Shown here in pieces: positions 1-64,000 of a stretch of 64,000 nt of DNA. Where the stretch lies: the NCBI RefSeq assembly GCF_018350175.1, contig NC_058369.1, forward strand, positions 13,702,001 to 13,766,000. The letters run 5' to 3'. Numbering within the stretch: position 1 is the stretch's first letter; each line of letters opens with the position of its first letter. The DNA is from Felis catus (Eukaryota). A program made the position numbers and the translations under genes. The notes beneath the pieces were generated by a model. That model was not told where the DNA came from, made no database searches, and saw nothing but the letters and a program-made list of their open reading frames with translations.

Positions 1-417
1 GGACTTAGCAGGCCTTCAATAAAATGTTTTTGCCTTCCAGAGGAGGCAGAACCACTGTTTGGCTCTTAGTCCCTCTAAATATCAGATATACATGAATTCC
101 TGCCAGTACTTACTAAGCACGTACTGTGTACCAGGCATGGTGGTGACCAGGGAGACTGAAACTCCTACTAAGATTCTAGTAGGGGAGATGAAATGATACA
201 TAATGAAATAAAATGGGGCAGTGCCTATATTAGGCAGGCTGGAGGGATATGTAGCCTGCCATGCTGAGATTCAGGGGACTAGTGTGCCAGGAAGAGGAAG
301 CAGCTTGTGCAAAGGCCCTGAGGTGGGGTCCGCCTTGGTGTGTGGGAAGAAATGGGCACCCTGCGCCTAGCACATAGGAGTCCCACGAGTTACCAGTTTC
401 TCTTTCTCTCTCCACAG
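1..417 (+). repeat. Local duplicate of the 3' part of the GDF15 intron (paralog of about 5103-5520), L2-derived core
   Basis: Manual alignment: about 90% identity over the first ~325 nt including a 50-nt exact match (GGGAGACTGAAACTCC...GAAATGATAC); weaker similarity to the terminal CAG. Confidence 0.92.
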
Positions 418-2136
418 GAAACCTCCAGCCTAGCATCTCTTCTGCCCATGAGAAATCCTGCTCCCACTGCCAAGGCCACTATGAGTCTTATGGTCCCCGA
501 GGCACCACGTGGGCCTGGGAGTCAGCTCCTTGTCACCCCAGAGGAAGCATCCAGGCCCCTGGAACACCAGATCCACAAAAAGACTGGACATACACCACTT
601 GGGATATGTCTCATAGCTTCACCACAATGCTGCCACTTTGCCTCTGAGCCCACAGGTCAGAATGGCAGCACTTAGGGTGAGGCAGGCACTAGCTAATGTC
701 CACATCTTGAAACTTAATTCCTAACAGATCCTGAGTGCACATTCCAACAGACCTTGTCCCCTGACTCCCTCCCTGCCTATGAGTCCTCCTTACATCCCTG
801 TGAAGAGATGATGGGGGGTGCCATTACCACCTTTTACGGACAGGGAAACTGAAGCTCATTTATCACAAGCTGGGGGTTGAGGACTCACAGATCATGAGGG
901 AAAACAGTCCAGCCTTTAGCTGCTCTTCCTTCCCCCAAATTCATTTCTCTTCCTTCCTCTCCTCATCAAACCTACCTTCAGCTACCCAGAGACCCACAGA
1001 AGTGCCTGCCTCCCCAGTACACATGGGGCACAGAGAAAGGGGACACAGTGAGAAAGAGAGAAGCAACCCCAGGCTTGGAGAGGGGGCCGGCTCCCCACTG
1101 CTTGGGTTGGGGTCATCCAAGGGTTCAAAAGGGGTGGGGTCTGGGGCAAGTGGCTTTTGTGGCGACACACTCTGTCCTGAGGAAATCCCAGAGGAAGTCA
1201 GTTTGGAATTGGGCTCCCTGCTCCCAAGGCATGCAGTTTCCCCGGACAATACAGGAGGCATCATCTGGCTTTGGGGGAGCAGAGTTGGCTTTCTACTTGC
1301 CTTGGGGGCACCTGGCACGTTTCTGGGGCTCCCTTCACATCTCAGGTTTCTATCCCGCTCGAGATCTCTCTTTAGGACAAACCGTTCCTGCTGAAAGTGA
1401 CTGTGTCTTTCCCCAAAGGAGGGTTTGGGCCCTACATCCTCTGGCCGTCTTCTCCCTGACGCCCAGAGTTCCTGTGAATGCCTTGTCTGAAGCCCCTGTG
1501 CCTGGGACCCCAGGGTCTGCTGGACTTTACCCAAACTTGACACCCCGGAAGGCAAATAAAACAGCTTAAATAGGTGATTTCTCACGTCCTCGTGAGAGGT
1601 TAGCCTCCACCAGGGTTGTCCTCTGCCTGGGGGCATCAGTGGGCAGAAGGGGCCCTGATTCACAAGGATCTCTGTCCTTGGCGTGTGACCTGGTGCCCAG
1701 TTTGTGTTGGCTCTTATGAGTTTGCTGAGTTAAGAATGGTAAGATTCCTGTACTTAATGTTCTCCTTCCTCACGACCCACACTGCTTTTGTTCTATGCAC
1801 AGAGAGTTTGAGTACTTGCCTATGGTCACACAGCAAAGTGGGTGGCACTAGGATTTGAATCACGATCGTGCTGACCCACAGCGTGTGCAAAAATTTCCAC
1901 TCCCTGTGTGTTCTCCCCACAGCCCTGACTCAGAATGCCACTGCCACTTTTTACAGATGGGGAAACCGAGGCCCTGCCGGTTGATGCCTTGTCCCACATG
2001 TCATGGCCAGGGAGAAGGGGGCCAGAATGTCAACCCAGGCCAGCTTCTCTGGAGCTGACAAATGTCCAGTCTGTTGGGACCTGGATCAGGAAAAACTCTT
2101 TATGAGGCTTTTAAATTTGGGGGGGGGGGGAAGAGA

Positions 2137-2180
2137 GGAAGGAAGGAAGGAAGGAAGGAAGGAAGGAAGGAAGGAAGGAA
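2137..2180 (+). repeat. (GGAA)11 microsatellite
   Basis: Perfect tandem read directly. Confidence 0.97.
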
Positions 2181-3884
2181 CAGTCCTAGACAGAGGGAAC
2201 TTCAGAATCCTATCACAGGCTTAGAAATGCCAGGAAACAGTCAGCCAAAGGCTGGTCTCCAGTGTGGAGCTGCCCCCTACAATCTTACTTGCCCCTCCTG
2301 GTTTGGTTCCCTTAAGAGAAAAGTATATGAACGGCGCCTGCAGCGTGAACTCTGGTGAAAGTTGGCATCTCACCATTATTGATCTTGCAGGGATGCTGCC
2401 CCACCCACCCCAGGTGAGGTCAGACCTAGGCACTGGTGACCCTTGCTGACCTGCCCTTACCACGTTAGGATTACTCAGCACTCTGGCTCACCTCTGGCGC
2501 CTGGCCTCTGCGGAGGGCATAGCAGTGCGGCCGCACAGTGGCCCCAGCTCCTTGTCCAGTCAGCGCAGGACCCTTTTTGAGCTCTTACTGTGTGGGCCAA
2601 GCTGGTGGGGCAAGAGGCCCATCTTCCCAACAGCCCCTGTCAACATGGTAGTGACTTACTAAGCACCTGAATGCCCCGGGCATCACAGAGGGATACTTGA
2701 GACCCATAGCTGGGCGGTAATCCCACTGCAGAGAGGCTGAGACTGAGACTCGGCGGAGGTGGGGGGGGGGGGGTTGCTGAGCCTTGGCTGGGCTCACACA
2801 GCCAGTGGGTGCATGTTGGGGGTGGCGGGGAGGCCCGACCGTGTTCCTGCAGTGTGGGGATTTGCTGTGTGACCCGCAGCAAGCCCTTGTCACCTCTTGC
2901 CTGCACACGCTGTCACACTTTACACATCCCCACGATCCGCCTCAACTGCTGCCCATCTTCCCTGTGGCCAAGAAACAGGCACAGGGGCCAGTGCCTGGGG
3001 CCAGAGGAGAAGGGTCTGAGGGGAAGGCCTGGGTCTTCCTAGGGCACCCCTTGCCCTTCCACCATCTGGTGGCGGGCCTGATAACAGCCCTCCAATTCCC
3101 TGCCCCCTCCACTCTGGACTGGGCCCCAGAGTATCTTCATCTCTGTCCAAGTCTTCAAAGGGCCTCCAGTCTGGGGCAGACAGAGCCAAGCACAGATACT
3201 CCCAGTGCTGTGAGGTCAGGTCTGCGCTGAAGGAAAGGATGGGGGTTGGGAGCATGCGGCTGAGCCTGGAAAGGTAATGGTAGGCAAGGCTTCCTGGAGG
3301 AGGAGCTCTTTGGGTAGGGTTTTGAAGAACGAGCAGGAGTTCCCCCTAAGGATCAGGGACTGCAAAAACACTCAGTCCATCACACGACCTCCTATGGGTC
3401 TGGCCCTGTCGTTTATGCCCCATTTGAATTTCTCTCCAGTGAAAGTCTCAGTTCTTGTTTTCCGGATGAAGAAACAGACGTGGGATGAAGGGGAATGACT
3501 TGCCTAAGGTTGTACCTCCTGGCTCTTTCTCCTCTGCTTCCTTTGGTTTTCAACATCTGGAGCCTTTGACCCTAACCAGGAAGGGAGAGAGAAAATCCCA
3601 TGAGGGAGAAGACCTCCTCTTAAGGGCTTGCTATGGAATTGAGCACATAGAAATAAGTCTTTTTCTGACAAAAGCATTCTTTTCACCAGTCCACCAAGCT
3701 GGAAGGAAGTCCCCATTTCATAGAGGATACTGAGGCTCAAAGAGGCTTCTGGGGGGGGAGGGCGTCCCCCACTTCCCCAGGAGAACTCCCCAGAAGGGCC
3801 TCCCCCTTAAAAGCAGCCCAAGACTCAGCCATGTATGGTCCCTGGAGTGTTTACTCTGCACCCAGAGCGGAAGGGACCAGGCAG

Positions 3885-3915
3885 GCGGGGGCGGACAAAG
3901 TCCGGGGATTATAAA
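3885..3915 (+). promoter_or_regulatory. GDF15 core promoter: GC box/EGR1-Sp1 site (GCGGGGGCGG) and TATA box (TTATAAA, 3909-3915)
   Basis: Motifs read directly, TATA about 55 nt upstream of the ATG; layout matches the human GDF15 proximal promoter as I recall it. Confidence 0.85.
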
Positions 3916-3967
3916 GGCCAGTCCAGCAGCGTCCGGTGTCTCAGTTCAGAACTCAGCTAGCACAGGC

Positions 3968-6167
3968 ATGCCTGGGCCTGGACCCACACCACCAATGCTG
4001 CTGATGCTGCTGATGCTGCTGATGCTCTGCTGGCTGCCTTCGGGAGGTGCCCTGTCTTTGGCCCAGGAGCACCTCCCGGCCTTTCCGGGACCCTCAGAAG
4101 CTCGCTCCGGTACGGATGTCTCCAGATTCGAGGAGTTTCGGAAACTCTACGAACACCTGCAGACCAGGTTGCGGTTGAACCAAAGCTGGGAAGACTCAAA
4201 CCCTGACCGAGTCATCTCTGAAGCTCAAGTCCGGATACTCACTCCAAAGCGTGAGTGAAATCTAGGAGACCGGCGCCCCCTGTGCAGCTACCATCATCTA
4301 ACCAGTGGTTCTGAGACACAGGGACCCAGACCTGCCACCGAGCCTCAGTTTCCTTATCTGTGAACCGGACAAGAACATCCCCCCTAGGGGCTTCGGGGGG
4401 TGGGGGGGGGAGGTGGTGGCCGGGTTTATGCCAAGACTAGGCGGGGTGTGGCCAAAGTGAGATGTTCAAGATCGCAGATGGGGAAACTGAGGCCCAGCGA
4501 GTCTCTTGAAAACTCACAGAGCCTGGAATTTCCAGAAACAAAATCGGGCGCGGGGTGGGGGTGGGGTCCCTGTCCTTGGGTTTAGGGGTGGGGGAGGGCA
4601 CGCAATCTAGGAGAAGGGATGCAGGGGCGGGGACGAGAGGAGCGCAGCCCAGGGATAGGCCGAATCTGTCCGTACTGGTTCCCAGTCTGATGCAATCCCT
4701 TGACAAGCCACTGCTCAAGTCTCACGTAGCAGGTGCCTTGGGGGGGGGGGGTATTTTCTGCCCCCTCCACGGAGGCTCTAGGGGGTAGAGAGGGCGGAAG
4801 GAGATCTGGGCTGCGCTAACTGGGAGGGGTTAGGGAAAGAGCGTCAAACCAGAAGGGGGCGCTATTATCCCACCCTAACCCTACGTGTGCTGTGAGACTC
4901 CAGGCATGCCTCTCGCTCTCTGTGAGCCTGGTGACTGAGTCCAGGGCCCTCAAACCCTAGTCTGCTCCCTATCCCCAACACCTGTACCAGCCTGGGGGCC
5001 TGAGGATCCTGGGGAGCCAGGCACCCTTCATTTCTCAGACATGGAAACCAAGATCCAGAGAGTTGAAAACACAGCAGCTGGTTGTTGTAGCCCCAGCCCC
5101 AGGCACCTAGTAGCCCTTCAATAAAACGTTTTTGACTTCCAGAGGAGGCAGAACCACTGTTTGGCTCTTAGTGCCTCTCAAAATCAGATCCACATGAATT
5201 CCTGCCAGTACTGACCAAGCACCCACTGTGTACCAGGCATGGTGGTGACCGGGGAGACTGAAACTCCTACTAAGATTCTAGTAGGGGAGATGAAATGATA
5301 CCCAATGAAAGAAAATAGGGCAGTGCCTATGTTAGGCAGGCTGGAGGAACACGTAGCCTGCCATGCTGAGATTCAGGGGACTAGTGTGCCGGGAAGGGGA
5401 AGCAGCTAGTGCAAAGGCCCTGAGGTAGGATCCAGGTTGGGGGGGGGGGCGGGGAATGGGCACTTGCGCCTGGTGCACATAGGCCCGTCACTGACTGACC
5501 GGCTCTCTTCTCTCCCTCAGTGCGACTTGGGCTGGGCGGCCACCTGCACCTGCGCATCGCCCGGGCTGACCTGACGAAGGGGCTCCCCGCATCCTTCCGC
5601 CTGCATCGCGCGCTGCTCAGGCTGTCCCCGACGGAGCTGAGCTCGTGGGACGTGACGCGGCCGCTGCGGCGTCAGCTCAGCCTTGGAGGTTCCGGGGCGC
5701 CCACCCTCCACCTGCGACTGTTGCCTCAGAGGGACCGCTCGCCGGCGGCGTTGCCTTCTTCGGCACGTCCCCAGCTTGAGCTGCACTGGCGGCCACGCGC
5801 GGCCAGAGGGCGCCGCAACGCGCATGCGCGCTCCAAGGACGACTGCCCCCTGGGGGCGGGGCGCTGCTGCCGCCTGCAAAGCTTGCGCGCGTCGCTCGAG
5901 GACTTGGGATGGGCCAGCTGGGTGGTGGCGCCTCGCGAGCTGGACGTGCGCATGTGTATCGGCGCGTGCCCAAGCCAGTTCCGGTCGGCCAACACGCACG
6001 CGCAGATGCAGGCGCGCCTGCACGGCCTGAACCCCGACGCGACGCCGGCGCCGTGCTGCGTGCCCGCCCGCTACGAGCCGGTGGTGCTCATGCACCAAGA
6101 CAGCGACGGTCGGGTGTCGCTTACGCCCTTCGACGACCTCGTGGCCAAGGACTGCCACTGCCTATGA
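3968..6167 (+). CDS. GDF15: Growth/differentiation factor 15 precursor (TGF-beta superfamily), 309 aa; exons 3968-4250 and 5521-6167
   Basis: Exon 1: signal peptide and NQSWEDSN propeptide motif, donor AAGC|gtgagt. Exon 2: acceptor ctcag|TGCGA, phase 1 joins to LRLG. RGRR furin site and cystine-knot mature domain (CPLGAGRCC...CIGACPSQFR...PCCVP...DCHCL). 283+647=930 nt, in frame. Confidence 0.98.
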
Positions 6168-6399
6168 GCGGTCCTAGTCTTTCGCTTACGGCTCGTGCGC
6201 AGTGGAAGTGACCTCAGAGGTCCTTGCCTGTCGAAGGGGCTTGTGGGTCCTGAGATACCCGATTTCGCACCACTGCTCTCTACCCCGTCCGGCGGAGACC
6301 GCTGTATTTATGTTTGTATTTATTATTAACTTATTGGGGGGATCTGCCTGGGGACTGGAGGGGCTGGTCTGACGGTGTGCATTTATTTAAAACCGTGGT

Positions 6400-6405
6400 A
6401 ATAAA
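6400..6405 (+). terminator. GDF15 polyadenylation signal AATAAA
   Basis: AATAAA about 230 nt after the stop, downstream of AU-rich elements. Confidence 0.8.
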
Positions 6406-9400
6406 AATGAAGTTGTCTGACCCGAGCCCCGATGGTCGTCCAGGATGGAGCTGGTGACCCTGGGAAGAACCTTCCGCTCCCTGAGCTCAGTTCTCACAGG
6501 GGACCTGGTATTAGGGTGAGTGGAACTGCTCAGGGAACGGGTGGTGGGGCGTTCTGGGATGCCAAGCAATTGGATGGTGCTCGTGACGCCAGTGCCCCTC
6601 AAAGACACCCTTCTCTCTGTCTCTGCTTCTCTGTCTCTCGTCCCTCTGTTTCTGAGACCCTTCTGGGTGTCCCTCTCCCTCCATATCTCATCTCTCAGTA
6701 TTCCTGCTTCTGTGGTGATACGGTCCTCTCTCTATCACTGTCCTGCTGGCTCTCCTTGCATTGGAGTCCCCTTTCCGAACACAGGCAGCCATCCGTCTGC
6801 AATCAGGCATATTGTGTGTGATGTCGCCCCTGACCTCGAAGGACCCCATCACTTCTGTTTGTGGCACATCACTCTATGTTAAGGGTACCTCTATTCTTTC
6901 AGATAAAAAGAGCTGGGCTGGGGGCGGGGGGGGGGGGTGGGGGGGAGAAGGGGGGGGTGGGGAGGACCGCACCCTGCATGGCAGAGGCGGCCGGGAGTCC
7001 CAGGCCTCTGCCTGCACTTGGTTTCCACCAGCCCACAAACAACAGCATGGCAGCCATCCCCTGCAGCGTCTTGCTGGTGGCCACCCTCGACTATCACTGG
7101 CACCGCCTGGGTTCCACTTCCAGTAACACCTCCTGCGGAAGGGCAGAGTATCCTGGGGAAGCCATCCCTCACCACCCCAGTTCCCCAAGACTAACCCGGG
7201 TCACTGATGGGCAAGCTGCTTTTTGGGGAAGTCCACTCTCCCATTCGCGGCCACAGTGTTGGGAGTCCCCAGAACCCTCAGAATCTCTCCAGGCCTCCAG
7301 TGGCAGGATCACCTGTGACTTGGCTCTGGAAGCTATATGAGGACACAGCTTGGTGGCCAGCCTGACAAGGCTAACGCCTGGCCCCAGTCCTGAGTGGGCA
7401 CCACCAGGCACCAGCCTTCAGGAGGCGGTAGGCTCATCAGAGCCCATCCCTCCCCTCCCCGTAGACCAGGCAGGCTGCAGCAAGCAGACCAGTGGTTTCT
7501 TTTCTATCAAAACAGCAAAACACTAAAAAGGAGGTTGAGAGAATCCCACTCTCTACTATCCAAGCCACAAGCATGCCTTTCTGACGCTCTGTTATTGTGT
7601 GCCTTGCACCAAGTGGAAAATCTACTCCAAGCAGCTAAGTTAAAAACAAAAAATGGGGAAATAAATACATTGTGAGGAACATTTTCATGCACACTGCATC
7701 TCCAATGTTATGAGTCTTCCCACTTAGGATCTTGGAATCCCCAGGATGTGCCAAATCCAGGCCCGTCCCACACCCAACTGCCTGTCCATCCTGAGAATCT
7801 CTGATAGGAAATGTTACCGGGGCCTGGGGAAGAGAGTGCCTACTTCCAGCAGTGAGTGAGGTGTGTCCCCTGTGAATGCTGCCACCCAGAGGCAGACCTG
7901 AGTGACTGTAGGTGCCCCTGAATGTATTCGGTGAATGCCCACTTTGTGTCAGGCCTTGATTGGGCACTGAGGACACAGAAATACCAAGACAGGCAAAAAA
8001 GCATCCCATTTGAGCTCAGTCGAGTGAGGAATATAGGTGAATGCAAAGAAAAATAATAAGAAAGTAGTGGACGGTGGGAAGAATTGTGCTGAGAAGTCAA
8101 TCCAGGCCATCTATTAATGAATGGAGTCAGAGGTGATTTAGATGGTCGGCGGAGCAGGGGGGACTCCCTGAGGAAATGATATATGAACTGAGACCTGGAA
8201 GAACAGGACCCGGGGGAGTTGGAGGATAAGCATTTGTGGCATAAGAGCAGGTGCAAAGGCCCTGGGGTGGAAACAAGCTCGGTGTTCAACAGCAAAACTG
8301 TTGAAGATGGGGCCAGAGAGGTGGGGGGGGGGGGAAGAAGCCACCAAATCTCATGGGTGATGGTGAGGGTGTGGGTCTAGTTGAAGAGCCATGAATTAGA
8401 CATAGGAGCTGGGGAGGGCTGGGATCTGATTCATGCCAGAGGCAAGAAAGATGACTGGGGACAGGAGTGGCCACTTGAACAGTGTCTAGGGTGGGCATGC
8501 AGGGAATTAAGGTAGTAAAGACCCTCATAGTTTCCCTCTCCCGCCCCAGATCATTCCCAAGTGTTGGGGAACCCAAGGGAGCCTCAAAATTAATACCAAG
8601 GTCACCCAAAGCCAGCAGATGCCGTATTGAGCCTCTCCCCAAATAACAGCTGTTGCCTTTGCTGAACATTGTGTTGCCCGTGGGCCTTTTTATCCCTCTA
8701 GGCTGCTGCTTGTCAGGCTGGTCCCCCTACCCAGTATGCGTGTCCTCTCCACTTCTCAAACACTTAACGCATTCTTCAAAACCCACTCCGGATTCCCTTC
8801 TTATATGCAGCCTTTTCTCAGCTCCTTCGTTCATCTCCCTCTGGGGCCCTTGACCCCATCCCTCCCTCCAGGCCAGGCTTGACCTCTCAGGACTGAGGGT
8901 GCCTGTGTCCAGCTGTCTCCCCTAGATTGGAGGGTTGGCAGGAGCCAGGCTGGAAGCAGCTGACAGGACACCCAGCTGAGGCATGAGAATTTGAACAAAC
9001 TCTTAAAAGACACTGAGACTCAGTTCCTGACAAGAAACCAAGGAAGCCTTCTTAGAGGAAGTGGCATTGAGCCTGACCTTGAAGGGTGAGTTAAGATATC
9101 TCCGCATATTCAAGCTAAAACAGCTGCAGAGACACTAACTCTAATTGCCTTGTACAGATGGGGGAACTGAGGTCCTGTTAATGGCAGAGTCAGGACTTGG
9201 ACCCGTGCCCCCTGACGCCCAGAGACCAGAGTTCTGCATCTGTATTAAGATATTTAACAGTGTGACAAAGTGAAAGGGGATGGCATCCTGGGTGAAAGGA
9301 ATGGCATGGGCAAATGACAACTTCAGGAGCAAGGTGGAGTTGGTGGTGAGGAGGCCTATACCAGAAGGACAGAGGGATGGGAGGGGACAGTGAGCTGGGC

Positions 9401-9970
9401 AGGGCAGGATCACGCAGGCCTCAACCCCCAGGCTGAGGTCCTGGGGGCCCTGGGGAATCCATGGAGGGTATGTGAGCAGGGGAGGAACACAGTACCATTC
9501 ATAAGTTATAATGATCCCTCTGGGGCTGGTATGGGCTGCCCTGGGGGCTAAGCCTGGGTATCAGGTACCCGGGAAGGCAGCCTAAGAGGGACAGAGGGGA
9601 GAGACCAAGGGTGGGGAACAATTCAGGAGTCTCAGAGATCAAGGAACCCACTCACCCTGAGCCAGCAGCCTTGTCAGCCCTGCAGTATTTATTGAGCACG
9701 TCCAGTACTCTCCCAGGAGGGTGACAATGGCATTCACAAACTGACCCTCCTGTCCCCATACCAGGGCCTCTCCTCTTCCCCTTCCAGCAGCTGCGGGAGG
9801 TGAGAAGCAGAGCGGGGGGCTGGAGAGGGAGCTACAGAGCCTCCCTGGGGCTTTAGGGACGGTCCTTCTCTGTCCCCATTCCTCAGGTGGGAAAACGGAG
9901 GCCAGGGAAGAGCCAGAATTGCTCCCAGTCAGCCGGAAGGCAGCAGGTGTGAGTTCAGGGCATCAAAGAC

Positions 9971-13166
<3,196 letters not shown>

Positions 13167-13211
13167 CTAGGCAGAGACACCAGAATCCAAGCCCCGACCT
13201 TAGCCTGTGTA

Positions 13212-13258
13212 TTAATATTAATGTCAATGTTAATATTAATGTCAATGTTAATATTAAT
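13212..13258. repeat. AT-rich 18-bp tandem repeat (TTAATATTAATGTCAATG x2.6)
   Basis: Units at 13212, 13230 and partial at 13248. Confidence 0.92.
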
Positions 13259-15189
13259 ATTATTCTTATTTCAGAGTGACTCAGGCTCCTTCGGAAATGA
13301 TTAAATGCAGCCTCTAGTGTGCCTCCCCTCTGGTCGGCTCTAGCCTCTGTCTGGCCCCAGTCGCCCCCTCTGGGAACCGGGTACGTAATTCCAGGGCCCA
13401 AAGGTCTTGGAAGGCGAGGAGGAGACCCGACCCAATCAGCCCCTCCCCTTCTCCCCGTGGAGCCCTTTCGGGTTAAATTTCCCTTCCCCTCCCCTCCCCA
13501 CCCCGAATATTTCGGGCGCCCTCATTGGCCAAGACGGGACCATATGCAAAATAAGCGGTTGCCGCGGAAACGGCCCGCCCCTGGCCCAACTAATTGTTTC
13601 TTCCGGAACTGCGAAGCGTTGGGAGTCTTGGGCTGATCTGGGGTGGGGCTGCTGAAGGGAACCCCCTGCAATTTGGTTTGAGGCCCCTTCTCGGACCCCA
13701 GTTCTAGCGCCTCCGTCCTACCTTTGTGGTCCCACCGCCACGCTTTTGCCTCGGCGGTGCTGGAAGGCTCTGGCGCGGGACGGCTGCGTGGTGGCTGACC
13801 TGCACGAGAGGGCCCAAGCGGTCAGCACCCTCTGCGGATTCGCTCTGGTCCCGGGCGCTCCTCAGGATCCGCACCCAGAGACTCAGGGGAAGAGGAACTG
13901 GTGTCCGGGTGCAAGGCTGAGGGGAAGAATGAAGACACAGAGACACGCCCCCCCCCTGCAAGACCTCAGGCCCAGGATTCTCACGGGAGGGGGAGGGGCG
14001 ACCTGCTTCTCTCTTGCTGGAACCCAGTGACTACATGTCCCCCATTAACACCCCGAATGACTGCTATCTCATCAACTCGCTTCCTGGTCTCAACTCGGTT
14101 GCCGCCCAAGCCACGCATTCACGTATTCATTCAACAATCACCCATGCTGGACTTCCAAAAGGCCTCGGCTATGGCCAGGTTCTGGTGCAGCAACCCAGTC
14201 TTTGGAGAGAACAGAGCTAGCCACAGACACACCCAGTCCAGTGGAGTCGGGTCAGGGTCAGAGGGAGGGACAGAGTCCGGTAAGGGTTCCTAGAGGAGGG
14301 AGCATTAGAATTGGGGCTTCAACACGTGGGTAGAGTTTTGCCAAGAATTCCTAAAACCTGCCTTTGACTCTCCCAGCTGCTAGCCTCCCCGACAGACTCA
14401 GAGCTCCTCCTCCTGTACAGTGATGCCTCCACCGTGGAGGGGGCTGCGAGGAGGGCTCCCTGGGAGAGGAGATGTTGATTTCAGGACTTGGGGGTGAGTC
14501 ACAGTAGCTGGCAGAAATAAATGCATAGCAGATTCCAGGCAGAAGTCACAACAGGCGTGGAGGCCCTGCAGCTTGAGAAAGCATGGTGGGCTGGGACTGT
14601 GCATTTAGGAGTGGAGTGGCTAGATGGGCAGGCTAAGAGGAGGAAGTGGTGGTGTGGGCAGGCGGTGGGCAGTGCCGGCCTCAGAAGCCAGGCCGAGGAG
14701 TGGGGCGTTATTCCCAGGGCCGTGGGGAGCCAAGGAAGATGTGTGAGCAGTGGAGGAGTGCTGTGTCCAAAGATTCCTCCAGAGTGAGCGAGCCTGCTGT
14801 CTGGAGGTGGGGAACCTGGGCAGGAGACCAGCGTTCCAGAAGGAGACAGGTACCTGAGTCAGACCCAAAGCGTAGTGACAAGAGTAGATGAAGGAGGGTG
14901 GGCTAGGAGAGGGTTTCCGCCTCCCTGGGGTCCTAGGGTCAGGCAGACCCAGTTCAGCTCCCTTCCAGACCCTGACTCACTGTGCAGTCTTAACCCCCCT
15001 GTGCCTCAGTTTCCACATCTGTAAAGTGGGATAAATTCTGAGAGCCTTCTTGACGGTGAGAAGCTAAACCCCACCCCCCCCCATGCTTCCCCCTCTCCTC
15101 AAACTCTGCCCCTTCCCCTCTTCAGACTCAGAGGGACGGCCAAAGGTTTTGAGCCGAGACTTTTAGAAAGAGCTGGAAGTTGTCGTTCC

Positions 15190-15930
15190 AACGCACCCAA
15201 AGGTACTTTTTCCTAACAGAAAAATTGCACATCACAACTCTGAGGCGTCATTTGTCTTCCCCTATGAGACTGGCAAAGATTCAGAAGTGTGCCGATGTTC
15301 TGCGCTGGCCGGGCTATGGGAAAACAGGGAAGCCCATGCCACGCTTCAGGATCACATGTGGCGCTGTCCCAGTGGAAGGCACAGTGACCGGCAGAGGCCA
15401 CGGGGGTTCCAAACACTCGTGCCTGCTGCCCCAGCATCCGCTGCTGGGACTGTCCTGAATATTTCATGTTGACAAAGTGACAAGGGCGGCAGTGGCATGA
15501 ACTAACTGAGGAGTGGATAAACGAAACGTGGTGCCTCCAGACAGCGGAATGTTACTCAGCCACGAAAAGTGGTGAGGCGCTGACGCTCCCTTGGTCACGG
15601 ATGAACCTTGAAAACATCAGGGTGAGTGAAAGAAGCCAGTCACAAAAGCCCACAGAGCCTATGACTCCACTGATGCGAGACGTCCGGACCAGGCAAATCC
15701 CTAGGGACAGAAAGCAGATTGGTGGTCCCCAGGGGGCTGGGGTGAGGGTGGGGCGGCGAAGCGGGGGGGGGGGGGATGGGGTTTCCATTTGGGGCAATGG
15801 AAATGTTCTGGAGCCAGAGGTAGGTGGTGCTCACAAAACACTTTGTAAATGTACAAAAAACTCACGCAATCGTTCACTCTAAGATGGGGAAAATGGTCAA
15901 TTTTATGTTAAGTGTGTTTTGAACAATTTT
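15190..15930 (+). mobile_element. Old L1 (L1M-type) 3' end fragments
   Basis: Typical L1 3' motifs (GGAATGTTACTCAGCCACGAAAAG, ATGAACCTTGAAAACATC, GAAAGAAGCCAGTCACAAAAG). Confidence 0.8.
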
Positions 15931-18839
15931 AACAAAGAGGGAGGGCCAAGAGATGACACGGTTAAGGATGATTCATCTCAATGTTGTTATATGGGGGGGG
16001 GGGGAGAAAAAAAGGAAGCAATGTAAGGGATTGGGTAGATGAATAATGATTTATCCATCCTGGAGGGGGGGGGTGCCACAGAGTCACAGAAACAAAATGA
16101 TGGGTCTCTATGAACTGAGAAGCAAAGACTCATTTATTTTTCCCACAAACCTTTGTTAAGCTCCTACTGTGTGCCGAGGCCTTCGGGAGAAGGATGAGGG
16201 GGACTTATTGAGTAAGGAGGTGGGAGAAGGGCATCCAGGGGATGGAACAGACTGTGGCAAAGGCCTGGGGAGGGGTGGAGGGGGTGGGAGCAGACCTAGG
16301 TGAGAGCAGATGTCTCCAAGAGAAAACATTAACTGAAAAAAGCCAAAAAAGTAAACTTCTAGATTTCGTTTCGTTCTTCCAGAGAAACCGGCGATGAAAC
16401 ACGGAAAACAAATACCCGTGGTTACCTCAAAGCAGCGGGCAGATGGGAGGGAGAAATTCACCACGTAGGTTTTTCATGCAAAACACAGAAATCAGCCAGC
16501 AAACACATGTAAGACACGCTGGCTTTGGGGATAAGAGGGACAGAGGGGCACCAGCCAGCTTCGGGCCTGGGTGGGGGTGGATGTCCCCTATGCCCCACAC
16601 CCTGGGATGAATCCGCAGAGTTAAGGGCTAAGTCCTCTTAGAATAGGAGGAAATGAGAAAATGAGGAAGTACCAGACACAAGGGCTGGGGGTGCTGGGGG
16701 GGGAGGGTCAGGCGTGGGGCCTGGGATAGTGGGTTCTGGAGGTGGGTCAGGGGGACCTGGGGGTCCTGGAGTCTGGAACATTTAGAGGGGTCTGGAGTTT
16801 GGGAGGCCTAGGTCCTGGGGCTTAGGAGTCTGGAGGTTCCCGGCATTTGGGGAGGTCCTGGGTTCTGGGGCATGGCAGGGGTCTGACAGGTCTGGGGCCT
16901 GGGGGACTTGGGGTCTGGACCTGCTTGCTGCAGCCCCAGAAGGTCATGGCCAGGCTATGGGGAGCAGGGCAGCTCTGGCTCCACGGCCTGAGGGGGACCA
17001 GAAGCTTCCAGAGGGTACATCTCCACACTCCCTCTCCTTCCAGGCTGAGATGTCCCGAGACTGAGTCTGAAACAGGTCTGAGTCCCACGCGGGGCCAGTC
17101 TCTCAGCACAGAGACTTCCAGAGATCCTTAGAGACACCTAGAGACCTTCAGAAACCCCCAGAGATACCTAAAACAACTCAGAATCCCCAAGACCCCAGAA
17201 ATACCTATAGGCCCTCACAGATAGCCCAAGACAGAGAGATTCCAGAGACACTCAAGGACACCTAGAGACCCACAGAAACTTCCAGAGATACCCAGAGAAA
17301 CTCAGACATCCCCAAGACCCCAGGGATGCCCAGAGACCTTTACAGACCTTCAGACACCCCCAACAATAGTCAGAAAAATTCAAAGGACCCTCCACTAAAG
17401 ACAGAGATAGAGATAGAGTTCCCTGGGGGTAAACCCAGACCCAGGGCCACCAATGTGTGGCCCCCACAACTTAGCCATATTTGCCCAACATCCTCTGACC
17501 CCCATGTACCCACCTATGCTGGGTAAGGCCTCGGCCTGGGCCCTGCCCCCAATATTTCCGAGACTGGGAGCTGAAGTGGGATCAAGGGTTTGCTCTCTCC
17601 CATTATTCACCTCCCATCCTGCTCCTGGGTTCTCACACTTATCCAGAATCTGCCCCTCTCTCCACCCCTGGGGTCCAGGCCCCCAGATCTCTTGCCCTAA
17701 CCCCTGTCCTACCATTTCCAATCTCCATGTATTCACAGTGCAGCCTTTGAACACCAGACTTCCCCCCCCCCCCTTTCCTTCCAGGTCTGGCTGCTCTGAA
17801 GATCCAGTCTCATCTGGGGGAGGGGGGAGGGCAGGGTGCCAGGCAGCCCAACCCAGCAGCAGAGGCCATCTAGAGGCCTGGATCTTGAGGTGTCTGAGGG
17901 GCTCTGGAGCCAGCAGGTCAGGACCAGAGAGGCAGGTGTGACAAGCAGAGGCTGCACTGGGGCAGCAAAGCTGACTTAGGGGCAAGCCCGGACTGTGGGT
18001 AGATGTGGGCGGCCGCGGACCAGGCGCTAATCCAGCAAGCGATGACTGAGGTCTCCTTGGCCACTTCCCCGCTGTGTGACCCAAGGCCAGTACCTTAATC
18101 TGTCTATGCCTCGGCTTCCTCTCGGGTAAAACAAGGCAGCGAAAACCACCCTAGAGGGTGGCTGTGAAGGACTGAGAAGCAGGTGTGAACACGAGCCTTC
18201 CTACGGCACCGGGGACACTTGGCTGCGTGTCCCACGGGGGAGGGGGAGGGGGTCAATGATGGTCCATCGGAATGGACAAAGATTGAATCAGAAGGTATAG
18301 CTTGGTTTTGAATGAGTAGAAAGACCGAGTCTGAAGTCACGTGGCCATGTTGGTTATGGTGAAATTTTAGAAGTCAGTGAATGCTGTTGTAAGGGGGGGT
18401 GAGGTGGGTGGTGGTGGGGGGGGGGCAAACAAAAATATATCGCTGAGGCAGCTGCGGTCAGCAAGCACGTTCCACCTGCGAGAGCCAAGTTTGGTCTGGC
18501 TGTGGGAGGCTGCGGGAGGCCAAGCTGCTGGGCCACAGGGCTCCCCTGGGAATAGCCCTCCGCCACAGAGGGAGGAGCGTTGATTATAAATGCCTACCTC
18601 ACTTAGGACATCTCTGAGGCAGGCTCTGGGCTGTGTCCTTGAGGGCCCCCTGGGAAACCAGCCCCTGGGAACCCCCTGGTTGGTACCCCCTGAAGGGCTC
18701 CTTCTCTCTCCTCACCTTGACCTCTGTCTCTTCCTCGACCAGGGCTTCTCGGAATGACCACCTAAACAGTCCATGCTCTTGAATTCTGTTCTTAGAAAGT
18801 GCTTCTTAGGGACCCCAAATTAAGATAGGTGGAGTGATT

Positions 18840-18949
18840 GGGACACCTGGCTGACTCAGTAGAGCATGTTGACTCTTGACCTTGGGGTCATGAGTTCAAG
18901 CCCCACATTGGGTGTAGAGATTACTTAAAATAAATAAAAATAAGCTTAA
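18840..18949 (+). mobile_element. Older short Can-SINE (tRNA-Lys-like head plus A tail)
   Basis: GGGACACCTGGCTGACTCAGTAGAGCATG...GAGTTCAAGCCCCAC, A-rich tail. Confidence 0.88.
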
Positions 18950-18963
18950 AAAAAAAGGATGCA

Positions 18964-19182
18964 GGGGCGCCTGGGTGGCACAGTCGGTTAAGCGTCCGAC
19001 TTCAGCCAGGTCACGATCTCGCGGTCCGGGAGTTCGAGCCCCGCGTCGGGCTCTGGGCTGATGGCTCAGAGCCTGGAGCCTGTTTCCGATTCTGTGTCTC
19101 CCTCTCTCTCTGCCCCTCCCCCGTTCATGCTCTGTCTCTCTCTGTCCCAAAAATAAATAAACGTTGAAAAAAAATTTTTTTT
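18964..19182 (+). mobile_element. Young full-length felid Can-SINE with perfect 14-bp target-site duplication
   Basis: Near-consensus young SINEC_Fc sequence; TSD AAAAAAAGGATGCA at 18950-18963 and 19183-19196. Confidence 0.97.
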
Positions 19183-19529
19183 AAAAAAAGGATGCAATCT
19201 TCACGATAGCCCCTCAGGATAGGAACTGTCATTACGTTTCATAGGAACTGAAAAGACCCCTGCTCCATTTTACAGACAGGGAAACTGAGGCATGGTGTGT
19301 TTGAGTAGCTTGCCCAAGGCTCAAGAGCAACTGAGGGTCAGCCGAGAATCCGTGTTGTTGACCATGAGGCTGCACGGTGCTCAAACACAAGATGCATTCG
19401 CATACGTCTACCTGGCGGGGTCTGCAGGTCTCCAGGTCACTCCTAGATGCATGGATTTGAACTTGAGTTCATGATAGCGATTGCCTGGGGCTGTGGGCTA
19501 AGGAGGGTATTTCGTTTTATTTGTTAGGT

Positions 19530-19653
19530 TTTCTTTTCTTTTTCTTTTTAAAGATTTTATTTTTAAGTAACCGCTACGCCCAACGTGAGGCTTGAACCCA
19601 CACTCTGAGATCACGAGTGGAATGCTGTACCGACTGAACCAGCCAGACGCCCC
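19530..19653 (-). mobile_element. Older short Can-SINE
   Basis: Reverse complement of GGGGCGTCTGGCTGGTTCAGTCGGTACAGCA head with T-rich tail on the + strand. Confidence 0.85.
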
Positions 19654-20394
19654 TAATTTTTAAATTTTTTACTAAGATTACATTCATCCCTCAAATATTT
19701 ACTGAGTGCCTCCTGAATGCAGCAAAACTCCTGCCCTTCCTTGAGGAGCTGATACTCCGTGGGGAAGGTGCAATGATTAGGAAGTAGGAGTGCAGTGGAG
19801 AAAAAGTTAAACAGAGTGTAGAGGGGTTTGGTTCATGGCTTGGAAAAGTTGGTGAAAGACCTCTGGAGAAAATAAAGTGAGGGGGAAAAAAAGATATGCA
19901 GGGCAGAGTTCAAAATGGGAAGTTTTGGGGGGGGGCGGAGGAACCGGGTGATTTTTTTCTGTATTTTTCTTCTTCTTTTTTTTGCTATGAAATAATTCAA
20001 CACATAAATATGTAAATATATATCTGGAAGCCGACTTGGGGGCATGGGCAAGGTCAAGAGAAGCTGACTACGTTCCAAGCCTGAAGCTTGAGATCTCAAG
20101 TGCTGTTCCAAAGGTGCACCAAGGTGAGGCTTGAGGGGGGGTGGGGGGCGGGGGAGGAAGACCCTTAGGAGCTGGTGCTGCGAGTCTCTGCTGCCCTCGT
20201 GTGGCCATACTTGGGATTGTAAGTCCTCGGTGGCCTGGGCAGAGAGGCAGAAAATTGGTCCCTGGCCCTTTTGAACCCTGGACTCCACCCTGGTCAGGGA
20301 GGATGGTAATGATGGTCTGTGTCACAATCAGGCTAAGACCACTGAGGACACTGAAGGCCTCAGATCCCAGCGCAGAGGGGACAATGATCATTTT

Positions 20395-20760
20395 TAATTC
20401 ATGTGTGTGGCAGCAGGTATTTATTGAGCTCCTGCTGTGTGCCAAGATTTGTTCTAAGCACTGAGCAAAACATTCAAACTTCCTGCCCTCGTGGAACTCA
20501 TGGATTACTGAAAATGTGGGAAATCAACGTGCAAAAACAAGGTTTTCAGGAAAATCCAACGGGGCAATGTGACCTGGGTTGGAAGGCCTCTCTGAGAAGA
20601 CATGTGGGAGCTGAGGCCTTAAGGATGAAGAGTAGCAGGCCATGGGGAAGGGCTGGGGGCGAGGTATCCCAGGCAGAGAACACTGCCATGCAAAGGCCCT
20701 GGGGTGGGGATGAGCTGGATGCATACAACAGGACCGTGGACACAAGGTACCCAGCTTCTG
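20395..20760 (+). mobile_element. L2 remnant (similar remnants near 7920-8300 and 16130-16270)
   Basis: TATTTATTGAGC...TGTGTGCCA and GCAAAGGCCCTGGGGTGGG motifs typical of L2 3' ends. Confidence 0.7.
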
Positions 20761-23700
20761 GTGCTTAGCAAGCATCCATTCCCCAGTGTCATTATTCAGT
20801 GATGGACTCCCAAATGGGGGGGGGGGAAGACCCCTCCCCTTTACTGCCCAAAGAGATACCTGGTTCTCCCACTCTCTGCTGTGTGTCTTCAGGTAAGTTG
20901 CTTCCCTGTACTGAGCCTCAATTTTATCTGTGGAACTTTCTCTGTACCTGCTACAGGCTCTTCCCTCCTTCATTCCTCTCTTCCCTGCTCCTTCCCCCCC
21001 AGGCCTGAAGTTTCCGCAAAATGCCTCCAGTTTCTCAGAGTGAGTATCCCAGACCCATGCCAGTGGGTGAGGTGCTGCCTCTGCATCACCCGTGTGACTT
21101 TCTTAGCAGCTCTCTGGGCTCAGGGAGCCCTATTCTAGTCTATAACATGGGAATGAGGCTGCTGGGCGAATTTTCCAGGGATGATCTGATCCGGGCCGAT
21201 CCCACCAATTCCTTATGACTGGTTTGGCCCTGGAGTTCAAATGCAACGAGAAGGAACAGGCACTTAATTTATGGGCACTGGAGCCCACGGAAGGCACTGG
21301 AGGTAGGTCAGCCTACTGGCTCAGGCAGAGCTTTGTTGAGGATGGTGCTGATGGGTGGAGCTGTAGAATTGCTTGAGGCTCCTCCTCCTAGCCATCCTGG
21401 GTCCCCTCTGTTGCCTAGAGTTGGGCAGCAGCTCTGCAAGCTGGGGGGTTCAGTCGCCTCCTGTTCCAAGACTCTCAGTGGACCTGCGCAGCCAGGATTC
21501 AAACCCAGGCCCAACCTCCATCCATCCGGGGACTTCTACCTCCAGGTGATCAGTCTTGGAGTACAGGAAACCTGAGACTCCAAGGGGTTTCTGCCTCTTC
21601 CGGGAGCCTTTGCCTCCACCACCACCCCCCACCCCCCCCACCCCCCCCCCCACCCCCCGCGCTCAGGTTGGGGGCCTTGCTCCTCCCACCAGGTCTAGGC
21701 TAGAACTCCCACCCTAGCACTCGGGCCAGCTGCTGTGGCTTCTCCCCTCCCGATGTTGTTTGGGTTTTAATTTTTGTGTTGCAGTTAGAAAATTACCCAT
21801 AATTACAGCTTCTGAGAGGAAACATCTCAGGGCCCAGACCCTGCTCCCAGCTGTGGCCCGCCTCCCACGCACGGCTGGGGAGGAGCCCCCACCCCGAATC
21901 CGGGCCCCTCCCAAGGCCTGCCTCTTTAATGAGAAGTGGGGGGGGGGGGGGATGCTCCTTCCATCTCCAGTGGAGAGGAAAAACCATCATCAGGAAAACC
22001 CAAACCAGGCTTCCCAGCGACTTCTGCAACATATTCACTGGCCGCCAGGGCTGTGTCCGCAGGGAGGACAGATCCCGGGGGAGGCAGAGGCTGTCAACAG
22101 ATTATTTGATGCATCATTTTATCGTAACAGTGACAAATCCAACCAAGACCAGTGCTGAACCAGTAATCTGGGGGAGATGGCCAGGGAAGGCAAGGAAGAG
22201 GGAGGGGAGGAGAAAGAGGGGAAGGAAGGAGACGAGGGGGGGTGGCGGGAAGAAGGAACTAGAATAGGCAGGGCCAGGAGCCAAAGAGCCCTCCAGGCAG
22301 CAGCAGGAACAGCCCGTGCAAAGGCCGGGAGGTGGGCCTGTGAAGGGCGGGTATGAAGAATGGAAGGGCTGGCAGGGAGTGGGGAGGGACAGACTTTCCT
22401 CCATTCAACACCCCACTCCCACCCCGCCCCAGCCCTACCAGCACAGTCCGCTACGGGCTTGCCCAGGCACCGCCTCCAACCCGGTGGTGATCCCGAGGCA
22501 AAGAACTGGCTCAAGGCTGCAGTCCCCGCACAGCCACACAGGGGCAGTCGGGAGCCGATGAAGGAATGGCGGGTCTAGGATTCCGACCAGACTTTAATAA
22601 GTCTTCTCTCCTTCGGGTCCCCACCGGGACCCCAATCAATTCCCGGGTCTGCCATTGGCCCAGGGCCCCTGTCTACCTGGGCTTCTTACTCGGGCAACCT
22701 TCTGCATCCTCCATGCTATCTCAATGTACCCAGCAGCCCCATGGAGCTTCTTAAAATCCTGTTGCGGATTGCCGTTCAAGGCTACACACCTTCCCGTGGC
22801 TCCTTATTGCTTAGAACGAATCCCAACCCGTCCCCTCGGGAGTGATCCGGTTCCTCTTCCTGTTCCAGCCACACTGCCCTCCTCGTTCTGCCTCCAGCAC
22901 CTTAACCGTGTACCCACCTCAGGGCCTTTGCACTTCTGTGCTGCAGTCTGAACATTTTGCTTTCAGATCTTTCAGATCCACCCCTCCCCTTAATAAAACA
23001 ACAAACAAAAAAACAAAAAAAAAAACGAAAAACTTTCCTTCCCCCCCCCAACCCCCTCCCTCTTCTGGGTGCGGTGGGGGTAAGGCCCTTCTGTGGGTTC
23101 TGCTCTTGTAAGGAGGGCGCCCTGCTTGGATGTGCGAGCGGCTCCGCTTCCCTGACGCCGCGTGGGGCCGATCTCCCTTTTCTCGGACTTTTCCGCGGGC
23201 ACCGAGGCTGTGTTTGGAGATCCGTCCCGGTTGCCATGAGAACCGCGCCTGTCGCTTCAGCCCGCCGCACCTCCCCCTTCGCAGCTCGCGCTGCGTTTCC
23301 CTCCTTCTCTCCATCCTCCCACCACCCCCCCACCCCCCGCCCGCCTCCACCCTGCCTGGGAGCCCGGCCCTTTTGGCCATCGCTGGATCCTCTCCACTGG
23401 GAACCCCTCCCTCTGCCCAGCATGTGGTACTCCTTGAAATTATCCTACGGACACGCCAGCGTTTGACGGTCAGCCCTCCCCATCAAAATCTCAGTTCCAC
23501 AAGCAGTAGCAAAGCGTGCTGGCTGGGTCCCCAGAGCCCCCACAAGAGCCCTGCGCACAGCAGATGCTCAATAAATGTTTGTGGGGAGGCTGGAGATCAC
23601 GACTCAAGGAACCGTGGCTCAGAAAGGCCGAGGGACCCGCGCAGGACACACAGAATCCTGGGGAGCCACCGAGCGCTGGGAGATAAATAGGGGGTGCCTG

Positions 23701-24265
23701 GGATGGCAGGAGGAGTGTCCTCGGGGGCCGGAGTGTCACAGTGGTCACATATACGCTGTGCGACGAGGGGGAGCCACTTTCTCTGTGCCTCGTTGGAAGT
23801 AGGCGCCGGAGACCGGTGGTGAGAGCGGGTATTACGACGAGGGTGCCCTTGGCTCCCACGTCCGCCGGTGGCCTCCGGGGCGCTGGGCAGCCGCCAGCTC
23901 GAGGCCCCTATAGAAGCTTGCCGGCCGCGCCCCCATTAGCTCGCCACGCAGGCCCCTCCTCTACGCCTGCCCGGGCCTCGGGGGCCCCGCGGGAGAGGAA
24001 GCTGGGGGAGGGGACGACCGGCTGGACAGGAAGTGGGAAGGGCTGGCGTCCCCCTCCAACCCCGGCCGGGGCCCCTCGGGATGGAGGCGGGGCTGGGGCC
24101 TGCCTGGCCCTTCCCTTCCTCTCCGCCTGTCTGGAACCCCAGCGGCTCCCGACTTCCCGACCGCCAGGCTTGAGGGGTGGGGATCCCTACTGGGGAGCGC
24201 GGCCTCTTAGAGGGAGGTATAACAGGGGGTCAGCTGGCAGGGGCGGGGGCGGTTGCTCCCATCAA

Positions 24266-24266
<1 letters not shown>

Positions 24267-24306
<40 letters not shown>
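24267..24306 (+). repeat. (AC)20 microsatellite
   Basis: Perfect tandem read directly. Confidence 0.97.
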
Positions 24307-24308
<2 letters not shown>

Positions 24309-25539
24309 CGCAGGAAGCCTGAGCACACAACCACACAACACAGGTCCCGGGGAGCCAGTAATCAACCTCCGCGCGGAGGCACACGCAAACACACACACTT
24401 GTGCACACAGCCTAAGGGCGTCACTCGGCCTCCCACAACCGCCAAGGACACACAACCGCTGCCGCAGAGCCAGGGCCAGTTGACCAGACAGCAGCCTTTC
24501 CCTGGATACCTACCAAACTCCAGGCAGGCATGATGCACATGTGCACTCACACAGGAACTGCGGGTTCACACCCAGACACAGACACACACGCTCGCAGTCG
24601 TGCATGGGGGGGGGGGGGGGGCGGAACCCCTATGGCGGACATTCACAGAAACATCCAGACCTGGAGACACAACCGGACTGCCTCCCTCCCCGGGGCGCAA
24701 GCAGGTCCCGCGCACAGGCCTCCACCCCTCGCAGGCACCCTTGTCCTTACTTCGGTGTCTGCCCCCCTCTCACACCCTCTGGAGGGAGGAGAAGGGCCCC
24801 TGGAGGGGGAATGGGGTCCCCCCCACCCCTCCGCCTGCAGTCCTGACTCCTGCAGAGGAGACAATGAAAAGTGGGATGCGCCCCGTTTACAGCCGGCCGA
24901 TACCCAGGCTGAGCAGCAGCCGCAGGAATGACCCAGGCGACAATCACCCAGCAACTGCTATTGACACGGGGTGTGGCTACCACGGGGCGGCGCTGTGTGG
25001 TGGTCTTCGGGTTGCATGTGTCTGCGTCGTGTGTCTGTGAGTGGCCACAGGCCCCGGGACCGTGTGACGCTGTCGTCTGTGGCACTGTGAGACCCCAGGG
25101 CTACGTGTGGAGCCCTGGGTAGGAGTTCCGACAAGCAGCCGCGTTTTTGCCACGGCCCGTTGGGAGCTGCAGCACAACGGAGCCGACGTGTGCCTGTGCG
25201 TCCCTGTGAGCAGTGGCCTGTGTGCTTTGCTGTCCTGGTGGCCACTGTGTATACCACCGTGTGTGGGACGGGGTGTCCCTGGGTGAACTGTACGTGTGGC
25301 GGGGTCCTCTCAGGATGTGGGGGGGCATATCTGTGGGGAGGACACCCAGTGTGACGGCCTGTCGCTTTAGGGAACCCTCACTCGTCGTTCCAGTAGCTCT
25401 GTGGGTTTGTGTGTGTAGGGTCCTGTGTGTGGCTGTGCTCCTGGGTGTACAATTTGGGTGGCTGGTCCTATTTGTAGACCGTGTGTGGACCCGTGATCAA
25501 CTGTATCCTGCTGTGTGTCCCCAGGTGGCCGCCCCCACC

Positions 25540-26700
25540 CGTGCCTGCGTGTGTGTCCCCGCGCTCCCCCCCCCACCCCACCCCACTGCGTTGGGCACTG
25601 CGCGTGCGCGCCCGGCCCACGGTCCCCACAGCGGGACCCATCCGCGCGCCCGCCATCGCCCCTTTAAGAGCGGCGCCCGCGGGCGGCAGGGAGGCGGCGG
25701 GCGGGGGCGCGCGCGGCGGGAGGAGGGGGCGCGCGCTTCCCGGAACAGCCCGCGCTGAGGGAAGAGAGGAAGAAAATAAAACCCGTGGCTGGAGCTGAAG
25801 CTGGAGCTGCCGCCGCCGCCGCCACCGCCGCCTTGGCCGTCTGGAGCTCCCCCGCGCGGACGATGCCCGCGGTGCCCGCGCGGGGCTCGGGGCTGTGAGG
25901 CCCAGGGCGCGGGGTAGCTATGGCGACCGCTAGCGCGGCCCGCGGTGCCGCCTNNNNNNNNNNNNNNNNNNNNNNNNNNNNNNNNNNNNNNNNNNNNNNN
26001 NNNNNNNNNNNNNNNNNNNNNNNNNNNNNNNNNNNNNNNNNNNNNNNNNNNNNNNNNNNNNNNNNNNNNNNNNNNNNNNNNNNNNNNNGGCCGTGGGCGC
26101 CGGGGGCGGGACTCGGCCGCCGCGCAGGCTTCCGTGGGCCCCAATGCCGGCGGGCACCGCGCGGGGCACGTGGGCGCGGGGGCAGGGCGTGCGGGGCCCC
26201 AGCGCGGCTCGAAGGGGTCGCGAGATTTGCGGGGGCGCGCGAGACCCGAGGGGCGCGAGATTTGAGGGGGGCGCGCGAGACCCGAGGGGCGCGCGGGGCC
26301 GCGAGATTCGTGGGAGTGCGCTAGATCTAAGGGGCGTGGGGAGCTGCGGGATTTGACGGGCGCGTGGGACTCGGGCGGCGCGAGGGACGCAAGGGGTCGT
26401 GTGGCTGGAGGGGGTGCGCGAGATCCCAGAGGTCGGGAGGGCTGAAGGGGTGCTGGAGACCCGAGGTTCGCGAGATTTGAGGGGGCGCGTGAAACCCGAG
26501 GGCTTGAGCGACCCGAGGGGCGCGAGGGGTCGCGACGTGGCCCCAGACTTGAGGGCGCAGGATTCGAAGGGACGCGACGGATCCGAGCCGGACTCGAAGG
26601 TCGCGAGACCTCCAACAGTCGAGACCTGCGTGCGCGCGAGGTCGCGGGCCGAGCCCTCTCCCACATTCTGCAGGGAAGTTTCCGCGGCCGAGGAGTCTGA
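25540..26700. promoter_or_regulatory. SSBP4 CpG-island promoter, 5' UTR and inferred coding exon 1 (about 59 coding nt expected inside gap 25954-26088)
   Basis: Very CpG-dense, GCC repeat leader; first visible coding exon (32638) begins mid-codon and lacks the MYAKGGK...AREK N-terminus known from human SSBP4. Confidence 0.8.
25954..26088. other. Assembly gap (N run) over expected SSBP4 coding exon 1
   Basis: 135 N. Confidence 1.
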
Positions 26701-28759
26701 CCTCAGTCGGGGAGGGGGGAACCCCTGCACCTCAGGAAGAGCTTGAGAGAGGAGAGGGCCTGAGGGGTGCTGGCCCCAGCCCCGCGTGGGCAGCTGGGTG
26801 GATCCCCTGGGGAGGCCACACGGCTCCCAGTGGGGGGGGGGGACACTGGGATCTGCAAAAACCCCTCCTGCGGAGGCTAAAGGTGCCATCGTGCCTATTC
26901 TCCAGGCCCCTTGGTGTCCAGAGCTGCCCTGCGTTCGTCCGTTTCTTGTAGGGGCTCCCATGTAAGCGTTGGTTTGGAGATCGGGTTCTGCTGCTAAAGA
27001 AAGTTTGGAAAACACCAGATGGTCGCACCCCCTCTTTCATCCGTAGGGCTGCGGGGGCCCTGGGGAGGAAGCGAGCTGCTGAGGTCTCAGCGTCTGGGGC
27101 ACGAGAGAGCGAGAGCTCTCGGAAGGGGGGAGGGCGGCACCGCACCCGGGAAGCCGGCTGGCTGCTGCTGAGCCTTCCTTTCTGAAATAAGGACGACCGG
27201 CCTTGTAGGATTCTCACGAGGACTACAAGGACTGGTGAAAGGCTGCAGGTGGAGCACCCCACGCAGGCAGCCACCAGCCCAGCCACTTCCTGTGTCTGGG
27301 CCTCGGTTTCCTCCTCTGTGAAATGGGGTGTGTGTGTGGGGGGGGGGGGGTGACACTGCTCAGGTCCTCAGCCCCTGGCACTATGTTTTTCTCCCTGCTC
27401 ACCCTCCTGCCTCCTCCTGCCCTTCTTCCCTCTCAGGTCCCTGTCCTGGGCCCGCCTCTGGCTCCCCATCTCAACACTGGGTCTGGGACAGCCTGCCCCA
27501 GAAAGGACTGAATACCTGCTGGGTGCGTCCAATAATAAACACTCCCAACCTACAGGGCAGCCTGGAGGGCACCTACCACCCAGAACTAACTAGCACTTGC
27601 ATTTGGTCATTGGATTTAGGGCTTTTTAAGTAAGAGTACGGAGGTAGCAGGGGTAGCTGCAGGCCCCTTTGTCCCCTTTGTATCCCTCCTCCTATGGCTC
27701 CAGAGGTTCTGCCATTGTGAAGCACAGCTAGGTTGGTTTAAATCATTCCATAAACGACAACCATGGTTGGTGTCACTGGGTTCCTTGTGTTTTTTTCTCC
27801 CGGGGTGGGTTTTGAGACAGGGCACATGACCACAGGTGAAGTTTGTTCCTTGGCTCAGCGGGTGCGGGAATCACCTTGCGTTTGCTCTGTTTCTTGCTGG
27901 GCTTCCAAGTATGGCTGTGGGCATCCTCGTTTGGAGAGCAGATGAGTAAGAGGTCCTTAAGAAAGGAGCCCCTGAACTGAGTCTTGGAGGCTAAGCAGAG
28001 CCGCTGGACACAGGGGAGCCTCCAAGGAAGGACTTGAGAGGAGGTAGTGTCTGGGGGGGGGGGAACAGGAGGAGGAGGAAGACAGAGGTGGAATTTGTGA
28101 GTGGGGGTCGTCACTCTGGCCACCGTGTGGGAGAAGGGCTGTGAGGGGCAAGTGTGGAGGCTGTGCCAGGCGGATGGTGAGGAGGGTGGTCACCACCCTG
28201 GCAAGAGATGCCTGAAGGCCTGGCCTTGAAGGCAGCCGTGGGGAGGGAGGAAGTGTGTGGCTTGGAGAGTCCCTTTGTTGAGTGATACAAGCCCCTGGGT
28301 AGAGGGCATCTCCCAGCCCCCAGCAGCAAGTCCAGGGGCTTTAGGGGGAGGAGGACACCATGCGGGGAGCATCCGTTTACCTACCATAATTCTTGATTAC
28401 GGTGGTGGTGCCGCATTGTAGCCTGCGGGGCTCTAACATCCTATTAGGTCACCGTGTGCATTTCTTCCTATGAATACTTGGGGTCTGGGCACGCCAGATC
28501 CTCTAGGTCACTCGCTCCTTCCATCCACCTGCTCTCTTACCGCAGAAGCGCCCCCCTGAGTGCAGTCATTCTGCAGGCCATTTGCCAACCTGGTTAGGGG
28601 TGGGGATGCCAGGATTTGGATTCAGAGCCCAGCCCTTCCCCATGACCGAGCCCAGGGCTCTGTCAAACTAGACTGTCAAACTAGAAGCCCTGCTTGGGGT
28701 CTCTGAAGGGCCCTGAACAACATAGCCCATGTCCAGGCTTCAAAAATTTTCACACCCCC

Positions 28760-29540
28760 CCGTCCCCCGCCGCCAACATGCACGCCGTCAGGCCCCAGGC
28801 TGGCGGTTCCGGCCCTCGCTTTTCCTCCGGCAGTGGCTGGCTGGGCCACCTTGCTCTTCCACTCCTTTTTCAAGTTCCTCGTGGGCAAGGATGTGGTCGT
28901 GGAACTCAAGAATGACCTGAGCATCTGTGGAACCCTCCAGCGTGTGGCTCGGTATCTCAGCATCAAACTAACTGACGTCAGTGTCACAGACCCTGAGAAA
29001 TAGCCTCACACGTTATCAGTGAAGGACTGCTTCATCCGGGGCTCAGTGGTCCGCCCTGTGCGGTTGCCGGCAGATGAGGCGGCCGCAGCGGCTACAGGAC
29101 GCAGCAAGGAAGGAGGCCCTGCAGCAGAAACAGTGGTGGTTCCTGCTCCCCTCCCTGTCCCTCTTCTACTGGTGACCTTTAACCTCAAGTCCCAGCCGGG
29201 ACCCCTGGCTCCCATACTGGAGGGTTTTTTGTCTTTTTTTTTTTTTTTTTTAATAGTGGAGCCTTTTTTTTTTTTTTTTAATTACTTCAGGGATGAGTGG
29301 ATGAGAGGAAATAATAGTGGGGAGCAGCTCTCCTCTGTTGAGGGGAGGATAAGTAGGCTGAGGAACTGCAAAGCCTGCCTTGTCCCCAGCATCCGTCCTT
29401 CTCACTCCTTCCGTGGAGTGGGAAGAATCTCCTAGATTTCTCCAGGGCGCCCATGTGTTTCGTCTTGGGGATGGAAGGAATCTCCCTCCCGTATCGGCAA
29501 TAAACTTAGGATGCACACACAAGCAACAACAACAAAAACG
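28760..29540 (+). pseudogene. LSM2: LSM2 processed pseudogene in SSBP4 intron 1
   Basis: Intronless; 28851-29136 translates to LFHSFFKFLVGKDVVVELKNDLSICGTL...CFIRGSVVR..LPADE, matching LSM2. Start ATG>TTG, premature TAG at 29001, frameshift near 29080, stop TGA>TGG, LSM2-like 3' UTR, AATAAA 29499-29504, decayed A tail. Confidence 0.95.
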
Positions 29541-32500
29541 CTTCTCACCCAAAACAAGACAGCTCACAATTCTTCCCTCAGACTCCATCGTAGTAAAAAT
29601 TAAAGTACCAACATGTAAGAGAAATCTGCAAAACTGAAAACTCTGCCTGGTTTCTCTGCTTTGGGGATAAAACCCCACCCAAATCCTTAACATCGAAACA
29701 CTCAGCCAACTTGTATGGGTGCTTACCAGACTACTTGTGTTAATCCCCCCCCCCCCCCCCCCACCGAAGTCACAGGGAGTCCTGGTGGTGGTTTGTTCAT
29801 TCCTTTGGGGTAGCTGGGGGCCCAAGATGCGCTGGGCTCTGTTTCAAGTTCAGTAGCGAGCAAAAGAGAGCAAGTCCCTGCCTCCACCCCCGGCCCCCTC
29901 CGAAGCTACATTCCAGAAGGAGCTGCAGGCAGAGAGCAGAGACCTGTGTGTCAGAAGGGGATAAATAAGGTGGTGGTGGGGGGGGGGCGGATGGGGCAGG
30001 TGGTGTTAGGTGTGATAGGAAAGACTGTGACGGGTGACATTTGAGCTACACCGGCCTCAAGGTGGAAGCGTTGGAGGTGGGCGAACACCTCCCTGAGGTG
30101 GAGGATGGCCAGTGTATGTGTGTTGGGGCAGTGAAGGGGGAGTGTTACGGGATGTGTGTGTACAGACACTAGGGGCTGGGGAGAGCGCAGCCCCTGGAAG
30201 GGGGCGGGGGGGGGGGGTGCTGTCGAAATCCAGGTAAGAGATGCTAGTGGCCTGGGCCAAGCGTGTGCTAGAGGAGGCAGGAAGAAGGCTCCGAATCAGG
30301 AGAGAGAGCTTTTTCCTTAAGTCTTTTCCCCCTAAATTCAGCAAGTGCAGTGATCTCAGGGCTGTGGTTGGGTGGATGTTATTCGTGCACGTGTGTGCAC
30401 CCTTGTCCCTTTGTGAGTCAAGGCCAGACCACCCAAGCCAGATCACAGGGGCGTGGGGGGCAGGCAGAGGCGGGCTCCTGAACCCGCATTCTGGGGTCAC
30501 GTGTCACTGCTGAACAGTCAAGGCCAAAGGGAGGTGTAGGAAGACCCAATGGCTGGCAGTGTAGACCCCTTGGTGGATGTGGTGGGAGCCAAGGGTATTT
30601 CTTCAGGGGGCTTACTGAGCTAGAATTCCCCCAGGGCAAGACTGCAGCCCCCCACTACCCCTACCCTTACCCCATCTACCTGGATTCCCCCACCTCCTTT
30701 TGCTTCCTTGGCTCTGGACGTCTCACCCCAGACTTTCCTGCCCCTTGCAACAACCCCCGAAATGGGTGAGGGACTGACCAGACCTCTCTCAGCCTCTCCT
30801 TACCTGGAAGGTGGGGTAGCTGGTAGGCCTGCGCTGGTTGGCTCTGCTTCAGGCCATTGGCTTTTCACATTCGTTCCTTCACTAATGGACACAGGGCTGG
30901 CAGATGCAGGCCCCTTGAAGGCTCGGGAAGCCTCCAGAAAGGAAGAGTCACAGGAGTGAATTGGACAGGGAAACCTGGCCATGGGGCCATGGGGCCAGGA
31001 AGGCTGAGAGGGGCGCGATGATGTGGGGGAATCCGCAGCCAGTGTTGAGGAAAACCCACGCTTGGAGTCGCGTGAGCACCGTGAACTCTACCCCTCTGTG
31101 CCCTGTCCCTGTAGGTGGCTGTCACAGCTCATTTGGTGTGGTGTGAGCCAGGGGCCCACCTCACCCTGGGACAGCCGCCCACCCCAACCCCTTAACGTCC
31201 CCCTTTTGCCCTTCCCTAGCACGCACAACCTTCCGGCCCGCCATGTAACTTAGCTTCTCCTATGTATTGTTGTGTTCCTGTCTGCCCACGAGCAGGTAGC
31301 TTGCAGAGGTACAGGTGTCTGTTGCGTTCATTGCACAGGGAGGTGCTGGACGAAGGAAGAGGATCCAGGCCAAGGACAGAACCCATGGGGTGGGGCAGGG
31401 ACTGGGGGCCAGGACAGGATGGCCAGAACTGCCTCTGTGAGGTCTGAGGAAGGGGGAGTGATCTGATGGGGGGGCGGGTATGTGAGGATCAAGAAGCCTG
31501 GCTGGGAAGGTGGGGAGAGAGCAGGAACATGAGACAAAGCAGGGTTATTTTAGGATGGGGCCCTCAGCCAGGGAAGGGCGGCCAGCCGAGTGGGGAGGCG
31601 TTCTAGAAGGCCTTCCAGCTCAGGCCAGCCCTTGAGGAGTCCCCAGTCTTGGATCTGGACCCTATACCCCCCCAGCCCACATGGGACCTGGACGGGCAGT
31701 AAGGTCCCTGGGAGCACTGGGAGGGGCCAGTAACTGTGGAGTGGATGGTTGGGAAATGGGTGACCCCAGGGGCCAGGAAGTTGTTTCTCTGCTTGCTGGT
31801 GTGGAGGACTGATGAGGGGGCGTGGAGGCTGAGGATGGAGAGGCTTGGAAGGTGGCGTGGAAGGGCCGGCCTTCCTATGTGGCCCGTGGAGGACACTGCC
31901 GGATGGAAGGTGGCCTGTTCTTGGGGTGGGCAGTGGCCAGATTGGTGTGTCTAAGGTTACCCGGCACTGTGTTTTGACAAGGTGCCGTGGCAGCCAAGTG
32001 GCACTGCTGGCCCCACTGCCCCTCGCTACCCTCACTTCTCCAGACTCTCCCTGGAGGGCTGGTATAGATGGGTCATGGCCACCACTGGTGGATGGGCGCT
32101 GATCCTGAGAAAGAGAACGGGGGTCCAGGGACACCTGGAAGAGGGCCCCTAGCAGGCAAGGCTGGGAGGGAATTAGGTGCTGGGCCCTGGCCACATGGCC
32201 TAGGGTACTGGCTGGGAGACCCTACCCAGGGCATAGCCTGGAGTGACATCCAGGAGCCCTTTCTCCTGGGCAGTAAACCTCCCTGGGACCAAGGCTGTTC
32301 TGGGGTCTCAGCGTTGGCAGGATGGGGCCAGGACTTGGTGTTTAACAGAGCAGAGTTTGGTTTGCAAGTGGGGGGTTATGGACTGCTGAGAGCGTTGCCT
32401 AGAAGAAGGGCCTGCAGGCTGGGTATTGATGGATATGTAGGAGTTGGCTGGTCTGAGCAACTGAAGTCATCACCTGTCAGGGTGGGGGAGATGTGGGTGA

Positions 32501-32637
32501 TTGGGGAACCAGTAGGGGGCAGTGAGTGAGGCCGGGCGTGGCGTCATGAGGGGCTCACTGAGGGCCTCTCTCAGGGATCCTTGGGACTGTGGGGCTCGCC
32601 CCAGGCCTGAGCCAGCCTCCCCTCTGCCTGCCTGCAG

Positions 32638-35600
32638 GTTGGCACTCTATGTATACGAGTACCTGTTGCACGTTGGTGCCCAGAAGTCAGCCCAGACCTT
32701 TCTGTCCGAGGTAAGCCAGCCTGGCCAGGCAGAGATCCCCCCCTAAGCTGGGCCCTTCCTTACCACCCATATCCTGGGGTCCTCTCCATCTCCTTTCCAA
32801 ATGGGTTGGGGTGCCCCTCTGCTGGCCCTGGGAACTGAGGGCTGGGGTGGATCAGGGCCCGTGGACTGGTGTCCAGGCATCTGCCTGGCCATCTGACGAT
32901 CTGTGCCCACTTATCTGCCCCTCACATAGTTGCCCCCCTCCCAGCTCCCTTGCTCTGGGCTGCTGGTCCCCTGCCCCAGCATTCCCCAGGCACCAGGCTG
33001 GGCTAGGGCTGCCCCAGGTTGGAAGGGGTCAGGCAGGGCCCTCTCACTGTCTTGCCTTCCCCCTGCAGATCCGATGGGAGAAGAACATTACGCTGGGGGA
33101 GCCCCCAGGGTTCCTGCATTCCTGGTGGTGGTGCGTGTGAGGCTGGCCAGGGTGGGCCACGGAGGGGGGCTGGGTGGGGACGTGTGGGGAAACCATCGTC
33201 CCCCCCCTCCCTGCCGCCCACAGCGTGTTCTGGGACTTGTACTGTGCAGCACCTGACCGCAGAGAGGCGTGTGAGCACTCAAATGAGGCCAAGGCCTTCC
33301 AGGACTACGTGAGTCCCTGCCCCGGGGACTGGGACCAGGGCTCGTGGGCATGGGCAGGTTTCTGGGCCTGTGGCCTTGGGGTCCTGTGTGGCCTGAGGCT
33401 GGCTTGGGTGGCCAAGTGGGTCTGGCTGTGGGGATTGATCTGGGATCTGGCCACTTCTGGGGAGTCCCTATTCCCTCTACTCAGTATAGGGATACTCACA
33501 AGATGGGGGAGATCCTTCCACTGCGCTCAGCTCCTGAGGGCCCCCACAGCCCCCCCCCCCCATACCTTCCTGCGGCCGGCCCCGCCTCTCCTCTCCATCA
33601 TCTGAATCCCCCGTGGAGCCAGGAGCTCCTGCCTCCCCATCTGCCTAGCTGTGTATGTGTAGTTTGTGTGTGTGTGTCTACATGTGTGTCGGAGGACAGG
33701 GTTGGGGCCACTACTGCATGTCCCCTCCCGCCCCAGCCTTTCTGAGTGCAGGCGGGAGTGGGGGTGGGGGTTGGCTAACTGGCAGGTGCACCCTTGAGCA
33801 GCAGAGGCCCAGCAGTGGGCACACTTCCTAACTTTGCTTGGTGGCTGAGGCTGTTGACTCCACCTCTTTGGCCTCAGTTTCCTTCTGGGTTGAGTGGGGG
33901 TCAGAGGCCTGTCTGAAGAGGAAAGGGCATGACATGAAAGGGCTGGTGGCATTTTGTCATGGGCAGATGGCAGCCCCTGCCTTTATCTTCTTGGCCTTGG
34001 GTGTGGGGCTTGGCCACCCGGCTTCTCCGGGAGGTCTCTGGCTGGCCAGGAAAGGCTTGGGGGCTCCGGGCCCACTCAAGGGGGAAGCAGCAGCGCAGCT
34101 GGCGTCCAGGGGCGGGCAGCTCTAGGCGAGTTCCCCGCTCCCACCCCCTCCCCGTTGTGCGCCCACACTCCGACAGCCGTCCTCGCATCCTGAGCAATCC
34201 TCCCCGCTGTGCCCCCTCGGGCCTCCCAGGGCGTGGCGGTCCCCATCTCGCTCTGCAATTGGTCAAGGTTGTGCACCGCCTCCCCGCATAACGCATCCCC
34301 TCCCCTGCCCAGTGCAGGCCTTCGTAGGGCGGGAGTGCAGCCCCAGAGGGGTAAGGCTTCGTCTTGTCCCTGAAGACGCTCCTCACGCGCCTTACGCTGT
34401 GCTTGGGAGCTGGGGTCATACTGTTGGTCCCTATTGGGTCCCACTGCTCGTGTGCTGCCCCCCTGTCCCTCTCCTGCCAGAACTGGGGCTCCAGGGGTGT
34501 CTGGAGTTGTGTGCGTGCCTGACTCCTTGAGGGCGCCCCCTCCCGGCCTGCTCAGCGCCCCTTCCCTCTCCGCCCCGGCTTTGCCTCTGCCCGCGACTCC
34601 AGCGGCCTCTCAGGGCGCCTCCAGGGAGGGCAAGGAGGGCGGAGTGCTTGGTTCTTCACACGGAGGGGTACGCGCTTCCCGGGAGCGCGCCGGTTACCAT
34701 GGCAGCGGAGCGCGCGTGGCGTGGGGGGTGGGGGGAGATGGCACGGGCACAGCGGACGTGGGTGGGGGGATGGGGACCCCCCCCCCCACCCGGCCCGCGG
34801 TGGGTAGCGACCTGGCCCCGGGGTGGCGGGTTCTCTGTTGCTGCGGGCGCACATCCTGCCCGGCCGCTGCTCTAGCGCCCTGCTTGCCTCCTCTACGTGG
34901 TCGGTGTGTGGGGGGGGGGGGCCTCCGAGTGGGGACTCAGTTCGCCCCTCCCGGCTCTGCTGCCGACCTCGGCATCTCCAGGAAACGCTAGCGCGCCCAA
35001 CCCGTCGTCATAGCAACGCAGGTTGGGCCAGGGCGTCTCCGGGCGGATGATGGACGTGGGGGGGGGGGTGTCTAGCTGGGCCACCCGCCAGGGAGAGTGG
35101 ACCGCCCCATATTAACCCTTCTGGGCCTAGAATTGGGAAGCTACAAGGGGTTGAGGGGTGCCCCATCTTTTCCCTGCCCCCACATCTCGTGGTCCGCAGC
35201 CCAGAAAGCAGCTGCCCCCACCTCCGCCCTCCCGACCAGGAAATGATCTGGCGCCTGTTGTGGCTCAAAAGGAGGGGGACTGCTCTCCCACCCTCCCTGT
35301 GGGGTAGGTGGGGGGGGGGGCGGGGGTGGATAGACCTAAGGTTCAGAGGTGCCCCTGTTCAGCCACTGAGGCAGGCGCCTTCGAGAATAGCTGTTCAGCT
35401 GTAAGGCTGTATCTGTGGGAGGGCATGAGGTGGAGGAAGGGGGGGGGGTGGCAGTTTGGAGGGGGGGGCTGAAAGCTTTATCCCCCCTCACTCCTAGGGT
35501 CTCTTGGGCTTTCAAAAGATTTGCAATGGGCCCTGGGAGTGCTTTCAGTCACCATAGGCCTGGGGAGGCTCCCACCCATACCTCCCCAGTTTGGGGCCTG

Positions 35601-38600
35601 GAGTCCTTCAGAGGCTGACCTTTGAGAAGGGACAGGAAGGGGGGCAGCTTGCATTCCCCAGGCGGAAGGGTATGTCTCCAGGGGCCCTGCCCTGACCCAG
35701 CCAAGGGGCCCTCTCCCCACTTCTGTAGGGCAGGAAATGCGGTGTGACCGTGGGCAAAATGCTTAACTCCTCTGAACCCAAGTGGCTGCAGTTCTACAAG
35801 TTCCTGAGCATCCCTTGTGTGATGGCTTGTGCTAGCCCCAGGGACGGCAGTGACCCGCACAGACCAGACCCTTCGTCTTGGGTCCCGTCAGGCCTGGAGT
35901 GGGGGCAGATGATCCAGACAGACCAGAGTCAAGGGGCCCCCAGAGAACTACTCCTCTCTTCTCTACTCAGTCCCTGCAGAGTCCTCCTCCTTCCCTATCC
36001 TTTGATGTGTCCCCTCTGCCCTGTAAACTAGGCCTCCGTTTCCCCTTCTCCTCCCTGCTCTGTGGGCCCCAAAGGCAGACAGGCCTGGGACTTGGAGCCG
36101 ACCAGAGGAAGTGGCCTGTCCGCCTGCCCCCTGCCAGCTCTGGCCTGCCACCAGCGGCTCCGCCCTTGGCTGACGTGGGAACGCCCCTCTCTGGCACCCT
36201 GTCACCCCCTTCCTCCATCTGGAGTCAGGAGCCTGGAGACCCCACCCCAGTAGTCCTCTTCTTCATTTCCCTCCCTATTGGAGGAGGAGGGGGATTGGTG
36301 TGTGTAGCAGCTTCAGGGAGGAGCCTTCTGGAAGGGAGGTTCATCTTGAAGCTGCCAGTTGGTTTTTAGGTGTCTTGGATAGAGCTGGGGGTCTAGCTTA
36401 TCTGCCTCACCAGCCTACCGGGATGGGCCTAGAGTTAGGGACTGTGCCCCTACTAGTCTGAGGTTAGATTCAGACGGAAGGAACAAGCCTGTGCCAACGG
36501 ATGAGGCACATGCCCACTGGAGCCCTGGGTTGTTGGCATTTTCAGACCCCCAGATCCTCGGGCTTGGGACTGACTCCTTAGGAACTGGGAATCCTGGCCT
36601 CTTTCCTGGGCTGTGGGTTCAGCCTGGCAGGGCCCTGATCACCTCCAGCGTCTTGGGTGCAGCAAAGAGGCAAAGCCCATCCTGAGGGCCACATAGCGCA
36701 TCTGAGGAGGAGGCCAAGTCAGGGTTGCTAATCGTGGGTGGGGACAGGGGCAGCTGCTCGTCACCTAGAGGACCCTCCAGGCATCCTCACCTGCATGGGT
36801 AGAAGGTCAGATGGTCCAGGTTCCTTGTGCAGTGGAGTGGGCTGCTTTTGGAAAGGAGAGGACACTCAAGCGGGAAGTGACCTGACCTGGTTTTCATGGT
36901 ATTCCCCACCCCTGCAGAGCTCTGTAGCGGCCCCTAGTCCAGTGATGGGGAGCATGGCCCCCAACGACGCAATGGCAGCGGGCCCCATGGCACCCGGCTT
37001 CTTCCAGGTACAGCCAGGGCTGGTGCCCCCTGTTCTGCAACTCTTGAGTGGTTATGTCAGGGTGACAGGTGCGGGCACTGATGGGGTTGGGGGTCTCATG
37101 TGGGGAGAGGCCCTGGCAGGCTGGAATTGGGTGGGAGGGTGGTCAGTGCGTGGGTTTTTGCATCTGGGTTTTGGTGTAGCCAGCGGGGGAGGGGCCGCTT
37201 GAGCTGGGTCCCAGGCCAGGAGAAGGCGGGGTCTCTGTGCAGTTGGTCTGTGCGTGCCAGGTTGCTAAGAGCCTTAGAACATGGCTCTCTGAGCCGTGGG
37301 TCTTGCCCCTGACTGTTTCCGTAGAGCCCCTCACCCCAAACCCCGTCTTGCCTTAGGGGGAGTGCAGGACTGGCCCACCCTCCCGCCTCCATGGCATCCC
37401 CTCCCCCTCCCTGGCCACGCCCAGCAAGGCCACAGAAAGCAGTGAAGCTTCCGTGGACCTCGCTCTTCCCAACCCACCTGGTTCTGTCCTCCTAGGGCCC
37501 CCCCGACTCCCAGCAGCCCCCCCACAACCCCAACGCCCCCATGATGGGGCCTCACGTTCAGGTAAGGACCTGTGACGCCCCGCCCCTTCACCACACGCAC
37601 GTCCCAGCAACTCGAGCCCCCGGCCCCACCGCACTCACGCGCCGGGCACTGGCTGGCTGCGGTCTGCTGACTGGTCCTGGAAGAGGGGGCTGTCCAGGCT
37701 GGGGGCCGGGGCGCCGCAGGAACGGGGTAGCTTCGCGGGGCGAACGGGCGGTGGGAGGTGCTGATCCCCGGCCCACCTCTTCCAGCCCTTCATGTCACCG
37801 CGGTTCCCAGGGGGCCCCCGGCCCGCCCTGCGGATGCCGAGTCAGGTGAGAGAGGGATGAGGGGAGGGGGGGCAGGAGTTGGGCCAGGGTGGTGGTGCCC
37901 TCGCTCACTGCTGCCACGCCCCCCTCCGCAGCCTCCGGTGGGCCTCCCCGGCTCCCAGCCCCTCCTCCCTGGCGCCATGGAACCCTCCCCGCGTGCTCAG
38001 GGTGAGTAGGGAAGCTCCAGCTGCTGCCTCCCCTTCCACTCATCGGGACCCTGGCTGGGAATGCCTCGTCCCTGCTGTCTCACGGTGCAGAACCACCCCC
38101 ATCCGGCCCATGTCCACCCCGGGGAGTGTTACCGGCCTGAGCCCCCCTCCTTCTGTCCCCACCTCAGGGCATCCGAGCATGGGCCCGATGCAGAGGGTGA
38201 CACCTCCACGGGGCATGGCCGGCGTTGGACCCCAGGTGAGGGCAGGGTCCGGGAGAGGGGGTATGCCTCGGGGCCTTCCCCCCACACCTTGCCACTCACA
38301 GCCCTTTTGCTTCCCCAGAGCTATGGAGGTGGCATGCGGCCCCCACCCAACTCTCTCGCCGGCCCGGGCCTGCCCACCATGAACATGTAAGGCCCTGGGA
38401 GAACCCCTGGAGTGTGCCCACGTGGGCCATCACCCAGCTTCACGGGCTGGGTGGGCCGGGGCAGGCTCAATCTGCACTGGCCGTTGTTAATGCTCTGGAT
38501 ATCGTTTACTCTGCTGTCAGGTGGGGAAACTGAGGCCCAAAGGCCGGTGAGGGATGAAGGCTGACCCAGCCAATGTCTGCTGCGCTGAGGGCCTGTTTGG

Positions 38601-40453
38601 GGGCACACGGGGCAGCAGGGTGGGGGGTGACAGTGCGTAGTGGGGGGCCGTGTACCACCCGGCCTCACCCCAGGGTCCACCACTGTCTCTTCTAGGGGCC
38701 CTGGAGTGCGAGGCCCATGGGCCAGCCCCAGCGGAAACTCGGTGAGTGGTGGCCCGGAGGGCCGGGGGAAGATGGTGGCGGTCTGTGAGGGGTAGAGCGG
38801 GCCGACTGCTCATAGCTGTCCTTCTCCCCAGATCCCCTATTCCTCCTCCTCCCCCGGCAGCTACACGGTGAGTGGGGCCCAGCGGGCCGTGGCTGTGCCG
38901 CTCAAGCCTGGGGGGAGGGGTTGTGGGTGGCAGATGTGTGTGTTTGGGGGGAGGGTCTTTCTCACCTTCTCTGTCTCCCTCCTTGTGCAGGGACCCCCAG
39001 GAGGAGGCGGGCCCCCTGGAACACCCATCATGCCCAGCCCTGGAGGTGGTACAGCCCGGGTGGGGTACAGGGAGGGTGTTCCTGGAGAAGTCGTCACACT
39101 TCTTCCCCTCATGCACCAATATCTCCCCCAGACTCCACCAACTCCAGCGAGAACATGTACACTATCATGAACCCCATTGGGCCGGGCGCCGGCAGGGCTA
39201 ATGTGAGTGGAGGGGGCTCCAGGGTGGGGGCTGCAGAAAGTAGTGGCCCCACTGGGGGTCTGGTGGCCCTAGTCCCACGCTGCCCCGCTGCCCGCAGTTC
39301 CCACTCGGCCCTGGTCCGGAGGGCCCCATGGCGGCCATGAGTGCGATGGAGCCTCATCACGTGAACGGATCCCTGGGTGAGTGGGCGTCCGGAGACCACC
39401 CCCGCCCCACTCCCCAACCAGGCTGCTTCACAAGCCTTTTGCGCCCCCTGGCGGATGCTCCCGCCCCTCCAACCCCGTTTCTCCTCTGGCGACCCAGTTG
39501 TGCCCCGAGCTTCCGCAGGCGGCCCAGTGGCAGGGGTTGCGTTGGGGGGAGGATTCCTGTAGCTAAACCATGAGTGCCATCACTGACCCCTGCCCGGACC
39601 CTCCGTCCGAGATCCCCAGCAGGCTGGGCCTGGGGGCGGGGGAAGTTCGAGGAGGGGGTCGATTGACCCTGGGCTCCCGGGGGGCGGGGAAGTCGGGCCT
39701 GGCGCAGGCGCGTCTGAGCCGCGGTCCGCCGTCTGTCGGTCCACAGGCTCGGGCGATATGGACGGGTTGCCGAAGGTGAGGGGCCGCGCTCCTGCGTGGG
39801 GTGGGGCCTGGGGCTCCCGGGGCGCGGGGATGCGGGCTTGAGCAGGGCGGTGAGGCCTAGTCCAGGTCGGGACGAGCGGTGGGCAGGGCCTGGCCCGCNN
39901 NNNNNNNNNNNNNNNNNNNNNNNNNNNNNNNNNNNNNNNNNNNNNNNNNNNNNNNNNNNNNNNNNNNNNNNNNNNNNNNNNNNNNNNNNNNNNNNNNNNN
40001 NNNNNNNNNNNNNNNNNNNNNNNNNNNNNNNNNNNNNNNNNNNNNNNNNNNNNNNNNNNNNNNNNNNNNNNNNNNNNNNNNNNNNNNNNNNNNNNNNNNN
40101 NNNNNNNNNNNNNNNNNNNNNNNNNNNNNNNNNNNNNNNNNNNNNNNNNNNNNNNNNNNNNNNNNNNNNNNNNNNNNNNNNNNNNNNNNNCCCCTCTCCC
40201 CCCTTCCCTCACTCCCGCCCTTATCTCACCGGCCCGCCCCCGTCCCAACCCCACCCTGGGACCCGCACCCCAGGGCGGCTTCCCCACGCTTCGCCACCTG
40301 TCTCCCCCCCCACCCCACGTCCGCCCCGCCCCGCCCCGTCCCCTCTTCTCCCCGGGGGGGCGGGTCCCAGCCTAGGCCGGAGCTGAGCCCGCCTCCGCGC
40401 GCCACCCCCTCGTCTCTCCGCAGTACTCGCCGGGGATGACCATGAGCGTGTGA
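32638..40453 (+). CDS. SSBP4: Single-stranded DNA-binding protein 4 (SSDP family, LDB1 cofactor); visible coding exons 2-16 and 18
   Basis: Exons 32638-32710, 33069-33130, 33224-33308, 36918-37007, 37496-37561, 37786-37845, 37932-38001, 38168-38235, 38319-38386, 38696-38741, 38832-38867, 38991-39045, 39132-39202, 39298-39376, 39747-39775, 40424-40453; all GT-AG with consistent phases. LUFS domain [51 protein letters not shown]; ends YSPGMTMSV*. Exon 17 inferred in gap 39899-40190. Confidence 0.96.
39899..40190. other. Assembly gap (N run) over expected SSBP4 exon 17
   Basis: 292 N. Confidence 1.
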
Positions 40454-40780
40454 TGGGGCAGTAGCCCCTTGCCCACTGCCGGCCTCGGCTTCTGCCCAGT
40501 GCCCCTGCCTGGGACCAAGGTCCAGGGGCTCGGGCAGTCTGCTGGGTGAGGGTCTGAGGTCACACCTCGGGCGACTGTACTCCAGTTCAAGGATTGGACA
40601 GCTGGGAGGCCCCGCACGAAGGACTCTCATTTTATAAAAAAAAAACAAAACAAAAAACAAAAAACGCAAGGACCTCAGAGACGTTCTTTCATGTATAGGA
40701 CCTTCCTGCCATTTCTATTTTGTCCAAGGGGGCTCCCTGGGGACCTCTTTTCCCCTGGACAGCAGGGGGTGGGCCCCATC

Positions 40781-40786
40781 AATAAA
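40781..40786 (+). terminator. SSBP4 polyadenylation signal
   Basis: AATAAA followed by GT/T-rich downstream element. Confidence 0.8.
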
Positions 40787-41047
40787 TGTAACTTGGTTTT
40801 GGTTTTTGGTATCTGGTCTCAGATTTCTTCACTTTGGCTTGCAGCCACATCCTCCATCATGGGGTTAGGCAGAGGCTTCAGGGTTCTGGAAGTCTCAAGA
40901 TTTGGGACATCAGTTTTTGAAGGGTAGGTTGGAGTCTACCACGTGAGAAACGGGAAATGGGGTCTAGAGTGGGGGGGTGGGGTGATTAGGATTAGGTCGC
41001 AGGCGCCAAGAACCCACAGGTGATGCTGTGGCCGTAGTGGCACTGGC

Positions 41048-41053
41048 TTTATT
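41048..41053 (-). terminator. ISYNA1 polyadenylation signal
   Basis: AATAAA on the minus strand about 80 nt past the stop. Confidence 0.8.
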
Positions 41054-41132
41054 GTCTTTAGGGGTCTTGGAAAGGTTGGGTCCTGAGGGGCAATGGAGGC
41101 CGGAGTTTGGGGGCAGAAGAATGACCATGGCC

Positions 41133-44030
41133 TTAAGTGGTGGGCATCTGGGGTGCGTCAACCTGCGAGTGCCCGTTGGCATCACCCGTACAGCCGTTGG
41201 GGGCAGTTGGCGCTGGTCCCTTCTTGCAAGGCACAGGGCAGGCAGCGACCACGGGCCCCCCTCGCGTGAGGCCCGGGCGCTCCATCTTGTGCTCCAGAAG
41301 CATGTGGTTCTGTGGCGGGAGCCCCACACAGGCCCTGGGGAAAAGGCTGGGGGTTAGCGGGGGCCGGACTCCGCAGCCGGTGGACCCCGCGGCCCCCGAT
41401 CCCTAGAATCCCTGTGGCCACTTGGGCCTGGGACGGGGAGCCCCAAGGCCAGGGCGCACCTGAGGATATTCTCGATGCAGCTGCGCTGGCGGAAGAGCGC
41501 ATTGACCACCGGGCTGCCCGGGGGCACTAGCGGCGCCTTGAAGAGGAAGCTGAGCAGCGACAGCACCGAGTGGAAGGTCTGCGGCTCGGGGTCGGCGTCG
41601 GTGCAGAAGCTCACTCGCTGGCACAGTTCGGTCAGCAGCACCAGGTCTAGCATGATGGGCGCGGCCAGAAGCGAGTCCTGTGGGGCCGGGGGGTCAGAAG
41701 GTGGGGGGGGGGGGCCGGTGGGCAGCCCCCCTCCCGCCCCGGCGGGCCCCGCACCTCGCACGTGTTGTGCAGCACCAGCGTGTTGGTGCCGCCCAGCATC
41801 AGCTCCGACGTGTACTCATCCAACGCACGCTTGCTGTCGCCCACGTACGGCACGTACTTGATGACCACCTGGAGGGCAGCACGAGGTCACAGGGGTCCCC
41901 GCCCTCCTCGGCCGGGAGCCCCCACCCCCACCCCACCCCCATAGTGGCCCACGGCCCACGGCCCACGCACGCAGTGGTCGGGCTCCTCGCCGGGTGCGTA
42001 GAGCACCGGGTTGCTCTGCACCATGTCATCCACCACGCTGCTCTTGGACACCTCCTTGGAGCGGAACTGTGGCGGCGCCGACAGGTTCTGCCCGTCGTTG
42101 TTGCCCAGGTGGTTGTAGCTCACGATGGACATGGTCTGCGGGGAAAAAGGGGCCCCGCGGCAGCTGCAGGCCCCACAGCGCACAACCCCGGCGCTGAGGG
42201 TCCAAGCACCCCCTCCTGCGCCGTGCACCCCCGGGGCCCACGCACCTTGAGGCCGGAGCCAATAAGGAAGTCCACCAGTACGGACTTGACCTTGGTCTGT
42301 CCTGACTTGAAGTCGTCTCCACCCACGAAGACGCGTCGCTGACGAGCAAGCTCCAGGGCCCCGGGTACCAGCGTGTTCTGCGGGGACCCGTTGAGGAAGG
42401 CACAGCCCTCCAAGATGCTGGCCACAGCGAAGAGAGTGGAGGGCGACACCTCCAGGCCCAGCTGCGGACGTAGGCGGGCAGTCAGCACGGAGGGGTTCTT
42501 TGGGGCTCTGGCCCTGACCCCTCTCCAACCCCGTGTGCACCCCCACCTGGATGGTACGCAGCAAGTTCTCAGCAGTGTCATTGAGGCCTGGGACCACTTC
42601 GCAGAAGCGCTCCGTGTTCGCTGTCCACAGGACGATGACTTTGTCTAGCCCAGCGCTGGACCGGAAGTCACGGATGTCCCTGCGGATCTGCTCCAACTGG
42701 GCGGGGAGGGAAGGAGGTCGTACAGGCCCCTCGATCTGGAGAGGTCTGGGCGACTCAGTTGCCCAAGTGCAGAGTGAGGTGTGGACCCTCAGGATGGAAG
42801 CGTGAAGACAAAAGACGGACAGAGAACGTGGGGGCAAACGGCGGGAGCAACAAGTGGCAAGGGATAAAGGACTTGGGGCGGGGCTGCACCTGCTGGGCGC
42901 GAGTGCCAAGTATGAGGTTGTCCGCACGCGCACTCTGGTTAGCGGCGATGAACTCGGGGATGTAGACAGAGGGCCGGGGGCGGAGGGACTCCATGTGTGG
43001 CCACAGTTGCTCCTGCAGTCCCCAATCCAATACTTGCGCCCGCCGCATGGCCTCAGCCAGGTTCACGGATGATATGTCCCAGCCTGCGGCGGGGTGAGGG
43101 GTGGGAGGCTAACACCCCCAAGCTCAGCCCAGCCCGGAACCTAGGCCCCTCCAGGCCCCGCCTCCCACCCGCCCCTGCCTAGGGCCCCGCCCACCGTCGA
43201 ACACGAGGTCGTCGGGTGCCACCATGGGCAGCAGTGCGCTGAAGGGCACGAACACCTCCTGGCCCTCGGCGTCCAAGCCCAGGCTAACGGTGCCGGCCTG
43301 CGTCAGCGAGCCGTAGTAGTTGGCCTCCTGGGGGGCGGCAGGCGGGGCGGAGTGAGGTGGGGCGTGGCGTGGGCCGCTGGCCGGCCAGGGCCCCGCCCGG
43401 CATCCTCAAGCTCCGCCTTACTTTTGGACGCCTCAGCCGCAGAAGCGGCTCCCCGTTTGGAGGTTCCCCCCACCACGGGAGCCGGCCGGCACCTTAGGCT
43501 CCTCCCCCTGAGGGCCCCCCCTCCTTCGTAGAGCTCCGCCCCCTAGAGGCCCTTCTCCCTCCCGCACCGACTCCGGCCAAGGCCAAGCCCCACCCGACCC
43601 CCCACCTTGCGGCCGGTGCGCGTGGGCCAGGACAGGCGCAGCCGGTTGGCCAGCACGGCAGCGGTGAGCGTGGAGCCGTTGTTCCCACCCCAGCCGACGA
43701 GCATGACCCCGAGCCGGGGCACCTGCCGGACGGTCCGGAAGGTGAAGCGCGTGGACGTGGGGTACACCTGGGGACGGGCGGTTCAGTGAGTCTGGGGCCA
43801 CACCCCCCTCTTACTGCAGGGACAGGCCCACAGACGTTGGGTCATTCCCGTCCCCTCCTGGCTCCCTAGTTCCCCCATTCCCACCCCACAACTCCTGGTC
43901 CCCTGCCTACCTTGAGGACACCGCCCTCGCGGCTGACGCACGTTGTCCGGTACTCGTACTGAGCCTCGATGGCGTCAGGGCCGTAGACCACGTCGGGGCT
44001 TTCGACCACGAACTCGGCTGTGGCCTCCAT
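41133..44030 (-). CDS. ISYNA1: Inositol-3-phosphate synthase 1, 557 aa, 10 coding exons
   Basis: Exons 44030-43911, 43767-43606, 43327-43195, 43083-42890, 42696-42547, 42461-42246, 42135-41971, 41868-41755, 41677-41460, 41334-41133 (1674 nt). MIPS motifs [34 protein letters not shown]. Confidence 0.98.
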
Positions 44031-44141
44031 CGCGGAGAGCTAGGGGCGTAGGGTGGGCAGGTCAGCGGGGACACGGGAGCCGGCGGACCGAGGCGACTGC
44101 GGTCCCCGGAGAGCCCGCACCAAACCCGGGGACGCACTCAC

Positions 44142-44236
44142 CGGCGCGGAGTCAACTCGGACAGTGGCGGACGGCGAGGGCTCGGGGCGCGCGAACTCCA
44201 GAGAAAAGAGCCGCGGCCCCGCCCACGCCCCGCCCC
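44142..44236 (-). promoter_or_regulatory. ISYNA1 non-coding exon 1 and TATA-less GC-box promoter
   Basis: Donor CCG|gtgagt at 44141, acceptor cctag| at 44040 just before the ATG; two GGGGCGGG boxes at 44217-44236. Confidence 0.75.
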
Positions 44237-45339
44237 TCACCCCACCCGCGCCAGGGAGGAGGGGCGCGCGGGGAGGAGGGGCGCGTCTGCCTAAGATTCG
44301 GGTTCAAGGCCCCGGAGACCTTAGCCATCACCGCCCTTGGGATCCCGCCCTGCCTGGCGCGGCAGGACATCCACGTGGGCTCCAGACCCCGGAGCGCGTG
44401 GATTCACTTCGCACCACAGTCGCTGAAGGCGCTCGGCCACTTTGCCTCATTTTGCAAAAGAGGACAATAATGGTTGCGAGAGCACGCCAGGCCCAGCCAC
44501 AAGGCAAAAGGTGGAGCTGGAGCAGGGCAGGGGGGCTGGGCACCTGGGTCCGAGATACTGCAGTGGAAACTAAGGCCAGAATTCTGACTCCCGAGCCCAG
44601 CACTGCTTCAGCCTAGGCCGCCTCGGCCTCCCCCTTCCTGAGCAGAAGACACTCCCGACAGGGCTCACATGGTGCGTGTAGGGGGCGCTGCGAGGCCTCG
44701 ATTTCCCTACCTGTGGCAGGAGGGCTTGGCAGGGCCAGGCTGGAGGGGGCCGGTGTTTGGTGAGAGGACGGCGGAAGGGAGGGGGTGGGCAGGACCCACG
44801 AGGTCAGCTGGGGAGGAGCTAGGCAGGCACAGCACGGAGCCCCCCTAGCACCCAGTGATAAGGGAGCGTGGGAACCCGGCGGGCGGGCGGGGGCGGCTCC
44901 CCCAGGAACTTTCCAAAACAAGCGGCCTCCTCCGGCTGGAAAGTTTCCACCACTGGAGCTGACCCAAAAGGTGGATAGTTGGGAACGTTCGCAGGAAACA
45001 TGGTCAGGGCCTGGCCTTGGGGGTTGTGGGCTCCGAGACTCTGGCTCCAGGCTTTGCCCTCAAGGGGCTCCAGTGTAGGGGCGTCCGAAGTACACTGGGG
45101 CCCCCCTACCTGGCCAGAGGCAACTCACAGATAGGGTCTGGCAAGGGCAGGCTGCCTGGAGGAGGTGGTTGCTGCAAGGTTCTTGAGACAAGAGGACATC
45201 TCTTATGGGGAGATATGAAGGACTGCCCAGGCAAAAACCTTGGGGGGGTGGGATCGGGGGCAGACGGAAAGGTGGCCGGGTGGGAGGGAAGAGAAGCGGT
45301 CTGGGGACAAGGGCAGACCCTCGAGGCTGGAGGGAGGGA

Positions 45340-45780
45340 GTATTGTATAATATTTGCGTTTCGTCCCCAGTTCCTGGCTGGAGATTGAGTCCAGTCACCA
45401 ACGGCCAGTGATTTCATATGTACATAACGGAGCCTCTGCAAAAACCCAACAAGGAGGGCTCGGGAAGCACATGACGGTGCTGCCCACATGATGGGCGGTG
45501 GCCCATCTGGAGAAGGCATGGAAGCCCAGTGCCATTCTTCGCTCCCTGCCTTCACCATCTACCTCCTCCGGCTGTTGGGAGTGTTTTCCTGAGCACTGTG
45601 AGCCATTCTGGCAAACCAAGGGGGGGAGCCGAGGGAACCCCTGATGTATAGCCAGTGGGTCAGAAGTTTGGGTGGCCCGAGACTTGTGGCAGGTGTCTGA
45701 AGTCGGGGCGGTCTTGTGTGGGACTGAGCCCTTCACCTGTGGGGTCTGGTGCCAGCTCCAAGAATTGAAATCCAGTAGAC
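45340..45780 (+). mobile_element. Probable MER21-family LTR remnant
   Basis: GTCTTGTGTGGGACTGAGCCCTTCACCTGTGGGGTCTG and CCAGTGATTTCATATGTACATAACGGAGCCTCTGCAAAAACCC resemble the MER21 consensus as I recall it; not searched. Confidence 0.6.
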
Positions 45781-47359
45781 TGGAGGGAGCTTGTGCCTCC
45801 ACGTGACAAGTGACCTGGGAATGAGTGCAGAGACCAGAGAGGTCCCCAGCCCCAGGCCTGGGGAGCCCTAGCACTCACTGGGCAGCCTGCAGGAAGATGG
45901 TGGGGGCAGAGCTGACCCAGACAGGCTCCCCGGAAGGGCAGTGGGGTGGCTGGGTGGGGGGCTGGGCGGGACGTGGCCTCGGGCTGCTTCTAATCCTGGC
46001 AGACAAGTGGGCACCGCACAGTGATCGCAGGGACCACCTGGGGACCCCAGTGGGGCTCTCGAGGGCAGGGGCAGGGCTGTCTCAGCCACCGAGTGCCAGT
46101 GCCCAGGTGGAGCCTGGCGCACAGGAGGGACTGTGGGATCGGAGTGCCGGCAAGATGACACCTGGGGATGTCGTCCAACAAGTGGCCGGAATGGTGGGCG
46201 GCCCCTAGCCCCTCGGCCATGGTACAGATTGTGAGCTTGGGAAGACCCTTCTGGGGCTGGGGGGCTGGACTTGTGACGTCCTTGGCGCGGGAAGGATGGT
46301 CACGGGACTGCCTGCCGCTGAGGTGCCGGGGGTGACGGCCACCCTGGGAGGCACGGGGGCTGCAGGGGAGTCTGGTGGAGGGCCTAGGGAGTCGGGTGGG
46401 CAAGGCGAAGCTGAGGCGTGACGGGGTTGAAGGAGGCAGACGCTGGCCCTGGACTCCGGACCGTGGGGGAGAGAGATGTTGTCCCCGAGAAGAACGGTAC
46501 GGGCAGGCCGCCCGGGGAGCAGGGTACACTCTGCCCCACAGGGCCTGCTTGACCTTGTCTCCTGCGCCCCTTGGATTCCCAGGCCACCTTAGAACTCGGA
46601 CCAAGGCTGCTGGGCAGCAGGGCTGTCCCAGAGGCTAAGGCCCACAGCCCCTGACCCCTGGACCCCTTTAATCCCAGTCTTACTCTTTATCTATTTTTCC
46701 TTCCTAAGATAAACACCCACCCGCACCACGTCCTTCAAGAACAGGACCCTGACCCCTGCCTTGCCTTCAGCTCCTCACCTGGAACATGGGACAAGGACAG
46801 ACATCCCTGCTGGCATCCCGGGCCTGTGGGATTCCACTGGGCCTCAGCGTCCCCATCCCCATCATGGGCACAGGGGCGGCCCCAGCGAGCCGGCCTAGTT
46901 GGGAGAAACAATAAAATAGTGCCGTCACCGCCGTTTTCATCATTTCCCCAAACACGGGTGCTCCCCTGGCCCCACGCGTTCCCTGCTCCTGGGGGCTCTG
47001 GCACTTCGGGAGGCCTCTGCTGGGCCCGGTCTACCCTGTCCACACCCGGGGACACGGTCCTGCTCACACACCCACCCTGGCTCCCCGCTGCCCCCACATC
47101 CCCAGTGTCCATTCCTCTCCTGCCTGTGACCAAGTGGTCTGGCCTCGTGCCTTGGCACCTGCAGGGCCCATCACCTCGCCTGGGTCAGCCTCCACCTGCC
47201 GGCCTCACCCCCACGTGTGCCCATCACCATGGCTACTCCGGGGCCGGCCAAGTCTAGTCCTGACCCCAGCCCTCCCCCACAGGGGCCCAGGAGGCCCCTG
47301 GCTGTGACAGACACAAACGCACCCAGGCACTCCGGGCTGCTAGGTTCGGTTCAGTGAAA

Positions 47360-47365
47360 TTTATT
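47360..47365 (-). terminator. ELL distal polyadenylation signal (3' UTR about 2.2 kb)
   Basis: AATAAA on the minus strand at the end of an AT-rich UTR block (47380-47720). Confidence 0.75.
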
Positions 47366-49528
47366 GTAGGTTGAAAAAAAATCAGCATTCACCTGTTTAG
47401 TGTACAAAAAGGACACTAGATCTTTTAAGAAAATATTAGGAAACTGAAGACGCGGATGCCTTTCAATCGTAACATTTTGGCAAAAGTGAAAAGTTCTTGT
47501 AAACACCAACTCCATGGCTCAAAATAGTTTTTCTCCACAGTACAATATTAAAAAGGGGGTGCAAAACACAGTATCAATAAGTTAGACCATATTTAATCAG
47601 CCAGAACTTTTGTCCATCAACCCCCAAAGCACAAAACTTTTTTTTAGCTTCATAATTCCTTAAAAGGAGAAAAACAACAACAACAAAAAACAACAAAAAG
47701 CCAACAACAAAAAGGAAATTCAACTGAGAGTCCCTTGAACCGGTTCCCAGGGCAGAGGGCCGGGTCAGCCCCGCGGGCTGCAGCCTCCTTAAATAATCCC
47801 TTTTCACCCGGGTCCGCGCGTCCGTCTGAGGACAGTCTACGCGTACAACGCGGCTGTCTGCAGAACTCGGGGGGGGGGGGGGAGGGTCCCTGGAGTCTGC
47901 TCAACCCTTATCCCACTCCATCCCAAATGAAAAAAACAAAACAACCATTGAAACACGAGGGGTCAGTTCCCTCGGTGCTCGGGGCATCCCAGGGGTCCCA
48001 AGAAAGGAGCCTTGGGTGGGGCAGGCACACTGCCGGTGCCGCCGTGAGGGCGCCTGCTCTTTGGGAAACCGTTAGGAGACGTCCCCATGGCTTGGAAAAA
48101 TAGACATTTTTCTGCGTGAGCATTTCTGCTCTCCCTGCCTCACTACTGTTGGCGACAGCACCCCCCACCCACCCAGCGCATGACCCCAGGCTCCAGGTTG
48201 CAGCCTCTCCGTCTGCCTTCCCTGGTTGTGGCTTCGCTGAATGCGGCCCTGAATGTGAACACACGCCTCCGTCCCCACTGCACCCCGGCGGGGCCCTCAC
48301 ACACACGCACACACACATACATGTGGTCCCCCAACACTGGGGGACACTAGACTAGGCACAGCTACTAAGCAGCAATGATGGTGTCCATGGATCCCACGCC
48401 CCCCCGCCCAGAGTGGGCGGACGGGGCACGTTTTCTGAGCTCACTCTCAGGGGGTCCCCTGACCCCATCAACCCCCCCCCAGCCCCTCCCTGAGTGTAAA
48501 CCCTGCGGTGACTCTGCTAAGATGACCCCAAGACCCACAGGTGGACTGAGGGATGGAGTGAGGTCAACAGCATGGAGACCACACGGTCTCAGCGCGAAAA
48601 GAAAAGAAAAGAAAAGCAAAGGGGGAAATGGAGAACGCAATAAAAGAAAATCCGACACTGTTGTTGCAGTGTGAGCTCGTAGCACAGAAAACCCCCAGTG
48701 ACCCCCTACAGCTGAGGGCCTGAAATAGCAGGGCAGGCCTGGTGGGCCGAGAGCCGCTCTGCCCCTCCGGCTCTCCGCAGCTGCTCTGGGGCCAGCTGGA
48801 GTTCTCGAAATAGACCTGGGCGGGCCTCTACCCCCCTTAGAGCAGAGACCCCGTCCCGGCCTGGGCCGGGAGAGGCCCGGGGCTGTAGGGAGGGCCCGGG
48901 GCGGGAGCACAGCCAAACGTGGGCATCAGCTGCACCCCCGCCCCTGCCCACCGCCCCCTCCTTGGTTCTCTCCTCAGCCCTCAGGAGCAAGACTTTCAGA
49001 TGGCATCTGTAATACTGCAGAAAGGACACAGGGCGGCATCTAGACCCTGGTGTCCAAGGAGGGGAGGCACAGGTTTAGAAAAGATGCTTTCTCTCTCATA
49101 CAAAAATAGACTGAAGTCTCATAAGCAGTAGCTAAAAGTGGCTGTCTTTGTATAAAACTAGAAAAGGCAGGCAGGCTGGCCTCGGAGTCTTTCGGGGAGG
49201 GGGAAGCTCAAGCCCCTTGGGCTGTGGGCCGGAGAAGAGGTGGGGGCTCCTCAGGAGGTGGGGGGGGGGGGCCGGGGGAGTGGGATGAGACGCCGGCCCC
49301 CGCCCCTGGATCTGTGACCTGTGGGCACCGGGTCTGCAGGGGCTCCCCCGAAAGCCGGCGTTGCTGGCTCAGATGAATGTGTCTTCCTCGTGTTTATTTG
49401 TTTAAATAAATCTCTTTTTTTCCGCTCTGGAACTCCCCCCCCCCCCCCCGCCCCCAGCTCCCCCACCATCCAGGAGGGTTGGCCCGGCGTGGGGAGCCGG
49501 CCTGGACCACCAGCCCCGTGGCCTCGGG

Positions 49529-52500
49529 CTAGGGCCAGGCCTGCAGCTGTCGCTGGTCGTACTCGGCGATGAGCCTCTTGATGTGGGCCAGCTTGCTGTG
49601 CAGGTACTCGCAGCGGTGCTTCTCCTGGCTGTAGTTGGTGTTGGTCTGCAAGAGAGCAGCGGCAGGGCTGAGCCACATCCTGCGGCCGCCACCCCAGAGC
49701 GTGCCCTGTGTGAAGCAGGCCGGCCTGCCGGTCGCCTCGGGCTCCCACTCCCCCTACTTGCAGGCCAGTGCCCACCGAGCAATGACAGGGACCCTTGCTC
49801 CGCCTTGGGCCAGAGCCCTGGGCCGGTGTCCCCCCCGCCCCCGAGTCCCATCCTGGGAGACACGGTCACTGCCAGGATGAGGGTCAGAGGCAAGACTGTC
49901 ACAAAGTCTCCTTCCTGGGCTGGGACCTGGCTGGCAGAGAAACACCCTGGCACACGGGGGCACACACGTGGTGAACCCACAGCTCGTGGCCTTGAGGAGC
50001 AAGAACCGACAGAGCCCTGACTAGGCATTCCTGCCAGACTAGCAGCTGGGGGCGGGAAGCTTCGGCTCCTCCCTTGACCTTGGAGGGAGCCGGAAAGAGC
50101 CTGGGGGCTGCACCCACGAAGCAGTGGGAGAGCTGGAGGGTGCTGGGGTGCCCAGGGAGGGACGGGCTGAGCTTCTTAGCTGTCAATGGGGGCAGGGACT
50201 GCCCTGAGGACCCAAGACTCCAGCCTAGCCAAGGCCCATCCCCCTTCCGTCCTCTCCCGGACTCTAGTGCTGCTCACCTTAAGCCAGCTTCGTCTGACCC
50301 CCCTCCCCAAGCCCACAAAGGGTAGATACTTACCTTTTTGATTTTTCGATATTCCTGCAAAATCTGCCCGCGAGTAGTCTGGAAAACAAAAGAAAGCGAA
50401 CAATGACCCTGGCTGCAGGAAACCCCAACTGAGTGACCCCTTCTCCCTGATAACCTGTGACCTGCACAGTCACCACCTGCCTTGAGACAATAGCCTCAGC
50501 ATGGCGTGAGGGAAGCTGACCAAAGTAAAGAGAGGCAGGCGGAGGGGTGGGGAGGGGAGATGAACAAGGCAGGAGGTGGGGGGAGGATGTTGGGCCAGGG
50601 GAGAGAGGGGCCCAGCCTCAGGGACCAGCACGATGGGCAGCACAGCGGGAGGGGCCGGTCAGAACCGTGGGAGGGAGGAGGCAAAGAGCAGGCTGGGTGG
50701 CCTCCTTCCCTCACACCCAGTTGGCCTGTCCTCTGTTCAAGGCCAACCATCCGAGGGTACAGGGAGCTACTGGGGGATGTCCATGTGGGGGCTGCAGGAG
50801 GGAAGAGAGAGACCCCAGGGACTCATGTACCCCAGACCCTCAGAACCCCGATCGTGCCTCCAATTACGAGCTGGTTTCGTCTGGAAACCAAGGTGGCTCC
50901 CACGAGGGGAGACGGACCTCAACACCCGATCAATCAGATAACTAGCTCCGAAAGGTGGCATGAGGGGAGGCTGGAGTCCCAGGGCTGCTGACCAAGGGTA
51001 GAGCCCCCCCCACCCCCCACCGGTGAGCTCCAACACGGTCAGCTCGCGGAGCCTGCACGCCTTTGATCAGAGGGCGAGGGAGTCCTAAAACCGGCAGGGG
51101 GCCACAGGAACCCTCCAGCCCCTCCCCCTGTGGCTCTGAGAGCACGGATGGGCTGTGAGCCGCAGAGAGGACCCCAGGTGCTCTTGCAGGGGGGACCCAG
51201 TAATCCGACCCACCGCTCTGTGCGGGGCCCGGCTGTTTCAGTTGCTCCAGACGCCACCCCTGCCCTCACAGATCATCTCCCGCCTGTGGAGTCAGCCTCC
51301 ACCGTCCCCATTGCAGAGGAGGCCAAACTTGGCCTGACAGCCCGCGGACTTCCACGGCCGAGCCCTGGGGATGGGCCTGAATCACATCAGCAGCAAGGGG
51401 CAGCTGACTGCCAGGCGTGACAGGGAGAAACACCGGCAGACGCGGTGGCCCTCCTCACCTGGGAGGGGTAGAGGCCAGGCTCGGGGGCCATGGCTAGGGC
51501 TGGAGGCCTCGGGTTTGGCTGCACCCATGAGAAACAGGCCCGTCTCACCAGGTCGGGTGCAGAGCACGGGGGGCAAGTGTGCAGCGCCCGGGGTGGGCCG
51601 GGCCCCCAGCCCAGAGTATGTCTGTGAGTGCGGTGGACAGTGGCGGGGGAGGGGGGTGTCCACCTCGTATTCCTCGGAGCCCTGGGACAACTGTCGGAGC
51701 TGGGCGTCCAGCTGCGTGAAGCGCCGTGTGATCTGCTCAATGCGCGCGTGCAGGTCGCGGTACTCGCTGTACTCCGCGTTAAAGTCGTTCTTGTAGCTCT
51801 GGCGCTGCTCCGAGGAGGAAATGGTGGCATATTTCCTGGGGAGAGGGAGAGAGGGGCCAGCAGGGCCCAGGGGGCTGCTGCGGAGAGAGGCTGGGGTGCC
51901 CGTGGTCGCCCGCGCCCCGCCCCCCACCAGCCCCCACCTCGTGGGTGATTTCCTGGCTTGAGCGGGAGCCTGGTCCTAGAACTCCCACACAGCAACACGC
52001 AGTCGGACCCTACCTCTGCTAACTTGCGCTGCGGGGGAGAGTGTGGGGCGGGGAGAGGGGGGCCAACCAGGGAAGTACTCACAGCAAGTAGTCGGGGGTC
52101 TCTGAGGTTGACGTGGGGACGCTCGAGCTGTTGCAGGCCCCGTTTAAACCTACGAAGGAAGAGCAAATGCGTACCTTCTGAGTCCACACCGAGACCCGCA
52201 CCAAGCTCTGTTGTCCGGAGGACGTGGAAGGATAGCAGAAGGGGGGTCAGGAAGGGCGGAGGGAGTGTGAGGGCTGGGCAAGCGACACCTCGGGGGCCTC
52301 ACTGGACCCAGAAGCGCCGCAGCCGAGCCAAGTGTGCGTCCCTGCACCACAGTCGTGTAAAGTGCAGGGAGCCCTGGCGTGCCGCGTGCACGTTTCCGGC
52401 AAGCAGCAGAAAGGACACGTGAACGACAGGGCCGACGCATGGGCCACCTGTTCAGAGCTTGACCGATCCAGAGACCTTGCTACCTCTGCTGACTGCATGT

Positions 52501-55500
52501 GAAAGACCGCTACTCTGAAAACAAGCAACGCCCTTGTCCAAGGTCTCTGGCCCTGCCGGGCGAAGAAAGATGGCCACCTGGTTCCTGCCCGCATCCCAGG
52601 CCGTCCACTAGGAGGAGCTGGAGGACACGGGACTGTCCGCGGCGCTTGGGGGCAGAGTAGACCAAAACTACCATCTAGCAGATTTCCGGGGTGGGGGGGG
52701 AGGCTTCTTTCAGACAGCCTTTTTTCTCAGCACGGAAGACATCTGTCACCGTGCAGTATATCCTCGGTACCCACTGTGTGTCCCTCTGACTGGAAAGCAG
52801 CCCACCTGGGAATCCCTGGGCTGCAGGGAATGATTCCCACCATGGAGCACACCTCTCCCCTCCCTCGGGGCCGTGGCCCGATGAACACACATGTAAGTTT
52901 AGTCCGTGCTTCCACGACCCACGCTTTGCATAAGGTACGCCTTCCAGAGTGTTCTGCCATGCGTGGGCCCAGTCAGCATTGCCTCATTTAGCCTTCCTGA
53001 GATCTTCAGGTGAGAGAACAAATGGAGAAACCAAGGCTCAGGGTCAGATTCACCTACCACCTGAGACACCTCTGGGGGCCGGCCTGAGCAAAACTTAGAG
53101 GCCCTACTCCTACCGGAGCATTCTCTGTGCATCGTCCTCACTCAGCCACCCCGCCCCTTCACTAGCGGAGCTGATTCCCACCATGTGGCCCGGGCCTACA
53201 GGGAACCCCCCACAGCTGCCCCCTCCATTGTCCCTTCTACCAGCTTCTGTTTCCTGCTTGTACGGCTGCCTGCACAGGCAGAGCACATACTCTATCCCAG
53301 AAGGAGCCTCGGAGCAGGACGGGGGGCCTCTGTGCCCAACCGTTTTGTTACCATTCGAGGCACCTGCGAGACGCAGATGAAGACAGTCACCCAGCCTAAG
53401 GCACAGCTCCCGGTGCCTCAGTTGTCCTCATCCCTTCCCTCGGGCCATCTTACTCCCTGGTTTGCCCGATTCCAAACCTCACTTTCTCACTTTAATCCGG
53501 GGACAAGCTACCTAGGCCGCTGTGTCCTGGGCAGGACCTGAAGCCACCTGAGCCTCACGTGTGGGGCCCACCCCATGGTATTCCTCCTTCCCAGGGCCCT
53601 TCCAGGGGCACATGGGGTCTTGCGTTCACCGTTTGGGACAGGTCGTGCTGACCGGCTGGGCCCGCTCAGGGTTTATCTCCCCAGGCAGGACAGGCTCAAG
53701 GGACCTAGGCCTCACCTCAAGGGAGGGGCCGGCAAAGGCCTTTCTAGAGAGCAGTTGAACAACTCATTAAAAATAAGGAGAATGCAGCTCCACCCTTGAC
53801 CCAGGAATGCCTCCTGCTCGGATCCTTTCTGGACACATAATCTGAGAGCGGCAGAAAGTCACACAGCGTGAGACTGCCTGCAGGAGGCAGGTGCAGCTGC
53901 ATCTCTGTGGCCACATCATGCTGATTCTGTTAACAGCCACGTGGGGTGCTCAGCTCGGGCGCCTAGGGCCGGGAACTCAAGGTGACCCAAGCTCCGGGGG
54001 TGAAGACCCCCACTCCCACCCCAAGCCTGGCCTGTCCATACACCTTCCCAGTATCTCTGGGCCCCACCAAGGCTCTCCTGCTCTCTCTCCAGCCAGCCTT
54101 GTACCTGCTGCTGTGATCCCAGCTTTCTCGACTTCGACTTCCTCACCTGCTACATGACCTCACTCTGACTCCTACTGCCTGCTGTTCTATGGACAGCTTC
54201 CCAAACCCAGTCTCCACAGGCTGAAATATTCACTAGTCAGCAGGCTACACAAGGCCTGCGGCGGCCCACGTGCCGCCCCACTGCCTTCCCTGAACCCCAG
54301 CCCCACCCTGCTCCCCTTTCAGTGTCTGGGACCTCCCTGCAGCCAGGGCTGTCGCCTGGAACTAGCTCCTCTCCGGGGGCGTTGTTTGCCTCCATGGGCC
54401 TCAGCTCGGTCGGGTTCTGTGCACCCAGCACCAGCCTGGCACACAGCAGGACTGCAGAAGCCTCCAAGGCCAAGACCACTGGGGCACTCATGACCTCGTA
54501 CAAGAACACAGGGTGCAAAGGGGTTGAATGTGCAGGGCGTGCCAATATGGGGGCCCATGGGGTGGTACAGCCCCCTCTGAGCAATGGCGGGTGTGGGGAG
54601 CTCAGGCTCCTGGCAACAACGTCCTGCAGTCTCCCACCACAGGCCTGTCTCCTGGTACCTACCCGGGGCATCTGGTGGGGCTCCAAGGGGGCTGGGTAAG
54701 TGGTCTGGCAACCGGGCCTGGTGCCTGTCCTCAGCTGCCCTCTCCTTGTCTTTGTGCTTCTTGGACTTCTTCTTGGATTTGCTGCGCGATGAGCCGCCAT
54801 GGGGCCTGCTGGGCTGGGCACAGTCCGTCAGCAGGGGCAAACCGAGGCGCGTAGTCGGGGCCGGGGTGGCCACTTCTCCGTGATCACAGTCCCGGCCGCT
54901 GTGGCCCAGGTCATTGCTGACGTCAGCCAAGGGGTCATGGGCCCTCGGGGGCTCCAACCGCGGGGGCAGGTGGGCATCCGTGCCAGCCAGCGGGCCTGGG
55001 GTAGGCAATAGGGCCTCGCGGCCATGGGGTGCACTCAGCTTCCCATTGATGGCAGGCTGAGCTCTCTGGGTGAAATGTGATATCCTGAGTTTCTTGTTGG
55101 CCAGGGGACCGATGAAATCAGGAGGCTGTGGTCGTTTCTACAAAGGAAGGGAAACAATTTTAAAAGGGAGACTGTGTCTGGAACCACTGGTGTCCCTTGA
55201 GAAGTGGCTGGGGAGCAACAGGCTGACCCTGAGCTCAGCAGCGAGGCCCTAAGAAACCCGGTGCCCACCTGCAAGGCCCACTCTGGCCACAAGGGGGCAC
55301 ACAGAAACAGCCAGGCCCTTGCTGAGGCAGGCTCAGCCCACCCTGAGTAGCAGCAGAGAAGGCAGCATCAGCAGAACTGGCCAGCTGAAGCACTCAAAAA
55401 GGCCACCTCTGGGGACTGGTCTGAAATGTCGCTGCTTCCAGCATCTTCCCTAGATGAGGGGGATGGTGACAGAATCAAGTCTGAAGGATACAGGGCAGCC

Positions 55501-58500
55501 CCACCGGCTGGGATATCCACCCCCCTAGACCCAGGACTCCTTGGATCCCCACGGCAACCCTGTTACGTGTGCAGGCCTCATCCCCATTTCACAAGTGAGA
55601 AGGCTGAGGCGCGTGTGGCAGGGACGGACCACAGACAGCCCAGACCCAGGGAAGCAGCTAGACAGAAAGATGGTGGACAGCAGGCCCGCGATCAGGGGGA
55701 AGCAGTGCAATGGGGCCCTCAGCCCTCTATTTTGGCCCCAAAGCCAGGGCACGCAGAGACCTGACCTCGCCACAAGCAGGCTTCAGAGCCTTGGACACGG
55801 GCTGGGAGCCTCCAAGGCAAAGGAGAGAAAGGAGATAAATAAGGGACCTGGGACAAGGGACTCACGGGCCAGAGCATGCGGGTAGGGACATGTGAGTGCC
55901 CTTGCTGACTACTGATTAAATCAGCAGCGGCCACCACTCACAGGGGCCCTGTGCCCGCAGCCAGCACACTCCATTTTACAGAATGTTCGCGACAGCTTTG
56001 AGAAGCAAGCGCACCTGCCATGCCTGCTGGCTCAGGGCAACGCGGTGCCTGCTCTCCATCCACCCACAAGTACTCGAGGGAACTGCGCCAAGGGCCCGGG
56101 CCCGGGGCCCCAGACTGGGGGAAGCCAGGCAGCTGCTCACTCACTGCAGAACATACCCGGCCCTGAGCCAAGGGCCCAACAGGCTACCCGAACACTGAGG
56201 TCCGGCCTGGCCCCCTGGCTCCTACCCCGCCCTCCCCCCTCACCACTGCCACCACCACCTGCGGTCACACCCATGCCTGCCACTCCTACCTGAGGGGGCG
56301 AGGCGGAGCTTCCATGTTCCCTGGGAGGACTGGAGGCAGCAGGGTCTCCGGGGAGGCCACCTGCACTCTGTGGCTGGCACAGCTTCCTATGAAGGAGAAG
56401 TGGGGTAGCTGAAAGGCCCCGCACACCCAGGCCCACCTGCCTTTCCACGGACACCATGCTGTCCCACCCTCACCCAGTGATTTGGGGAGGGGCCAGCCGC
56501 CCTGGCGAACCAGAACGGGGTTGAGTACCCGGGAACATCAGGGCATGGTAGGCGGAGAGCAGCCTGAGCATGTCCACCCTGGGTTCATCCATAGCCCAGA
56601 GGACCACCCTGCTCAGTGTCCTGCTGCGCCCATAAGGGTCAGTGGACACCCCCTCATCTAGACACCCGTTACTGTGGAGACCAGGGACCCAAGTAAAATT
56701 GACTGGATGTTCAAGGTCTGTGTCACGTCCCTGTGGAAGCTGGTAAACTGGAGCACCGGCCCCCTCCTTTTAAAAACAATCATTCAGGGCGCCTGGGTGG
56801 CTCAGGCAGTTGAGCATCTGACTTCGGCTCTGGTCGTGATCTCACCATCTGTGAGTTCGAGCCCTGCGTTGGGCTCTATGCTGACAGCTCAGAGCCTGGA
56901 ACCTACTTCAAATTCTGTGTGTGTGTGTGTCTCTCTCTCTCAAAAACAAACATTAAAAAAAAAATCATTCGTCCTAATAATGCTGCTTACTGCAGAAACT
57001 TTAGAAAATGCAGAAGGGGACTGAGATGACCTGGCATGACAGGAAGTCCTCCCGGATTCAGGACTCACCTTCCTGGGAGCCACATTACGATACCTCCTCA
57101 AGGGCGACAGGGGCAGCCAGTGATCCACAGGAGGGGTACCTGAGCATAACAGTGCAGCCAGGGACCCAACAAGAGACACTCTGACACTCAATGGGCAAAC
57201 AGAAGGCCTACTAGTGACCCTGGCCTGAGGCCCCTCTCTAATCCGCCTCTCATATTCCCGGAGGTTACGAGTCTCACAGGAGCCCAGCCGCCAGCCCGGT
57301 GCTGTGCGTGGTGCCGCGGGCCCTCCGAGTGCCCTGCAAATGTCTGCCACGGGGACCATGTCGTCTGCACTGCTCTTGAGCACTGACAAGCAGAGCACAA
57401 CTCCTTGACCGATGGCCACATTACAGACCACTGCTGCTGTCCCCTCCACGGTGGCCCCAAATGCAAGGAGAGCCACAGGAAAAGGGCCTGCAACACGCAA
57501 GCACGCACCAGGGTAAAACAGTCCGTGTGGCCACAAGGGGTACTGCCAGTCTGCCGTCCGGGCCACAAGGAAGCAACCGGAGGCATTCACATGCACTCTT
57601 TCCAGCCTCCGTTAAAAAGGCACGAAAGAGGGGAAAGACAGCAGCATGGTCTAACGCAAAAGCAGAAGTGTTGACTATCTTATAGGAGCCAAGAAAACGG
57701 GGTCCCAGGCCACGGGACCCCACGGGCCTGGGGGTCAGAGCCTCAGAGACCGCAGAGAACGGGCTCCTGCAGGGCTGTGCGCTCTCTGCTCTGGATCCTG
57801 GCCCACTGCGGGGAAAGATCCCACAGTATGCTGAGGAGTGAAGGAGCCCAGGCCTTCTCTGGGAGGCCAGGAGGCGGCTCCAGCCACACCCGGACAACAA
57901 GATGGACAGACGTGTGGCCTCAGGAGAGGAGGAAAGGGAGGGGCCCGTGGGGCTTCAGAGAAACCTCAGCAGCCCTCCTGAGGAGGTGAAGCCGCTCAGA
58001 GGAAAGTCTTGAAGGCCTGCACCCGGGCCTCCAGGTAACAAATGTGAGAGACAAGAAAATGCATTTGAAAGGGAAGAGAGACTCTATAAGCAGATGAAAA
58101 TTCTAAATCCACAACAGAAACACCAGCCTTAGTATCCTCAGAAAGACAAAGGACTCCAAATAGACATTTCTCCAAATGAGAATAGACATTGGTCATTCTC
58201 CAAACGAGAATAGACATTTCTCCAAAGAAGATACACAAATGGCCAAGAAGCACGTGAAAAAGCGCTCAACACCGTTAGTCGTCACAAAAATGCAAATCAA
58301 AACCACAATGAGATATTACCTCATATCCATAAGAGGGCTAGAATTAAAAACAAAAAACCAAACAGAACAAAAACCAGAAAATGGGCGGGGGGGGGGGGGG
58401 AAGCAAGTACTGGTGAGGATGTGAAGAAACTGGAACCTTTCTGTGCACTGCTGGTGGGAACGTAAAACGGTGCAGCTGTTGTGTAGAAAAGTCTGGCAGT

Positions 58501-61500
58501 TTTTCGAAAACCTCAACTCCACCCCTCCTTCCTCACCTGAGAGGACTGAGACTCTATGTCCACACACATCCTCTGACACAAATGTTCACAGGAGCGCTAC
58601 CCACGATCACCAAGAGAAAGAAATGACCCGAGGGTCCAGCAGCAGATGAATGAATAGACAACTGTGGTGTATAACCACACACGAGAGAATATTACTGAGC
58701 CACAAAAAGGAACAAGGCTCTGCCACGTGTTACAATCTACAGGAACCTTAAAAAACGTTACAGAGTAAAAGAAGCCAGTCAGACAAGGCCACGCGGGGTA
58801 TGATCCCGCTTATGGGAAACGTCCAGAGAGAACAGGCAAATCCAAAGACACAGAAAGCAGATCGGTGGTTACCAGGGGCTGGGGGAGGGCGATGGGAGAA
58901 TCTGCTAATGTGGGGTTCCATCTTTGGGGACGTGTTCTGGAAGCAGCTAGAGGTAGTAGTTGTACAATGTTGTGGATATAATTAATGCCACTGAATTGTG
59001 AGAAAGAACAAAGCTGGAGGCATCAATCCCGTGTTCCAAGATACAGTACAGGGGCGCCTGGGTGGCTCAGTCGGTTGAACGTCCGACTTCGGCTCAGGTC
59101 ATGATTCCACAGCTCGCGGGTCTGAGCCCCGCGTCGGGCTCTGTGCTGACAGCTCAGAGCCTGGAGCCTGCTTCAGGTTCTGTGTCTCTCTCTCTGCCTC
59201 TCCCCNNNNNNNNNNNNNNNNNNNNNNNNNNNNNNNNNNNNNNNNNNNNNNNNNNNNNNNNNNNNNNNNNNNNNNNNNNNNNNNNNNNNNNNNNNNNNNN
59301 NNNNNNNNNNNNNNNNNNNNNNNNNNNNNNNNNNNNNNNNNNNNNNNNNNNNNNNNNNNNNNNNNNNNNNNNNNNNNNNATGGTCAATTCATCCAGGACA
59401 AAGGAGGCAAGAATATCCAACAGGGAAAAGACAGCCTCTTCAATAAATGCGGTTGGGAAAGCTGGACACCTATACGCCGAAGGATGAAACCAGACCACCT
59501 GCTTACACCAGACACAAAGATAAACTCAAGGGGCGCCTGGGTGGCTCAGTCGGTGAAGCATCCGACTTCGGCTCAGGTCATGATCTCGCACTCCATGAGT
59601 TCAAGCCCCGCATAGGGCTCTGTGCTGACCGCTCAGAGACTGGAGCCTGCTTCGGATTCTGTGTCTCCCTCTCTCTGTGCCCCTCCCCTGCTCATGCTCT
59701 CTGTCTCTCAAAAATAAATAAAGATTAAAAAAAATTAAAAAAAAAAAAAAACTCAAAATGGATTAAAGACCTAAATGTGAGACCCGAAACCATAAAACTC
59801 CTAAAAAGAAAACACAGACAGTAATCTCTTGTACACTGAGTTTAGCAACATATCTGTTGGATGCATCTCCTCAGGCAGGGGGAAGAAAAGCACAAACAAT
59901 TGGGACTTCATCAAAGTAAAAAGCTTTTGCACGGCAAGGGAACATCGACAAAACAAAACGACAACCTACTGAACAGGAAAAGATACTTGCAAATTATACA
60001 TCTGCTAGGGGATTAATACCCAAAACATATAAAGAACTCGCACAACTCAACACCCAAAAAAAAAAAAACAAAACAAAACAAAAAACCAAAAAACCAAAAA
60101 ACACCCCACAAATAATCTGACTTTAAAAAGGGCAGAAAATCTGAACAGATATTTTCCCACAGACCTACAGATGGCCAACAGCTACAGGAAAAGATATTCA
60201 ACATCACTAGTCATCAGGGAAATGCAAATCAAAACCATGAGATATCACTTCACACCTGTCGGAACGGCTAGTATCGAAAAGACAAGAAACGAGTGCTGGT
60301 GAGGATGGGGAGAAAAGGGAACCCTCCTGCACTGTTGGGAGTAATGCCAACTGGTACAGCCACTGTGGAAAACAGTATGGAGGTCCCCCCCCCCCAAATT
60401 TAAAAATAGAACTACCAGGCAATTAGCAATAGCACTACTGGGTACTTATACAAAGGAAACAAACAAACGAATCAAAAATATACAAGCTCCCCTAAGTTGA
60501 CTGAAGCATTATTTACAATAGCCAAGATATGAAAGCAACCTAAGTGGCCGCGAATAGACGAACAGATAAAAAAGATGTGGAATATAAAAACAACGGAATA
60601 TTACTCAGCCATAAAAAAGGATGGGGCCTCACTGTCTGCAACAATGTGGATGGACCGAGAAGGTATTATGCTAAGTGAAATAAGTTAGACAAATACCATA
60701 TTATTTCACTTATGTGTGGAATCTAAAACATAAGATGAAATAAATAAATAAATTAAATGAACACACAAATAAAAAGAGAAACAGACTCATAAATGCAGAG
60801 AACAAACTGGTGGTTGCCAGAGGGGAGGGGCATGGAGGGGGGGGAGAAAGAGGCGAAGGGGATTAAGAGATACAAACTTCCAGTTATAAAATAATTAAGT
60901 CACCGGAACAGGCACAAAAAGTACGGCATGGGGAATACAGTCAGTAACACTGTAACAGTCTCACAGGGTTACAGATGGTGACCACACTGCACTTACTGGT
61001 GAGCACTGAAAAATGTACAGAACTGTCATAGCATTATGCTGTAGACTTGAATCTAATGTAACACCGTATGTCAGCCATATTTCAACAATGAAAAATTTTA
61101 AAATAAAAACATCACTCCCACGGAATGAGAATGTGATGCTACAAAAAACCAGACCAAAGACCAGTGGGAGCTAGAAACAATTGGCAAAAGGGATGGGATG
61201 GGAGAAGCGGAAAAGAGAGAGCGACGTGCAATGGGGAAGATGCGGAAGTGGACAGTTTATGGAGCACAACCCTCCCCCCGTACCTCTGACACCCCCACTC
61301 CCCTCCCCCCCTCTGCCCCCTGCCTCATATAAAGGGAGGTTGCCGGAGAGGAGCACACACAGGGTGGGAAGAAGGATGAAGGGAGTCTTCAGGCTGTGAG
61401 AGCAGAGACACTCGCCCCAGAGCACCTGCCAGGCCACGCCGTGATCACGCAGACGTGTAAATGGCTGGGTGGGAACCTCCAACCCTTGTGGGCCAGGCCT

Positions 61501-62634
61501 TCAACATGGAGGCAAAAGTCCTCGGGATCTGAAGGCCCAGACTTGGGCAACTGCCAGTCCAATCTGACTGAGCTATGGCAGAGGGGCCAATCAAAGCCCT
61601 TTCCTCAGGAGCTGTATCCCATCAGCACCAGGGCAGAATCGCAGACCCAGGAATGGGAGAGCTGGCACAGGGAGAGGGAGAGGAGAGTGAGAGGGGAACA
61701 GGAGTGGGGGAACCGGCAGGACCTCTGGTCTGCTGAAAGTGACAAAAGGCCATGGGACAACCAGGGGAAGCTTGGGTTGTGAAGGACAACGCGAATGAGC
61801 AGAGGAAGTGACAGGGCAGCCAAGCAGGTTACCAAGTCCACAAAGAGCATATGTGATGGGATGGTGACTGTGGTTTGGCGTGTGGTCCAGATGCCTGCCC
61901 TCGGGGAAGCGAGGCCAGGACAAGTGCGGGTGGTGGCAGGGTTGAGGGGAGTGAGTGTAAGGCCAGGCAACGTTGCCGAAGTCTCATCCTGCACTGGGAA
62001 CACCTGGGGCAGGACGGGCCCCAGCAGCTACACACATGGGGAATAGAAGCACAGAGAAAGAATCGAAAGGATGCAGGAAGTGGGTGTCCGTGTAGAGCAA
62101 AGCCTCAGGGGCCCAGGTAGACTCTGCAAGCAGAAGCGTGCTTAACTCAGGTATGGATTTTGAACAAGCTGTAGGAAAAGGAGATGGCCCAGCTTCTGGG
62201 GTGACACTCGTCCCTACTCCCCACCAGCAGAAATACCCCAAGGCCCAGTTTTCCTTCCTGCCATGGGGCCATGGCTTCAAGAACTGCTATGCATGGGGTT
62301 TTCTTCGGGGCGTGAACAACCTAAAAAAGAACTGAGCAGACAGGTGGCTGGGGTCACCTTCAGCGTGGTCACGGGCATCGAAGATGCTGACCCTGACTTC
62401 TGCACACCAACCAGTTCAAGCTTCCAAGGACGGTAGGTGCTGCTGGTAAGTCGAGTGTTTCCTGGCGAGGCTGATCCCTAAGCTGGCCCATGCAGAGAGA
62501 AGAGCACCATGCTGGCCCAGGCGAAAGCCAAGTGCCTTGGGTTTACATGAGTCCTGGCAGCTCACTCAGCAGAACAGGGAATACGAGCCCGGAACTGCAC
62601 AAAGCTCCAGAGCCGAGATTCCTACTGACCCCAC

Positions 62635-62690
<56 letters not shown>

Positions 62691-63985
62691 CTGGCCATTC
62701 CCCTTCTGGGGAGCTCAGTGTGGCCAATGCCCTCAGGGTCTGAGAACAGCAGCCAGTTAGTGAGAGGCTCTGAAGGACGGGAGGACAGGAACAGTCTTGC
62801 AGTGAGTGTCCCTCGTGTGCCCCTTGCCACCTCCAAGCACTTGGGTAGGTAAACTTGACCATTTCAACAGTGGTCAACTCAAGACATATTTAGCTGGGGC
62901 AACAGCAGACCCCAGAGAGGGGAGGGGGGCAGGGGGGGGGCTTCTGCTGAAAACCTCTCCTCTCAGTCTCCCCAAGACCTCTGGACAGCCGGAGCCATGA
63001 CCCTAGGCTGGCCTAGAAGCAGGTACTGGCTTGGGGAGGAGTGCCCTGCAGGGCTGACGAGAAACTCCGGGTTCACCTAGAGCAGCCCCAAATCGGCTCT
63101 GCTTTCTACACACAATTAGTGCTTTAAACAGCTGAACTTCAAAACACACACACACACACCTCATAAATAACTCCAAGTCCCTGAGAAATCACTTAAGGAC
63201 TAATTAGTGTATCAGCCTGCTCTGAAAGCCGCTTCACAGCCCGGCTCCCAAGTCAGGCATCAATTGAGAAGGAAATCATTAATTGCGTGCCTGAGCCAGG
63301 CAGGGGCCTACTTAACCACTCCTCCCCTGGGCCACCAAGGCCACTCCTGACCTCAGGTCCCAATTAATCTGAGAGGGAATGTGTTTAATTAATGCTACTT
63401 AATCATGTCTGTGGGGAGTTTTGTTTTGCTTTGTTTCTCTCTGCTTCAAGATCTCGAGAGGTTCTTCTTAAGAAAGAAGTGGCCTACAGCAGAAGCCTGT
63501 GGGGGTGTGCAGGTTTGGGAAGGGAGCCTGATGGGAAAGGAAAGGAGGCACTGGGATAAGCTGGGTGGACTGAATCCTTCTGTCTGGGCATTCTGGTGTT
63601 CCGGACAGTGACTTGTGCCCTCCACTCCACCCAGCAGGGGCTGGCCTTTCCCCCGACAAGGGGCCACGGTGGGCTGCCCGGGCACCGTGGCATCCCAGGC
63701 AGCGGGGAAAGACTGCCAGAGAGTCTCCATGGATCCTTCCATCCTGCTCAAGGGCCCTGTGGCCTTCAGAACCACACAAGGCCACCCCAGCATCCTCAGG
63801 AGGAGATCTGCCCCAGAACCAAGGTGTGGGGACAGGCCCAGAGATGGGAGGCGGCATTACCGGACCAGCATCCGCTTCAGCAGCTGCTGGTCCCCTTCCG
63901 AGTAGCCAGGCCAGTCCTTCTGCACATCCTTATACACACAGTCCTTCAGTGTGCATGTGCCATCCTTGGCATTCACGTTGGCCAC
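49529..63985 (-). CDS. ELL: RNA polymerase II elongation factor ELL, 3' portion (365 aa; last 7 coding exons; 5' exons off-window)
   Basis: Exons 63985-63861, 56386-56290, 55137-54663, 52149-52083, 51835-51664, 50378-50334, 49645-49529 (1098 nt, phases consistent). [12 protein letters not shown] basic tract and occludin-homology C-terminus ...[18 protein letters not shown]. Confidence 0.97.
56787..56963 (+). mobile_element. Can-SINE in ELL intron
   Basis: GGGCGCCTGGGTGGCTCAG head, TG/CT tract, A tail; flanking AATCATTC duplication. Confidence 0.93.
58150..59000 (+). mobile_element. Old L1 (L1MB-like) 3' fragment
   Basis: AATAGACATTTCTCCAAAGAAGATACACAAATGGCC, ATGCAAATCAAAACCACAATGAGATA and L1MB-like 3' UTR. 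Confidence 0.85.
59051..59205 (+). mobile_element. Can-SINE nested in L1, runs into N-gap
   Basis: GGGGCGCCTGGGTGGCTCAGTCGGTTGAACGTCC head. Confidence 0.93.
59206..59379. other. Assembly gap (N run)
   Basis: 174 N. Confidence 1.
59530..59748 (+). mobile_element. Full-length Can-SINE nested in L1
   Basis: Complete head, CT tract and A tail; TSD AAACTCAA at 59522-59529 and 59749-59756. Confidence 0.95.
62637..62688 (+). repeat. (AC)26 microsatellite
   Basis: Perfect tandem read directly. Confidence 0.97.
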
Positions 63986-64000
63986 CTGTAAGAAGGACCA

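What the first reader, a model, noticed from the sequence alone, without database searches (positions are those of the whole stretch)
1..417. Second copy of the GDF15 intron 3' end, cut exactly at the splice acceptor, 3.5 kb upstream of GDF15
Seen: 1-417 aligns co-linearly, same strand, with about 5103-5520, roughly 90% identical over the first ~325 nt with a 50-nt exact stretch. Similarity runs off the left edge and stops at the acceptor (tctctccacag|GAAACC versus tctccctcag|TGCGAC); what follows has no resemblance to GDF15 exon 2. Established: independent L2 insertions are far more diverged from one another, so shared L2 ancestry does not explain this. Inference: a lineage-specific tandem duplication (possibly with ongoing gene conversion) left a partial GDF15 paralog upstream, perhaps promoter + exon 1 + intron with a replaced last exon. 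That could encode a propeptide-only or chimeric product under GDF15-like stress control. I know of no description of such a unit.
Basis: partly seen in the sequence, partly recalled or inferred. Interest (0 to 1): 0.7.

Follow-up and report, generated by a model that had tools for sequence, protein, structure and literature searches.

The report
Ancient broken GDF15 copy in carnivores
Just upstream of the stress-and-nausea hormone gene GDF15, this cat-family genome carries a broken partial copy that lacks the promoter, start codon and hormone-coding exon and whose exon also appears in a seal gene model, so it is likely an old dead duplicate whose near-identical patches were probably refreshed later by gene conversion.

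Summary
The match is real: 1-325 is 297/325 identical to GDF15 intron 5103-5427, and similarity ends at the acceptor (417/5520). It is the right end of a ~2.3-kb degenerate GDF15 copy (about -1930..417): 5' flank, a ~516-bp deletion removing TATA, ATG and signal peptide, an exon-1 remnant with intact donor, the whole intron, no exon 2. Most of it is 68-78% identical to GDF15; patches of 90-92% and 98% are best read as later gene-conversion tracts. It is not felid-specific: an elephant-seal gene model starts with the orthologous remnant (26/33 aa; 15 states shared by both remnants, absent from both GDF15s), and a camel model has a similar segment. The scan noted a camelid copy before (e1-9308631). 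One option stays open: the remnant exon is open in cat and seal and in phase with GDF15 exon 2, so it could give a signal-less proGDF15; no RNA junctions could be examined. Separately, three afrotherians have two intact GDF15 genes, apparently from an independent duplication. Verdict: old truncated pseudogene; modest interest.

The parts
1..417 (+). 3' part of the duplicated GDF15 intron, ending at its own acceptor AG (the finding). The copy continues left of the window (0 = base before position 1; G000:C2 position = 13,702,000 + coordinate): rest of the intron -799..0 (68% to -90); exon-1 3' remnant -932..-800 (matches 4088-4250, 70%, 30 nt shorter, open frame, Met at -920, phase-1 GT donor, protein P0100); duplicated 5' flank -1930..-933 (70%, 90%, then 98% over -1396..-933).
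1..325 (+). In-window part of the 92% tract (-76..325, partner 5020-5427), inferred gene-conversion tract
326..417 (+). Last part of the copied intron with pyrimidine tract and acceptor; 61/88 identical to 5428-5520
418..856 (+). Single-copy sequence after the copy's acceptor; no exon-2 similarity; origin unresolved; MIR-like piece near its right end
857..2058 (+). Block X, downstream copy: two-copy in the genome, 893/1145 (78%) identical to -24517..-23321, which lies 3.6-4.8 kb past the PGPEP1 stop codon (-28080)
   Evidence: PGPEP1 located with recalled short motifs
2540..3571 (+). GDF15 upstream flank that is duplicated at -1930..-933; 3118-3571 is the partner of the 98% (445/454) tract
3572..4087 (+). 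Part of GDF15 that is deleted in the upstream copy (about 516 bp): TATA box at 3910, ATG at 3968, signal-peptide codons; short microhomology at both breakpoints
3968..4250 (+). GDF15 exon 1, coding part (P0001)
4251..5520 (+). GDF15 intron; CARE-consensus match at 4688
5521..6167 (+). GDF15 exon 2, coding part; single copy in the genome; 97% identical to the tiger-represented felid cluster

Best explanation
The stretch is the 3' end of a truncated tandem duplicate of GDF15 that lacks promoter, start codon, signal peptide and exon 2 and is shared with a seal, so it is likely a dead pseudogene from before the cat and seal lineages split, and its 90-98% patches were probably copied from or to GDF15 later by non-allelic gene conversion. 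Shown: the anatomy, the mosaic identity, the missing parts, the orthologous segment in a seal model. Inferred: (1) one tandem duplication of a unit running from block X (just past PGPEP1) through at least the GDF15 intron, in an ancestor of Carnivora and probably of camels too (Ferungulata/Scrotifera or older); (2) complementary decay, with the upstream copy losing exon 2 (or never receiving it) and later its promoter by a microhomology-flanked deletion, and the downstream copy lacking the ~21 kb that separates X from the flank in the upstream copy, so that distal elements such as the p53 site now reach GDF15 across the dead copy; (3) repeated conversion between copies 4.5-5.1 kb apart, about 19-35 Myr ago (intron 3' and mid-flank tracts) and 4-7 Myr ago (98% tract), the youngest tract stopping where the deletion ends homology.
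For: Identity by segment: X 78%, far flank 70%, mid flank 90%, near flank 98%, exon remnant 70%, intron 5' 68%, intron 3' 92%, last 90 nt 69%. Best 400-column identity 0.985 against a maximum of 0.893 in 5000 permutations of 3342 aligned columns. Seal model P0162 (KAF3829263.1) N-terminus vs remnant: 26/35, E 9e-15 for the pair; 26/33, with 15 positions shared by both remnants and absent from both species' GDF15; three independent origins rejected, AU p 0.0003. Camel model P0036 (EPY79933.1) has two exon-1 domains in series, the first 18/27 identical to camel GDF15. Best placement of the remnant alone is on the horse+pangolin+carnivore stem; crown feliform branches are 6.6-9.2 logL worse. dN/dS remnant vs GDF15 0.76 on 38 codons, differences by codon position 12/11/9. 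K2P 0.27-0.44 in old segments gives 59-96 Myr at 2.3e-9 per year (rate from PMC9290555, passages). CpG o/e 0.16 in the copy vs 0.44 in GDF15 over the matching part.
Against: No DNA from other species could be aligned, so conversion is inferred from one genome and its direction is unknown. Seal and camel evidence are single automated gene models: the seal segment is in 1 of 15 listed members of its cluster, the camel double domain in 1 of 248 proteins scanned. One event versus separate carnivoran and camelid events is not resolved (delta logL 3.7, AU p 0.26). For the remnant alone, feliform-stem and tiger placements were not rejected (AU p 0.09, 0.08). The ages disagree between segments (X 59 Myr, intron 96 Myr), and the slower rate in the same paper (1.54e-9) would push the oldest beyond any plausible date, so K there is probably inflated by CpG decay or alignment error. 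The remnant is about as conserved between cat and seal (26/33) as GDF15 exon 1 itself (27/33), and keeping ATG and an open frame in both has only 4-21% probability in my neutral simulations. Whether the 21-kb spacer is ancestral is not shown: no MIR-core match in it.
Confidence: 0.8

Rival explanations
1. The remnant exon is a living alternative exon: a transcript started upstream (for example at the p53 site) splices from its donor at -800 to GDF15 exon 2, or into the GDF15 leader, giving a proGDF15 without a signal peptide that would stay inside the cell.
For: Donor identical to GDF15's over the first 10 intron bases; phase 1 kept, junction codon with exon 2 is a sense codon in frame; Met and open frame in both cat and seal, 4-21% expected under neutrality; pyrimidine-rich tract and AG just upstream of the remnant; the seal predictor joined this exon in frame to the GDF15 leader.
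Against: No promoter; nearer acceptor at 417 gives a stop; near-neutral dN/dS against GDF15; a stop-free 38 codons is expected in 27-42% of neutral copies; 26/33 identity is compatible with neutrality if cat-seal distance is 0.12-0.20 (P 0.10-0.58); the seal segment is visible only because a predictor chose an open frame (ascertainment); no database protein of 80-2000 aa scored with the remnant as query (3 candidates), though that search also missed the seal model, so it is weak.
Confidence: 0.07
2. The high-identity patches are kept by purifying selection on duplicated regulatory elements, or the 98% flank is a recent second duplication, so the copy works as a shadow enhancer of GDF15 and not as a conversion partner.
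For: The tracts lie 400-850 bp upstream of the ATG and in the intron of a stress-inducible gene; human PGPEP1-GDF15 interval carries p53-bound enhancer chromatin (PMC4287438, passages).
Against: 445/454 identity with exact runs of 77-102 nt is far above the gene's own exon-1 identity; no p53 or CARE consensus match falls in the tracts; the stepwise 70-90-98% gradient ending at the deletion fits nested tracts.
Confidence: 0.09
3. One reading: a recent lineage-specific duplicate with its own promoter and exon 1, making a propeptide-only or chimeric product through the acceptor at 417.
For: Donor and acceptor are both intact.
Against: Promoter, ATG and signal peptide deleted; stop at the junction codon; copy shared with a seal; 68-78% identity in most segments.
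Confidence: 0.02
4. Assembly artefact or shared repeat ancestry.
For: A dispersed repeat fragment does lie at about 267-347 (16 short hits).
Against: Co-linear homology over 2.3 kb including unique flank and an exon; other repeat copies match only 40-63 bp; independent runs hold 0.98-0.99 of the words; seal ortholog.
Confidence: 0.01

Closest known systems
GDF15 (MIC-1), parent gene; two exons, one intron, TATA box, between PGPEP1 and LRRC25 (PMC7299427, passages)
   Same: Co-linear flank, exon-1 3' half, donor, intron and acceptor; same strand, same locus.
   Different: No TATA, ATG, signal peptide or exon 2, so no TGF-beta domain and no hormone.
Unprocessed (duplicated) truncated pseudogenes in tandem with their parent, with non-allelic gene conversion (general knowledge, recalled)
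   Same: Intron kept, adjacent to parent, disabling deletions, near-neutral divergence, patchy identity.
   Different: The disabling lesions are whole-part losses; the surviving exon has no stop or frameshift, and the high-identity tracts are all non-coding.
Camelid upstream GDF15 remnant (Camelus ferus model EPY79933.1; scan note e1-9308631)
   Different: The camel model keeps an MPG start and signal-like residues ahead of the segment, which the felid copy has lost; orthology is favoured but not proven.
Afrotherian GDF15 / GDF15-like pairs (aardvark XP_007943664.1 and XP_007943667.1; Elephantulus XP_006886042.1 and XP_006886040.1; Rhynchocyon KAM6216848.1 and KAM6216850.1)
   Different: Both copies are full-length (61-68% identical); the two afrotherian clades group together (100/99; mature domain AU p 0.002 against alternatives), so this looks like a separate duplication. 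A shared origin with the felid remnant is 13.6 logL worse but not rejected (AU p 0.10).

Membership tests
Functional GDF15 gene / TGF-beta ligand | Signal peptide and start codon | tested here: not met
   3572-4087 equivalent deleted
Functional GDF15 gene / TGF-beta ligand | Exon 2 with furin site and cystine-knot domain | tested here: not met
Functional GDF15 gene / TGF-beta ligand | TATA promoter | tested here: not met
   no TATA-like hexamer in -1400..-900; GDF15 has it at 3910
Unprocessed duplicated pseudogene | Homology to parent including intron and flank | tested here: met
Unprocessed duplicated pseudogene | Disabling lesions | tested here: met
   promoter/ATG deletion, no exon 2, stop at own splice junction
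Unprocessed duplicated pseudogene | Neutral evolution of the former coding sequence | tested here: inconclusive
   dN/dS 0.76 on 38 codons; cat-seal 26/33 fits neutrality at d 0.12-0.20 but equals GDF15's own conservation
Unprocessed duplicated pseudogene | No translated product | not tested
   no reads were laid; word shares cannot tell RNA from DNA
Non-allelic gene conversion tract | Identity clustered beyond chance within older paralogous alignment | tested here: met
   0.985 vs maximum 0.893 in 5000 permutations
Non-allelic gene conversion tract | Paralogs group by species within the tract | not testable with these tools
   no other mammalian genome DNA is held
Ortholog of afrotherian GDF15-like | Groups with the afrotherian '-like' clade | tested here: inconclusive
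   13.6-14.1 logL worse than the best tree, AU p 0.09-0.10; shared Q/K states are CpG transitions that also occur in hipposiderid bat GDF15 orthologs

The most novel reading that the evidence does not exclude
Carnivorans have kept the exon-1 remnant of a dead GDF15 duplicate for over 50 million years as an alternative exon that splices in frame to GDF15 exon 2 and yields a signal-less, intracellular proGDF15 driven from the upstream p53 site.
Probability: 0.07. Interest if true: 0.75.

Novelty: new member of a known kind. Interest (0 to 1): 0.36.

Why it matters
GDF15 is described as a single two-exon gene in the review I read (PMC7299427, passages; 'pseudogene' and 'paralog' occur 0 times in its main text). 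This locus shows that it was duplicated in tandem early in carnivoran, probably laurasiatherian, history, and that afrotherians keep two intact copies from what looks like a second duplication. Practical points: the near-identical 450-bp flank tract can confuse short-read mapping, primers, guide RNAs and promoter studies of feline GDF15; gene predictors splice the remnant into GDF15 models (seal, camel); and conversion can move variants between a dead copy and the live gene's upstream region. If the remnant exon were used, it would give a new non-secreted form of a major stress hormone.

Tried and rejected
Exon-2 remnant after 417: a global alignment looked suggestive but three controlled tests found nothing. 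Shared Q and K residues as markers of orthology with afrotherian GDF15-like: rejected, they are CpG transitions and recur in bat orthologs. Pfam PF01470 search for PGPEP1 in the genome: 0 matches; first motif scan failed; located with shorter recalled motifs. First codon comparison was out of frame and was redone. Protein search with the remnant, longer lengths: 3 candidates, none scored. Exon-1-length search: 10 hits, all look like ordinary exon-1 ORFs. RNA: of 24 listed runs, 3 on record as RNA (gut or mammal metatranscriptomes) hold 0.72-0.90 and 11 guessed-RNA runs hold 0.49-0.90 of the words of -1000..2000; no reads were laid, so this is no evidence of transcription or splicing. MIR-core scan to show that the 21-kb spacer is ancestral: no hit. 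Trees used 40 rows picked by hand from the 98 hits plus P0101 (named lineages; unnamed, partial and near-duplicate rows left out), 45; topologies were fixed species trees from my own knowledge. Literature: searches listed no paper on a GDF15 duplicate or pseudogene (listings and abstract starts only); GDF15 passages in PMC10919930 (a reference title), PMC12328210 and PMC10448979 were irrelevant. The library lacks most subscription papers; no supplements were read, and Supplementary Fig. 1A of PMC7299427 (placental GDF15 alignment) may list the afrotherian pairs. Scan look-ups by place, relatives and sequence returned nothing.

Full report
Coordinates. Window positions are used throughout; negative values continue leftwards (0 is the base before position 1; G000:C2 position = 13,702,000 + coordinate). 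The genome is felid: exon 2 translates to a protein 97% identical to the tiger-represented GDF15 cluster.

1. Observation. Confirmed. 3-378 aligns to 5105-5483 at 336/380; 1-325 is 297/325 identical; the longest exact run is 50 nt; the last ~90 nt to the acceptor fall to 61/88. In the genome only these two places match over the length; 16 of 18 matches are 40-63 bp hits to a dispersed repeat piece at 267-347. Nothing after 417 resembles exon 2: local score reached by 54 of 200 shuffles and 137 of 300 real windows; an anchored CpG-tolerant score of 6.6 was reached by 80 of 190 controls, while simulated decayed exon 2 scored 263-312; exon 2 is single-copy.

2. Anatomy. I fetched 80 kb upstream. 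The copy runs from about -1930 to 417 and is co-linear with 2540-5520. In order: 5' flank (70%, then 90%, then 445/454 = 98% over -1396..-933); a junction that skips 3572-4087, about 516 bp holding the TATA box (3910), ATG (3968) and the signal-peptide codons, with a short microhomology at both ends; an exon-1 remnant -932..-800 (70%, 30 nt shorter, open frame, HMM E 2e-7); a donor identical to GDF15's over 10 intron bases; the intron (68% to -90, 92% over -76..325, 69% to the acceptor). A second two-copy block, X (857-2058 vs -24517..-23321, 893/1145), lies in the same orientation; its upstream copy is 3.6 kb past the PGPEP1 stop at -28080 (recalled motifs). So the order is X ... 21 kb ... 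broken copy, X', flank, GDF15: a tandem duplication with different losses in each half (inference). The origin of 418-856 is unresolved.

3. Age. K2P is 0.27 for X and 0.39-0.44 for far flank, exon remnant and 5' intron, against 0.108, 0.085 and 0.020 for the three high-identity parts. At 2.3e-9 per site per year (PMC9290555, passages) these give 59, 86-96, and 24, 19, 4.4 Myr; the same paper's 1.54e-9 gives, by hand, 87 Myr for X and 35, 28 and 6.5 Myr for the tracts, and implausible values for the CpG-rich parts. Direct evidence came from gene models. A southern elephant seal model (P0162, KAF3829263.1) begins with a peptide 26/33 identical to the remnant and only 11/33 to seal GDF15; 15 positions are shared by both remnants and absent from both GDF15s; separate felid, seal and camelid origins are rejected (delta logL 60, AU p 0.0003). 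My two-domain scan of 248 proteins missed this model; I saw it among five printed sequences, and a profile built from the two remnants then scored the next protein at 23 bits against 83-87 for the two themselves. A wild camel model (P0036, EPY79933.1) has two exon-1 domains in series, the first 18/27 identical to camel GDF15. One event on the Ferungulata or Scrotifera stem fits best, but separate carnivoran and camelid events are only 3.7 logL worse (AU p 0.26). After finding P0036 I saw the scan's unchecked note e1-9308631 on a front-half GDF15 copy about 6 kb upstream in a camelid; it agrees but is not independent support.

4. How it works. The best reading is a dead duplicate. It has no promoter, ATG-signal peptide or ligand exon; splicing its donor to its own acceptor gives a stop at the junction; dN/dS against GDF15 is 0.76 with differences spread 12/11/9 over codon positions; CpG o/e has fallen to 0.16 against 0.44; the recalled CARE consensus found in the GDF15 intron at 4688 has one mismatch in the copy. 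The identity mosaic is far from random (best 400 columns 0.985; maximum 0.893 in 5000 permutations), and the youngest tract ends at the deletion junction, as expected if conversion stops where homology stops. Conversion is inferred from one genome; the species-tree test could not be run. A zero-mismatch p53 consensus at -5593 in single-copy DNA lies upstream of the dead copy; human data show p53-bound enhancer chromatin in the PGPEP1-GDF15 region (PMC4287438, passages); orthology of the sites is not tested.

5. What stays open. The remnant keeps a Met, an open frame, a strong donor and phase 1, so a splice to GDF15 exon 2 would be in frame and give a proGDF15 without signal peptide. Cat-seal identity (26/33) is about that of GDF15 exon 1 (27/33). 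Under neutrality 26 or more of 33 has P 0.58-0.03 for d 0.12-0.25, and keeping ATG and frame in both has P 0.21-0.04 (the indel rate and d range are my assumptions), with ascertainment in favour of open frames. This is a weak hint. No junction data were obtained; the RNA word shares cannot tell RNA from DNA.

6. Comparison. It works like, and passes the testable features of, an unprocessed truncated pseudogene with conversion tracts; it fails membership of functional GDF15/TGF-beta ligands. In passing, aardvark and two sengis each have two full-length GDF15 proteins with near-consecutive accessions; elephants and manatee contribute the '-like' copy. The two afrotherian clades form one group (100/99), strongly so in the mature domain (AU p 0.002 for alternatives), not decisively in exon 1 (p 0.19-0.21). 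A shared origin with the felid remnant is disfavoured but not rejected (AU p 0.10), and the residues they share are CpG transitions that recur in bat orthologs.

7. Novelty. Eight searches (listings only) showed no paper on a GDF15 duplicate; the review PMC7299427 (passages) describes one two-exon gene. The library is incomplete and no supplements were read. Verdict: a real, apparently undescribed, but ordinary kind of gene fossil at an important locus; new member of a known kind; interest 0.36.

Noticed in passing
proteins P0075/P0086, P0082/P0091, P0083/P0085, P0062, P0101, P0066: Afrotherians keep two intact GDF15 genes (aardvark, two sengis; 61-68% identical within species), forming two clades that predate the split of elephants and sengis. 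Annotated as 'GDF15-like' but no paper turned up. Probably more interesting than the felid remnant.
   Followed up: partly
L011 4407-4426 (-5593..-5574 in extended window coordinates): Zero-mismatch match to the recalled 20-bp p53 consensus in single-copy DNA, 9.6 kb upstream of the GDF15 ATG; a second, 2-mismatch match at -21248.
   Followed up: partly
window 857-2058 and -24517..-23321: Two-copy block X, 78% identical, with an AATAAA-type hexamer in both copies (1555 and -23799); the upstream copy may be PGPEP1 3' UTR or just beyond it (not tested).
   Followed up: partly
proteins P0162 and P0036: Automated seal and camel GDF15 models look like chimeras of the upstream remnant and the true gene; database users should treat these N-termini with care.
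   Followed up: yes
protein P0084 (Molossus nigricans): 'LOW QUALITY' GDF15 model with an unrelated N-terminus and a diverged exon-2 part; could be a damaged ortholog or a model error.
   Followed up: no
window 3900-3967: The GDF15 leader is open in frame with the ATG and holds a tandem CAG in phase 1 just after the TATA box, about where the seal model enters; it has no pyrimidine tract.
   Followed up: partly
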